Positions 1 through 41,484 of a DNA stretch of 41,484 bases are shown here, piece by piece. This DNA comes from a virus (Duplodnaviria; Caudoviricetes): the IMG/VR virus record IMGVR_UViG_3300026541_000016, positions 1 through 41,484 of that record; one strand, 5' to 3'. Position 1 is the first letter of the stretch. Every line of letters begins with the position of its first letter. The translations under genes were made by a program, and so were the position numbers. Below the pieces are notes generated by a model that had not been told where the DNA came from, did not search any database, and saw only the letters and a list, made by a program, of their open reading frames with translations.

Positions 1-117
1 ATATTAAGCGTATCAATAACATGCGTAAACGCATGAGTAATGCTATCGGAACGGCTAAGGATTCAACTGACAGACGACAACTCATAAAGATGAAGGCCGG
101 GTTTGATGAGTTTTTAG
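1..117. repeat. Terminal overlap identical to 41368-41484 (circular assembly)
   Basis: Exact 117 bp identity between the two ends; one ORF reads through the join. Confidence 0.97.
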
Positions 118-890
118 ATAATGCAGTTAAAAATGCACTCTTTGAAGGTGACGAACAAGCACTTGCCTCATTAAGATCGTCTAATGCGTTATTTAGCGAA
201 TATGCAAGGAAATTCAGACCTCAACCCATAAGGACACGCGGAGGCAGAACAGTCGCAGATAAACCCGGTGAGTTTATTGATCGTATAGTGGCTGATAATC
301 CAACAGACGTTCAAGTCATGAACACATTATTTGGTGCCGCGAATAACTTTGGAAATAAGGCAGGTAAGTTTTTTGCTCAACGATTTAAAAAGATACTAGG
401 AGAAGACTCCCAAGAATGGAATGCTATCAAGCAATCAGCCTTTTTAAGATTCGTAAAGACTGATGCAGATGGAACCATAAAAGGTTTGCAATCTACCAAA
501 GCAATAGACAGAGCAATAAATGATAATCCTGAACTTATCAGAGAGATTTTTAACGCGAGAGAGATTGGATTATTTAGACGTTTTTTTGAACAAGCCAGGC
601 GCACACAGCCTGAAATTATAAGAGCCAGGGAAAACCCATCGGGCACTGCTGGGAAGCTCATCCAGTCATTTATGGATACCATTGCAAGAATGGGGCAAGT
701 TTTTGGTGTTGCAACAGGCAGCCCATTAACTGTGATAGGGGCTAAAGGGGTACAGTTAGGTCAGTCGTTTAGAGCAACCGCAAGAGCTAAAAGGTCGTTC
801 CGTCCATTCTCTAAAGTGAGAGATACAAGACCAGCATTAACAGCCGCAGGGACATCTGGCGCACTTTCAGCGGGCAATCAAATCCAATAG
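1..890 (+). CDS. 3' part of the gp16-like DNA ejection protein that starts at 39969
   Basis: ATG 21 equals ATG 41388, which is in frame with ATG 39969 (473 codons upstream); about 762 aa in total. Confidence 0.75.
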   Translation, partial: IKRINNMRKRMSNAIGTAKDSTDRRQLIKMKAGFDEFLDNAVKNALFEGDEQALASLRSSNALFSEYARKFRPQPIRTRGGRTVADKPGEFIDRIVADNPTDVQVMNTLFGAANNFGNKAGKFFAQRFKKILGEDSQEWNAIKQSAFLRFVKTDADGTIKGLQSTKAIDRAINDNPELIREIFNAREIGLFRRFFEQARRTQPEIIRARENPSGTAGKLIQSFMDTIARMGQVFGVATGSPLTVIGAKGVQLGQSFRATARAKRSFRPFSKVRDTRPALTAAGTSGALSAGNQIQ

Positions 891-1063
891 CCTTTCTTGA
901 TTCTTATATAAATTGCAATAGAAAGTAGAATCACAATAGGAAGACTTAACCCCCACAGTCCAAACGCTTGATACAGTCCGTATAAAATAGCGAGCGCAAT
1001 AATAGACCGCAGGGTTGGTCGCTCGATAAAGTCTAAAAGTTTTATTAAAAGTTTTCTAAACAT
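878..1063 (-). CDS. Small two-TM membrane protein, possibly superinfection exclusion
   Basis: Two hydrophobic segments; antisense gene after the last ejection gene, the position of P22 sieA. Confidence 0.5.
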   Translation of the reverse strand: MFRKLLIKLLDFIERPTLRSIIALAILYGLYQAFGLWGLSLPIVILLSIAIYIRIKKGYWI

Positions 1064-1111
1064 ATCACGGCTTCTTTTTATTAACAGTACATTAACTATG
1101 GTTATTAAATA

Positions 1112-3154
1112 ATGGCTTTTACTCCTATCGCATTAACAGTACCACAATACTCAGCAGGCAATCCAGCCTTGCCCGCGTCTGGATGGGTATTGAAAGCCTA
1201 CAAAGCCGGTACCACGACTGTACTGCAAATGGCCACAGATAGCACGGGTTTAACATTAGTCAATGATATCGTTTTAAACGCGGAAGGTGAGCCGGAAGTC
1301 ACCTCGAATGTTGTTATCCCTCATATTAACGAATCCTTCAAACTTGCATTATACCCCACACAAGCCGCCGCTGATGCCAACACAGGGGCAAGATGGAATC
1401 CTGATAATCTCACCGCGACAGGCATTTCTGCGAGTATTGTTGATACCCTTGCTACCCTCCCACTTTTAAGGGCTTTTACCGGAACTGCCACATCTATAAT
1501 TCTACAAGGCAGTGTCACAGCCGGGGATGGGCAAGGGGCGTTATATCGTCTTGTCACAGGTTCACCGCCTGCGACGTTTGTCGATGATGGTGCCGGGACA
1601 ATTGTTCCCACGGGCGGCGATGGGTCAAGTGCGTGGCTTTCTGTTGCTCAGATTATTTATGATTCCAACAGAAATGAAGTCTTAAAATTTGGGGCAACGG
1701 CCGCCGCAGTCAATGAACTCACTATCACAAATGCAGCAACAGCGAATAATCCATCAATAGGAGGCACTGGCACCGATACCAATATAGGAACAGACATTGT
1801 ATTAAAAGGCACAGGCAAATTTAATTCCCCCAATATACGTCTTACAGACACAGGCGATGTGAGTTTATCTTCCACTGCACATGCATTTCAAATAGGGTTA
1901 AGCACTGGATTAAATATTGGCGCAGATGCCAATGAAATTATGGCGAGAAATAATGGAGCCATATCTGTGCTTGGTCTAAATAACGATGGTGGCGATGTTA
2001 ATATGCGCAGTGCAGCGCAAGGACTTACTTTTACAGATACTGAAATTAAAGTCGCAAGTCCCTCCGCTGACAGACCCTTTACCTTAACCCCTAAAGGCGC
2101 CGCCGGGTTAAGGGTCAATGATGGCAGTAGCTTAAGAACTTTTGTGACAAGTCCCGGCGTAGCAAGCGCTGTCAATTGGCTAACCTTTACAAATTCTGCA
2201 ACAGGGAATGGACCCATTATCGGTTCAGACGGGGAAGCAAATGTTGATATAAATATAACGCCAAATGGCACAGGGAAAGTTGTTATTACTGCTGCATTAG
2301 ATTGTGGAGTACTCACATCCACAGGCATAGATGATAATGCAACTATTATAGCGATGACTATAGATTCTGCTGAAAGAGTTTTAATTAACAAAACAGTTAA
2401 TGATCCAAATGTGAAAGGCGTTGAACTAGGAGGTATATCAGGAAACGGTGGCGTTATTACCACGTCTGACGGTAGTTTTCCGCTCGTCGTCAATAGACTC
2501 ACCGACGATGGAGCATTGACTCAATATCGACAAGATAATGTTACCGAAGGAATTGTTTCTGTTTCCGGTACCACAGTCACGTATGGTGCGTTTTGTGGCG
2601 CGCATTGGTCACAACTTTTCGATCTCTCTAATCCTGATATTCCTAAAGGCACAGTTGTGTCAACCATTGATGAAATGTGTGAATGGTATGCAGAGGAGTG
2701 GAAGGAAGAGAATGAAAACGGCGAAATAATAAAACATTACGAAAATGTACCAAAAACCAACATCTCTAATCCTGATGCAAATGGCGATAGAACAGACAGA
2801 CGAAAAGGGACTGTGTTAAGCGAGGTAAATGGAGTCAAGCAAATCAGGGAAGACAATGACCAACTTGTAAAATTTAAAATATCCGATGTTCCGGGAGATA
2901 AGCGCGTCTATGGTATTTTCGGTAATTGGGAAGAAGATGGTGACGCAAATATCCATTCCCTTGGCGCAACAGTCGCTAGAGTCACAGGCCCGTGTCATGG
3001 CGGCGATCTTTTAGAAAGCGCAGGAGATGGTACAGCCAGAGTACAAACAGATGACTTGATTCGTTCGAGTACGCTTGGCAAAGTGAATCTCGGTTTTCCA
3101 AACGCAGCACAAACCGATGAAAATTTAGTTCCAGTTTCTTTGTATCCTGGCTAA
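1112..3154 (+). CDS. Tail fibre/tailspike with N-terminal virion-binding domain and C-terminal chaperone-like domain
   Basis: G/T/A/N-rich; internal repeat AVNxLTxTNxATxNxPxI...GTGK twice; C-terminal GDLLES..Q.DD.IRS.T.GKV; follows the ejection genes. Confidence 0.8.
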   Translation: MAFTPIALTVPQYSAGNPALPASGWVLKAYKAGTTTVLQMATDSTGLTLVNDIVLNAEGEPEVTSNVVIPHINESFKLALYPTQAAADANTGARWNPDNLTATGISASIVDTLATLPLLRAFTGTATSIILQGSVTAGDGQGALYRLVTGSPPATFVDDGAGTIVPTGGDGSSAWLSVAQIIYDSNRNEVLKFGATAAAVNELTITNAATANNPSIGGTGTDTNIGTDIVLKGTGKFNSPNIRLTDTGDVSLSSTAHAFQIGLSTGLNIGADANEIMARNNGAISVLGLNNDGGDVNMRSAAQGLTFTDTEIKVASPSADRPFTLTPKGAAGLRVNDGSSLRTFVTSPGVASAVNWLTFTNSATGNGPIIGSDGEANVDINITPNGTGKVVITAALDCGVLTSTGIDDNATIIAMTIDSAERVLINKTVNDPNVKGVELGGISGNGGVITTSDGSFPLVVNRLTDDGALTQYRQDNVTEGIVSVSGTTVTYGAFCGAHWSQLFDLSNPDIPKGTVVSTIDEMCEWYAEEWKEENENGEIIKHYENVPKTNISNPDANGDRTDRRKGTVLSEVNGVKQIREDNDQLVKFKISDVPGDKRVYGIFGNWEEDGDANIHSLGATVARVTGPCHGGDLLESAGDGTARVQTDDLIRSSTLGKVNLGFPNAAQTDENLVPVSLYPG

Positions 3155-3158
3155 ATAT

Positions 3159-3437
3159 CTACCATGTCTTTCTGTATTTGATCCATAGCGGCTGTAGTCC
3201 TTTGTTGTCGTCTGTTTTATCAGAAAGACTGCTAATGTGCTGGATGGAAGTACAGATTTCTTTTACAAAAATCCCACAATAGCCTATCTCAAGACTACCA
3301 AGGGGTTCTTTGTAACCTATCTCTGAATGTTCGGTTTCATGAGTCCCCCCAATACGCATACCCAGTCCGATTTCAGCGTAGAACTCGCCTGCGTTGGCGT
3401 AGATAGGAATAAGTAATATAAGTAATAATTTTTTCAT
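3159..3437 (-). CDS. Small exported beta-strand (outer-membrane-like) protein
   Basis: Signal peptide MKKLLLILLIPIYANA, alternating beta strands, HISS motif, C-terminal YRKTW. Confidence 0.6.
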   Translation of the reverse strand: MKKLLLILLIPIYANAGEFYAEIGLGMRIGGTHETEHSEIGYKEPLGSLEIGYCGIFVKEICTSIQHISSLSDKTDDNKGLQPLWIKYRKTW

Positions 3438-3454
3438 GATGGAAATCCTCAAGT

Positions 3455-3721
3455 ATGAAAAACGGTACGACGATTAGATGGGCCATAGGCATATCAATTA
3501 CGATCTTAGTTTTATTTACTTATGTCATCACTGCATCCGTTACGGCACAAAATAACATTACACAACTGCAAACAAAAGATGTTGAATTGAAAAAGGTTGT
3601 TGACGCTCATAATGATAGGATATTAAGAATAGAAATAGAAGCCGGACGGGCAGACGAACGACAACTTTCCATTATGAAATCTCTTGGTGAGATTGAAGAG
3701 TTTATAAGGACAGGAAGATGA
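3455..3721 (+). CDS. TM plus coiled-coil protein, lysis-associated (holin/XhlA-like architecture)
   Basis: One N-terminal TM helix, then heptad-rich helix; coupled to the next gene. Confidence 0.5.
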   Translation: MKNGTTIRWAIGISITILVLFTYVITASVTAQNNITQLQTKDVELKKVVDAHNDRILRIEIEAGRADERQLSIMKSLGEIEEFIRTGR

Positions 3722-4080
3722 TAGGCGCAATCATGCAAGGGCTCAGTCTTATTGGTAATTTAGGCGGTAAGTTAATCGAGGACAAAGACAAGCGAACGGA
3801 GTATGCCTTTAAGACTCAAGAACTCGCCTTTCGCGCCATGGAGGTGATGTTAAACACCAAGACGGTTCCCTGGGTCGACGCCACTATAAAGTTAATGTAT
3901 GCTTGCAAAACATTCATACGCCCTGTTGGCTCAACGGTCATGGCGGGCTTTGCCGCGTATTGTGCAGTGAAACAAATACCCTTGCCTGAGTATGTTCAGG
4001 TAATGTTATACGGTGCCCCTGTCGCTTGGGGTGCTTCACGACACGCAGAAAAGAAGCGTAAACCGGAGGATTGGGAATGA
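3718..4080 (+). CDS. Holin-like membrane protein (3TM holin-like)
   Basis: N-terminal amphipathic helix, IRP before a TM segment, WGASR.AEK ending. Confidence 0.6.
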   Translation: MIGAIMQGLSLIGNLGGKLIEDKDKRTEYAFKTQELAFRAMEVMLNTKTVPWVDATIKLMYACKTFIRPVGSTVMAGFAAYCAVKQIPLPEYVQVMLYGAPVAWGASRHAEKKRKPEDWE

Positions 4081-4094
4081 CTGAATTATCACTG

Positions 4095-4376
4095 CTATGA
4101 AATATCTACATCAAAAACAAGCATCTTCTCTTCGCCAAAAGTATAACATTTAACGCTTTTTATATCCTGAAATTGAAATTCCCACATTGCGAAAAGTGGG
4201 ATATCATCTGGATAATTCTGTAAGCATTTTTTCATATCGCCTACTAACATTCTTCGACCACACCCTAAATACATTAAGTTAGGTCTTATTGCATCCGGTG
4301 GCGACTTATCCGTTGTTGGCGCTATTGATTCTATTACCTTTCCCAATAAAATGCTGGGCCGTTGATTTGCTTTCAT
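4095..4376 (-). CDS. Hypothetical protein
   Basis: ATGA overlap with the csrA stop codon. Confidence 0.6.
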
Positions 4377-4546
4377 TCTTTTCCCTCATTCAATATTTTT
4401 TTATAAATCTCCTCTCTATGGACAGGGATCTTTTTGGGTGCATCAATACCAATGCGCACCTGATTACCATCGACATGTAAAATTTTAACCACCACATCAT
4501 CGCCTATCATTAGCGCCTCTCCGGCACGTCTAGTCAGTATTAACAT
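4373..4546 (-). CDS. csrA: Carbon storage regulator CsrA/RsmA, 57 aa (absent from the ORF track)
   Basis: Hand translation [57 protein letters not shown]; R44 conserved; SD AAGGAG. Confidence 0.95.
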
Positions 4547-4563
4547 GTTATCTCCTTAATTTA

Positions 4564-4643
4564 GTGCCAGTCTATTCGGCAAACTCCCACCGGCTAGGAG
4601 CTCGTATCAACATCCCAGAAGAGATGTCCCTTGCCTTATTTCT
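4564..4643 (-). ncRNA. Putative structured RNA, copy L (three-way junction plus pseudoknot), leader of csrA
   Basis: Homologous to 17124-17204 with stem-preserving substitutions. Confidence 0.7.
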
Positions 4644-4645
4644 TT

Positions 4646-4879
4646 TTAGGTGCTCTCAGCCGGACCCTCATATTCATTAAAGACAATATCTTCGGTTATA
4701 TAGATCTTATCTATTTCTTCTTTATCTTCTAAAGATATTTCTACAGGTATCATCCCAAAATGTCTTAATCTTAAAACCTTTCCATCTGTGGCACACCAAA
4801 TCGTTAAGTTTTTAAATATCAAACTTATATATTTCCACTCAATATCATCATCATCTACCATTTTATTATTCATTTTCAT
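4646..4879 (-). CDS. Hypothetical acidic protein
   Basis: ORF with SD, overlapping the upstream RHH gene. Confidence 0.55.
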   Translation of the reverse strand: MKMNNKMVDDDDIEWKYISLIFKNLTIWCATDGKVLRLRHFGMIPVEISLEDKEEIDKIYITEDIVFNEYEGPAEST

Positions 4880-5042
4880 TTCTCCTTTTTGACCTCGAAA
4901 ACGGACTATTTAAAGCTAGTTCTACTATTTTTATTCTGCACCAATCTGATAAACTACGATTATCAGCCGCCGCAAAATTCTGAAGTAACTTTTTTTCCTC
5001 TTCCGTTACTTTTATATGGATTGATTCAGTTCTACGTTCCAT
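4866..5042 (-). CDS. Ribbon-helix-helix DNA-binding protein
   Basis: RTESIHIKVTEEEKKLLQNFAAADNRSLSDWCR fits the RHH pattern; likely start ATG 5042. Confidence 0.75.
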   Translation of the reverse strand: MERRTESIHIKVTEEEKKLLQNFAAADNRSLSDWCRIKIVELALNSPFSRSKRRNENE

Positions 5043-5068
5043 ATCACTATAATAGCATAGTATCACAT

Positions 5069-5096
5069 ATTATATAATACTTTGTAGTTCTATCAA
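5069..5096 (-). promoter_or_regulatory. Putative sigma70 promoter of the RHH-csrA operon
   Basis: TTGATA-N16-TATAAT on the minus strand. Confidence 0.45.
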
Positions 5097-5100
5097 TCAG

Positions 5101-5326
5101 TGTCTAATATCCTGTCTAATCTAATTATAAGTTGTTGATTTTATTGACACTCGAATTTATAAAGTATTAGACAATAATTGCTTAAGTGTATGATTATTAA
5201 CACAATCATTTCGGATTGTGATTCCGGCCGTCGTGGGTTCGAGTCCCATCGTTCACCCCATCTACAGCGGGTTTGCGGGTTAGCAGATACTAACCATTGT
5301 CTAAAATATTACGGATTGTCTAATAT
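5101..5326. mobile_element. attP: core plus integrase arm-type repeats and IHF sites
   Basis: TGTCTAA(T/A) at 5101, 5113, 5298, 5317 and inverted at 5165-5173; IHF consensus TAAGTTGTTGATT 5128-5140; near-match 5183-5195. Confidence 0.85.
5212..5260 (+). other. attP core: 3' half of tRNA-His(GUG)
   Basis: CGGATTGTGATTCCGG anticodon arm, GGTTCGAGTCC T-arm, CACCCCA end; no D-arm or 5' acceptor strand. Confidence 0.92.
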
Positions 5327-6289
5327 TTTTGGAGATATCGGCGTCACTTGAGTCGGTTTGCGGCGATAATGCCGCTCTCTAACCCTGGTGTCTTGGTGTC
5401 CTAAGATCTCGCCTGTTACGTGGTCTGAGCCTGTCTTACCACGGATATCCCTCCACTGATAACTTTCAATTCCTTTGTCCTTAACGGCCTTATCTATCAG
5501 CCTTCTCCATATTGACTGAAATCCGCTTGATGAGTACTTTTGTCCTTGCCGGGTACATATCAAATGAATACCGCTAATATCCCCTCTCAATGATTTAGCC
5601 TCTTGTACAAACTTTTCTAAAAGAGGTGTCCATTCAAATAGCAATACTTTGCCTGTTTTTTGCGATTTAACCATAAGCCCCTCATCTGTGCAGTCTTGGC
5701 GGCGAAGATCTAGGATGTCTCGTTGTCTGAGTCCTGTCACCAATGCTAGTCCCATGGCTATTTTCATAAACGGAGAGGCCAGGTTATACACAATCATAAA
5801 TTCCTCATCTGTGACATAGCGATCCCTTGGCTTTTCAGGATTGGCCTGGACAAGTCTGCAAGGGTTTGTCGTTGTCGCCCCCCATCGGATGGCCTTAGTA
5901 AAGACATGTGATAATAGGGATTTCTCACGATTCGCCCTCACAGGCGGTCTAGTGTCCATATAGGCGTATATATCTTGGGGTTCTATGTCATCAGGGGGCA
6001 TGTGGCCAAAGACGGATTTAAGCAAGCCAATCTCTATCAGGTTATCTAGCTGTGTCCGTGGGGCCTTAGTCGGGATTATGTCTGTCAGATAGCGATCCAT
6101 AATCTGCCCCATGGTAGTGAGGGGGAATGGTCGCGTGTTTAAATCAGCATATTTGATTAAAGCAACTTGGTAATCTTTGCCTAATGGATGCCAAACGCTT
6201 GTTTTATCAACAAAATAATAAGCGCTATGCTTAAAATACATCCTTGCCGGCAGGTCATGGCGGATTTTTCTTCTTCTCCCCATACTCAT
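5309..6289 (-). CDS. int: Tyrosine integrase
   Basis: TGLR, KTGK, RDIR (HxxR variant), LGH and HYRR motifs; adjacent to attP. Confidence 0.95.
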   Translation of the reverse strand: MSMGRRRKIRHDLPARMYFKHSAYYFVDKTSVWHPLGKDYQVALIKYADLNTRPFPLTTMGQIMDRYLTDIIPTKAPRTQLDNLIEIGLLKSVFGHMPPDDIEPQDIYAYMDTRPPVRANREKSLLSHVFTKAIRWGATTTNPCRLVQANPEKPRDRYVTDEEFMIVYNLASPFMKIAMGLALVTGLRQRDILDLRRQDCTDEGLMVKSQKTGKVLLFEWTPLLEKFVQEAKSLRGDISGIHLICTRQGQKYSSSGFQSIWRRLIDKAVKDKGIESYQWRDIRGKTGSDHVTGEILGHQDTRVRERHYRRKPTQVTPISPKILDNP

Positions 6290-6292
6290 AAT

Positions 6293-6499
6293 CTATTCCT
6301 TTTTTCGGATAGCGTCTAGATTCGGCATGGTTTTCTGGCGTGTTTTTTCGTTTTCAAAGACACAGCGCGGGACTCTTGGATATCCATCAGCGGCGACAAA
6401 GAAGCGGATACCGTATGTCTTTAGCTGTTTAATCATCTTACTTGGCCACTGATAGCCGGTAAGCTCTGTTAATTCTTCGTTATTAAGAAAGAGAGTCAT
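6293..6499 (-). CDS. Excisionase-like protein (DUF4224-like)
   Basis: FL...EL.ELTGY......L...GI.F....DG.P.V pattern immediately upstream of int. Confidence 0.8.
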   Translation of the reverse strand: MTLFLNNEELTELTGYQWPSKMIKQLKTYGIRFFVAADGYPRVPRCVFENEKTRQKTMPNLDAIRKKE

Positions 6500-6514
6500 A
6501 GGGCTTCTTGTCGA

Positions 6515-6706
6515 TTAAGGGATTTCATTATCCATTACGCTATTAAAGGCGAGCACCATCGCTCGAATACATTTATCATTATCTTGTAACCATTGCCCCC
6601 ATTCTTGCTTGCATTTAGGGCAAAGTTCACCATTACCGGGAGCTGTATGGCCAGTCATTATATAAAATGCCTCTGCTTTAACTTTATAGATGTCATTCTT
6701 GTTCAT
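6515..6706 (-). CDS. Hypothetical protein
   Basis: ORF in the leftward operon; likely start MNKNDIY after GGAGGG. Confidence 0.5.
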   Translation of the reverse strand: MNKNDIYKVKAEAFYIMTGHTAPGNGELCPKCKQEWGQWLQDNDKCIRAMVLAFNSVMDNEIP

Positions 6707-6763
6707 CAAACCCTCCCAACGCACACACCTGCTGTGCGGCAAAGAGTCTTTGTTCAGGCGTTG

Positions 6764-7156
6764 TCATAGATACACTAATGATTCTAGTTGCTCAATAACC
6801 GCCAGGACTTCTTTGGTACGACCTTCACGTATCAAAACTATAGGTTTTTCATTATTTAGAAGCTTATGGGGCAAGAAAAGCCATTGCTGAATTTCGTCTG
6901 GCGTGTAGAAAGCTGCTAATCTATTTTTAACCTCATCTATTTCTCTTAGCTTACGACAATTGTTTTTAAATTTCCTATCAAGAAACCAAATGCGGGTTTG
7001 CGCTATATTCTCTATCCAGGCATACACATTCTGTATAGGGCGCATAATATCTGTTTGGTAAGTGAGATAAACAGATACCCAAAAAGGGTGTTCATGGCTA
7101 TACCTCCACCATTTCCAACTAGTAATTATCCAATAGCGTCTTTGTTCAGTCATCAA
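6764..7156 (-). CDS. Protein with C-terminal Xre/MbcA/ParS antitoxin-like domain
   Basis: WLFLPHKLLNNEKPIVLIREGRTKEVLAVIEQLESLVY matches the WL..P...L....P..LI..G....V pattern. Confidence 0.7.
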   Translation of the reverse strand: MMTEQRRYWIITSWKWWRYSHEHPFWVSVYLTYQTDIMRPIQNVYAWIENIAQTRIWFLDRKFKNNCRKLREIDEVKNRLAAFYTPDEIQQWLFLPHKLLNNEKPIVLIREGRTKEVLAVIEQLESLVYL

Positions 7157-7340
7157 TGCTTACTCAACTATAGTATTAGAAAATATATAGATTAATGAAA
7201 GCGAAATTGCTGCAAAAACTATTGAAAGATAATAAATTGTAGCTATTACAATTCCTATTAATAATGTAACTAATATGAACATAGCTTGCCAAAGAGTAAT
7301 TAAAAAATCTATCGTATGCATGTAGTAGGTTTTAGGCACG

Positions 7341-7745
7341 TCAAAGCCCCTGAACATCTTCGCGTGGAAACCCCACCGCTCTAATAGATGTATCCCCAGC
7401 GGATAGCTGGTCGTAGCAACGCTGGGTACACAAGTACACAAAATCCTCGGATTCTTCCCATACCAGCCGGTCGAGTATCTTCCCACCGAATGCTACAACA
7501 CTAACGGATTTTCCACGGTTTTCTTTAGTGTAAGCCAAGATAGGGCCGCGAGAGACGATTGGCACACCTGTACCGTCGAACTCACCGCTCTCCCTGAAAA
7601 AATAATACTCAATACCATCAACTGTTATTGTTGAGTACCTTGGGGAGAGGGTGAGGGAGATTGTATTGCCTGTTTCGCTATCCCTATATAGGAATGGCTG
7701 TATTACGGCTATGTTGTGTTTGATAGAGAAATCACTGAAGTTCAT
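7341..7745 (-). CDS. Hypothetical protein
   Basis: ORF with SD, coupled to the upstream gene. Confidence 0.55.
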   Translation of the reverse strand: MNFSDFSIKHNIAVIQPFLYRDSETGNTISLTLSPRYSTITVDGIEYYFFRESGEFDGTGVPIVSRGPILAYTKENRGKSVSVVAFGGKILDRLVWEESEDFVYLCTQRCYDQLSAGDTSIRAVGFPREDVQGL

Positions 7746-7888
7746 TTTTTATCCTTCCTCTCTATATACTCGTCATAATGTTTATCACAAAAATATTTGG
7801 TGATCGGCATCTCTATCGGCGGCGATGTTTGACCCACTGTTACTTCATGTGTAAAGTCTTCGTCACATTCTTCACATACAGGGTGCAT
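7742..7888 (-). CDS. 48 aa Cys/His protein (absent from the ORF track)
   Basis: MHPVCEECDE...YFCDKH; stop-start overlaps at both ends. Confidence 0.55.
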   Translation of the reverse strand: MHPVCEECDEDFTHEVTVGQTSPPIEMPITKYFCDKHYDEYIERKDKK

Positions 7889-8139
7889 TATTTATCCTTC
7901 CTCTTTAAGCTGGCTCTTAACATGCGCCAGGGGATTTTGAAATTAATATGTACTTCGCCGTAATCGTCCTCATGGTCATAATATATATGTATTCCATATG
8001 CTTCTTCGTAATACCATGCATTGGAATTTATCTGTTTAGGCTCTAAGCTCAAATGTTTTTTAGCCATCATCAATCTCTCCATTGCACCTGGGACATAACA
8101 ATGCTTTATGTGCATCGTCTTCGCCTGCCGTGTAAGCAC
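7888..8139 (-). CDS. Hypothetical protein (true start probably near 8070)
   Basis: Operon packing. Confidence 0.5.
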   Translation of the reverse strand: MLTRQAKTMHIKHCYVPGAMERLMMAKKHLSLEPKQINSNAWYYEEAYGIHIYYDHEDDYGEVHINFKIPWRMLRASLKRKDK

Positions 8140-8239
8140 CCCCTTCTACGGGTATCACGTCCACTTTGCAGTGAGAGCATTGGACGGGCTTTTTAGATAA
8201 TCCAAACATATCCCAAAATTTAAAGCGGTTGATGGACAT
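8060..8239 (-). CDS. Small zinc-ribbon protein
   Basis: CSHC...CPRC; TAATG coupling with the exonuclease. Confidence 0.55.
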   Translation of the reverse strand: MSINRFKFWDMFGLSKKPVQCSHCKVDVIPVEGGAYTAGEDDAHKALLCPRCNGEIDDG

Positions 8240-8862
8240 TATGCGGCCTCTTTCCTGTTGATTAATATATCGCTTTGTTTGTCGAGATCTCTGCAAAATC
8301 TTATCAGCGCCAGTCTTAGTGTTTCTAGATCCTCCTCTACATCTTTCGCATACGTCCTAACAACGAATTTGTCCATATCCGGGTCATAACTTATAAAGTC
8401 CCACCAGTCACGGCCTGTGACTAACAATGACCCAAGCACCTGTAATCTGTGTTTTGTTGGCAGTTTATTCGCGAGCTGGTATCCAACATGCACGCCAGGT
8501 GATGGACATTTTATCTCGGTTCCGCCGTCCTCATTAATTAACGAATCAGGGCTACATCCATAGCGCTTGGAATCGTGCAAACAGAATCCGACTTGCTGAG
8601 GGTTACAGTCGTATTTAAAACCATACCAGTCACGCGCTTCCTCCTCAACTTCGTGACCTCTTTTCATCCAATCTGATTGGAACCCATCGTCCGGTTTTCT
8701 TCTAATTTGTTCTGCTAATAATTTATTACGGTATGTCGTTGCAGACTTTGAATAGTCTAATTTTGCCGGTGTGATAATATAGTCGAAGTTCGACGCTGAC
8801 GGAATTCCAAGCTTGGCATTCCACCATTCATCTGTGCCTTGGATACAATCAACTATCAACAC
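8239..8862 (-). CDS. YqaJ/lambda-exonuclease family protein
   Basis: QGTDEW...LG..SAS, RG.E.E..AR, GCSPD, EIKCP motifs. Confidence 0.93.
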   Translation of the reverse strand: MLIVDCIQGTDEWWNAKLGIPSASNFDYIITPAKLDYSKSATTYRNKLLAEQIRRKPDDGFQSDWMKRGHEVEEEARDWYGFKYDCNPQQVGFCLHDSKRYGCSPDSLINEDGGTEIKCPSPGVHVGYQLANKLPTKHRLQVLGSLLVTGRDWWDFISYDPDMDKFVVRTYAKDVEEDLETLRLALIRFCRDLDKQSDILINRKEAA

Positions 8863-9632
8863 TTTCTTTTGCCCTCAAGCTCTTTGACTGCGCGGTCGTA
8901 CTTAAAGATTGGCAGGTCTTCTAGTTTTCCAATTTTCAAGAATTTTAGGAATCCTTCCTTATTGACCCTTTCTCCTAACTCATCAAGCAAGGCAGCAAGG
9001 TTAGCGGCTTGGTCTTTCGTTATCGTTGGCACAGGGGGGTTGCCATCATTATCGGTATCGGCAGAGGATAATCCAAGCGCTGAAATTAGTGTGTATCTTT
9101 GTAAATACGTAACTGTGGAGCCTCTTGCCTGAATTGGATTTTTGCTACCTGTATCATCTATCCCGCCAGGCAGATAGGTGCGCTCACTATGCCCATTAAC
9201 GTGCGTTACAATACAAGTAATTTTAATTAAATTATCTAATTCCTCCTGCTCCCACCGGAACGACAATCCGCATTGTTTTAGCGACGACTTTATTTGGGAT
9301 ATAATACTAGGAAGCGTGGCGTACCAATATTCTGTTGTTCCTTTGCTTGTTTGGTAGCTAACTTTTTTTGTTTTTTTAAGCTCAGGACAAATAGACTGGA
9401 ATTCTGTCAATGCCTCAAAAAAAGCTGACTTTGCTTGCTTTGCCTCCCATCGCTCTTGTAGTTCCATTAAGCGTTCCAACTTTTCAATATCCAGATCTTT
9501 GGATATTGCGAGGGCCAATAGTTGCGCAGGCGTTTGTGTCGCAGGTAAAAAAGTAGTATCCAACTCACTCGCTTGAGGGTCAGGCAGTGTGATTGGTAAC
9601 CCAGATTGTTCACTCATTTCCTTTCTCCACAT
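8856..9632 (-). CDS. erf: ERF family single-strand annealing protein
   Basis: YATL, HVNGH, QARGSTVTYLQRYTL..ALGL...DNDG; probable start MSEQ at 9617. Confidence 0.92.
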   Translation of the reverse strand: MWRKEMSEQSGLPITLPDPQASELDTTFLPATQTPAQLLALAISKDLDIEKLERLMELQERWEAKQAKSAFFEALTEFQSICPELKKTKKVSYQTSKGTTEYWYATLPSIISQIKSSLKQCGLSFRWEQEELDNLIKITCIVTHVNGHSERTYLPGGIDDTGSKNPIQARGSTVTYLQRYTLISALGLSSADTDNDGNPPVPTITKDQAANLAALLDELGERVNKEGFLKFLKIGKLEDLPIFKYDRAVKELEGKRKC

Positions 9633-10178
9633 CTTCAGTTGCTTGCTCTCCCGCCAAAAACATCATTCGAATGTACAGTTGACGGCCAAGTTCAGTAAAA
9701 TCTTCAGTTCTAAATGCCTTGACAAAGTTTTCTTTATAGTCCCACGGTTCAAAATCCATCACGTTATCGTGAATCAATGTAACAGGATCGGCTAATAATT
9801 CAGCCACTCGCTGTTCGATATCAGCTTGATACTTGTCACATTCAATATCATGTTCCTCTTGCTCCCGGAGGTGATTGGGTGTTGCCATGGGTTTATTCAT
9901 GATTGTTTCCTGTTTCTTTAGTATGCATGGTCATTTTTCCGTCTATGCTGAATAGGCTCATAAGTGATCATTTGTTTTACAGCAAACACACATGGACATT
10001 CTGGACATGAGATGTGCCCAATTGCATCACCGTTATCATGAATATGCAAAACTAATATTTCATCCATATCTGATTGACGAATTCTATGATCACAGTTAGG
10101 ACAGTTCATAGCCGTTATCGTTAAGCACTCTTTCAATGAGTCTAGCCGCATGGGTATACGCATAAATTTTCCCGGCAT
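9610..10178 (-). CDS. Two small hypothetical genes (9610-9900; zinc ribbon within 9918-10178)
   Basis: Packed ORFs; CPNC...CPEC in the second. Confidence 0.5.
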
Positions 10179-10258
10179 AATTATCCCATCGGAACGCCTT
10201 GAGATCCTCCCAACTTTCTGCTTCTTCCAGCATTAAGTTATACAAATCTGCCAGTCTA

Positions 10259-10489
10259 TTAGCTTCTGCTTGGTTCATATCTAATGTTCCATTTTTGGAT
10301 AGCAATCTTTTTTCTTTTTTCAATTTCATGGACAGCATAATCTTCAACTAAGATAGAAGCGCCACAAAAACAACGCACACCAATTTTGTCGGATGATTCA
10401 CCATGCCCCACAATCTTTCTGTCTCCATGAAATAATTTCGGCTTCGCTCCGCAAAACGGACAAGGCAATAATTCATCTGTATCGTTCAT
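10259..10489 (-). CDS. Lar-family restriction alleviation-like protein
   Basis: LLPCPFCG...V.C.CG.....AI..WN.R. Confidence 0.75.
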   Translation of the reverse strand: MNDTDELLPCPFCGAKPKLFHGDRKIVGHGESSDKIGVRCFCGASILVEDYAVHEIEKRKKIAIQKWNIRYEPSRS

Positions 10490-11508
10490 TTCTTTGGATC
10501 TCCTTTTGCTTCATTCAACATATCAGCCAAGCTTCTTTCAATCTGATATCGCAATGCAGGCAATCTGCCTATTTTAATCAGTTCACGTGTTAGGCAATTG
10601 GGGCGTCTAGGTTCTGGCCTGCGTCGTTCGGGGAAGGGAATGACTTTATTCATTGCTATCTTCCTTAGAAACGTGTTCGTTTTTATCTAATTGGCTTCGT
10701 TCAAATGCTCTTAACATTTCATCTGCTGACACATCGTCCATTCCACGATCTAAACCTGCTGCGCAAATACAAGGGATACAGTTTTTCTGGATACCGCTAT
10801 AACGCTCATACCCTAAATGTCCATTGCGGTTCACTGCAATGTGCCAAATCAATTCTAGTGCCGCACGCATTTTGCGTTCAGATTCAGTCATTTCACACAC
10901 TTCGGGCATTTCACTTCGTTGATAACGCGCCAGCCTTTTTCGCGTGCCATTTTTGCTAAAATGGCTCCTAACTCATGGTCATAGCGATTTTTTACAGAGA
11001 GACTGTTCCCGCACTTGCACTCAAGTACTCTGACAGCTTCCGACATCTCTTCCAATTGTTGTTCAACTCCCATCCTTCAATTCCTCTGGATCGTCTTTAC
11101 CGTAGAGGGCGGTACGAAGGTCATCCCACATATGGTTGTTTTGCCATGCATAAGCTCTATCTTTATACAACGCCTTAGCGGCTTGTTCTATTTGTTCAAG
11201 ATGGTTTACATACTCGTCACGGGCATCCCAGACATATGCACATGCTAGATAATCTAGTCGGTCTCCTGGGCTATCGACTGTTTTGAACCACTCTTCAAAT
11301 GGTTGTGGTTTCATGACTTCTTAATATTCCCTAAACTATTCTCTATAATCAGTACAAGCGCCTCCTTGCACACGCCGCCGTTATTGGATTCATCCGTAGG
11401 CTTCCCGCCTTTAAATTCAATACGCTGACATGGGTTATTAGAAATATCGCCTGCCTTAAAAATATCTTCTGCAATTTTTTCAGCAAGACTAAATGTTTGT
11501 GGTTTCAT
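10486..11508 (-). CDS. Five small hypothetical genes (10486-10653, 10646-10909, 10888-11073, 11063-11314, 11311-11508)
   Basis: Overlapping start/stop packing; 10888-11073 has CKC...CPKC. Confidence 0.55.
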
Positions 11509-11566
11509 ACCGTCACCGGCTCCTTAATTAACCGCTTATGGCTTGGCGGAGGTTCATGGGGTTATC

Positions 11567-11842
11567 TCATAACTTAGCTAAGGCATTAGCGGCGGCACCT
11601 AACCCATTGTCTCTGTCATATTTGCCTGGCCATAATTCATCACTATCAAGATCGATTTTCATCACCCTACCTTTTAAATAATCAAAATAGGTCTGTCCTT
11701 TGTCTAAAAATTCTTGTGCTTCTTCGATAGTCATGGGCTTAAGAGCATAGTGAAGATGCCCTAAACCTTGCGGCTTGGTATTGTTGTAGAGCGCTGCTAA
11801 TACTTCCGCTTTATTCATGTTTGAAATATTAATAGTTTCCAT
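11567..11842 (-). CDS. Phage protein of unknown function
   Basis: KAEVLAALYN...QG.G...FDYL.GRVMK.D...YDRDNG.GAA; strong SD. Confidence 0.7.
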   Translation of the reverse strand: METINISNMNKAEVLAALYNNTKPQGLGHLHYALKPMTIEEAQEFLDKGQTYFDYLKGRVMKIDLDSDELWPGKYDRDNGLGAAANALAKL

Positions 11843-11851
11843 ATCTCTCTC

Positions 11852-12067
11852 CTATAAGGTGGCTTTTAATCTTTCTAGCTCTTCTTGATATTGCTTGAGA
11901 ACTTGTTTCAACGGACGCTGCATGGCTCCCACTAATTGCTCTCCATCTTTCCATACAGCATATAAAGTTATACCTTCCATTGCCCCCTCCAAAAATCCAA
12001 TACGGTGCAGTAAATGTTCCCTGTCTGTTTTGTCAGTCCAAAAAGGGTCTCGTCCTATCCCGCTCAT
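11852..12067 (-). CDS. Hypothetical protein
   Basis: SD ATAGGAG. Confidence 0.6.
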   Translation of the reverse strand: MSGIGRDPFWTDKTDREHLLHRIGFLEGAMEGITLYAVWKDGEQLVGAMQRPLKQVLKQYQEELERLKATL

Positions 12068-12087
12068 CTCTTTCTCCTATAAAGGGC

Positions 12088-12197
12088 GGCTACAGGCCAG
12101 GCGTTACTCTGGCTACACGGTTGACATCTCAGAACCGTACCACTTTATTAGCGGGTGTCTATTAAGCCGAACATCCCGGCTCCACACCGCTGTAGCC
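12088..12197 (-). ncRNA. Putative multi-branched structured RNA (110 nt)
   Basis: Closing stem GGCUACAG/CUGUAGCC around GGUGU/ACACC (capped by GCCGGG/UUCGGC), ACGGUU/AACCGU and GCCAG/CUGGC. Confidence 0.6.
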
Positions 12198-12219
12198 ATA
12201 AAAGGGTGGCCGCTGGTTG

Positions 12220-12411
12220 CTATCCAATTGATTTACTGGCCGCAACAGCAGCAGCAGGGCCAACAGCGCTGCGTTTTTCTGCCATAATCTTTGAATAATA
12301 GTCGCCCGTGTCTCCCTGAAATAAAGGTTCGCCCACTGGGGCACCTCTCCACAGACTTAACAACTGTTCGTAGCTTGCGTTGTCGATCCAATCTTTTTGC
12401 GATTCATTCAT
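12220..12411 (-). CDS. Hypothetical protein, 63 aa
   Basis: Start MNESQ after AGGAGG; flanked by a 21 bp direct repeat. Confidence 0.65.
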   Translation of the reverse strand: MNESQKDWIDNASYEQLLSLWRGAPVGEPLFQGDTGDYYSKIMAEKRSAVGPAAAVAASKSIG

Positions 12412-12430
12412 TGAAATTCCTCCTATAGGG

Positions 12431-12495
12431 TGGCCGCTGGTTGCTATGGGTCGGAGAACAGCATTGCCCATAAACTGTAGTGCAACCAGCAGCCA
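12431..12495 (-). promoter_or_regulatory. Long bulged hairpin 5' of an RBS (RNase III-like site)
   Basis: 14 bp UGGCUGCUGGUUGC/GCAACCAGCGGCCA plus UAUGGG/CCCAUA. Confidence 0.55.
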
Positions 12496-12504
12496 TTGTG
12501 GTGT

Positions 12505-12627
12505 TCACTGGGGTGACTTCCTATTTTTTATGACCTCTTTAACTGCTTTTCTAATTTTCCACAGAGGAATGCTTCCTTTTTTAGCCGGGCGGCGTATTTT
12601 CCTTGTGGGGGGAGTTTTGGTGTTCAT
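12505..12627 (-). CDS. 40 aa basic peptide, first PL gene, apparently leaderless (absent from the ORF track)
   Basis: MNTKTPPTRKIRRPAKKGSIPLWKIRKAVKEVIKNRKSPQ; ATG starts 7 nt after the PL -10. Confidence 0.5.
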   Translation of the reverse strand: MNTKTPPTRKIRRPAKKGSIPLWKIRKAVKEVIKNRKSPQ

Positions 12628-12633
12628 GGGGAT

Positions 12634-12662
12634 AGTATGGGAAATAAAGTCCTATTTGTCAA
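12634..12662 (-). promoter_or_regulatory. PL promoter with operator
   Basis: TTGACA-N17-CATACT; operator ATAGGA-N7-TCCCAT at 12637-12655; degenerate copies extend to about 12700. Confidence 0.85.
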
Positions 12663-12735
12663 GAATTATTTTCCTATTTGGACGAAAATAAATCCCAATT
12701 ATGTGATAGGCGTCAAAGAATATATGGCGTGAGGG

Positions 12736-13107
12736 CTATTTAGAAGACTTCTCAGCCCGTTTAGCTAAAAGGGCTAATGCATATAACTCAATATGGTCTA
12801 TGTCCTCAGCAGACAAGTCGTTCATGATGAGGGCGATATCAATAGGGCGCTGCTTGAGTTTTTCCAACTCAGCGTGACCATAAAGTAAATAGGCCGGAGT
12901 TTGATCCAAAACCTTGGCCAAAATACTGATTCTCCGTGGTTGTTGTGTGAGTCCGTTTTCGATTTTTCGAATCGCGTCTACAGTATAGCCAGTTTTTTCA
13001 GCGAGATCTTCTCGGCTCATTTCTCCTCTTTGTCCGGACCCTGTTAAGGCTTTTCTGCATGATTTAACGCGCTGGCCTAGCCCCGTAAGTGATTGTTTTT
13101 TATCCAT
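12736..13107 (-). CDS. CI-like Xre HTH repressor lacking a peptidase domain
   Basis: MSREDLAEKTGYTVDAIRKIENG...LAKVL...PAYLLYG; lies between PL and PR. Confidence 0.88.
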   Translation of the reverse strand: MDKKQSLTGLGQRVKSCRKALTGSGQRGEMSREDLAEKTGYTVDAIRKIENGLTQQPRRISILAKVLDQTPAYLLYGHAELEKLKQRPIDIALIMNDLSAEDIDHIELYALALLAKRAEKSSK

Positions 13108-13183
13108 TGTCTTAATAAATTTAAGGGTTTAATCGTGGAAAATAGTATAGGTATTTTTTTTCTTGTTCAACGGAACAATTTTA

Positions 13184-13212
13184 TTGACAAATAGGATTAT
13201 ATTTCCCATAAT
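13184..13212 (+). promoter_or_regulatory. PR promoter with operator
   Basis: TTGACA-N17-CATAAT; same ATAGGA-N7-TCCCAT operator as PL. Confidence 0.85.
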
Positions 13213-13219
13213 ATACGTG

Positions 13220-13453
13220 ATGCGTAAGAATCGTAAATTTGCAGCAATCAACGCCATTAACGCGGCCGGCGGAGCCACTGTATTGGCTGGCGAACTCAAT
13301 GAGTTGCTTGACCCGGAAACCCCTATTAAAGCGACGCGGGTACAGAAATGGAAAGTCACTGGGATTCCTCCGCATTTTGTTATCCCTGTCGAAAAAATTA
13401 CGCAAGTGTCACGGCATAAACTTCATCCAGAGCTTTACCCGGACGCCGCATGA
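13220..13453 (+). CDS. Cro/YdaS-like regulator
   Basis: AI..AGG...LA......V.KW...GIP......EK...V....L.P.LY; start placed downstream of PR. Confidence 0.85.
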   Translation: MRKNRKFAAINAINAAGGATVLAGELNELLDPETPIKATRVQKWKVTGIPPHFVIPVEKITQVSRHKLHPELYPDAA

Positions 13454-13462
13454 TTCTATACC

Positions 13463-13541
13463 CCCATAGGCACCCCCCACGGGCCTATGGGTTTTGTCCT
13501 CGTCGCATCACACCCCCCAAGGTAGCGGCGAGGACCTTTTT
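13463..13541 (+). terminator. Two hairpins after cro; the second is a tR1-like intrinsic terminator
   Basis: CCCATAGGC/GCCTATGGG; GTCCTCGTCGC/GCGGCGAGGAC followed by a T run. Confidence 0.65.
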
Positions 13542-13665
13542 AATTCAAACAATTATCTAAGGTAAGACATACCTATGCACTCAGTTTTTTTACGTCTGGA
13601 TTATTTGCTCTTGTCTTCAATTGTTTTTTATCGGTTGCTCTTGTGTCCTCTTGGGTTGAATAAGA

Positions 13666-13938
13666 ATGAATGATTCAATCCACTCACGCCGTGTCAACTT
13701 AGATCTCAAACACAAAGATATTGCTGAGCGCATGAGTGAGTTTTTAGGCGAGAGAGTCAGTCATGAATCAGTCCAAAGTTATTTTAGTGGCAAAGGTGTC
13801 CCGATAGAAAAAATTCTCGCACTTCTTCATGCGCTGGAATGGAAACAAGTGGGTGTTGATGAAATCTGTTTGCCACTTGACAGACACCAAGCCCTTGTCT
13901 TGTTAGCCGCGGACGGGATAAATTCACATAAGCGATAG
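13666..13938 (+). CDS. CII-like HTH regulator
   Basis: HTH-like KHKDIAERMS...VS.ESV; position after cro. Confidence 0.6.
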   Translation: MNDSIHSRRVNLDLKHKDIAERMSEFLGERVSHESVQSYFSGKGVPIEKILALLHALEWKQVGVDEICLPLDRHQALVLLAADGINSHKR

Positions 13939-13948
13939 AGGCCAACAA

Positions 13949-14365
13949 ATGTTAGACATGATTCCAGAACAACATCGATATTCTGATTGTCCTCTCTGCT
14001 ATCAATCACTAAGTGACTGGCAACGAGATTTCGTTAAAGAAAAGGTGAACCGTATGAATCGACGAGAGAATGGACGTATTAAGTCATATCAACACTGTGG
14101 GCGGCTAGAGGCGTTTATTGCAGTCGCCCTAATCGGTCTGTTTGTCTGGATGGTAGTAAGTTCCCTGTGGATACTTATTGCCGTAATCTTGGCCATTTAT
14201 TTTGGTCTTCCCATGATTAAGGAGCAAAGCAAAATGAAAGATGTAATCTTAAGAATTACGGGTATCCGTATTATCAACATGAAGCTATCTGCATTGGCAG
14301 AATATTTAAAAATCCGCTTTATTCACGTTCCAGAACATTACAAATGCGAAGAAATTAACAAATGA
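13949..14365 (+). CDS. Hypothetical membrane protein
   Basis: Hydrophobic hairpin; CPLC. Confidence 0.5.
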   Translation: MLDMIPEQHRYSDCPLCYQSLSDWQRDFVKEKVNRMNRRENGRIKSYQHCGRLEAFIAVALIGLFVWMVVSSLWILIAVILAIYFGLPMIKEQSKMKDVILRITGIRIINMKLSALAEYLKIRFIHVPEHYKCEEINK

Positions 14366-14369
14366 TTAA

Positions 14370-14438
14370 TGGCTACAGGTTGTAATTTAGTATGTTCTTA
14401 TTATCGTCATATATTTTCATACGCATGACCTGTAGCCA
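14370..14438 (+). promoter_or_regulatory. Long bulged hairpin 5' of an RBS
   Basis: UGGCUACAGGUUGU/AUGACCUGUAGCCA plus GUAUG/CAUAC, then CCCCAUAGGAGG. Confidence 0.55.
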
Positions 14439-14458
14439 CCCCATAGGAGGGTAGAGGT

Positions 14459-14773
14459 ATGACTGACCTTGAACTCATCAAAAAGTGTGCGGATAGGATG
14501 GGGCTTGATGTGGTACTAGTATCACATAAGACGGATGACCATGGGAAGCAGGGTAGTTATGTCTCCCATGCCGGCGAATACGACCCCCTGCATGACGATG
14601 CCCAAGCCATGGAATTGGTGAAAAAGTTTAAGGTATGTCTAGTTTATGCTGAGGACGAAGAACATGAAATAGGGCCCATTTGGCAAGCAGATATTGACGA
14701 CGAAAAGTATTTAACCACATCAGATAATCTAAACCGCGCTATCTGTGAATGTGTCGCTAAATTAGAGAAATGA
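14459..14773 (+). CDS. NinX/DUF2591-like phage protein
   Basis: YDPL.DDAQAM.LV.K...NL.RAIC.C. Confidence 0.6.
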   Translation: MTDLELIKKCADRMGLDVVLVSHKTDDHGKQGSYVSHAGEYDPLHDDAQAMELVKKFKVCLVYAEDEEHEIGPIWQADIDDEKYLTTSDNLNRAICECVAKLEK

Positions 14774-15167
14774 AATACACCCTATTCCCTAACCGCGTCT
14801 GGGAGCCCACTGAAAACGGGTGGGCTTCACGGGAGGCGACAGCGAGTGACCAGAAACGTCGAGGTTATGTGGAAAAATTTATCATGGGAGAGATTGATAG
14901 TAAAACCATGAACGAGCAGATTAAGGAAATGGTGTAGTGGAATTATACGAGAAATGCAGATGTGGGGCTGAGTTTAAGATGGTTGATGAAGTTGGCCTGT
15001 ACATTGGCAATGGCGGTAAGCTAGACAGTAATGGCGATAAATACATCATTCAGCGCGAACTACGGATATTTCGCGAATTGCATAAGAATTGCCTTGAGCC
15101 TAATGAGCATACGATTACCGTTGGAGGGGTGAAATTTAAGAGGCCAGAAAGTGACGCCACAAGCTAA
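14770..15167 (+). CDS. Two small hypothetical genes (14770-14937; 14937-15167)
   Basis: ATGA and TAGTG couplings. Confidence 0.55.
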
Positions 15168-15220
15168 ATTAGAAAATGGCCATGGGTAGTGGAATTAGTA
15201 AAAGGCTGAATTTGTGAATA

Positions 15221-15973
15221 ATGACACCGGGTCCTCAATTAGAGAATGGGTATACAAGGATCGCAAATGAATTATTGGAAGAAGTTACTAAATTCGATTT
15301 TTCAAAGCGGGAACTAAAAATTGTATTAGCAGTGATAAGACTAACATATGGGTTTAACAAGAAATTTGATGACATGAGTTTATCGCAATTAGAGACGAGA
15401 ACAGGCATTAAACGCACCCATCTTTGTAATGCAATCAACAACTTAGTCTCAATGAGGGTGTTACTGAAACAGTCACACGTGTTACCAAAACAGTCACACG
15501 TGCATGGGCAAGTTATTGGTTTAAATAAGAAATATCAAGAATGGGAGGTGTGGCCAAAACGGTCACTGTTACCAAAACAGTCACAGAGGTGTGACCAAAA
15601 CGGTAATAAAGGTGTGACCAAAACGGTCAATACAAAAGACAAATATAAAAACAAATATAAAGACAGAGAGATACAGCCGGTAAAACCGGCCTTCCCCCCA
15701 TGTCCTTATCAAGCTATTGAAGACCTATACCACGAAAAGCTGCCAGAGCTAGCAGCAAACTCTGACCTTGATGGGATAAAAGTACAAATAAATGCTCGCT
15801 GGAAGAAAATTCCAGAATTGAGTTTGTGGGGGCAATATTTTAACAAAGTACGTGAAAGCCAATTTCTTATGGGGAATATATCTAGTTCTAACAGAAAACC
15901 CTTCAAGACAAGTTTGAGGTGGTTAGTTGATCGATCGAATTTTGCAAAAGTGTTGGAAGGGTATTATGAATAA
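15221..15973 (+). CDS. Lambda O-like replication initiator
   Basis: ENGYTRIANELLE, R.TYGFNKK.D, NK.Y.EW; internal iterons; C-terminal WL....NF.KVLEG.Y. Confidence 0.9.
   Translation: MTPGPQLENGYTRIANELLEEVTKFDFSKRELKIVLAVIRLTYGFNKKFDDMSLSQLETRTGIKRTHLCNAINNLVSMRVLLKQSHVLPKQSHVHGQVIGLNKKYQEWEVWPKRSLLPKQSQRCDQNGNKGVTKTVNTKDKYKNKYKDREIQPVKPAFPPCPYQAIEDLYHEKLPELAANSDLDGIKVQINARWKKIPELSLWGQYFNKVRESQFLMGNISSSNRKPFKTSLRWLVDRSNFAKVLEGYYE
15460..15665. repeat. Replication origin: six 17 bp palindromic iterons plus an A-rich tract
   Basis: GT(G/T)ACCAAAAC(A/G)GTCAC-like copies at 15460, 15481, 15550, 15568, 15591, 15614; then ACAAATATAAA twice. Confidence 0.88.
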
Positions 15974-16466
15974 ATGTCCTGAATGCAAAACCGTTTTGCT
16001 CCCTGGTACAAAAAAATGTACAGAATGCGGTTGGGATAAAGATAAAAATATTAACAAGTCGAATTCTTACCCGACCTTAAACGATTTCAAGCTGGTCCTT
16101 GAAAAGTTATTGGAAAATAGCAAAGCTGATTTCACTGCCGACTGGTTTTTAAAATTAATTCAACCTCCACAGCCTGAAGAAGCTCCAAGTACCGTAAAAG
16201 ACAATCGGTGGATCTGGCCATATGAAACTCGGGTAATTGTTTTATTCAAAACATACATGAACTGCGATGAAGAATTTAAACGTTTTATTATTGCTGCACG
16301 AGAAGACAACATTTACTGGAGAGGGGATGAACCGGAATTTTTCTATCGTGTAGTTAAGGAACACGAACGCATGATAGCAATGAGCGTAGAAAAATACCGG
16401 CAGGAAGCGCTTGGAAAAAAGAAACAGATAATAGATAAATTCAACGCAACAGGCACGGAGGGTTAA
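15966..16466 (+). CDS. Zinc-ribbon protein in the P/helicase-loader position
   Basis: CPEC...CTECG at the N-terminus; overlaps the end of the initiator gene. Confidence 0.55.
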   Translation: MNKCPECKTVLLPGTKKCTECGWDKDKNINKSNSYPTLNDFKLVLEKLLENSKADFTADWFLKLIQPPQPEEAPSTVKDNRWIWPYETRVIVLFKTYMNCDEEFKRFIIAAREDNIYWRGDEPEFFYRVVKEHERMIAMSVEKYRQEALGKKKQIIDKFNATGTEG

Positions 16467-16468
16467 CA

Positions 16469-17120
16469 ATGATTGAACAACGCTGGAAGCCAACCTATGG
16501 AGATATTTTACAAGCCGTTGCGCGAGGATGGTGCCATGAAACAACTTCTAAAAAAATAGTTGATCCAATCTTGGGTGAAGCTATAGCAAAGGAAATATGC
16601 AAGTTGATAGACATCCCTATGGCAGATGAAGATGAGTAAAGTAACAAAACTCCATGATAATTATTATGCAGCCTGTGAATGTAGAAGTATGACATTTCAT
16701 TTAAGAGTTGATGATATTGCAGACCGATGGAATACGATAATAGGGACAGAATGTGCCGAGTGCGGCCTTCAAAAAGAGTGGATACGTGTAGATAGGGTAG
16801 ATGAAGATGATTAACACAGAAAACTACACATTAGAGCCAAGTCATATACCGGAAAATCATAAAACTATTTATGATTCTTATGGATTTTGTCTTTACAAAA
16901 ATGACGGAGCGGGACCGCTTTATATTAGCCATGCAGGGCTAGACACGCTCTTGGATAAATATTTTAAGGAGCATTTTTGATGATTAACACAAAACTGAGA
17001 CGTATTTTAACGGTTGTTATAGTTTTAGGTGGCGGGATCGTAGTATACATATATTTGAAATACGTCTTAGAACCTTGGTTCATAACAACTATGTGTGAAC
17101 ATCTTGTTAAGTGCGATTAA
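16469..17120 (+). CDS. Four small genes (16469-16639, 16632-16814, 16807-16980, 16980-17120)
   Basis: Hand-translated coupled ORFs of 46-60 aa; the last has one TM segment. Confidence 0.6.
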
Positions 17121-17123
17121 CAC

Positions 17124-17204
17124 AGAAATAAGGCATGGTGCATTTCTTATGGAATTGCTCATTATCGCTCCTAGCCAGTGGGAGTATGCCGAATAGACTG
17201 GCAC
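17124..17204 (+). ncRNA. Putative structured RNA, copy R
   Basis: Homolog of 4564-4643; further hairpins continue to about 17308. Confidence 0.7.
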
Positions 17205-17311
17205 GAATTACCCGTTATTCGGGTAAAGGCAGAAGGCTATCTCCATGCCTAGGAACCGCTCTCGCTGGCCGGTGGCTGCTGAAAGGCCAGCATTAACTAG
17301 GAAGAGCGATT

Positions 17312-17650
17312 ATGGCCCGTAATATGAGTTTTGCCATGACAACTGATCAGATTAGAGCGCGAACAAAGACAGTGACGCGGCGGATTGGGTGGTGGTTTCT
17401 GAAACCGGGGGATGAGGTTTGTGCGGTTGAAAAAGTTATGGGTTTTCAGAAAGGCGAAAGGATTAAACCATTGTGCATGATACGGATTTTGTCCACCAGA
17501 AGGACGCCATTAAACGCGATAACGCAAGCAGATGTAATTAAGGAGGGGTTTCCAGATTGGACGCCCACGCAGTTTGTAGAGATGCTGGTTGACCATTACA
17601 AGATAGATCCCAGTGTGACTATGAACAGAATAGAATTTAAGTATATTTGA
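17312..17650 (+). CDS. ASCH/PUA-like domain protein
   Basis: MSF......I....KTVTRR.GW..LK.GD...L..IT..DV..EGF...RIEF. Confidence 0.8.
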   Translation: MARNMSFAMTTDQIRARTKTVTRRIGWWFLKPGDEVCAVEKVMGFQKGERIKPLCMIRILSTRRTPLNAITQADVIKEGFPDWTPTQFVEMLVDHYKIDPSVTMNRIEFKYI

Positions 17651-17663
17651 ATGATAATGCTTC

Positions 17664-18346
17664 ATGACATGCAGACATATTAAAGGCGACAAAATGCCAA
17701 GACAATACGCACATGAAATATTACAGCTTAAAACACGAGAAGAAAGAAGGACTGCGCTTATGAATGTCCCTGAAAACATACGGGACTGGGTAAAGTTTTA
17801 TGTTGAGGACTGTTTTGAGAAGAGAAGACAATGACACAAGGAAATCCAAATACAGAAGGCCAAATATACCGTATGCCGGAAATGACGGATTATATGATAA
17901 GTCGATATAGCGACGCTAGATTGCGTGAAGGTGATTTAATGCTATGTTTGGAACATTCAGGAGATTGTTGTTATTACTGGGGCAGATTATGTTATAAAAC
18001 GATAACGCAAAGTACATCCAATGACCTTCCGGTAAAACTAATTTATAAGTATTATGATATTGATCTTATTTTTCAAGCCTATGCGGCGAGCGAAGAATGG
18101 GGCATTTTACAAACCCCCTTGACGCACAAACAAATGCTAGGTGCGTTGATAGCAATGAACCTTTCTCATAGAACCGGGATATTAATCCCGCTAAGCCTGG
18201 AGGAAAAAAAGCAATACTTAGCAGAAAGAGACAGGATGCGTGTCGAAGCAACTGGAAGGGGCAGTTACAATAATACAGATGAAGAACTCACAGATCGTCT
18301 TGATGATAAATGGCCTGAGCCGAAGGAAACGGAAATGTACAAATGA
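17664..18346 (+). CDS. Two hypothetical genes (17664-17834; 17831-18346)
   Basis: ATGA couplings. Confidence 0.55.
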
Positions 18347-18777
18347 AATTCTACGCCCGTAAAGTAGATAACATGTCTATTGAGCCAGCAGGCCAAGACG
18401 ATCAACTATTGTTTGAGAAGTGGCAAATTGGCCAGGTTAAATTAATCAGCGTCAAAAAGGTCAGAAACTATAAAAACCTTGAACGGTTTTATGTATTTCT
18501 GAATGTTTTAATGGGAATTGAAAAGATAAAAGAACGATACAGAGTTGTTGAGAATTTAAAACCTGCCCTAATTATAGGGGCAGGATATTTTGAGTGGGTC
18601 CCTAATTTGAATAACGAGCTAATTCCTATAGCAGATTCTATCGCATATGAAAACATGGATGAAGACGAATTCAGGGAACTATTTTCAAAATGTATCGACG
18701 TAGCTTTGTTTATACTGCCGGAATATTGCAGAGAAGATCTAGAAGCGATGGCTAATAGAGTGGTGGAGTTTGGGTGA
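18343..18777 (+). CDS. DUF1367-like protein
   Basis: RN.....RF...L, AGY.E, SIAY..MD..EF..LF. Confidence 0.7.
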   Translation: MKFYARKVDNMSIEPAGQDDQLLFEKWQIGQVKLISVKKVRNYKNLERFYVFLNVLMGIEKIKERYRVVENLKPALIIGAGYFEWVPNLNNELIPIADSIAYENMDEDEFRELFSKCIDVALFILPEYCREDLEAMANRVVEFG

Positions 18778-19220
18778 ATGCATATTGTATTAGAAATAAT
18801 TGATAAAAAGGTGTCGCTAATGTTAAAAATGGGCAAGGATCCTGTCAATATTTATTTGGGAAGAAAACAAATGGAAGATCTGTATAGATGGGCGGCTGAC
18901 AATAGTTATGGCACAGAGAAAGGCAATAATAGTCGCAAATCAGTACATGGGCTGTTTATTTACGCGGTTGATGATGATGATCATTGCGGATTTGGGTTTT
19001 AATGAAAACGTTTAATCGCACATTAACCTATGCTCGTGTCATTGTTAGTTTATATTTAGGCTATGCAGGTAAAGGTGTCATGTTATTGTGCGGGATTTTT
19101 GCGGTTGCTTGTATGGCGGGTATGTGGATTTTTGGCGCAGAATTTTTCGATCAATGGTGTTTAACCTTTGTGGTAATGTTTCTTGCTTTATGGTTTTTGC
19201 ATGAGCAGATAGGCGAATGA
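18778..19220 (+). CDS. Two small genes (18778-19002; membrane protein about 19002-19220)
   Basis: Coupled ORFs. Confidence 0.5.
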
Positions 19221-19528
19221 ACCTACAAAAACATAACCCACTTATTAGCAAGGCGCTAAGGGATGCAGCGAGGGGGAAGGAATGCAAACGATGTCAAAGG
19301 CCGGTTAGCAGCGTAGGCTGTCATTATGTCGGGCCACGACAGCATGAATATGGGAAAGGTGCGCGAATTAAGGGCCATGACTTTTGTGTTGCACAGCTTT
19401 GTGATAAGTGTCATAAGTATTTTGATTTGGATACACAGCACAAGGATTATTTAAAGAGTGAGGAATTTCTACATTACATTATGCTGACATTTATTGAGCG
19501 TTACGAGGAAGGCGTGATTAAGGTATGA
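19217..19528 (+). CDS. DUF1364-like zinc/HNH-type nuclease-domain protein
   Basis: S..LRDAARG..C..C......H....G.G...K.HD...A.LC..CH. Confidence 0.7.
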   Translation: MNLQKHNPLISKALRDAARGKECKRCQRPVSSVGCHYVGPRQHEYGKGARIKGHDFCVAQLCDKCHKYFDLDTQHKDYLKSEEFLHYIMLTFIERYEEGVIKV

Positions 19529-19743
19529 CTAAAGAAAGATTAGAGGACGACGGCTCGGTTTACATGAGTGAAACGCAGATTAGGTTAGAAAATGCGCTTA
19601 TCAGGCTTGCTTATCATGATTTGGCTGCTGATAAGCGAGATAAAGTAGAGTCATGTATAGAGCTACAGGATGCATTAAGGGTGTTAAAAGAGCATTGTGG
19701 CTACACTGATGAATTTGCGGCTATTGATGGACTGTGTGATTAA
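19525..19743 (+). CDS. Hypothetical protein
   Basis: ATGA coupling. Confidence 0.5.
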   Translation: MTKERLEDDGSVYMSETQIRLENALIRLAYHDLAADKRDKVESCIELQDALRVLKEHCGYTDEFAAIDGLCD

Positions 19744-19746
19744 GGT

Positions 19747-20052
19747 ATGAGCCATGCTAAAACTAACGATAATACTCCCATTTCCATTGCCAACATGGAA
19801 CAGAATATTACAGATGCATCCAAAAGAAAGGATGAGGTTGCGGAAATTAATTCACGAGTTAACATACATATCCACTCTGTACGCCATCGACTCGCAGACA
19901 TTGACGGTATCTCCGCAAAAGCGGCCATTGATGGACTCGTACATGCAAAAATACTTAAAGATGATTCGGCCAAAGAAGTCAAGGAAGTCACCTACTCTCA
20001 AGAAAAAACGAAAGGCCAGGAAGAAACAATCATTACGATTGAGGTGATTTGA
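19747..20052 (+). CDS. RusA-like resolvase, catalytic half; N-terminal half appears in the overlapping frame 19754-20047
   Basis: RLAD.DG...KAAIDGLV....L.DDS in this frame; LTIILPFPLPTWN in the other. Confidence 0.65.
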   Translation: MSHAKTNDNTPISIANMEQNITDASKRKDEVAEINSRVNIHIHSVRHRLADIDGISAKAAIDGLVHAKILKDDSAKEVKEVTYSQEKTKGQEETIITIEVI

Positions 20053-20276
20053 TTATGAATAAAGATAGTTGCGGAACATGTAGATATTGGAAGGCTGGTG
20101 ATCCGACGATAGAAGAACATATGGTCTGTAAAAGATATCCTCCAATTCTAGATATGAATTACTTTGACGCCACTCGTGGAGCCAGGCAGGTTAATCCGAC
20201 CGTAGATATGGGATGGTATATATTTCCAATGACTAAAAAAGATGATTGGTGCGGCGAATACATATTTCAAATCTGA
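20049..20276 (+). CDS. Cys-rich small phage protein
   Basis: CGTC.YW...C.RYPP...FP.T...DWCGEY. Confidence 0.65.
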   Translation: MIMNKDSCGTCRYWKAGDPTIEEHMVCKRYPPILDMNYFDATRGARQVNPTVDMGWYIFPMTKKDDWCGEYIFQI

Positions 20277-20291
20277 AAAGAGGTAATTTGA

Positions 20292-20783
20292 TTGCGCAGA
20301 AAAAAAGACCATCTCAAGGCCAGGTTAGAAGATTGGGGCGAATGGTTAGCGAAAACAATCAGTGGGATTGGCCATCCCTCTATGTCCACGGAGGGGAAAT
20401 GTATTGAATACGGATATGTGGCGTATAAAGCCAAAGGGGGGAGAATGGTAAAAATGATATGGCCTGATTATGACGCCCAGGGTAATCGAATTGAAGTACT
20501 CCAGGAATTACAATTGACGGCGAACGGATCTGAGACTGTCAGTATCCAGGGAAGGCCCCTGGACTATGAGACACACCCAGAGGAGCAGACAGTCGACTAT
20601 GCCGTCACGACTATCCCTGACAAACGACGGCGGGGGGCCATATATTGCAAATACGTGCACCAGCTCAATGAATTCGAGGCTAGTGATGCATTGGTTATTA
20701 CAGTGAGGCAGCATCGAGATTTTATCAAAGGGGCCCGAATTTGGGTGGGAGCAAAGCTAGACATAGACCCATTCATAAATTAA
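20292..20783 (+). CDS. Q-like late antiterminator
   Basis: RL..WG.W at the N-terminus, C-terminal HTH-like region; followed by promoter and terminator. Confidence 0.7.
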   Translation: MRRKKDHLKARLEDWGEWLAKTISGIGHPSMSTEGKCIEYGYVAYKAKGGRMVKMIWPDYDAQGNRIEVLQELQLTANGSETVSIQGRPLDYETHPEEQTVDYAVTTIPDKRRRGAIYCKYVHQLNEFEASDALVITVRQHRDFIKGARIWVGAKLDIDPFIN

Positions 20784-20795
20784 TTTGAAAATAAC

Positions 20796-20825
20796 TTGAC
20801 TACTTACGTAAGTAAGTGGTCTAAT
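20796..20825 (+). promoter_or_regulatory. Late promoter (pR'-like)
   Basis: TTGACT-N18-TCTAAT with extended TG; palindrome TACTTACGTAAGTA at 20801-20814. Confidence 0.6.
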
Positions 20826-21108
20826 ATTGTCAGGATGTCAGTTTTGACACTAAATTAAAGGCAACCAGCATTAAAACAATAACTGAGGACCATCTCAATG
20901 CCGTAGTGGATGAGATTGAACATTATGAGTTTGCGTTAAAACACGAGCCAGACATACCTTTACGCGAAGTCAAAGAATGTGGTTGTAGAGGCCCGCTCCC
21001 TGGTTATAGTGAATGTAGATGCACCAGACATAATCGTTTAATAATCGAATTTCTTAGTATTATGAAAGAACGTAAAGAAAACTGAATAAAGAGTAAGCTT
21101 TTTCCAAT

Positions 21109-21133
21109 AAAGCCCGCGATTGCGGGCTTTTTT
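21109..21133 (+). terminator. tR'-like intrinsic terminator
   Basis: AAAGCCCGC-GATT-GCGGGCTTTTTT. Confidence 0.85.
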
Positions 21134-21153
21134 AATGCCCGAGATAATTACCC

Positions 21154-22011
21154 ATGGCAACAATAAGAACCGCGAAAGGCACGAATAGTTCTAAAGATAG
21201 TGGCTCTACTCTCACAGTTTCAGCAGTTAATGCCAAACGGGGATCGCTTTTATTCGTAGGCGTTGCCTATGAAACGTCTCAGGGGTTCCCTACGGCTAAG
21301 TGGGGGAATGGTGATCTTGTCAGATTGGATTTTCAACACAATGTCGGCGCTGCGGGTGTTGCCCTGTTCTCCCGTATAAGAGTTCGTAATCCTGTCGCAC
21401 GAGATGTCGTTGTTACATGGCCTGGAGCTATCCTAGCCAGGGCAATGTTTGTCACTATGATCGAAGGCGTCAACCTCAAGGAGCAGGTGAAAAACCGCGC
21501 ACAGGACGCTACCACCACACCGGATAGTGGATTAACAGGCACCCTGTCAACCACGGGGCAAACTAAATTAGCCGCTTTCTGTGCGGCCGGCCCAAGCAGT
21601 GATACCCAAGGAACACCGACAAGCCCGACACTTGCCGGGCAAAGAATTGGAACCACAGGGGCACCCCCCTCCAGTAACGTCACGATAGAGGAATATTTTG
21701 AACTCGATATCGCGACGACCGCAGCCGTCAAGGCACGCGTCACTGGTGCGGCGAGTAGAGATTGGGCGATCTCACTTACCACGATAGAAGAATGGGGAGA
21801 AATCAGCGTATTAAGTGATACGGGCGAAGTGCGGATCTTAACTGCCATGGAACTGGGCGCTATAGAAGACAGTGTCCTGACATGGGGCCAAACAGCAGCC
21901 AATCAAACAACCGTGAAAACATGGTTTCCCAGCACGAAACAAGACATAGACATTCAAGCAATGATAGACGTTGCCGGGTTGGCCTTTCGTCGTATCCGTA
22001 GAAATGTCTAG
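21154..22011 (+). CDS. Beta-rich putative virion protein, 285 aa
   Basis: T/A/G/V-rich; no signal peptide; first gene after tR'. Confidence 0.6.
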   Translation: MATIRTAKGTNSSKDSGSTLTVSAVNAKRGSLLFVGVAYETSQGFPTAKWGNGDLVRLDFQHNVGAAGVALFSRIRVRNPVARDVVVTWPGAILARAMFVTMIEGVNLKEQVKNRAQDATTTPDSGLTGTLSTTGQTKLAAFCAAGPSSDTQGTPTSPTLAGQRIGTTGAPPSSNVTIEEYFELDIATTAAVKARVTGAASRDWAISLTTIEEWGEISVLSDTGEVRILTAMELGAIEDSVLTWGQTAANQTTVKTWFPSTKQDIDIQAMIDVAGLAFRRIRRNV

Positions 22012-24506
22012 TGGGCACAGCCGCATTAACCACTGATTTAGTTTTACTTGCTAATCAAAACGCTGCCGGAGCCGTCCGTGAACAGAGTGCATCGAATCAG
22101 TCGGAAGGCACTTTATTTGTCTTTGGAACCGCGTCTAATGGGTTTAGTGATGACGGGGTGGGTCTTAATGGTGGGGTGAGTGCCGCTTTTACCGCGCAGA
22201 GCGTCGCTAGCACCATTATCTTTCAATGGATGATGAATCTTACTCCGCCGGATACCGTCTTAAATGGGGGGATGCGTATCCGTGTTGAACAAGCGGCGAA
22301 TTTTGGCGAATGGTTTGTTGCCGGGGATGCTGAGTATGACGGTGGATTTAAAATCTTCGCTGTTGATACTACCCGAACGTTAGACAGAACTAGTGCAACC
22401 TCTCCCACATTAACCGCAATTGATCGCTTAGGGTTTATTGTCGATCTCGTTGTATCAGGGATTGATGGCAGTTGTGCATTGGTTGATGTCTCCCGACGAG
22501 GCACAGGGATGACCGTCACTGGCGGAACGGTTGCCGATCCGATAACTCCCATAGACATTGAAGCGGCTGACAATACGACTTCTAGTCAATTAGGAATGTG
22601 GCGCAGGAACTCGTCTACCGGCTCATTTTCCATGGTGGGGAGAACGACCATTGGAAACACGGCCGGGACGCTTCTTACTGTCTTTCGGGCGACGAATGTT
22701 GTCACAACAATTTCTGACATGCCGGTAAAGGCCGAGCAGAATCAATTAACCATTGAAAGCAACGCAACAAACAAAACAGATTTCGTTATTGGGACTGAAA
22801 TTGGAACAGGCGTTGAATCAGTTGGCGTGGGTGGCGGAAGTTTTACCGGAACAAGTTCAGATCCTGCACGGACGTTAACGATCAATTCTATCGACGCTGA
22901 CACACTGAATTGTCATTTTTTTGGTGTCTCTTTGGTTATCGGTGCCAAGATTAATCTTACAGGCGCATTTAATAAATTTGTAAGTTGTCTGGTTTCAGCC
23001 TATGACTCTATTGTTTTAAGAACTAGCGCAACATTACGCGCTAGCACCATTACGGATAGTGTGGCGACGCCCTCAACTGCCACAAGCGCAGACGGTGGGG
23101 CTGTGGATCTTGGTGCATCAGATCCCGCAGTTGACATATTTAAAGACAACACTATTCAAAACAGTCCACGTGGGATCATGTTTAATCCCTCTGCGACAGG
23201 AAATTTGACGTTAGATAATATCACGTTCACAAATAATGCCGTTTGTGATGCGGCGATACAGTTTGATACCCCGTCGACTTTTTTAGACCAGACCGCCGAT
23301 GCCAATAGTGCGGCGATAAATGATGTTCAGTTTTTCCCCACAGTCTCTGTCACCAATGACGCATTTTTACTCGGACTCAAACAGCCCGGCCCAAGAGTCC
23401 GGATCACCGTCGGCACCATTGGTGTTGGAACCTATACGGTCACATGGCAGTACCGAAGTAGTCCATCGGTGTGGACGAATCTATCCGGCGTTACTGATGG
23501 CACAGGTGCTTTTAAGACGGTAGGTGAAAATGACGTTACTTTCACAGTCCCAACGAATTGGGTAGCGACGACCGAAGGGACTATCGGACCGTTTTTCTAC
23601 ATTCGTGCGCTACGCAACGCGGGCACGATGACCACCAATCCGTTGGGAGATTCTTGCTTGACGGGGTTCGATATACGATTGGTCTCGGGAACCGGAATTG
23701 CGACAACGATTAAAGTCCAAGGCGGGACAGCACCTATTGTAGAGCATGTTACGGCCGGGACGTTTACGGTTGAAAATAATGTCACAGTCATTGCCCAAGG
23801 GGTGACTGAAGGCACGCCGATTTCAATCCTCGCCGCTGAGACGGTGGGTTCTCGAACAATCGGCGATGTGTTACTTAACGCATTCGCAGACGACACAGGC
23901 AAAGTGACGTTAAGTTTGAATTATGAGGCGGCCTTTGATCCTTCAGGATTGGACGTTCGTGTTGTGGCGAGAAACCAAGGGGTGGCGATTGCTGCGATAG
24001 CAGATGACGGGGGAGTCTTTACCGACGAAACGTTAGAGGCGAGTAACAACGTCACGGCCGACATGACGTTACTGCCTGCCGTTCCGGCGGTGAACGATGC
24101 GTATCAGTTTGGTCATGATGAAGAATTTTCCAGATTAAAGTTAAACGTCACCACGGCATTAGTTGGCACTGGAAATACGATTGTCTGGGAGTATTGGAAC
24201 GGGTCCGCGTGGACGGCGTTAGCGAGTGTTGTCGACGGCACGAACGGACTCGAGACTTTAGGGGAAAACATTGTTAGTTGGACAGTGCCAGGAGATTGGG
24301 TCACTCGCACTGATAATGGACAAGGCCCATTCAAATATGTGCGTTTTAGACTTTCCGCCACGACAACGGTCACAACCGTGCCGGTGGGTGGACGCGTGAC
24401 GTTAGACACAACCCGATTTTTACCCTATGACGAAATTCGTACAGTCCTTACGACAGGGCTTACGGATAACGTCAACTGGGTATTTGATACGATTTCTAAA
24501 TTTTAG
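22011..24506 (+). CDS. Large putative virion protein with a beta-helix-like region and a duplicated domain, 831 aa
   Basis: NTIQN/NITFTNN-type repeats; two copies of NDA..G...W.Y....W..L..V.DGT......GEN.V..TVP..W...GPF.Y.R. Confidence 0.65.
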   Translation: MGTAALTTDLVLLANQNAAGAVREQSASNQSEGTLFVFGTASNGFSDDGVGLNGGVSAAFTAQSVASTIIFQWMMNLTPPDTVLNGGMRIRVEQAANFGEWFVAGDAEYDGGFKIFAVDTTRTLDRTSATSPTLTAIDRLGFIVDLVVSGIDGSCALVDVSRRGTGMTVTGGTVADPITPIDIEAADNTTSSQLGMWRRNSSTGSFSMVGRTTIGNTAGTLLTVFRATNVVTTISDMPVKAEQNQLTIESNATNKTDFVIGTEIGTGVESVGVGGGSFTGTSSDPARTLTINSIDADTLNCHFFGVSLVIGAKINLTGAFNKFVSCLVSAYDSIVLRTSATLRASTITDSVATPSTATSADGGAVDLGASDPAVDIFKDNTIQNSPRGIMFNPSATGNLTLDNITFTNNAVCDAAIQFDTPSTFLDQTADANSAAINDVQFFPTVSVTNDAFLLGLKQPGPRVRITVGTIGVGTYTVTWQYRSSPSVWTNLSGVTDGTGAFKTVGENDVTFTVPTNWVATTEGTIGPFFYIRALRNAGTMTTNPLGDSCLTGFDIRLVSGTGIATTIKVQGGTAPIVEHVTAGTFTVENNVTVIAQGVTEGTPISILAAETVGSRTIGDVLLNAFADDTGKVTLSLNYEAAFDPSGLDVRVVARNQGVAIAAIADDGGVFTDETLEASNNVTADMTLLPAVPAVNDAYQFGHDEEFSRLKLNVTTALVGTGNTIVWEYWNGSAWTALASVVDGTNGLETLGENIVSWTVPGDWVTRTDNGQGPFKYVRFRLSATTTVTTVPVGGRVTLDTTRFLPYDEIRTVLTTGLTDNVNWVFDTISKF

Positions 24507-24517
24507 AGGATAGGTAG

Positions 24518-27115
24518 ATGACAACGCTTTCTTTATTAGGCGGTGACTGGGAATACCAGTTTGAGGATCAAACCGTTGGATCAGGGATTACGGGGACTCG
24601 GATGCTTGTATACATTACAGGTGTCGTGCGTACCACCAATGAGGTTTATTCCGCCGTCGCTGCGGCTGCCGATGACTTTCAGGCGATGGGATTTAAAAAC
24701 CCAATGCTTCCGGTCACCCCGAACGAATACACATTAGAAAATCAAGCCTTTATCTCTCGGACCTCTGCTGAATTCCTCAAAGAAGGCACTATTACGGCGA
24801 ATTGGTCACTCGTTGGTGTTGCCGGGGACAATTCTGGACGAGGAGTCTTGAAAGTCGGATACACTGATTCTGTTGCTCTCGTCGCTGGGGATGTTGGAAG
24901 ACAAGTCTCCCAAGCCACCACGTTAGATACCGGAACGTTATTGGCATTTGATACCGAGCCTGATGGCTCGCTGATCATGTGGGTGCGGCCTGATGATTCG
25001 ACACCTTCTACGGGGGACATCTTTGACGGAACGGGAGTGATCACAGTCGTCGGAGGAACCGGAGTGACCGCAACCAGCATTGCGGGTATTTCAGGGCAGA
25101 CCGACCTGGTTGCATTTCAGGCCATTGGTAGTGTCCCTGTGGCGACAGAAGTCTATGCGGTCCAGAGTCGTATTAAGCTGTCTGATGCTGCAACCAATAC
25201 CTTTCAGTGGTGGGCGACTGACCCCGATGTGTCATTAGGCATCGTCTCGACCTTGGTCATGACTAGAAATAGCGGTGTGTTAATCTCTGCCGGTGATGTC
25301 GAGGTTTTTGCCCGAAAATACACATCACTTTATGATAATTTTAGGCTCAATATTGCAGCGGGCGGATTTTCTGCGTTACCGCTTGCCTCTGCTCCCGATA
25401 TTAATAATACAACTGGATATCGCAGAACCACGACAACTTCCTCTACAGGGACGTTTAACGTGGGCAATGCGATCTATGTCGGAGCGACTTTTGCCACCGC
25501 GACAAAGAAAGGCGTTATCACTGCCGTTACGGGATCGAACCCGACGGTTGCGATTCAGTATTATCTGATTGGAGATCTAACTGACTTCGCGGGATCGGAC
25601 GCGCTAAAAGAGTTTATCTTTTCCACTCAGGTAGACGGCGATGCGACCGCAACCGCAGGTGCTCCGGTGGCTAATTTGCTCGGTCCCACAGATACCGCTT
25701 CCGGTGAAGGTGGCACGGTCACAATTACCATTGGTCATCAGACAGTGGATCATGATAATACGGGCGTTGCTGAACCGTATTCAATCACAATTGATTCAAT
25801 ATCATTAGTTCCAATTGCGAAAGTGTATGAACGTATTAAATTTGTCCTTCGTCGTGGATCGGATAACACATTTTGGGACACCGTCGCATCCAGTGTACCC
25901 GGAGAACAATACCGTGGCGTTGAGGCGTTGTTTTACTATGCGCCGAATACTGGCACGATGGTGCAAGGGGAGGATATTGTTAATGAAACAAAAACCGGCC
26001 TGGCAGCAAGGCTGTTATCGGACAATACCGCAGCCGCAGGCGAAAGTGTTTCACAAGACTATATTACTGTCACAGATCTCCAGCCTTCAACGCTAAGTAC
26101 CGCAGACAATGACGTGTGGGCGGACAGTGGATCGGTCGATGACGTTACGGTCGATACAGCAGGCGCAGGCGGCGCTATTGTGGTTCATGCTGCGGTGAAA
26201 GCTTCACCGTTTGGTTCATTTACCGGGACACAAATCTTTGGTGCACCGGGTATTTCTTATATTAATCCGGCGGCGGGGGATGCACAGTCTTATATTCTGA
26301 CAGACGATCTCGGGACATTAAGGACGCCGCCGAATACTGTCACCTACAGCATTGCGAATACCCGAGCCGGGGATCGCGGTTATGTCGCACGCGACACCGG
26401 AACCTCAGGCGTTATCGATAAGGACCAGTTTGGAGGATCAGACGCCACATTAAACATCTTGAGTGGGCCAACATTTCAGGTCGCGGGAACGATTGATGCA
26501 GAAGTCCCAACTGCTGGAGTAATACGCGTCGTGGAGACAACGTTACAACAGGAGCACCGTTACGAATATGCGTCACGTACCACGGGGGCTGGTGGCATAT
26601 TTACTTTGTATATTCCGACCTCTGGTACAGGGACGATCACGACTGCAAGTACAACTCAGATTATTGATACGGGTCAGTTGTTTAGTACAGGTGCCAACCC
26701 TGTCAAAATTGGTCATTTGGTACGAAATCTGACAGGAGGGAAAGTAACACACGTCTGGGAGGTGTCCTCGATTGTCAGTGATACTGTGTTGGATGTGTTT
26801 GCTTTATATGGGCCACTCGATGCTACTCAGGACTGGGATGTCAGTGATACCTATGAGATTAATCAGTTAATACAAGCCTATGATGCGACTGATAATGTTT
26901 TTGATACTATTTTAGACCTACATGAGACTGTCGGAACAGACGGATCTCCTGGTACGATGTCTAATACATTTGTTAAAACACCAGCGGCGGACTTTGGAAC
27001 TGTTGCGCAGGTGAGGCAGGGGAAAATCATTCTTCCTTTTGAGCAAAACCAAACACAAGGCGACGGGAATACGACAGTGACAGCAGTCAGGACGCCGGAT
27101 ACCATTGCTGTATGA
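24518..27115 (+). CDS. Large beta-rich putative virion protein, 865 aa
   Basis: T/G/A/D-rich, AGGA SD, no signal peptide. Confidence 0.65.
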   Translation: MTTLSLLGGDWEYQFEDQTVGSGITGTRMLVYITGVVRTTNEVYSAVAAAADDFQAMGFKNPMLPVTPNEYTLENQAFISRTSAEFLKEGTITANWSLVGVAGDNSGRGVLKVGYTDSVALVAGDVGRQVSQATTLDTGTLLAFDTEPDGSLIMWVRPDDSTPSTGDIFDGTGVITVVGGTGVTATSIAGISGQTDLVAFQAIGSVPVATEVYAVQSRIKLSDAATNTFQWWATDPDVSLGIVSTLVMTRNSGVLISAGDVEVFARKYTSLYDNFRLNIAAGGFSALPLASAPDINNTTGYRRTTTTSSTGTFNVGNAIYVGATFATATKKGVITAVTGSNPTVAIQYYLIGDLTDFAGSDALKEFIFSTQVDGDATATAGAPVANLLGPTDTASGEGGTVTITIGHQTVDHDNTGVAEPYSITIDSISLVPIAKVYERIKFVLRRGSDNTFWDTVASSVPGEQYRGVEALFYYAPNTGTMVQGEDIVNETKTGLAARLLSDNTAAAGESVSQDYITVTDLQPSTLSTADNDVWADSGSVDDVTVDTAGAGGAIVVHAAVKASPFGSFTGTQIFGAPGISYINPAAGDAQSYILTDDLGTLRTPPNTVTYSIANTRAGDRGYVARDTGTSGVIDKDQFGGSDATLNILSGPTFQVAGTIDAEVPTAGVIRVVETTLQQEHRYEYASRTTGAGGIFTLYIPTSGTGTITTASTTQIIDTGQLFSTGANPVKIGHLVRNLTGGKVTHVWEVSSIVSDTVLDVFALYGPLDATQDWDVSDTYEINQLIQAYDATDNVFDTILDLHETVGTDGSPGTMSNTFVKTPAADFGTVAQVRQGKIILPFEQNQTQGDGNTTVTAVRTPDTIAV

Positions 27116-27627
27116 ATAATAAGTTTGGCATTGAGTCTATACGACTGGGTGGCATGACGTTAGACGAGCTTCCGATTGCTGAGGGGGCATTGACCAAACA
27201 ACAAATGCCGAGTGTGATAAATGCGTATAAAGATAATACCATTGTCAACATAAAAGCCAAATACCCAAAGCAAACAGTTGCTTGGATTGATGGTGCGATT
27301 CGTGAATGTGAAGATTCGATTAGAAACATCAGGAAATTAAAAGACGCACAGCATAAGATGATTGGTGAATATACCGGCTTTATAAGCTTGTGTAAGCACA
27401 GGGATAATGAAATTAAGAAGACTGATAGCGAAGAAAGGATCAAAGAGCTGAAGGTTCTGTTCCCGCCTTACAATGTTATGGCCATGAAGACCCAGATACA
27501 ATTATGTAACGAGGCGATCTATCGCTCGGACAATGTAATTGATAAGGAACATGAGTCGATTTCTGAACTTAGGGAACTTAGGGTTAAATGTGCCAAGCGT
27601 GACGAAGAGTTAAAGGCTCTAGGTTGA
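27112..27627 (+). CDS. Charged coiled-coil protein, possible assembly chaperone
   Basis: K/E-rich and helical, unlike its neighbours; ATGA coupling. Confidence 0.55.
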   Translation: MNNKFGIESIRLGGMTLDELPIAEGALTKQQMPSVINAYKDNTIVNIKAKYPKQTVAWIDGAIRECEDSIRNIRKLKDAQHKMIGEYTGFISLCKHRDNEIKKTDSEERIKELKVLFPPYNVMAMKTQIQLCNEAIYRSDNVIDKEHESISELRELRVKCAKRDEELKALG

Positions 27628-28440
27628 GTGACGACATTAAGTGGTTGGATTGTTGATTTAACGACTTCTCCGAGAACAATCACGATACCCGTTGGACAAG
27701 AGACTGTCACGGCGCAGGATCAAGTTGATACCGTTAGAAAATTAGAAGACACCTTTCAATCGATGGGGCATCCTCATTTTCTGGACGCTACCGGAAAAGA
27801 AGGCGGAGGGGTGACTGGGATTGTCGTCGTTTTGAAAGACTGTCAATACGCTTTTCAACCACGGCAGACAAGCCTGCAAACCGGAACGGTAACGACAGGG
27901 GACGTTCGTGGGCTTAAAGTCATCGATACGGCGGCATTGTTTTTGACCAATGGTGTGAATCGTGGTGATGTCATCGTGAATAGAAGTACAGCGGGGCACA
28001 GTACAGTGATTCACGTGGATAGCGAAATTGAATTAGAGACGCTTCCAATAGTTGGCGGGTCTCATAACCGATGGGATGTCTCAGACTCTTATGAGATCTT
28101 TGCGTATACCGATGCAAAAATCACATCAGGAGATTTATTTGCCGTAGACTCTGTAGGAGCGCCTATCAGTGCTATTCTCAATACTTTTGGTATTGGTTCA
28201 ACAGTGATTGAACAGTCTACATCGCCAGCCGCAGCGCCTATTCAACCGACAACGATTCTTGAAGGGACATTAACATGGGAAGTCGCTCTAAAGCGAATTT
28301 TAGCTTCTGTGACAAATAAACTTAGCGGGGCAGAAACAACCACGATGAGATTCCGTGATGTCGATGATACAAAAGATCGTATTGTCGCTACGGTTGATGC
28401 TAATGGAAATCGTACCGCTATTACCTATGACGATACCTAA
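27628..28440 (+). CDS. Putative virion connector protein, 270 aa
   Basis: Shares a WDVSD(S/T)YEI domain with the 865 aa protein; C-terminal KLSGA.TTT..FRD..DTKDRI.ATVD.NGNRT. Confidence 0.6.
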   Translation: MTTLSGWIVDLTTSPRTITIPVGQETVTAQDQVDTVRKLEDTFQSMGHPHFLDATGKEGGGVTGIVVVLKDCQYAFQPRQTSLQTGTVTTGDVRGLKVIDTAALFLTNGVNRGDVIVNRSTAGHSTVIHVDSEIELETLPIVGGSHNRWDVSDSYEIFAYTDAKITSGDLFAVDSVGAPISAILNTFGIGSTVIEQSTSPAAAPIQPTTILEGTLTWEVALKRILASVTNKLSGAETTTMRFRDVDDTKDRIVATVDANGNRTAITYDDT

Positions 28441-28583
28441 TGTTTCCTCCTCGATTTTTCCCGGTTCGTTTTTTTGCACCTCGATTTTTTCCTCCTGCTG
28501 GAATTATCGAGGCTATATTCAAAGGGTTACAACGATTCAACTTATATATTCACCAAAAGGCAGTGATATTTCTTGAGCGATAA
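28440..28583 (+). CDS. 47 aa peptide with three xRFF repeats (absent from the ORF track)
   Basis: MFPPRFFPVRFFAPRFFPPAG...; TAATG coupling. Confidence 0.7.
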   Translation: MFPPRFFPVRFFAPRFFPPAGIIEAIFKGLQRFNLYIHQKAVIFLER

Positions 28584-28728
28584 AGTCTTATTCAAACTAA
28601 ACATTGCAAGAAACCCAAAAACAAAGCATTACCTGGATCAATCAACCCAACATAATCTCCAGATACTCATTACAAGGCCTACTAAGCTTTATTTGGAACA
28701 AAAGCGTCTGGTCAAGGTGGAACTCTAA
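28573..28728 (+). CDS. 51 aa peptide with TTG start (absent from the ORF track)
   Basis: Fills the gap exactly; TAATG coupling to the next gene. Confidence 0.5.
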   Translation: MSDKVLFKLNIARNPKTKHYLDQSTQHNLQILITRPTKLYLEQKRLVKVEL

Positions 28729-29057
28729 TGGCAGCAAATGAAATCCACAAGAATGACGTAGGAACAGTCTTTGAGGTCACACTCAGGGATGACACAATTA
28801 TTGTGGATGTAGCGAGTGCCACAGTGACTAAGGAGTTAGTGTTTAAGTCTCCGAAGCCGGCATCAGGGACATCCACAGTTTCGACAAAAGCAGCATCTTT
28901 CACCACAGACGGCACCGATGGCAAAATCCAATATACCACCATTGCCAATGATTTAAACGAGATTGGACTCTGGAATCTTCAAGCACATGTTATACTCAGT
29001 ACCGGAGATTGGCGCTCTGATATTCAATCGTTTGAGGTATTCGCTAATCTGGAATAA
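28728..29057 (+). CDS. BppU N-terminal-like Ig-fold protein
   Basis: IHKND.G..F..T......VD...A.....F..P...DG.I.Y.....DL...G.W..Q..V....G...S....F.V..NL. Confidence 0.65.
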   Translation: MAANEIHKNDVGTVFEVTLRDDTIIVDVASATVTKELVFKSPKPASGTSTVSTKAASFTTDGTDGKIQYTTIANDLNEIGLWNLQAHVILSTGDWRSDIQSFEVFANLE

Positions 29058-29182
29058 GTTCTACGTAGAACCTCGAAAATTATGGCTTTAAATGAATAAA
29101 AACAATATGGCTATTATAGGGGAAGTGGTGGTTTTAGAGCGTGATTTGGTTGATTATTTTATTGATTTAAGAGCGAGTCAAA

Positions 29183-29603
29183 GTGATCTATTTTAATAAT
29201 TGTTTTTATTATGACGATGGTGGCTGTGGACGTTTGCGCACGGCAGTAAAGGACCCAGAATCATATAATGCAGATTTAACGCTCTTAGAAACTTTTTCTA
29301 GCCCCACAGAGGCCAGAGCAGTATTAAGTGGTTTGAAGGAGGGGAAGGTAAGTATATTAGCATTGAAACGGAGGGATAAGTGTGATGGCTAAACACAGAC
29401 ACAAAGGCAGAACCAGACCGCCTAAGAGGCTAACTAAGCAAGAATCTGAAGAGAAACCACTATTATATAGATTTCTTGAGGATGAATACACCGATGAGGA
29501 CATTGAAATAATGAGGCAGCTCCATAATCGCCAAGGTCTTGATGTATTGGCTGGGCAGGCAATCAAAGAGGATGGGCAATTGAAATCAAAAGGTTATGAT
29601 TAA
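29183..29603 (+). CDS. Two small hypothetical genes (29183-29392; 29382-29603)
   Basis: Overlapping ORFs before terS. Confidence 0.45.
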
Positions 29604-29621
29604 CTTAATAGGAATTGAATA

Positions 29622-29909
29622 ATGCCAGTTGGCGCGCCTTTAGGAAACAAGAATAATACTAAGACTAAACCTTGGTCTCAAGCCATAAAGTTTGCATTGG
29701 AGGATTATTCACAGGGACAAGTAGAAAGAACGATGGCTTTAAGAGCTATTGCCAAAAAGATGATAGAACAAGCGATTGATGGCGATAAAGACGCAAGGAA
29801 AGAAATTGGAGATAGACTTGACGGAAAGCCTGTCCAAGCGATTGCAGGTGAGGACGGCGGGCCATTAACCATTGAGATAGTTCGGTTTGCGAGTACAGAT
29901 ACCGAATAA
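29622..29909 (+). CDS. terS: Terminase small subunit
   Basis: GAP.GNKN, A..GD..A.KEI.DRLDGKP.Q, G.DGGP; overlaps terL. Confidence 0.8.
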   Translation: MPVGAPLGNKNNTKTKPWSQAIKFALEDYSQGQVERTMALRAIAKKMIEQAIDGDKDARKEIGDRLDGKPVQAIAGEDGGPLTIEIVRFASTDTE

Positions 29910-31323
29910 CTGGAAGCCCAGAGATTACCAACAGCCCGCTTGGGATTACCTAGAGAATGGCGGGAAACATGCCGAGTTAATATGGCATCGCAGAAGTGGT
30001 AAAGACGAGATAAGCCTTCATAGAACCTGTGTTGCCGCACATGAGCGTGTTGCAGGTTATTGGCACATGTTACCCATGGCCAACCAAGTTAAGAAGGCCA
30101 TTTGGGAAGCTATAAACCCTCATACTGGGATGCGACGGATTGATGAAGCCTTCCCATTAGAAGTCCGCGCTGCCACGCGTGAAAATGACATGTTCATCAA
30201 GTTTAAGAACGGGTCAACATGGCAAGCGTTAGGGTCTGATAACTACAAAGGCGCGATTGGAGCCCCCCCTGCTGGGATTGTTTATTCTGAGTGGTCACAA
30301 GCCAAACCTGATGCTAGAGCTTTCTTAAGGCCGATACTTGCTGAAAACAAGGGCTGGCAAATATTCATCACAACGCCACGCGGTAAGAATCACGCATATC
30401 GGACGTTTAGGGCAGCACAAAAGAACCCTAACGCATTTACCCAAACGTTACGCGCAGATCAGACCAGCGTATTCACAAAAGAACAGCTAGAAATTGAACG
30501 ACAGGCCTATATAGGAGACTTTGGGCCCAACATGGGCCAAGCCTTCTACGAGCAGGAATACATGGTCAGCTTTGATGCGGCTATTCTGGGTGCAATATGG
30601 GGGGCTGAACTCTCGGCGTTAGACAGGGAAGGACGCTTCACAGCGTTTGAGCACGTCTCGGGTTATCCCGTGTATGTTGCGATGGACATTGGCAGGACAG
30701 ATGCAACGTCACTTTGGTGGTATCAGGTTATCGGGAATGAGATACGTTTTATTGATAATCTGACCGACAACTTCAAAGACGTGGATTACTACGCGTCTCA
30801 GATGTTGGGCAAGCATGTCAAGATTGACATCATAGAGAATGAAATCGTCCTTAAATACCCCGGCGGTTGGCCGGATGAATGGTCAAGTGCTGAACATCGT
30901 AAAGACTTCAAGTATGAAACACTCTATCTCCCGCATGATGCTGCGGCTAAGACCTTAGCCACCAAGAAGTCCGTTGAAGAGCAATTCAGGGCAGTGTTTG
31001 GTTACGGCAATATTCGAGTGTTACCCCAATTATCAATGTCTGACGGTATTAAGTATGTCCGTCAGATGCTCAAAAAGGCATGGTTGAATACACGTTGTGA
31101 AGATGGTTTTGAGGCATTAAAAGCATATCAATATGAATGGGACGAAGACAAACAGAAGTTTAGAGATAATCCACTGCACAATTGGGCATCCGATCCCGCA
31201 GATGGGTTCCGCTATGCCGCAACCGCATGGCAAACGTTTGCCCCGCCAGCACCTGAGCCAGAACCCGAGCTAGACGAATGGGGACGCTACAAACGCACGA
31301 CAAACAGTTGGAAGACGGTCTAG
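29887..31323 (+). CDS. terL: Terminase large subunit
   Basis: PRDYQ, WHRRSGKD, VYSE, ITTPRGKNH, MDIG..D, LPHDA, H.WASD.AD.FRY. Confidence 0.95.
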   Translation: MRVQIPNNWKPRDYQQPAWDYLENGGKHAELIWHRRSGKDEISLHRTCVAAHERVAGYWHMLPMANQVKKAIWEAINPHTGMRRIDEAFPLEVRAATRENDMFIKFKNGSTWQALGSDNYKGAIGAPPAGIVYSEWSQAKPDARAFLRPILAENKGWQIFITTPRGKNHAYRTFRAAQKNPNAFTQTLRADQTSVFTKEQLEIERQAYIGDFGPNMGQAFYEQEYMVSFDAAILGAIWGAELSALDREGRFTAFEHVSGYPVYVAMDIGRTDATSLWWYQVIGNEIRFIDNLTDNFKDVDYYASQMLGKHVKIDIIENEIVLKYPGGWPDEWSSAEHRKDFKYETLYLPHDAAAKTLATKKSVEEQFRAVFGYGNIRVLPQLSMSDGIKYVRQMLKKAWLNTRCEDGFEALKAYQYEWDEDKQKFRDNPLHNWASDPADGFRYAATAWQTFAPPAPEPEPELDEWGRYKRTTNSWKTV

Positions 31324-33164
31324 AGCCCCCCACTGTTGATCGCTTCCGCAGACAGTTCGAGTCATTTGAGGACATTACCGAAGTTGCACGTATTGAGTCT
31401 GAAATAGACCGAGACTACAAAGACAATAAACAATGGACCCAAGAAGAGGTCGATAAGCTCAACGCCCGCAATCAAGCCGCAATTGTCGTTAATCGGGTCA
31501 AGCCCAAAGTTGAGGGCATGAAGGGACTGTTAATACAAAGACGGACAGATCCCAGAGCCTATCCAAGAACAGAGAAACATCAAAAGGCCGCTGAAGCGAT
31601 TACTGATGCTTTAAGGTTCGTGTCAGACAATACCGACATGGACGAATTAGAGCTTGATGTCGCGGATAATGTTTTTGTCGAGGGCTATGGGGCTGCTTTG
31701 ATTGATGTCAAGCGCAAAGAGGATGAATGGGAGATAGACCTCCAGCACATTCCTTGGGACCGTTATTATTATGATCCCCACTCACGACGTAAAGACTTCA
31801 AAGACAAACGATTTGACGGAATCGTAGTCTGGTTGGATCTTGACGTTGCGCTAGAACTCTACCCGGATGCCGATGTAGAAGCGTTAATGACCACGCAAGG
31901 GTCAACGACATTTGAAGACAAACCCTTATGGGTAGACTCACAACGTAAACGCGTCAAAGTTTGTCAGCACTTCTACCTTGAAAAAAGTGTCTGGATGATG
32001 TGCGTGTTTAGTACTGAGTTTTTAGTCGAGCCTCAAGAATCGCCGTATCTGGATGAAGAAGGCAAGCCGATGAATCCGATTGAGGCTGTGGGCTCTTATA
32101 TTGACCGAGACCTGGCACGCTTTGGAGAAGTGAGGTATTGGCGAGATCTACAAGACGAGATAAACCACAGACGATCTAAGTTCCTATTTCTTAATTCTGC
32201 CAGACAAACAATGGCCAGAAAAGGGGCGATAACAGATATCCCCGCATTCAAACGGGAAGCGGCAAAGGCGGATGGTCACTTGGAGTGGGTAGGGGAGAAG
32301 GGCGACTTTGAGATCGTTCCCACGAGTGACATGGCAAAAGCACAATTTGACTTGCTGCAACATTCAGAGGCCCAGCTTGATGCTATATCATTCAATGCCC
32401 AACTCTCAGGAGAGCGACAAGGGGATCTTTCAGGAAGGGCGGTTGACTTGCTACAACAAGCGGGATCGCTGGAATTGTCCCCGATTTATTCGGCGATATC
32501 TAACTGGAAGCTTCGTGTCTATCGACAAGTTTGGGCGAGGATTAAGCAGTTCTGGGACGCCGAGAAATGGATCAGAGTCACCGATGATCACCGTAACCTA
32601 AAATGGGTAGGGCTTAATCATCCTGTTACGCTGGGAGAAAAGTTACAAGAGACCATTCAAGATGAGAGCTTGGCGCCACAGGTCCGTCAACAAGCCGCAC
32701 AAGCTTTACAAATCATGGTGCAGGGGCAAGATCCCAGACTACAACAGGTCCAGGAGGTGCGCAATAAGGTCGCCGAGTTGGATGTAGACATCATCTTGGA
32801 ACAGTCACAAAACGTGATTAATATTCAACGTGAGCAGTTTGAGTTATTGGCCAACCTTGCAAGTAACCGTCCTGAGGTTCCCTTCAAAGCGTTATTACAG
32901 TTATCCGAACTCAGGGATAAGGATCAACTCATCGCCGATATCGAGAAGTCGGAACAAGCCGGAGGCCAACAACAACAGGAATTGTTGCAGTTACAAAAGG
33001 CGGGCCAGGTCGTGGAACTCCAGACCAAGACTCAAAAGGCGCAAGTCGATAATGAGAAGACTCAGGCCGAGACTGAGAAATTGAAATCACAAAAAGACCA
33101 AACGGACTTGGAGAACCTTATATTATTAGAAAGGCCGGATACAGAAACCCAGGTCATTATTTAG
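31278..33164 (+). CDS. Portal protein (P22-like)
   Basis: QW......L..R.Q....VN...P, YDP.SR..D..D, D.QDEIN.RRSK, SG.A; Q-rich C-terminal coil; true start may be TTG 31308. Confidence 0.9.
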   Translation: MGTLQTHDKQLEDGLEPPTVDRFRRQFESFEDITEVARIESEIDRDYKDNKQWTQEEVDKLNARNQAAIVVNRVKPKVEGMKGLLIQRRTDPRAYPRTEKHQKAAEAITDALRFVSDNTDMDELELDVADNVFVEGYGAALIDVKRKEDEWEIDLQHIPWDRYYYDPHSRRKDFKDKRFDGIVVWLDLDVALELYPDADVEALMTTQGSTTFEDKPLWVDSQRKRVKVCQHFYLEKSVWMMCVFSTEFLVEPQESPYLDEEGKPMNPIEAVGSYIDRDLARFGEVRYWRDLQDEINHRRSKFLFLNSARQTMARKGAITDIPAFKREAAKADGHLEWVGEKGDFEIVPTSDMAKAQFDLLQHSEAQLDAISFNAQLSGERQGDLSGRAVDLLQQAGSLELSPIYSAISNWKLRVYRQVWARIKQFWDAEKWIRVTDDHRNLKWVGLNHPVTLGEKLQETIQDESLAPQVRQQAAQALQIMVQGQDPRLQQVQEVRNKVAELDVDIILEQSQNVINIQREQFELLANLASNRPEVPFKALLQLSELRDKDQLIADIEKSEQAGGQQQQELLQLQKAGQVVELQTKTQKAQVDNEKTQAETEKLKSQKDQTDLENLILLERPDTETQVII

Positions 33165-33355
33165 GAGCGACTTGTTTGATTTTCGATCCACTCTGAAAAT
33201 GCGAGTTCATCAAGCAACACTCGTCCACCCACGCGTCGAATAACCTTGCTAAATCCATTCGTGTCAGCGTTGAATATGAGCCACCTAAGTGAGCCCTGTG
33301 AAAAAGTGGGGTGGGCGTTCGCAAACTCTGCGACGGTTTTTAAATCATCGATCAT
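33161..33355 (-). CDS. Excisionase-like DNA-binding protein inserted antisense in the head operon
   Basis: TV.EF....P.F....LRWLIF....NG......RVG.RVL.D...F..W; SD AGGAG. Confidence 0.7.
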   Translation of the reverse strand: MIDDLKTVAEFANAHPTFSQGSLRWLIFNADTNGFSKVIRRVGGRVLLDELAFSEWIENQTSRS

Positions 33356-33466
33356 GTCTATCTCCTAACAAAATGTGCATAAAACTACGATATTGAAAGC
33401 TTAGGGGGTTGATTAGAGAATTTCAACGACAATAAGTCCCGACTTCCTGTCGGAAATGTTATTTAA

Positions 33467-33634
33467 CGCCGTCGCCGGGCGCTGATAGGGGTTATTCCTC
33501 TATCAGAAACGGGCGTACAGAATTTACCTGCCGCCGAGGTTACGGGCGTTCATCCATCCGCTTTCTGCGGATTTTTTCATTGTGAAACAGCTGCCGCCGA
33601 GCCACGGGCGAATATGGCCGCCGCATTGCGGGCG
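33467..33634 (+). ncRNA. Four tandem pseudoknot-like units in the scaffold leader
   Basis: Variable stem-GYCGCCG-complementary stem-linker-CGGGCG, four times. Confidence 0.75.
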
Positions 33635-33644
33635 AGGAGATTAT

Positions 33645-34412
33645 ATGTCTGATGAACTGAAAGCACTAATCGAGGAAGACTCTGAAACGACTGAGGTAAC
33701 TACCGAGGAAGTCACAGAGGATTTAAAGGTCGATGAGGCCAAGCCCGTTATTGAAAAGGCGGGTGAAGATGCAAAAGTAGATCAAACATCTACTGATGAT
33801 AAGCCTCCCGTTGAGACGACATCAACAGACAGTGACGACATTTCATGGACTAAGACGATGGCGTTGGACGAGCGATCAAAGCGCCAGGTCTTGGAAACCA
33901 AGACTCAATCATTAGAAGCCGAACTTAGCAAATTTAAGAAAAAGTTGCGCCCGGATGCGCTAGAGGAACCGGAAGCCGCATTAAATCATGTGGAGCAAGC
34001 CTTCCAGTCCCAGATCTTGACTGCAATGACCAATCTATCACGAGAGGTCATGAAGATGCATAAGGACGATTACGACGCAATGGAAGTTAAGTTTGTTGAA
34101 ATGGCGACTAGTGATCCTTCACTTGTTAACGAAATGGCAGCAAGTCCTAATCCTGCCAAGTTTGCCTATGAAACGGCAAAGAAAAAGCTCGAACGGGAGG
34201 AGTTTTTAAATATGGATACTGCCACTGAAAAAGCCAAACTCGAAGCACAATGGAAAGCTGAATTTGAAGCTAAACAAAATGCGGGGAGTGAGGAAAAACA
34301 AGAGAAGGATGCGCTTAACTCGAAAGCCGACTTGCCATCATTGGCAACTGTTGGTGCTCCAGGAAACCAAGTCGTAACGGACAAATCCCTGGAGGACCTA
34401 TTTCCGAGGTAA
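33645..34412 (+). CDS. Scaffolding protein
   Basis: Acidic N-terminus, coiled coil, SPNPA.FAY; between portal and capsid; SD AGGAG at 33635. Confidence 0.85.
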   Translation: MSDELKALIEEDSETTEVTTEEVTEDLKVDEAKPVIEKAGEDAKVDQTSTDDKPPVETTSTDSDDISWTKTMALDERSKRQVLETKTQSLEAELSKFKKKLRPDALEEPEAALNHVEQAFQSQILTAMTNLSREVMKMHKDDYDAMEVKFVEMATSDPSLVNEMAASPNPAKFAYETAKKKLEREEFLNMDTATEKAKLEAQWKAEFEAKQNAGSEEKQEKDALNSKADLPSLATVGAPGNQVVTDKSLEDLFPR

Positions 34413-34417
34413 GTTAA

Positions 34418-35539
34418 ATGGCTACTACTACAACAAGTGCAGACCTTGTTGTTAAGAAATTCCTGGCCGACTTTTGGGAAGAATATATCCGCAAAGCGCG
34501 GTTTTCCCGGTATACAGGAACGACTAACAATAATGTCATCACTATCAAAGAGGGCCTCCAACAAATCAGTATTCCATTAGTTACTCGCCTAAAAGGTGAC
34601 GGTGTTACCGGCAATGCCACACTCCGTGGCAATGGTGAGGCTATTGGTAACTTCGGTTTGACACTAACTCCAACGTATTTTCGTCACGCAGTCGAACATA
34701 CCAAAGAGGAATTGGAAAAACCGGCCATTGATTTAATGCGGGCCTCGCGCTCACTCTTAATGGAGTGGGCCAAAGAACTGCAGCGGGACGATATCATAGA
34801 GGCATTGGGCGCCGTTTTTGACGGCACGACCTATGCAAACTATGGTGATACCACTGCCGCAGCGTTTGACACATGGTTAACCAATAACAATGATCGCATA
34901 TTGTATGGTGAAGCCAAGGGCAATACGGTGGCAGGAAACCACACTAGCTCACTGGCAGCGGTAACAGTCGCAACCGGCAAGTTAGATACGGATATTGTGT
35001 CTTTAGCCAAACGTATATCACAGCAAGCAGATGCACATATTCGTCCATTAGTTGAGGAGGAAGATGACGAAAAGCACGTAATGTTTGTTGATACCTTTGC
35101 GATGCGTGATCTGCGTGCGGACACCGCAATTCAGCAAGCACAACGCGAAGGACTCATGCGAGGCAAGGAAAGTCAGCCGCTATTTACAGGCGGTGATTTG
35201 CTGTGGGATAACGTCATTATTCGAGAAATCCCAGAGATTGCGACCTTTATCGATGGTGACTCAGGGACGAATGGCCTATGGGGTGGTCTTGCGACTGCTG
35301 ATGGGCTGAATACTGCCGGTGATACAAGCTCGCGTATTGGAGCGTGTTTCCTATGTGGTCAACAAGCCGTGTCCTATGGCTTAGGCCGGCGGCCTAATTT
35401 GGTCGTGGATATGGACTTTGACTTTGAATTCCAACCCGGGGTCGCAGTCGAGCTTAAGCACGACATCGATAAGTCTTTTTTCAACAACAAGCAGCATGGC
35501 GTGGTGACAGTTTTTGTCTCAGCAGCTGGTGACGCTTAA
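34418..35539 (+). CDS. Major capsid protein (DUF4043-like)
   Basis: I.IPLV..L.G.GVTG...L.GN.E, RHAV, L.CGQQA, K..FN.KQHGV. Confidence 0.9.
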   Translation: MATTTTSADLVVKKFLADFWEEYIRKARFSRYTGTTNNNVITIKEGLQQISIPLVTRLKGDGVTGNATLRGNGEAIGNFGLTLTPTYFRHAVEHTKEELEKPAIDLMRASRSLLMEWAKELQRDDIIEALGAVFDGTTYANYGDTTAAAFDTWLTNNNDRILYGEAKGNTVAGNHTSSLAAVTVATGKLDTDIVSLAKRISQQADAHIRPLVEEEDDEKHVMFVDTFAMRDLRADTAIQQAQREGLMRGKESQPLFTGGDLLWDNVIIREIPEIATFIDGDSGTNGLWGGLATADGLNTAGDTSSRIGACFLCGQQAVSYGLGRRPNLVVDMDFDFEFQPGVAVELKHDIDKSFFNNKQHGVVTVFVSAAGDA

Positions 35540-35553
35540 TAGGAGGGCATGAC

Positions 35554-36045
35554 ATGACTACATTTACATCAACACGTTCATTGGCAGGCTTTCCTATTGC
35601 TGGAGCAGGTCCAGCCATGGATCTTAAGATCGCCACAGGGACGATTGAGATCGCCATCAACCCAGTTGCCGCGGATATTTATGAACTTTGTAAATTACCG
35701 CCGTTTGCAGTGGTATGTATGGGTTGGTTATACGGTGATGATTTGGATACCGGCGTCGAAACGTTGGATATGGATATTGGATGGGCCGCTAACGGAGTAG
35801 AAGCCGCAGATCCGGATGGGTTTGGAAATTTTGGAGTTTTAACGGGTGATTTAGTTTTAGAGTTAAAGCCAGAAGTTTCCATATTTGTCCCATTTGGAGG
35901 AGTTTTGAGAGCGACAGGACCCCAAAGGTTTTCTGCGGAAACCCAGGTGCAAGCCGTTGCTAACGTGACGGCGGCCACGGGTGGAACAGGAACCTTGACG
36001 GCTGTTGTTCTTTACTTCCTTGATCCCAATTACACAGTGGCATAA
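35554..36045 (+). CDS. Capsid decoration/cement-like protein
   Basis: Follows the capsid gene; LP..A.V....L..DDLD.G...L.MDIG. Confidence 0.65.
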   Translation: MTTFTSTRSLAGFPIAGAGPAMDLKIATGTIEIAINPVAADIYELCKLPPFAVVCMGWLYGDDLDTGVETLDMDIGWAANGVEAADPDGFGNFGVLTGDLVLELKPEVSIFVPFGGVLRATGPQRFSAETQVQAVANVTAATGGTGTLTAVVLYFLDPNYTVA

Positions 36046-36049
36046 CAGG

Positions 36050-36077
36050 ATGGGCCGGGGAAACTCGGCCCATATTT
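36050..36077 (+). terminator. GAAA-capped hairpin after the head genes
   Basis: ATGGGCCGGG-GAAA-CTCGGCCCAT with a weak T tail. Confidence 0.55.
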
Positions 36078-36079
36078 GA

Positions 36080-36421
36080 ATGGCGACCAAAGCACAGTTA
36101 AGGGATCAAGTCTTAGAATATCTGGGTAAAAAGCGGATCGGACAAACTGCCAGTAATGAGCAAGTGGTCGATATTACGCAGGCCATTGATGAAGTGTATG
36201 CAGATCTTCAGACTGACCAACTGATGACCTTTGCGGAAGACGGGGCTATTCCTAATCATGTGTTGCCGCATATTAAAGCCTTGGTTGCTTTTAGACGATC
36301 CTCTGGACTTTCACAAGAAAGATACCAACGATTATTAGGGGATGTGGGTCAAGCAAAGCGGGAGATCCGAAGAATTATCGCGCCTGTCTTTGCCAATGAT
36401 GATGAGCCAGATGAATTTTAA
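36080..36421 (+). CDS. Head-tail adaptor (P22 gp4-like position)
   Basis: T..QL...VL..LG....GQ helical pattern; synteny. Confidence 0.65.
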   Translation: MATKAQLRDQVLEYLGKKRIGQTASNEQVVDITQAIDEVYADLQTDQLMTFAEDGAIPNHVLPHIKALVAFRRSSGLSQERYQRLLGDVGQAKREIRRIIAPVFANDDEPDEF

Positions 36422-37803
36422 TGTTAGTTCCTATCAACCTGACCGGGCCTAGCTCTGAGAGTCGGGCGCCTTTCCTTAATAATCAAAAGACTCAAAATCT
36501 ATATCCCGAAGTCAACGATAAACAATTTATTCTTAACAGTTTTCCGGGAGTCAAGGCATTTTCCACAGGGACAGGCACGGACAGAGGGATGTTCACGCAT
36601 CTTGGGATCTTGTACCAAGTACAAGCGGATTCTCTGTTTACGATTGATTCAGCAGGAACCCGGACAAACCGAGGCATAATCACAGGCGGCGAAAGATGTA
36701 TTTTTGCGGGGATCGGCGCGAATGTTGTGATTGTCACGAATGGATTTGTATTCCAATGGAACGGGACGACATTAACACCAATCACCGATGTTGATTTAGA
36801 GACTCCGAATTCTGTTGCCCACTTAAACAATCAAATCATTTATGACGGAGATGGAGGCCGTTGGGTGGTATCTGATGTCGGAGATGCGACCAGTGTGCAG
36901 GGTTTAAATTATGCCACTGCGGAGTCTCATGCCGATGATTTAATACGCGTCTATGTTTACGATCAAATCCTGTATTTATTCGGCGATAAGACGATAGAGG
37001 CTTGGTGGAATTCTGGCAATGGGAATCCTCCGTTTGATCGGTTTGAGGTGATTATTCCTGTAGGGCTTGGGTCTCTCCACAGTGTGGCAAGGAATGATAA
37101 TCGAATTTATTTTTTAGGTGATGATAGACAAGTTTATGTTTTAAAGAACACCGCAGTTAATAGAATATCAGACGTTAATATTGCAAACCAAATCGAAAAC
37201 TTGTCAGTCACTCTGGATGCCCAAGGGCATACCTATACTTTCCAAGGCCAAAATTTTTATGAGTTAACCTTTCCTACGGCTGACCGATCGTTTGCTTATA
37301 GTGAATCTGTTGGGCAATGGTTTGAACTTTCTTCAGGTTCTACCGGAGGCCGTCACATTACCTCAGCGTATGTCTATGTGTTTAACAAATGTCTTGCGAG
37401 CGATCATAGAAATGGAAATATCTATGAATTAAACATTGATACGTTTGATGAGTTTGGCGATGCCATTATACGGATTCGAGATTCAGATTTATTAAGTGGT
37501 GACCAAATCAGAGCCAGTGGCAAAGAACTCACCATGAATCGCTTAGAACTTATTCTTGAGACTGGCGTGGGAACGACAGGGCAAGGGTTAGATCCTGTTG
37601 TGATGATGCAATTCTCTGATGATGGGGGGCGAACATTTTCAACTGAAATGTGGGCCACGGTGGGTAAGGCGGGAGATTTTGTGTGGAAGGTTGAATGGTT
37701 TGACTTAGGTGCATTTTATTACCGGGTATTACGTTTCAAGATGTCAGATCCGGTGTTATGGACGATACGCGGGGCGAATGCTGACATTGTGATAGGCCTA
37801 TGA
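36421..37803 (+). CDS. P22 gp10-like tail hub / DNA stabilisation protein
   Basis: NLYPE, ATAES..D, LFG..TIE.W, FQG..FY.LTFP, SDDGG.TF, W..LG. Confidence 0.88.
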   Translation: MLVPINLTGPSSESRAPFLNNQKTQNLYPEVNDKQFILNSFPGVKAFSTGTGTDRGMFTHLGILYQVQADSLFTIDSAGTRTNRGIITGGERCIFAGIGANVVIVTNGFVFQWNGTTLTPITDVDLETPNSVAHLNNQIIYDGDGGRWVVSDVGDATSVQGLNYATAESHADDLIRVYVYDQILYLFGDKTIEAWWNSGNGNPPFDRFEVIIPVGLGSLHSVARNDNRIYFLGDDRQVYVLKNTAVNRISDVNIANQIENLSVTLDAQGHTYTFQGQNFYELTFPTADRSFAYSESVGQWFELSSGSTGGRHITSAYVYVFNKCLASDHRNGNIYELNIDTFDEFGDAIIRIRDSDLLSGDQIRASGKELTMNRLELILETGVGTTGQGLDPVVMMQFSDDGGRTFSTEMWATVGKAGDFVWKVEWFDLGAFYYRVLRFKMSDPVLWTIRGANADIVIGL

Positions 37804-38051
37804 GTCAACCTCCTCCCAAGCGAATCGATATTAAAGATCCCAACGACGTTCAAAGACTTGTCGATGGCTTACAGTTTTTATGGGCTGAATTTAATGACAA
37901 TCAAGTTTTTACCGTTTCAACCGTTCCTGATGCAACCAAAGGACCGAGTAATAAGGTGATTTATGTGAGTGATGAAATCGGTGGTTCTGTATTGGCTTTT
38001 TCCGATGGTATCAATTGGCGACGTGTCACAGATAGGGCGGTAATTTCATAA
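37800..38051 (+). CDS. Short tail needle/knob-like protein
   Basis: gp26 position; IYVSD..GG..LAFSDG.NWRRVTDRAVIS. Confidence 0.5.
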   Translation: MSQPPPKRIDIKDPNDVQRLVDGLQFLWAEFNDNQVFTVSTVPDATKGPSNKVIYVSDEIGGSVLAFSDGINWRRVTDRAVIS

Positions 38052-38869
38052 TGGGATTTCTTAGTAGTTTTTCTCTAAATCCTGGCGGTGATATTCTTGG
38101 AGGTCTCACGGGACAAACCGGGGCCGATGCTGCACTTGAGGGTGCACGCATACAAGCCGGGGTCAGTCGGGAAGGAATAGAATTTCAGCGTGAATCCTTA
38201 GAACGTCTGATAGGATTACAACAACCTTTTCGACAGTTTGGTGAACAGAATATTCAAGGACTTCAATCTGCAATAGGGGATACGTCTAATCCTTTGCTTG
38301 ATTTATTCAATCAAACTGCGAGTGCAGATCCTCAAAATGCGGCGTTTGATCGTTTACAAGAACTCAACACGCCACAAGGTCAAACAGACTTTATTACAAA
38401 TAATCCATTTTTTGACCAACTGGCGGGAGAGGCACAGAACCGATTATTTTCGAATGCCGCCGCAAGAGGCAAGGTCGGATCGGGCGGGACTGCTGCGGCC
38501 TTACAAGAAAGGCTTTTTGGGATTGGAAGCGGGTTATTGAATCAGGAGCGCTCAAATCTAGCCCAATCTGCCGGATTGACCGGAGATTTACAAAGCAACA
38601 GACTTCAACAATTATTATCTGGGGCTGGGATTAATGCTGATATTAGTAGTAATAATATCAACAATCTCTTTAGAGCTGTGGGTACAGGGCAAAATGCTGC
38701 CGCTTTGCAGGGAAGTGATATCAGTGCGAGCAGTGATAATATCACTAATCTGATAACAGGCATAGGCGATTCAGCCGCAGCGGGTGGCATCGGTGCGGCG
38801 AATGCGTTTTCACAAGGTGGGGCAAATATCGCGGGGTTGCTTGCTGCTTTCTTTGGAGGGGGAGGCTAA
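38051..38869 (+). CDS. DNA ejection protein (gp7-like)
   Basis: G/A/Q-rich, QPF.Q.G, AAARG...SG.T. Confidence 0.75.
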   Translation: MGFLSSFSLNPGGDILGGLTGQTGADAALEGARIQAGVSREGIEFQRESLERLIGLQQPFRQFGEQNIQGLQSAIGDTSNPLLDLFNQTASADPQNAAFDRLQELNTPQGQTDFITNNPFFDQLAGEAQNRLFSNAAARGKVGSGGTAAALQERLFGIGSGLLNQERSNLAQSAGLTGDLQSNRLQQLLSGAGINADISSNNINNLFRAVGTGQNAAALQGSDISASSDNITNLITGIGDSAAAGGIGAANAFSQGGANIAGLLAAFFGGGG

Positions 38870-39969
38870 TGGCTGTTAGAGGGACAAACCCGTTAATCTT
38901 GTTACAAGGCAGAACGCCCAGTGCCCAGCCTGCGATCAATACCTTTTTTAATGCACGACAGTCCGGCAATCAAAACAGACTGTCAAAACTTCAATTTGCA
39001 GAAGAAAGCAAACAGTTTGGAATATCTACCTTAACAGATGCTGCGAGAGTCTTTGTACCACAGATAGAGTCGGGCGATTTTAAAGGTGCAACGAGGACCA
39101 TACAACGCGCCAGACAAATTGCGGAAACATCTGGTGTTCCGGGATTAACGGATGATTTTGACGAAATGTTGAGAAATATTGGCCCAAATTCGGAATTGGT
39201 TTCACAACGCGGACGGCAAATCCTACAAGCCTTTCCAACACAACAGCAAGGCAAGAACTTTCAATTGACCCCCGCATTAAATGCACAGGATGAACAAGTG
39301 TTCATTCAGGGATCGAATATTCCGGGGGCAGGACCTTCTGTAGTGCCAGGATTTAAGCCAATATCGAAAGTCAATACCGCGTTAGACATTGCTGGAGGCA
39401 AGGCTGACATTGATTTATCAAAACAACGACAAGAAATACCCATTGAGGCGGAAAAACAAACAGCAATCACCGCGTCCAAGGGAGCCGCACAACGTAGTCA
39501 AAAAACGATTGAGGCTGGATTAGCGGCATCCAAAGGATTACCCATTCTGAACAGAGCATTAGAATTATTGAATGTTGTGCAGACGGGTGGATTTACCAAT
39601 GAAATAAGGCTTAGGGTTAAGGTCGCATTTGGTATAGAAGGCGCTGATGAAGGTGAATTATCCGCAAACCTAGGAAAAGCCGTATTAAGTCAATTACGCA
39701 CTACATTTGGCGCACAATTTACACAACAAGAAGGCGAGCGACTCGCTAGAATTGAAGCAGGATTCGGTAAATCTCCAGGGACCAATAGAAGGCTTTTGAA
39801 TCAAGCCAAACAGATTGCGATAGATGCCGCTAGAAGAGCACAAAAACGTGCAATTGCACAAAAAGATTTTAGTACTGCACAAGAAATTGAAGAAATGATT
39901 AATTTCAAATTTGATATAGGGCCAAAAGATATTGGATCGATGACTGATGATGAGTTATTTACTTTCTGA
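38869..39969 (+). CDS. DNA ejection protein (gp20-like position)
   Basis: Helical A/Q-rich; L..TFG.QFT..EG..L; synteny. Confidence 0.65.
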   Translation: MAVRGTNPLILLQGRTPSAQPAINTFFNARQSGNQNRLSKLQFAEESKQFGISTLTDAARVFVPQIESGDFKGATRTIQRARQIAETSGVPGLTDDFDEMLRNIGPNSELVSQRGRQILQAFPTQQQGKNFQLTPALNAQDEQVFIQGSNIPGAGPSVVPGFKPISKVNTALDIAGGKADIDLSKQRQEIPIEAEKQTAITASKGAAQRSQKTIEAGLAASKGLPILNRALELLNVVQTGGFTNEIRLRVKVAFGIEGADEGELSANLGKAVLSQLRTTFGAQFTQQEGERLARIEAGFGKSPGTNRRLLNQAKQIAIDAARRAQKRAIAQKDFSTAQEIEEMINFKFDIGPKDIGSMTDDELFTF

Positions 39970-41484
39970 TGGCTACAGCACAAGAAAATTTACAGCGTTT
40001 CAGGGAGATTTCAAAGAGAAGATTGCAAGACCGTTTAGATCCTGATAAACGTGCTCGTTTTGATGAAGCCGTAGATAGAGGATTTATTTTTATTGATAGC
40101 GGACCTACCCGGCAATCGCAAGTCAGACGCGAGCCACAAATCAGACAAGATCCACAACAAAACATCCCACAACCTCCGCTACAAGACACCCCAGGAGAAA
40201 CCCGCGCAGCTCAAGAGCTTCCAGAGTTATTCACGTCTGGTTTGTTAAATGGGGAAGATCCTGGCCAGGTTGCAAAGTTTGCCGCCGTTGCTGCACTCTC
40301 GTTTGATCCTAAAGATATTGCAAAAATAGCCACTGAAATGTTTCCCAATATCGGCGTTCAACAAGACGAAGGTGGGAACTTCCTATTAGCCAATAACAAG
40401 ACAGGTGCCAGGGCTATTATTAATCGTCCGGGTATTTCAGGCACGGATGTGGCTCAGATTGCGGGATCTATTCCTGCATTTACGCCGGCAGGCATGGCGG
40501 CTGGTCTTGCGAAGAAAGCCACTACAAAAGCCTTAGCCGTGGGCGGGGCTTCTGGTTTAACCCAGGCAGGAATTGATATTGCACAACAAACCGCAGGTCG
40601 TGAAGAAGACGTTAGTATAAAAAACATCCGACCTTTAGATGTTGCCATTGCCACTGTGGGTGGGGCGGGCTTTGATGCGTTGTTTCGAGGATTAGGACGG
40701 TTTATTCCTGTATTTAGAGAATCGGTTAAGAAGAACAACGGACGTGTTACTGATGAAATCCGTAATACATTCAAGGAACATGCAGAGGAAGCAGGCATTA
40801 ACCCCGATGACGTGGGAGATGATTTTATCAAGTCTTTCATGGATTCAGTCGATGAGGCAGTAAATCCTCAGAGTCAAGTGGGTGAAGCAGCGGCTTTGCA
40901 AGGGGAGAAAGAATTCGGCATCAAGCTTACACGTGGGCAGCGTTCAGGCGAGCAAAAACAACTGAAATTTGAAGACAGGGCAAGATCTGGAGATTTTGGA
41001 GAGAAGCCTCAAAATGTTATTTTAAAAGGCGAAGCCGAACAAGCAAAACAAGCCCAGGAAGCAGGAAAAAACATCCAAGCTGGATTTGGTGAGGTCATTG
41101 AAAGTCAACAGCAAGCCGGTGGAATTGTAAAACAAGGCATACAAAATGCCGAATTGTTGGCTGATGATGTCGTAAAGGAAGCCTTTGAAAATATTGGTGA
41201 TGCCACGCTTAATGTGGACGGGGTTAAAAAATTAATGGTCTCGACAAAGAGAGCCATACAAGGGATAGAGTTTGATCCGTCGCTGGAGGGTACACAGAGG
41301 ATTCTAGTGCAGATCACAAAGTTTCAAAATACGCTTAATAAGTTAAGCGGGCAATTAAAGCCATTTCATATTAAGCGTATCAATAACATGCGTAAACGCA
41401 TGAGTAATGCTATCGGAACGGCTAAGGATTCAACTGACAGACGACAACTCATAAAGATGAAGGCCGGGTTTGATGAGTTTTTAG
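39969..41484 (+). CDS. DNA ejection protein (gp16-like), 5' part; continues across the join to 890 (absent from the ORF track)
   Basis: TGATG coupling; MATAQENLQRF...QDEGGN......N.PG.S..D......AFTPAG; 5' portion hand-translated and frame continuity checked arithmetically. Confidence 0.75.
   Translation, partial: MATAQENLQRFREISKRRLQDRLDPDKRARFDEAVDRGFIFIDSGPTRQSQVRREPQIRQDPQQNIPQPPLQDTPGETRAAQELPELFTSGLLNGEDPGQVAKFAAVAALSFDPKDIAKIATEMFPNIGVQQDEGGNFLLANNKTGARAIINRPGISGTDVAQIAGSIPAFTPAGMAAGLAKKATTKALAVGGASGLTQAGIDIAQQTAGREEDVSIKNIRPLDVAIATVGGAGFDALFRGLGRFIPVFRESVKKNNGRVTDEIRNTFKEHAEEAGINPDDVGDDFIKSFMDSVDEAVNPQSQVGEAAALQGEKEFGIKLTRGQRSGEQKQLKFEDRARSGDFGEKPQNVILKGEAEQAKQAQEAGKNIQAGFGEVIESQQQAGGIVKQGIQNAELLADDVVKEAFENIGDATLNVDGVKKLMVSTKRAIQGIEFDPSLEGTQRILVQITKFQNTLNKLSGQLKPFHIKRINNMRKRMSNAIGTAKDSTDRRQLIKMKAGFDEFL
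41368..41484. repeat. Terminal overlap identical to 1-117
   Basis: Exact match. Confidence 0.97.

Follow-up and report, generated by a model that had tools for sequence, protein, structure and literature searches.

The described RNA closest to the element reported here is Methylophilales-1 (Rfam RF03011), which is catalogued under the sRNA type without an assigned function and is reportedly due to Weinberg et al. 2017. In the printed RF03011 model line (a model line and not the curated alignment), P3 is extended to a long hairpin and no pseudoknot is drawn; it should be noted that covariance models omit pseudoknots. The name Methylophilales-1 is absent from the main text of PMC5737381, the supplement of which may hold a test of the pseudoknot or of cleavage. 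A literature search by title and the start of the abstract found no paper naming Methylophilales-1 or describing the present RNA, and the core sequence words were absent from one supplement of PMC10085705 and from six of the supplementary files of PMC10690425. Twister ribozymes, in the portion of PMC5408937 used here, have conserved bases in L1 and L4, a dispensable P1, the two pseudoknots T1 and T2, and a conserved GC in L2. Twister also has circularly permuted types. The put RNA of phage HK022, in the portion of PMC9378689 used here, has two stems, adjoins PL and lies about 270 nt from PR, and contains a triplex, binds the beta' zinc-binding domain and antiterminates.

The window (the whole stretch of DNA analysed, 41,484 nt) is a complete P22-like temperate phage record with 117-nt terminal repeats, and encodes a P22-like portal, capsid and terminase, integrase and excisionase, the Erf and YqaJ recombination proteins and an O-like initiator. 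The portal protein is at most 43% identical to those of annotated phages, and a tRNA search of the whole 41-kb window found none. Two copies of an RNA of about 80 nt had been proposed for this phage, and both sequences are found where they were placed, on the strands given (Table 1). BLAST with copy R as the query returned copy L with 81% identity (E 2.8e-17), the last 38 nt differ at two positions as had been claimed, and a sequence and model search of the whole window found no third copy. The reported change in P1 (GGCAA/UUGCC versus GGCAU/AUGCC), P2, P3 and the pseudoknot made by the P3 loop (L3) can all be seen in both copies. The three-way junction and pseudoknot of the original prediction therefore stand, but not its P3 of CUCCUA/UGGGAG: family members form a pair between the U of CAGU and the A of AYUG, which gives the window copies a P3 of 4–5 bp and a pseudoknot of 6 bp.

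Table 1. Positions of the two RNA copies, their structural parts and neighbouring features in the window.
Feature	Position	Strand	Remark
Copy L of the RNA	4564..4643	-	Model search 59.5 bits (model seeded with copy L)
Copy L, invariant AAUAAG	4640-4635	-	
Copy L, P1	4635-4631/4582-4578	-	
Copy L, P2 hairpin	4628-4609	-	
Copy L, P3	4600-4597/4587-4584	-	
Copy L, pseudoknot	4594-4589/4571-4566	-	
Copy R of the RNA	17124..17204	+	Model search 60.8 bits (model seeded with copy R)
Copy R, P1	17132-17136/17186-17190	+	
Copy R, P2	about 17140-17158	+	
Copy R, P3	17168-17171/17181-17184	+	
Copy R, pseudoknot	17174-17179/17197-17202	+	
csrA	4373..4546	-	Own AAGGAG site; starts 17 nt past copy L; neighbour, putative target at most
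Sigma-70-like promoter heading the copy L operon	5069..5096	-	11/12 consensus match
Repressor	12736-13107		
Predicted extra hairpins between copy R and the ASCH-like gene	17205..17311	+	Outside the conserved family
112-aa ORF with weak ASCH match	17312..17650	+	107 nt past copy R; Pfam E 0.006, below cut-off

The stop codon of ORF 4646–4879 precedes copy L by 2 nt, and 17 nt separate the end of copy L from csrA. They belong to a small operon on the far side of the integrase, made up of an Arc-like gene, ORF 4646–4879, copy L, csrA and ORF 4095–4376. Because of its position beyond the integrase, this is likely to be an accessory operon expressed from the prophage. Copy R occupies a 330-nt gap in the nin-like region, past the replication genes. 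A consensus scan found no promoter or terminator belonging to either window copy itself. Both copies had been described as neighbours of genes for nucleic-acid-binding proteins, which is solid for csrA but not for the ASCH gene, where the label is weak and copy R is 107 nt and two hairpins away. A 53-codon ORF (17135–17296) overlapping copy R was rejected, having no protein family match and an unconserved start.

The two copies belong to a family of at least 143 distinct members in at least 121 flank clusters, found in phages, metagenomes, a plasmid, and Beta- and Gammaproteobacteria. A viral pattern in which only the two ends were fixed returned 21 loci, 20 of them with the unconstrained P3 and a YAGUG loop, while patterns with the 3' tail or P1 relaxed returned 75 and 35 loci, many by chance, and 51 seeds were chosen by eye. 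The scan of genome contigs gave 31 loci (30 judged real by eye, mostly from Beta- and Gammaproteobacteria by title), and that of metagenomes at least 119. A single descriptor run over all loci matched 161 distinct sequences, from which 18 were removed by a filter on pairing, leaving 143 (one of those kept, L140, is a likely false positive and is excluded from most of the later counts). Tandem copies were seen in loci L169, L264 and L154. BLAST of family members found no true match among annotated phages and one record among plasmids, and a pattern with P1 relaxed and AGCCRG fixed added 11 loci, none of which had the fold.

The 5' part of the family consensus consists of AAUAAG-GCAN, the variable hairpin P2, and a P3 of 4–5 bp with a loop ending NNNCAGUG, and the 3' part of P3' followed by NN UGCC GA (A)UANA YUG NNN. 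It should be noted that part of this invariance was set by the search patterns, in which every block was relaxed once. When the middle of P1 was left free, GC/GC was still present in 39 of 45 matches, indicating that the P1 sequence is fixed beyond the need for pairing, and the A preceding AUAAG is 99% conserved though it was never in the descriptor.

Within the Methylobacillus family, one exact-pattern copy was found in 71 of 201 genomes, and the model search was positive in 26 of 81. In the class-wide sample, the model search (28 candidates scored per genome) recovered 1 of 151, which was the centre genome alone, and the pattern search 6 of 401, of which two were real by eye, one being the centre genome. 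The motif is rare in the class. As a separate observation, in three runs of unconfirmed type (none recorded as RNA) contigs at the Methylobacillus locus end at 2583–2585, which is the end of the closing stem. One of these ends is a graph branch, and the contigs were given no weight as evidence.

The fold was examined in an alignment (A3) in which 106 matches, drawn from 100 sources, were fitted to a model that contains P1 and P3 and leaves out the pseudoknot. This is a cleaner test than the earlier set of 143 sequences because the filter used for that set itself relied on pairing. In A3 (n = 106) the seven pseudoknot pairs are 92.3% paired, compared to 23–53% for slid-register controls, the three outer pairs show 24, 33 and 28 double changes, and one pair is formed in all 106 sequences with 24 double changes. 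The U of CAGU and the A of AYUG form a U-A pair in 103 of 106. P1 is 98.9% paired and P3 81% paired in a fixed register. In the earlier set the pairs with the highest APC-MI fall in P3, the pseudoknot and P1, and all three covary. The sense strand is fixed by a pseudoknot pair that is G-U in 69 of the 106 sequences, in agreement with the earlier strand reading. For P2, which has no common sequence, folding energies of -3 kcal/mol or lower were obtained in 103 of 106, and a closing stem (P0) is found in 28 of 106 compared to 4 expected. In the earlier set, some 25 near-invariant bases are clustered in L3 and where P1 opens, not at the junction. Energy folding of single sequences fails to choose the proposed fold (z -0.70 and -1.65), and support for it comes from covariation instead. 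This confirms that the RNA is genuinely structured and contains both a three-way junction and a pseudoknot; P1, P3 and the pseudoknot are accompanied by a variable P2 arm and an optional P0. A switch through an alternative UGCC/GGCA hairpin, energetically preferred in the window copies, was rejected as this hairpin is present in only 18 of 106.

Rfam searches of the whole window at E 1 and of each copy at E 10 gave chance matches only, and as the window copies had no match to RF03011 at E 10, its gathering threshold (79.9 bits) was not reached. Full novelty is nevertheless not supported, as relatives exceed the RF03011 cut-off: among 20 loci, the Methylophilaceae relatives L136, L138 and L157 score above it. 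In a separate set, phage members with P0 match below the cut-off in 4 of 20 loci. A profile built from 73 P0-less members recovered 16 of 16 Methylophilaceae loci at E <1e-3, and because this profile recovers them while the window copies have no Rfam match, we regard the latter as distant P0-less relatives and not as formal members of RF03011. They share with Methylophilales-1 the core of AAUAAGGCA, CAGUG and UGCCGA-AUAGA-UUG as well as the P1/P2/P3 junction, but Methylophilales-1 has the closing stem P0, and the 28 of 106 sequences with such a stem include neither window copy. The range differs as well, the family extending to phages, a plasmid and other Beta- and Gammaproteobacteria. These comparisons establish kinship to RF03011 and make the family a considerably broader version, with a pseudoknot, of an orphan motif already catalogued.

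The family has no fixed neighbour gene. csrA occurred once and no family more than twice among the 113 downstream ORFs scanned, no candidate cognate protein family was common to more than 4 of 120 clusters, and RBS-led ORFs within 45 nt downstream were not enriched (13/117 compared to 28/281 controls). The cis-regulation originally tied to nucleic-acid-binding protein genes is not supported by the csrA and RBS counts. Type III antitoxin pseudoknot RNAs form a repeat array followed by a terminator and the cognate toxin gene; here, no neighbour protein family recurs and tandem copies are found in few loci. Similarly, CsrA-sequestering sRNAs have several conserved GGA motifs in hairpin loops, and in this family there is no conserved loop GGA, the GGAG of P3 being paired and its A 44% conserved. 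A further group of motifs is comparable in having ribozyme-like conservation, 3' terminators, rare placement in 5' UTRs and no assigned function, but three of these travel with a nearby protein family and ours with none.

Some members carry predicted transcription signals of their own. In 14 of 119 clusters TAnnnT stands 6–7 nt ahead of the first A, compared to 1.45 per background position (P 2e-6), and a -10-like hexamer 6–7 nt ahead of P0 in 19 of 22 Methylophilaceae upstream regions. Terminators were predicted within 70 nt in 23/121 clusters by a strict criterion (9/330 controls), and by a loose criterion in 36/117 (31/281 controls), with the hairpin starting 0–7 nt past the pseudoknot in 22 of these 36 cases. 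The -10 boxes and terminators show no significant co-occurrence (P 0.28), and 60 of 117 clusters have no -10, terminator or RBS signal. The next long ORF is convergent in 11 of 22 Methylophilaceae loci. A tRNA or tmRNA lies within 150 nt in 17 of 120 clusters (with same-strand orientation for each of the 26 nearest), several loci are 3–25 nt past a tRNA or 8–11 nt ahead of one, and YqaJ/Erf/RecT recombination genes are among the neighbours. This suggests that many members are transcripts in their own right or are released from tRNA arrays. Placement near tRNAs, in prophages and in non-prophage regions, is also known for the GOLLD and ROOL RNAs (main text of PMC5737381), which are large compared to a family of less than 110 nt.

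Of the roles first offered for this RNA, a processed sRNA and a ribozyme both appear to be live options. The explanation we prefer, and to which we would give a little less than an even chance, is that the RNA acts in trans, its invariant core binding a host protein. The 75–100-base fold, a three-way junction locked by the covarying pseudoknot, would act as a free small RNA whose core binds and ties up this protein, with the invariant AAUAA and GAAUA strands, packed on the P3/pseudoknot stack, as the putative binding surface. In the phage the copies would be carried within two mRNAs, copy L from the prophage and copy R early in lytic growth, and having two would allow the RNA to be made both in the lysogen and in early infection. 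The partner is likely to be a core host protein because no gene travels with the RNA, and the RNA most probably acts through its own folded surface because it is sometimes the whole transcript, has no required neighbour, can do without the closing stem, leaves its side arm free to vary, and retains some 25 near-fixed bases. The 3' terminators would be at odds with self-cleavage, as argued for comparable motifs in the main text of PMC5737381. Against the protein-binding explanation, the positions between tRNAs, in tandem and beside recombination genes also fit a self-cleaving ribozyme, and neither the window copies (by the consensus scan) nor the 60/117 signal-free clusters show a promoter or terminator of their own.

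We find it doubtful that the family is a new self-cleaving ribozyme class laid out like twister, though this is the strongest of the alternatives. The layout would comprise an optional outer stem, UAA 5' of a stem and GA past its 3' strand, an optional side hairpin, and a loop pairing with the 3' strand; the RNA would probably be cut in AAUAA to leave a 5'-OH and would trim tRNA-array and operon transcripts. The order of elements is that of twister as given in the portion of PMC5408937 used here (outer stem, UA-containing strand, stem, optional hairpin, and a hairpin with its loop pairing to the 3' strand), with conserved bases at the L1/L4 equivalents and a dispensable outer stem. The size of 75–100 nt, the clustering of near-invariant bases at the P1 open end and L3 (compare twister L1/L4), the excess of P0, the loci just after or before tRNAs and the YqaJ/Erf/RecT neighbours are all consistent with this. 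However, the family has one long pseudoknot in place of T1 and T2 and a different loop sequence; only one pseudoknot covaries, T2 is absent, and the positions past P1 are unconserved where twister has its GC. Rfam gave no match to twister or another ribozyme for the window, the copies or their relatives, and there were no circular permutants among six pattern matches. Promoter–RNA–terminator units, and single-copy chromosomal genes with convergent neighbours, would leave nothing to process, and the 3' terminators also argue against cleavage by the reasoning applied to similar motifs in PMC5737381 (main text). We consider equally doubtful the broader proposal of a twister-scaffold ribozyme with a single long pseudoknot, which would serve phages, plasmids and some Proteobacteria in cleaving tRNA arrays and early transcripts and of which Methylophilales-1 would be the closed-stem form.

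It is improbable that the RNA is a small-molecule aptamer, either a 'tug-of-war' riboswitch controlling the terminator next to it or a free RNA that soaks up a signalling nucleotide. The 0–7 nt between pseudoknot and terminator in 22/36 cases is the spacing of a tug-of-war riboswitch (as given in the part of bioRxiv 10.64898/2026.06.17.733018 used here), and the invariant bases at the P3/pseudoknot hinge and the tandem copies are aptamer-like. Riboswitches would be expected in steady 5' placement before functionally related genes, but the genes downstream of this RNA have no common pathway and are often convergent, the window copies have no terminator in the consensus scan, and the sole switch-capable alternative hairpin is found in 18/106.

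The two remaining readings, put-like antitermination and cis control of csrA, fit least. An RNA binding RNA polymerase and suppressing termination in phage early operons would resemble HK022 put (the portion of PMC9378689 used here) in its ~70–80 nt and in having two related copies per temperate phage on opposite strands, one per leftward and rightward transcript, and many members lie at the 5' end just ahead of a terminator. This is nonetheless very unlikely, as put is a two-stem RNA near PL and PR whereas the window RNA has a junction and pseudoknot and lies kilobases off. The repressor region is ~8 kb away from one copy and ~3.5 kb from the other, copy L is served by a different promoter and sits past the integrase, and chromosomal members often have no downstream operon. 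Least probable of all is cis control of the following gene, whether by an autoregulatory leader to which CsrA binds or by a knot that blocks nucleases and so stabilises the downstream mRNA, for although copy L ends 17 nt ahead of csrA and a few phage members end 20–30 nt ahead of a start codon, csrA follows in just one of the 113 cases, the A of the P3 GGAG is poorly conserved and paired, and RBS-led ORFs are no more frequent than in controls.

With these results an orphan motif of narrow range becomes a family, common to bacterial chromosomes, phages and plasmids, with at least 143 distinct sequences, and Methylophilales-1 gains a strongly covarying pseudoknot and a minimal core of 75 nt. Cultured hosts carry the family, including Methylobacillus flagellatus and, on plasmid pSTJ2, Sulfuricystis multivorans, which makes cheap tests of function possible. 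If the leading readings are true, the RNA would be a phage-borne decoy of a host protein in one case and a new class of ribozyme in the other, and either would be noteworthy.

The phage record is complete and circular, and its ends carry identical 117-nt terminal repeats (window positions 1-117 and 41368-41484). Its origin of replication is likely to be formed by six iteron-like repeats that lie within the gene for the O-like initiator. In the nin-like region after the replication genes, the copy of the RNA motif on the plus strand (copy R) shares its gene-free gap with a long predicted hairpin. The GATTAACACA repeats of this region may mark a boundary of recombination or of a cassette.

Features of the phage window and of a motif locus on plasmid pSTJ2
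Feature	Position	Strand	Context
GATTAACACA, three copies	window 16809, 16982, 17115	+	small nin-region module starts; directly 5' of copy R
Long predicted hairpin	window 16995-17068	+	upstream of copy R, within the same 330-nt gene-free gap
Six 19-nt iteron-like repeats	window 15459-15631		inside O-like replication gene
68-nt inverted repeat	window 12632-12699 and 13147-13214		both sides of repressor gene
tRNA, extended -10 box, motif, terminator, repeated structured leaders, in that order	L311 (pSTJ2) 3841-4480

The structured leaders of the pSTJ2 locus precede very small hydrophobic ORFs, with nuclease and RecT genes coming after, and a similar arrangement was seen at two further motif loci, L169 and L263, the latter also having a DUF3085 RNA match. 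At L136 an integrase gene starts 112 nt downstream of the motif, and at L177 (1028-909, minus strand) the 3' part of the motif lies in a tandem repeat of about 60 nt, which may be an att-like duplication or an assembly artefact. We note that in nine flank clusters (L026, L008, L044, L144, L175, L180, L209, L213 and L223) the UAA within the invariant AAUAA strand is the stop codon of the upstream ORF, though this may be chance read-in.

Other neighbours include genes resembling the IteA/IteS anti-phage pair (matches below the cut-off), found downstream of two motif copies at L154 (290-486), and phage-borne permuted tmRNA genes which adjoin the motif at L025 and L192. Phage tRNAs near the motif (L116/L017, L083, L022 and L239) carry the uncommon anticodons Ala-CGC, Val-AAC, Ile-UAU and Leu-AAG.

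Follow-up and report, generated by a model that had tools for sequence, protein, structure and literature searches.

Why does the leader of a putative phage scaffold gene carry four copies of what appears to be one small RNA fold, the last of which ends directly at the Shine-Dalgarno sequence? The DNA in question, here called the window, is the whole 41,484-nt virus record IMGVR_UViG_3300026541_000016 (positions 1 to 41,484). It carries integrase, repressor-like, Erf and replication genes as well as a head module composed of terminase, portal, a 255-aa gene and a PF13252 capsid gene. The array is preceded by the gene for a P22-like portal protein (31278..33164, + strand; PF16510, E 4.9e-89) and followed by the 255-aa gene (33645..34412, + strand), which encodes a putative scaffolding protein, and the major capsid protein gene (34418..35539, + strand; PF13252, E 7e-39; phrog_334). 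The 255-aa gene owes its name to its position between portal and capsid and to its alignment with the annotated scaffolding protein genes of the Pseudanabaena phages Pam1 and Pam5, which occupy the same position. The scaffold label is one that we infer, because searches of the 255-aa protein against Pfam, PHROG and PDB gave no match, and there is no solved structure for the scaffold; an Atlas lead points to a cluster in which PF09306, the family of P22 gp8, makes up 13%. The packaging genes are immediately preceded by five successive + strand frames (285, 831, 865, 171 and 270 aa; 21154-28440), none of which matched Pfam or PHROG.

An earlier note on this DNA had described four tandem units, a U-tailed hairpin, an AGGAG and the start ATG at 33645, and all of these were confirmed at the positions given there, on the + strand. 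Unit 1 (33467..33515) has the P1 stem CGCC/GGCG, the loop GUCGCCG and the tail CGGGCG (33510-33515), and its loop 3 contains an inserted 10-bp hairpin with one G-U pair (33482-33506). The helix register of this unit is ambiguous, because the two stem strands are identical to the sequences that pair between loop and tail. The three other units share the loop GCCGCCG and the tail CGGGCG on different P1 stems: ACCU/AGGU in unit 2 (33526..33548), GCU/AGC in unit 3 (33590..33610) and AUG/CAU in unit 4 (33614..33634), the latter two being of the minimal 21-nt form. Unit 4 adjoins the Shine-Dalgarno-like AGGAG, recognized by its sequence (33635..33639), with a gap of 0 nt, which places the Shine-Dalgarno beside the knot and outside it. 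A consensus scan detected a terminator-like hairpin in the interval between units 2 and 3 (33556-33572, U5 tail 33573-33577). The window contains G[CT]CGCCG 20 times, counting both strands. A CGGGCG tail and three or more stem pairs accompany it at 4 of these sites, the four units themselves, and the pattern of stem and tail did not appear in any of 200 dinucleotide shuffles of the window. A further hairpin (33437-33455) lies immediately 5' of unit 1.

A relative about 91% identical to the window was compared through its listed differences, 8 substitutions and 3 insertions, which leave the stems, loops and tails of all four units untouched. Pairing is kept in the hairpin inserted into unit 1 (G-C to G-U), and the terminator-like stem is retained and longer by one pair. 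Upstream of the array, window positions 33146-33417 are swapped for other sequence in the relative. This 270-nt stretch has no long frame, contains most of a weak sigma-70-like site (33393-33421) and gave no match in a phage collection. The relative's contig matches window positions 33427-33456 twice.

Is the repeat a peculiarity of one phage or a feature of a family? Loci were gathered by capsid homology with the motif ignored (150 including the window), and 122 of them, with a scaffold-like frame beside the capsid gene and 260 nt upstream, provided 114 distinct leaders. These were searched with the descriptor P1 (3 or more pairs) - G N a1..a5 - P1' - linker - a5' G a4'..a1'. In its strict form it found 183 units on the sense strand, compared to 0.5 in shuffles. 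The enrichment before scaffold genes that the earlier note had proposed to look for in this way is evident, with units in 97 of the 114 capsid-selected leaders and one unit on the reverse strand. Two units are typical; a single strict unit occurs in 22 of the 97 leaders, and four occur only in the window among the tree labels. Pam1, Pam5 and Pan3, which are cultured phages, and CBW1004C-Prop1 have two units each. Of the leaders taken from bacterial genomes with a recorded phylum, 36 of 45 contain units, and the host records of unit-bearing leaders comprise Alpha-, Beta- and Gammaproteobacteria, Nitrospirota and one Saccharimonadota bin. In P22 the descriptor matched a single stray site away from gene 8 and nothing at that gene, and six phage records whose capsids are distant (about 25% identity) yielded no unit on the sense strand. 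Judging by these sequences, the motif is widespread within one podophage head family.

The repeats are predicted to be a conserved family of H-type pseudoknots of about 21 nt. Pairing between loop and tail, as the earlier note had proposed, is supported, with the difference that the second helix (P2) consists of five pairs around a bulged G rather than of four pairs; the additional pair joins loop G7 to tail C1. Nor are loop and tail nearly invariant once the whole family is considered, where invariance is confined to the first G of the loop, the bulged G and one C-G pair. To guard against circularity, the features of the descriptor were freed one at a time. When the three outer P2 pairs were left unconstrained, 161 of 172 candidates were fully paired versus 1 of 19 in antisense. 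Freeing loop position 7 and tail position 1 (190 candidates) returned G-C in 163, A-U in 15, U-A in 4, C-G and G-U in 1 each and non-pairs in 6. With P1 freed (n=201), standard or G-U pairs were found at pairs 1-3 in 185, 183 and 184 candidates, at pair 4 in 110 and at pair 5 in 71, and over pairs 1-3 G-U outnumbered A-C by 33 to 10, as expected for sense RNA. When loop G1, the bulged G or the adjacent C-G pair was freed, only 3, 1 and 0 extra matches were gained, which is chance level, and these three features therefore form the invariant core.

Covariation was also followed in a fixed-spacing alignment in which units 3 and 4 of the window are rows. Over 84 of 95 rows, seven of the eight pairs vary on both sides (157 cells; 0 of 500 shuffles); the 98.8% pairing of this alignment is inflated by selection, because 11 weakly paired rows, with only 5 of 7 pairs, had been left out. 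Compensatory change on both sides is seen at each of three P1 pairs. In P2 both partners vary at four of the five pairs, and they do so repeatedly on the capsid tree (FastTree), where five compensatory variants of this helix require a minimum of 11, 5, 4, 8 and 4 changes. Nested folding yields one helix at a time, and P1 and P2 are predicted to form simultaneously. A DNA operator or cruciform is ruled out by the restriction to one strand, the free variation of the stems and the preference for G-U over A-C.

To which neighbour does the array belong? In 64 of the 97 unit-bearing leaders, 6-19 nt separate the end of the last tail from the assigned start codon; in the other 33 the distance exceeds 20 nt, start codons having been assigned by script and some of them wrongly. 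A Shine-Dalgarno-like word begins -4 to +7 nt from the last tail end in 60 of 65 cases, and neighbouring units are spaced 23-29 nt apart in 60 of 89. The units keep no fixed distance to the preceding stop codon, the values ranging between -78 and +302 nt (about 300 nt in the window), and it is therefore to the start codon that the element is tied. The same scatter rules out a stop-codon readthrough or frameshift signal.

A search with the motif only returned at least 364 viral loci, two of which are the same contig, with 54 tandem clusters among the matches listed. Within these 54, 41 precede a scaffold-profile match, 6 a capsid match and 7 neither. Three of the last group have a short gene between them and the scaffold, one is truncated, two are apparently due to chance and one lies between a weak scaffold match and an unknown 304-aa gene. 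The 119 metagenome loci contained 12 tandem clusters, 7 before a scaffold and 5 not assigned to scaffold or capsid. Convincing units on the reverse strand of L605 (290-375) and L066 (1670-1800) are followed by genes that match neither the scaffold nor the capsid profiles used and possibly belong to other capsid families. Searching a collection for single units gave mostly chance matches in coding frames; the 120 loci included just 2 tandem clusters in front of scaffolds. In two overlapping samples of proteobacterial genomes, the tandem pattern was found in 0 of 401 and 1 of 401, and the one match has no P1.

Two variant arrangements occur within the family. In ten loci (L187, L189, L190, L192, L212, L033, L041, L050, L060 and L263) the array precedes the capsid gene, and in one clade such arrays lie between the scaffold stop and the capsid start, 42-88 nt from the latter. 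Capsid-side arrays are located at L187:949-1090, L189:3851-3992, L192:2666-2809, L212:3856-3992, L033:3608-3700 and L263:3825-4001. A second array, in front of a short gene that precedes the scaffold, occurs in L033 and L060, and in L263 the scaffold gene lies upstream of portal. The other variant is a sister knot with a fixed CGU/ACG stem that takes the place of the start-proximal unit, mostly in one capsid clade. It lies no more than 60 nt upstream of the scaffold start in L135, L175, L182, L196, L197, L217, L238, L254 and L257, and also occurs in L133, L193, L237, L242 and L261. Its loop appears to pair with the Shine-Dalgarno itself in 9 of 114 leaders, a count with weak controls: the loose sister-knot descriptor is noisy (33 of 114 leaders versus 11 antisense), and the strict one matches 17 of 114, compared with 2 upstream and with 10 in antisense, a control that the self-complementary stem confounds.

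The conserved RNA core accompanies a divergent protein. Scaffolds of the family are 17-35% identical to that of the window while the core stays fixed, and the capsid family is better conserved than the scaffold family. A PF06810 match was seen in 1 of 11 family scaffolds, below the cut-off (E 0.0044). P22 gp8 (L273:3893-4804) aligns with the window scaffold at hhalign E 0.057 and with a profile score of -2.3 bits, which is below the best shuffles; the ERKRQ, PD and DY motifs of gp8 and of the scaffold family align in the same order, with a score that is not significant. As a possible reader of the RNA, the basic ERxKR motif was rejected. Units are present in the leaders of 80 of 90 scaffolds with the motif and of 18 of 24 without it (Fisher p 0.10), so that the two do not co-vary, and independent pairs were uninformative.

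What, then, might the array do? We consider it somewhat better than even (a probability of about 0.55) that it is a translational operator to which unassembled scaffold binds, blocking the ribosome-binding site of its own gene. The close spacing of the units to the start codon agrees with translational control, and scaffold is the ligand that we infer. In such a mechanism the 21-nt knot would fold in cells and present the invariant bases (loop G1, bulged G and C-G pair) as a binding surface for free scaffold, a scaffold oligomer would read copies about 26 nt apart, and scaffold bound beside the Shine-Dalgarno would exclude the 30S subunit. Capsid protein would then draw scaffold into procapsids and lift the block on the 30S subunit. 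This reading is favoured because of the coupling to the start codon, the restriction to one head module, the tandem copies and the small invariant surface, because the sister knots seem to pair with the Shine-Dalgarno, and because there are precedents in P22 scaffold autoregulation and in the leader pseudoknots of T4 gp32 and S15.

Autoregulation of the P22 scaffold was reportedly described in papers of 1985. It is restated in PMC5529062, and bioRxiv 2022.12.13.520362 implicates the N-terminus of the protein. P22 resembles the window in its order of terminase, P22-like portal, scaffold and coat genes and in the same regulatory need; it differs in a portal-scaffold gap of 13 nt. That this gap holds no unit, and that the two scaffolds are not significantly similar, count against the operator reading, as do the failure of the ERxKR motif to track the RNA and the fixity of the RNA core across diverging scaffolds. 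The Shine-Dalgarno of the window lies outside the knot and one third of last units (33 of 97) are more than 20 nt from the start, which also speaks against it, and the capsid-side arrays of one clade are not simply explained by scaffold self-repression.

The main rival is an element that acts without a ligand. Compact tandem knots could hinder RNase E scanning or help ribosome loading, with scaffold and capsid exceeding portal. The array sits at the step from portal to scaffold and capsid and may precede capsid instead, the few invariant bases could be just a tertiary core, the hosts span several phyla, and coaxial base pairing is described to shield downstream sites from RNase E in a graded manner (PMC9943677). 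A generic element need not, however, be held 6-19 nt from a start codon or be nearly confined to one head-gene module, with no true tandem units in the sampled host genomes, and the sister knots appear to bury the Shine-Dalgarno. We regard this explanation as unlikely, though a serious contender.

Next comes the possibility that the operator is read by capsid protein or by a scaffold-capsid complex, or that binding activates capsid translation. It would accommodate the ten loci with an array before the capsid gene, the better conservation of the capsid family and the lack of units in the six records with distant capsids. Most arrays adjoin the start of scaffold and not of capsid, however, and the precedent reported for P22 is self-repression by scaffold (PMC5529062), which makes a capsid ligand distinctly unlikely in our view.

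Could the array serve assembly itself? Quite improbable, to our mind, is a double role in which the 21-nt knot is a scaffold-binding module and the array both meters synthesis and tethers scaffold on the portal-scaffold-capsid message, seeding procapsid assembly. Still less probable is a pure platform, an array that tethers scaffold on this mRNA and helps to nucleate a portal-containing procapsid. A multivalent array between the portal and scaffold genes would suit it, and a portal/mRNA interaction is suggested for P22 in PMC5529062, which itself notes little experimental evidence for that interaction; against it, the spacing follows the start codon and not the portal stop, and the leaders with one strict unit only offer no such multivalency.

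Tandem aptamers for a small molecule, or a site for a host factor, are very improbable. The compact knot with its invariant unpaired guanines and the wide host range would be compatible with them, but there is no metabolic gene context and there are no true units in the host genome samples. Riboswitch pseudoknots in Rfam include preQ1 and guanidine-III, and no Rfam riboswitch pseudoknot matched at gathering score or among the 9 matches at E up to 10.

Transcription attenuation, which the earlier note had allowed as an alternative to translational control, is the least probable of all: units 1 and 2 would control the U-tailed hairpin (33556-33577), or be released as a short decoy RNA, and the hairpin between the units, kept in the close relative, and the weak sigma-70-like site would agree with this, but of the 16 terminator-like hairpins in 99 unit-bearing leaders 15 lie upstream of all units and only that of the window lies between units, a position peculiar to the window phage and its close relative. 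This hairpin is moreover present in 8 of 8 lowest-energy nested folds of 33526-33585, the sole possible pairing between tail and hairpin is broken by an insertion in the relative, and the relative lacks the -35 region of the window's sigma-70-like site.

How does the array compare to known systems? The Rfam scan proposed in the earlier note gave only weak matches, none at gathering score, in the window and 16 related loci. The closest functional parallel is the operator of gene 32 in T4, T2 and RB69, likewise an H-type pseudoknot in a phage mRNA leader, for which autogenous repression is described as it is proposed here (PMC3014915, PMC535899). In these sources it is a single knot, the ribosome-binding site lies downstream of it in an unstructured A+U-rich tract, and the product is an SSB, whereas the scaffold leaders have 1-4 smaller bulged-G knots abutting the Shine-Dalgarno, no A+U tract and a putative scaffold gene. 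The array would work like the gene 32 operator, yet falls outside the gene 32 type. T4 gp32 and S15 are both presented in PMC3014915 as cases of leader pseudoknots acting as autogenous operators. E. coli rpsO (S15) shares a pseudoknot operator at the translation start that is bound by the gene product (PMC3985624); its knot is single and larger, and the Rfam S15 model scores 11.3 bits, with a cut-off of 39.5. GP20-a (RF02991), GP20-b (RF03003) and six further candidates upstream of GP20 genes (PMC10690425) are likewise putative cis-regulatory RNAs that immediately precede a gene for phage head assembly. GP20 is a different protein family; RF02991 and RF03003 were unmatched in the window and 16 related loci, and RF03003 exceeded the cut-off in 0 of 5 records.

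The motif strings are absent from the readable tables of PMC10690425, one of which lists a candidate, DNAVirus_5306, before three Phage-scaffold genes. The motif may sit unannotated in a bulk catalogue, because the 8,495 alignments of that study and the supplement of PMC5737381 lie outside the comparison. In the literature covered, which leaves aside these two sources, no description of the motif was found. Nor was a paper found that defines an RNA target for any scaffold, a statement that extends neither to subscription papers nor to several supplements.

The motif itself is real and structurally well supported by the sequence comparison, and its function as an operator is a candidate one. 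The knot is unusually small, has a conserved bulge and offers a handy marker for a scaffold family missed by Pfam and PHROGs. It provides a precise candidate RNA target of 21 nt, with a mutable core of three features, in the cultured phages Pam1, Pam5 and Pan3, and because the candidate is present in cultured phages, the way in which head proteins are held in balance can be put directly to the test. If the array should indeed both meter scaffold synthesis and tether the product, head assembly in dsDNA phages would begin on an RNA template.
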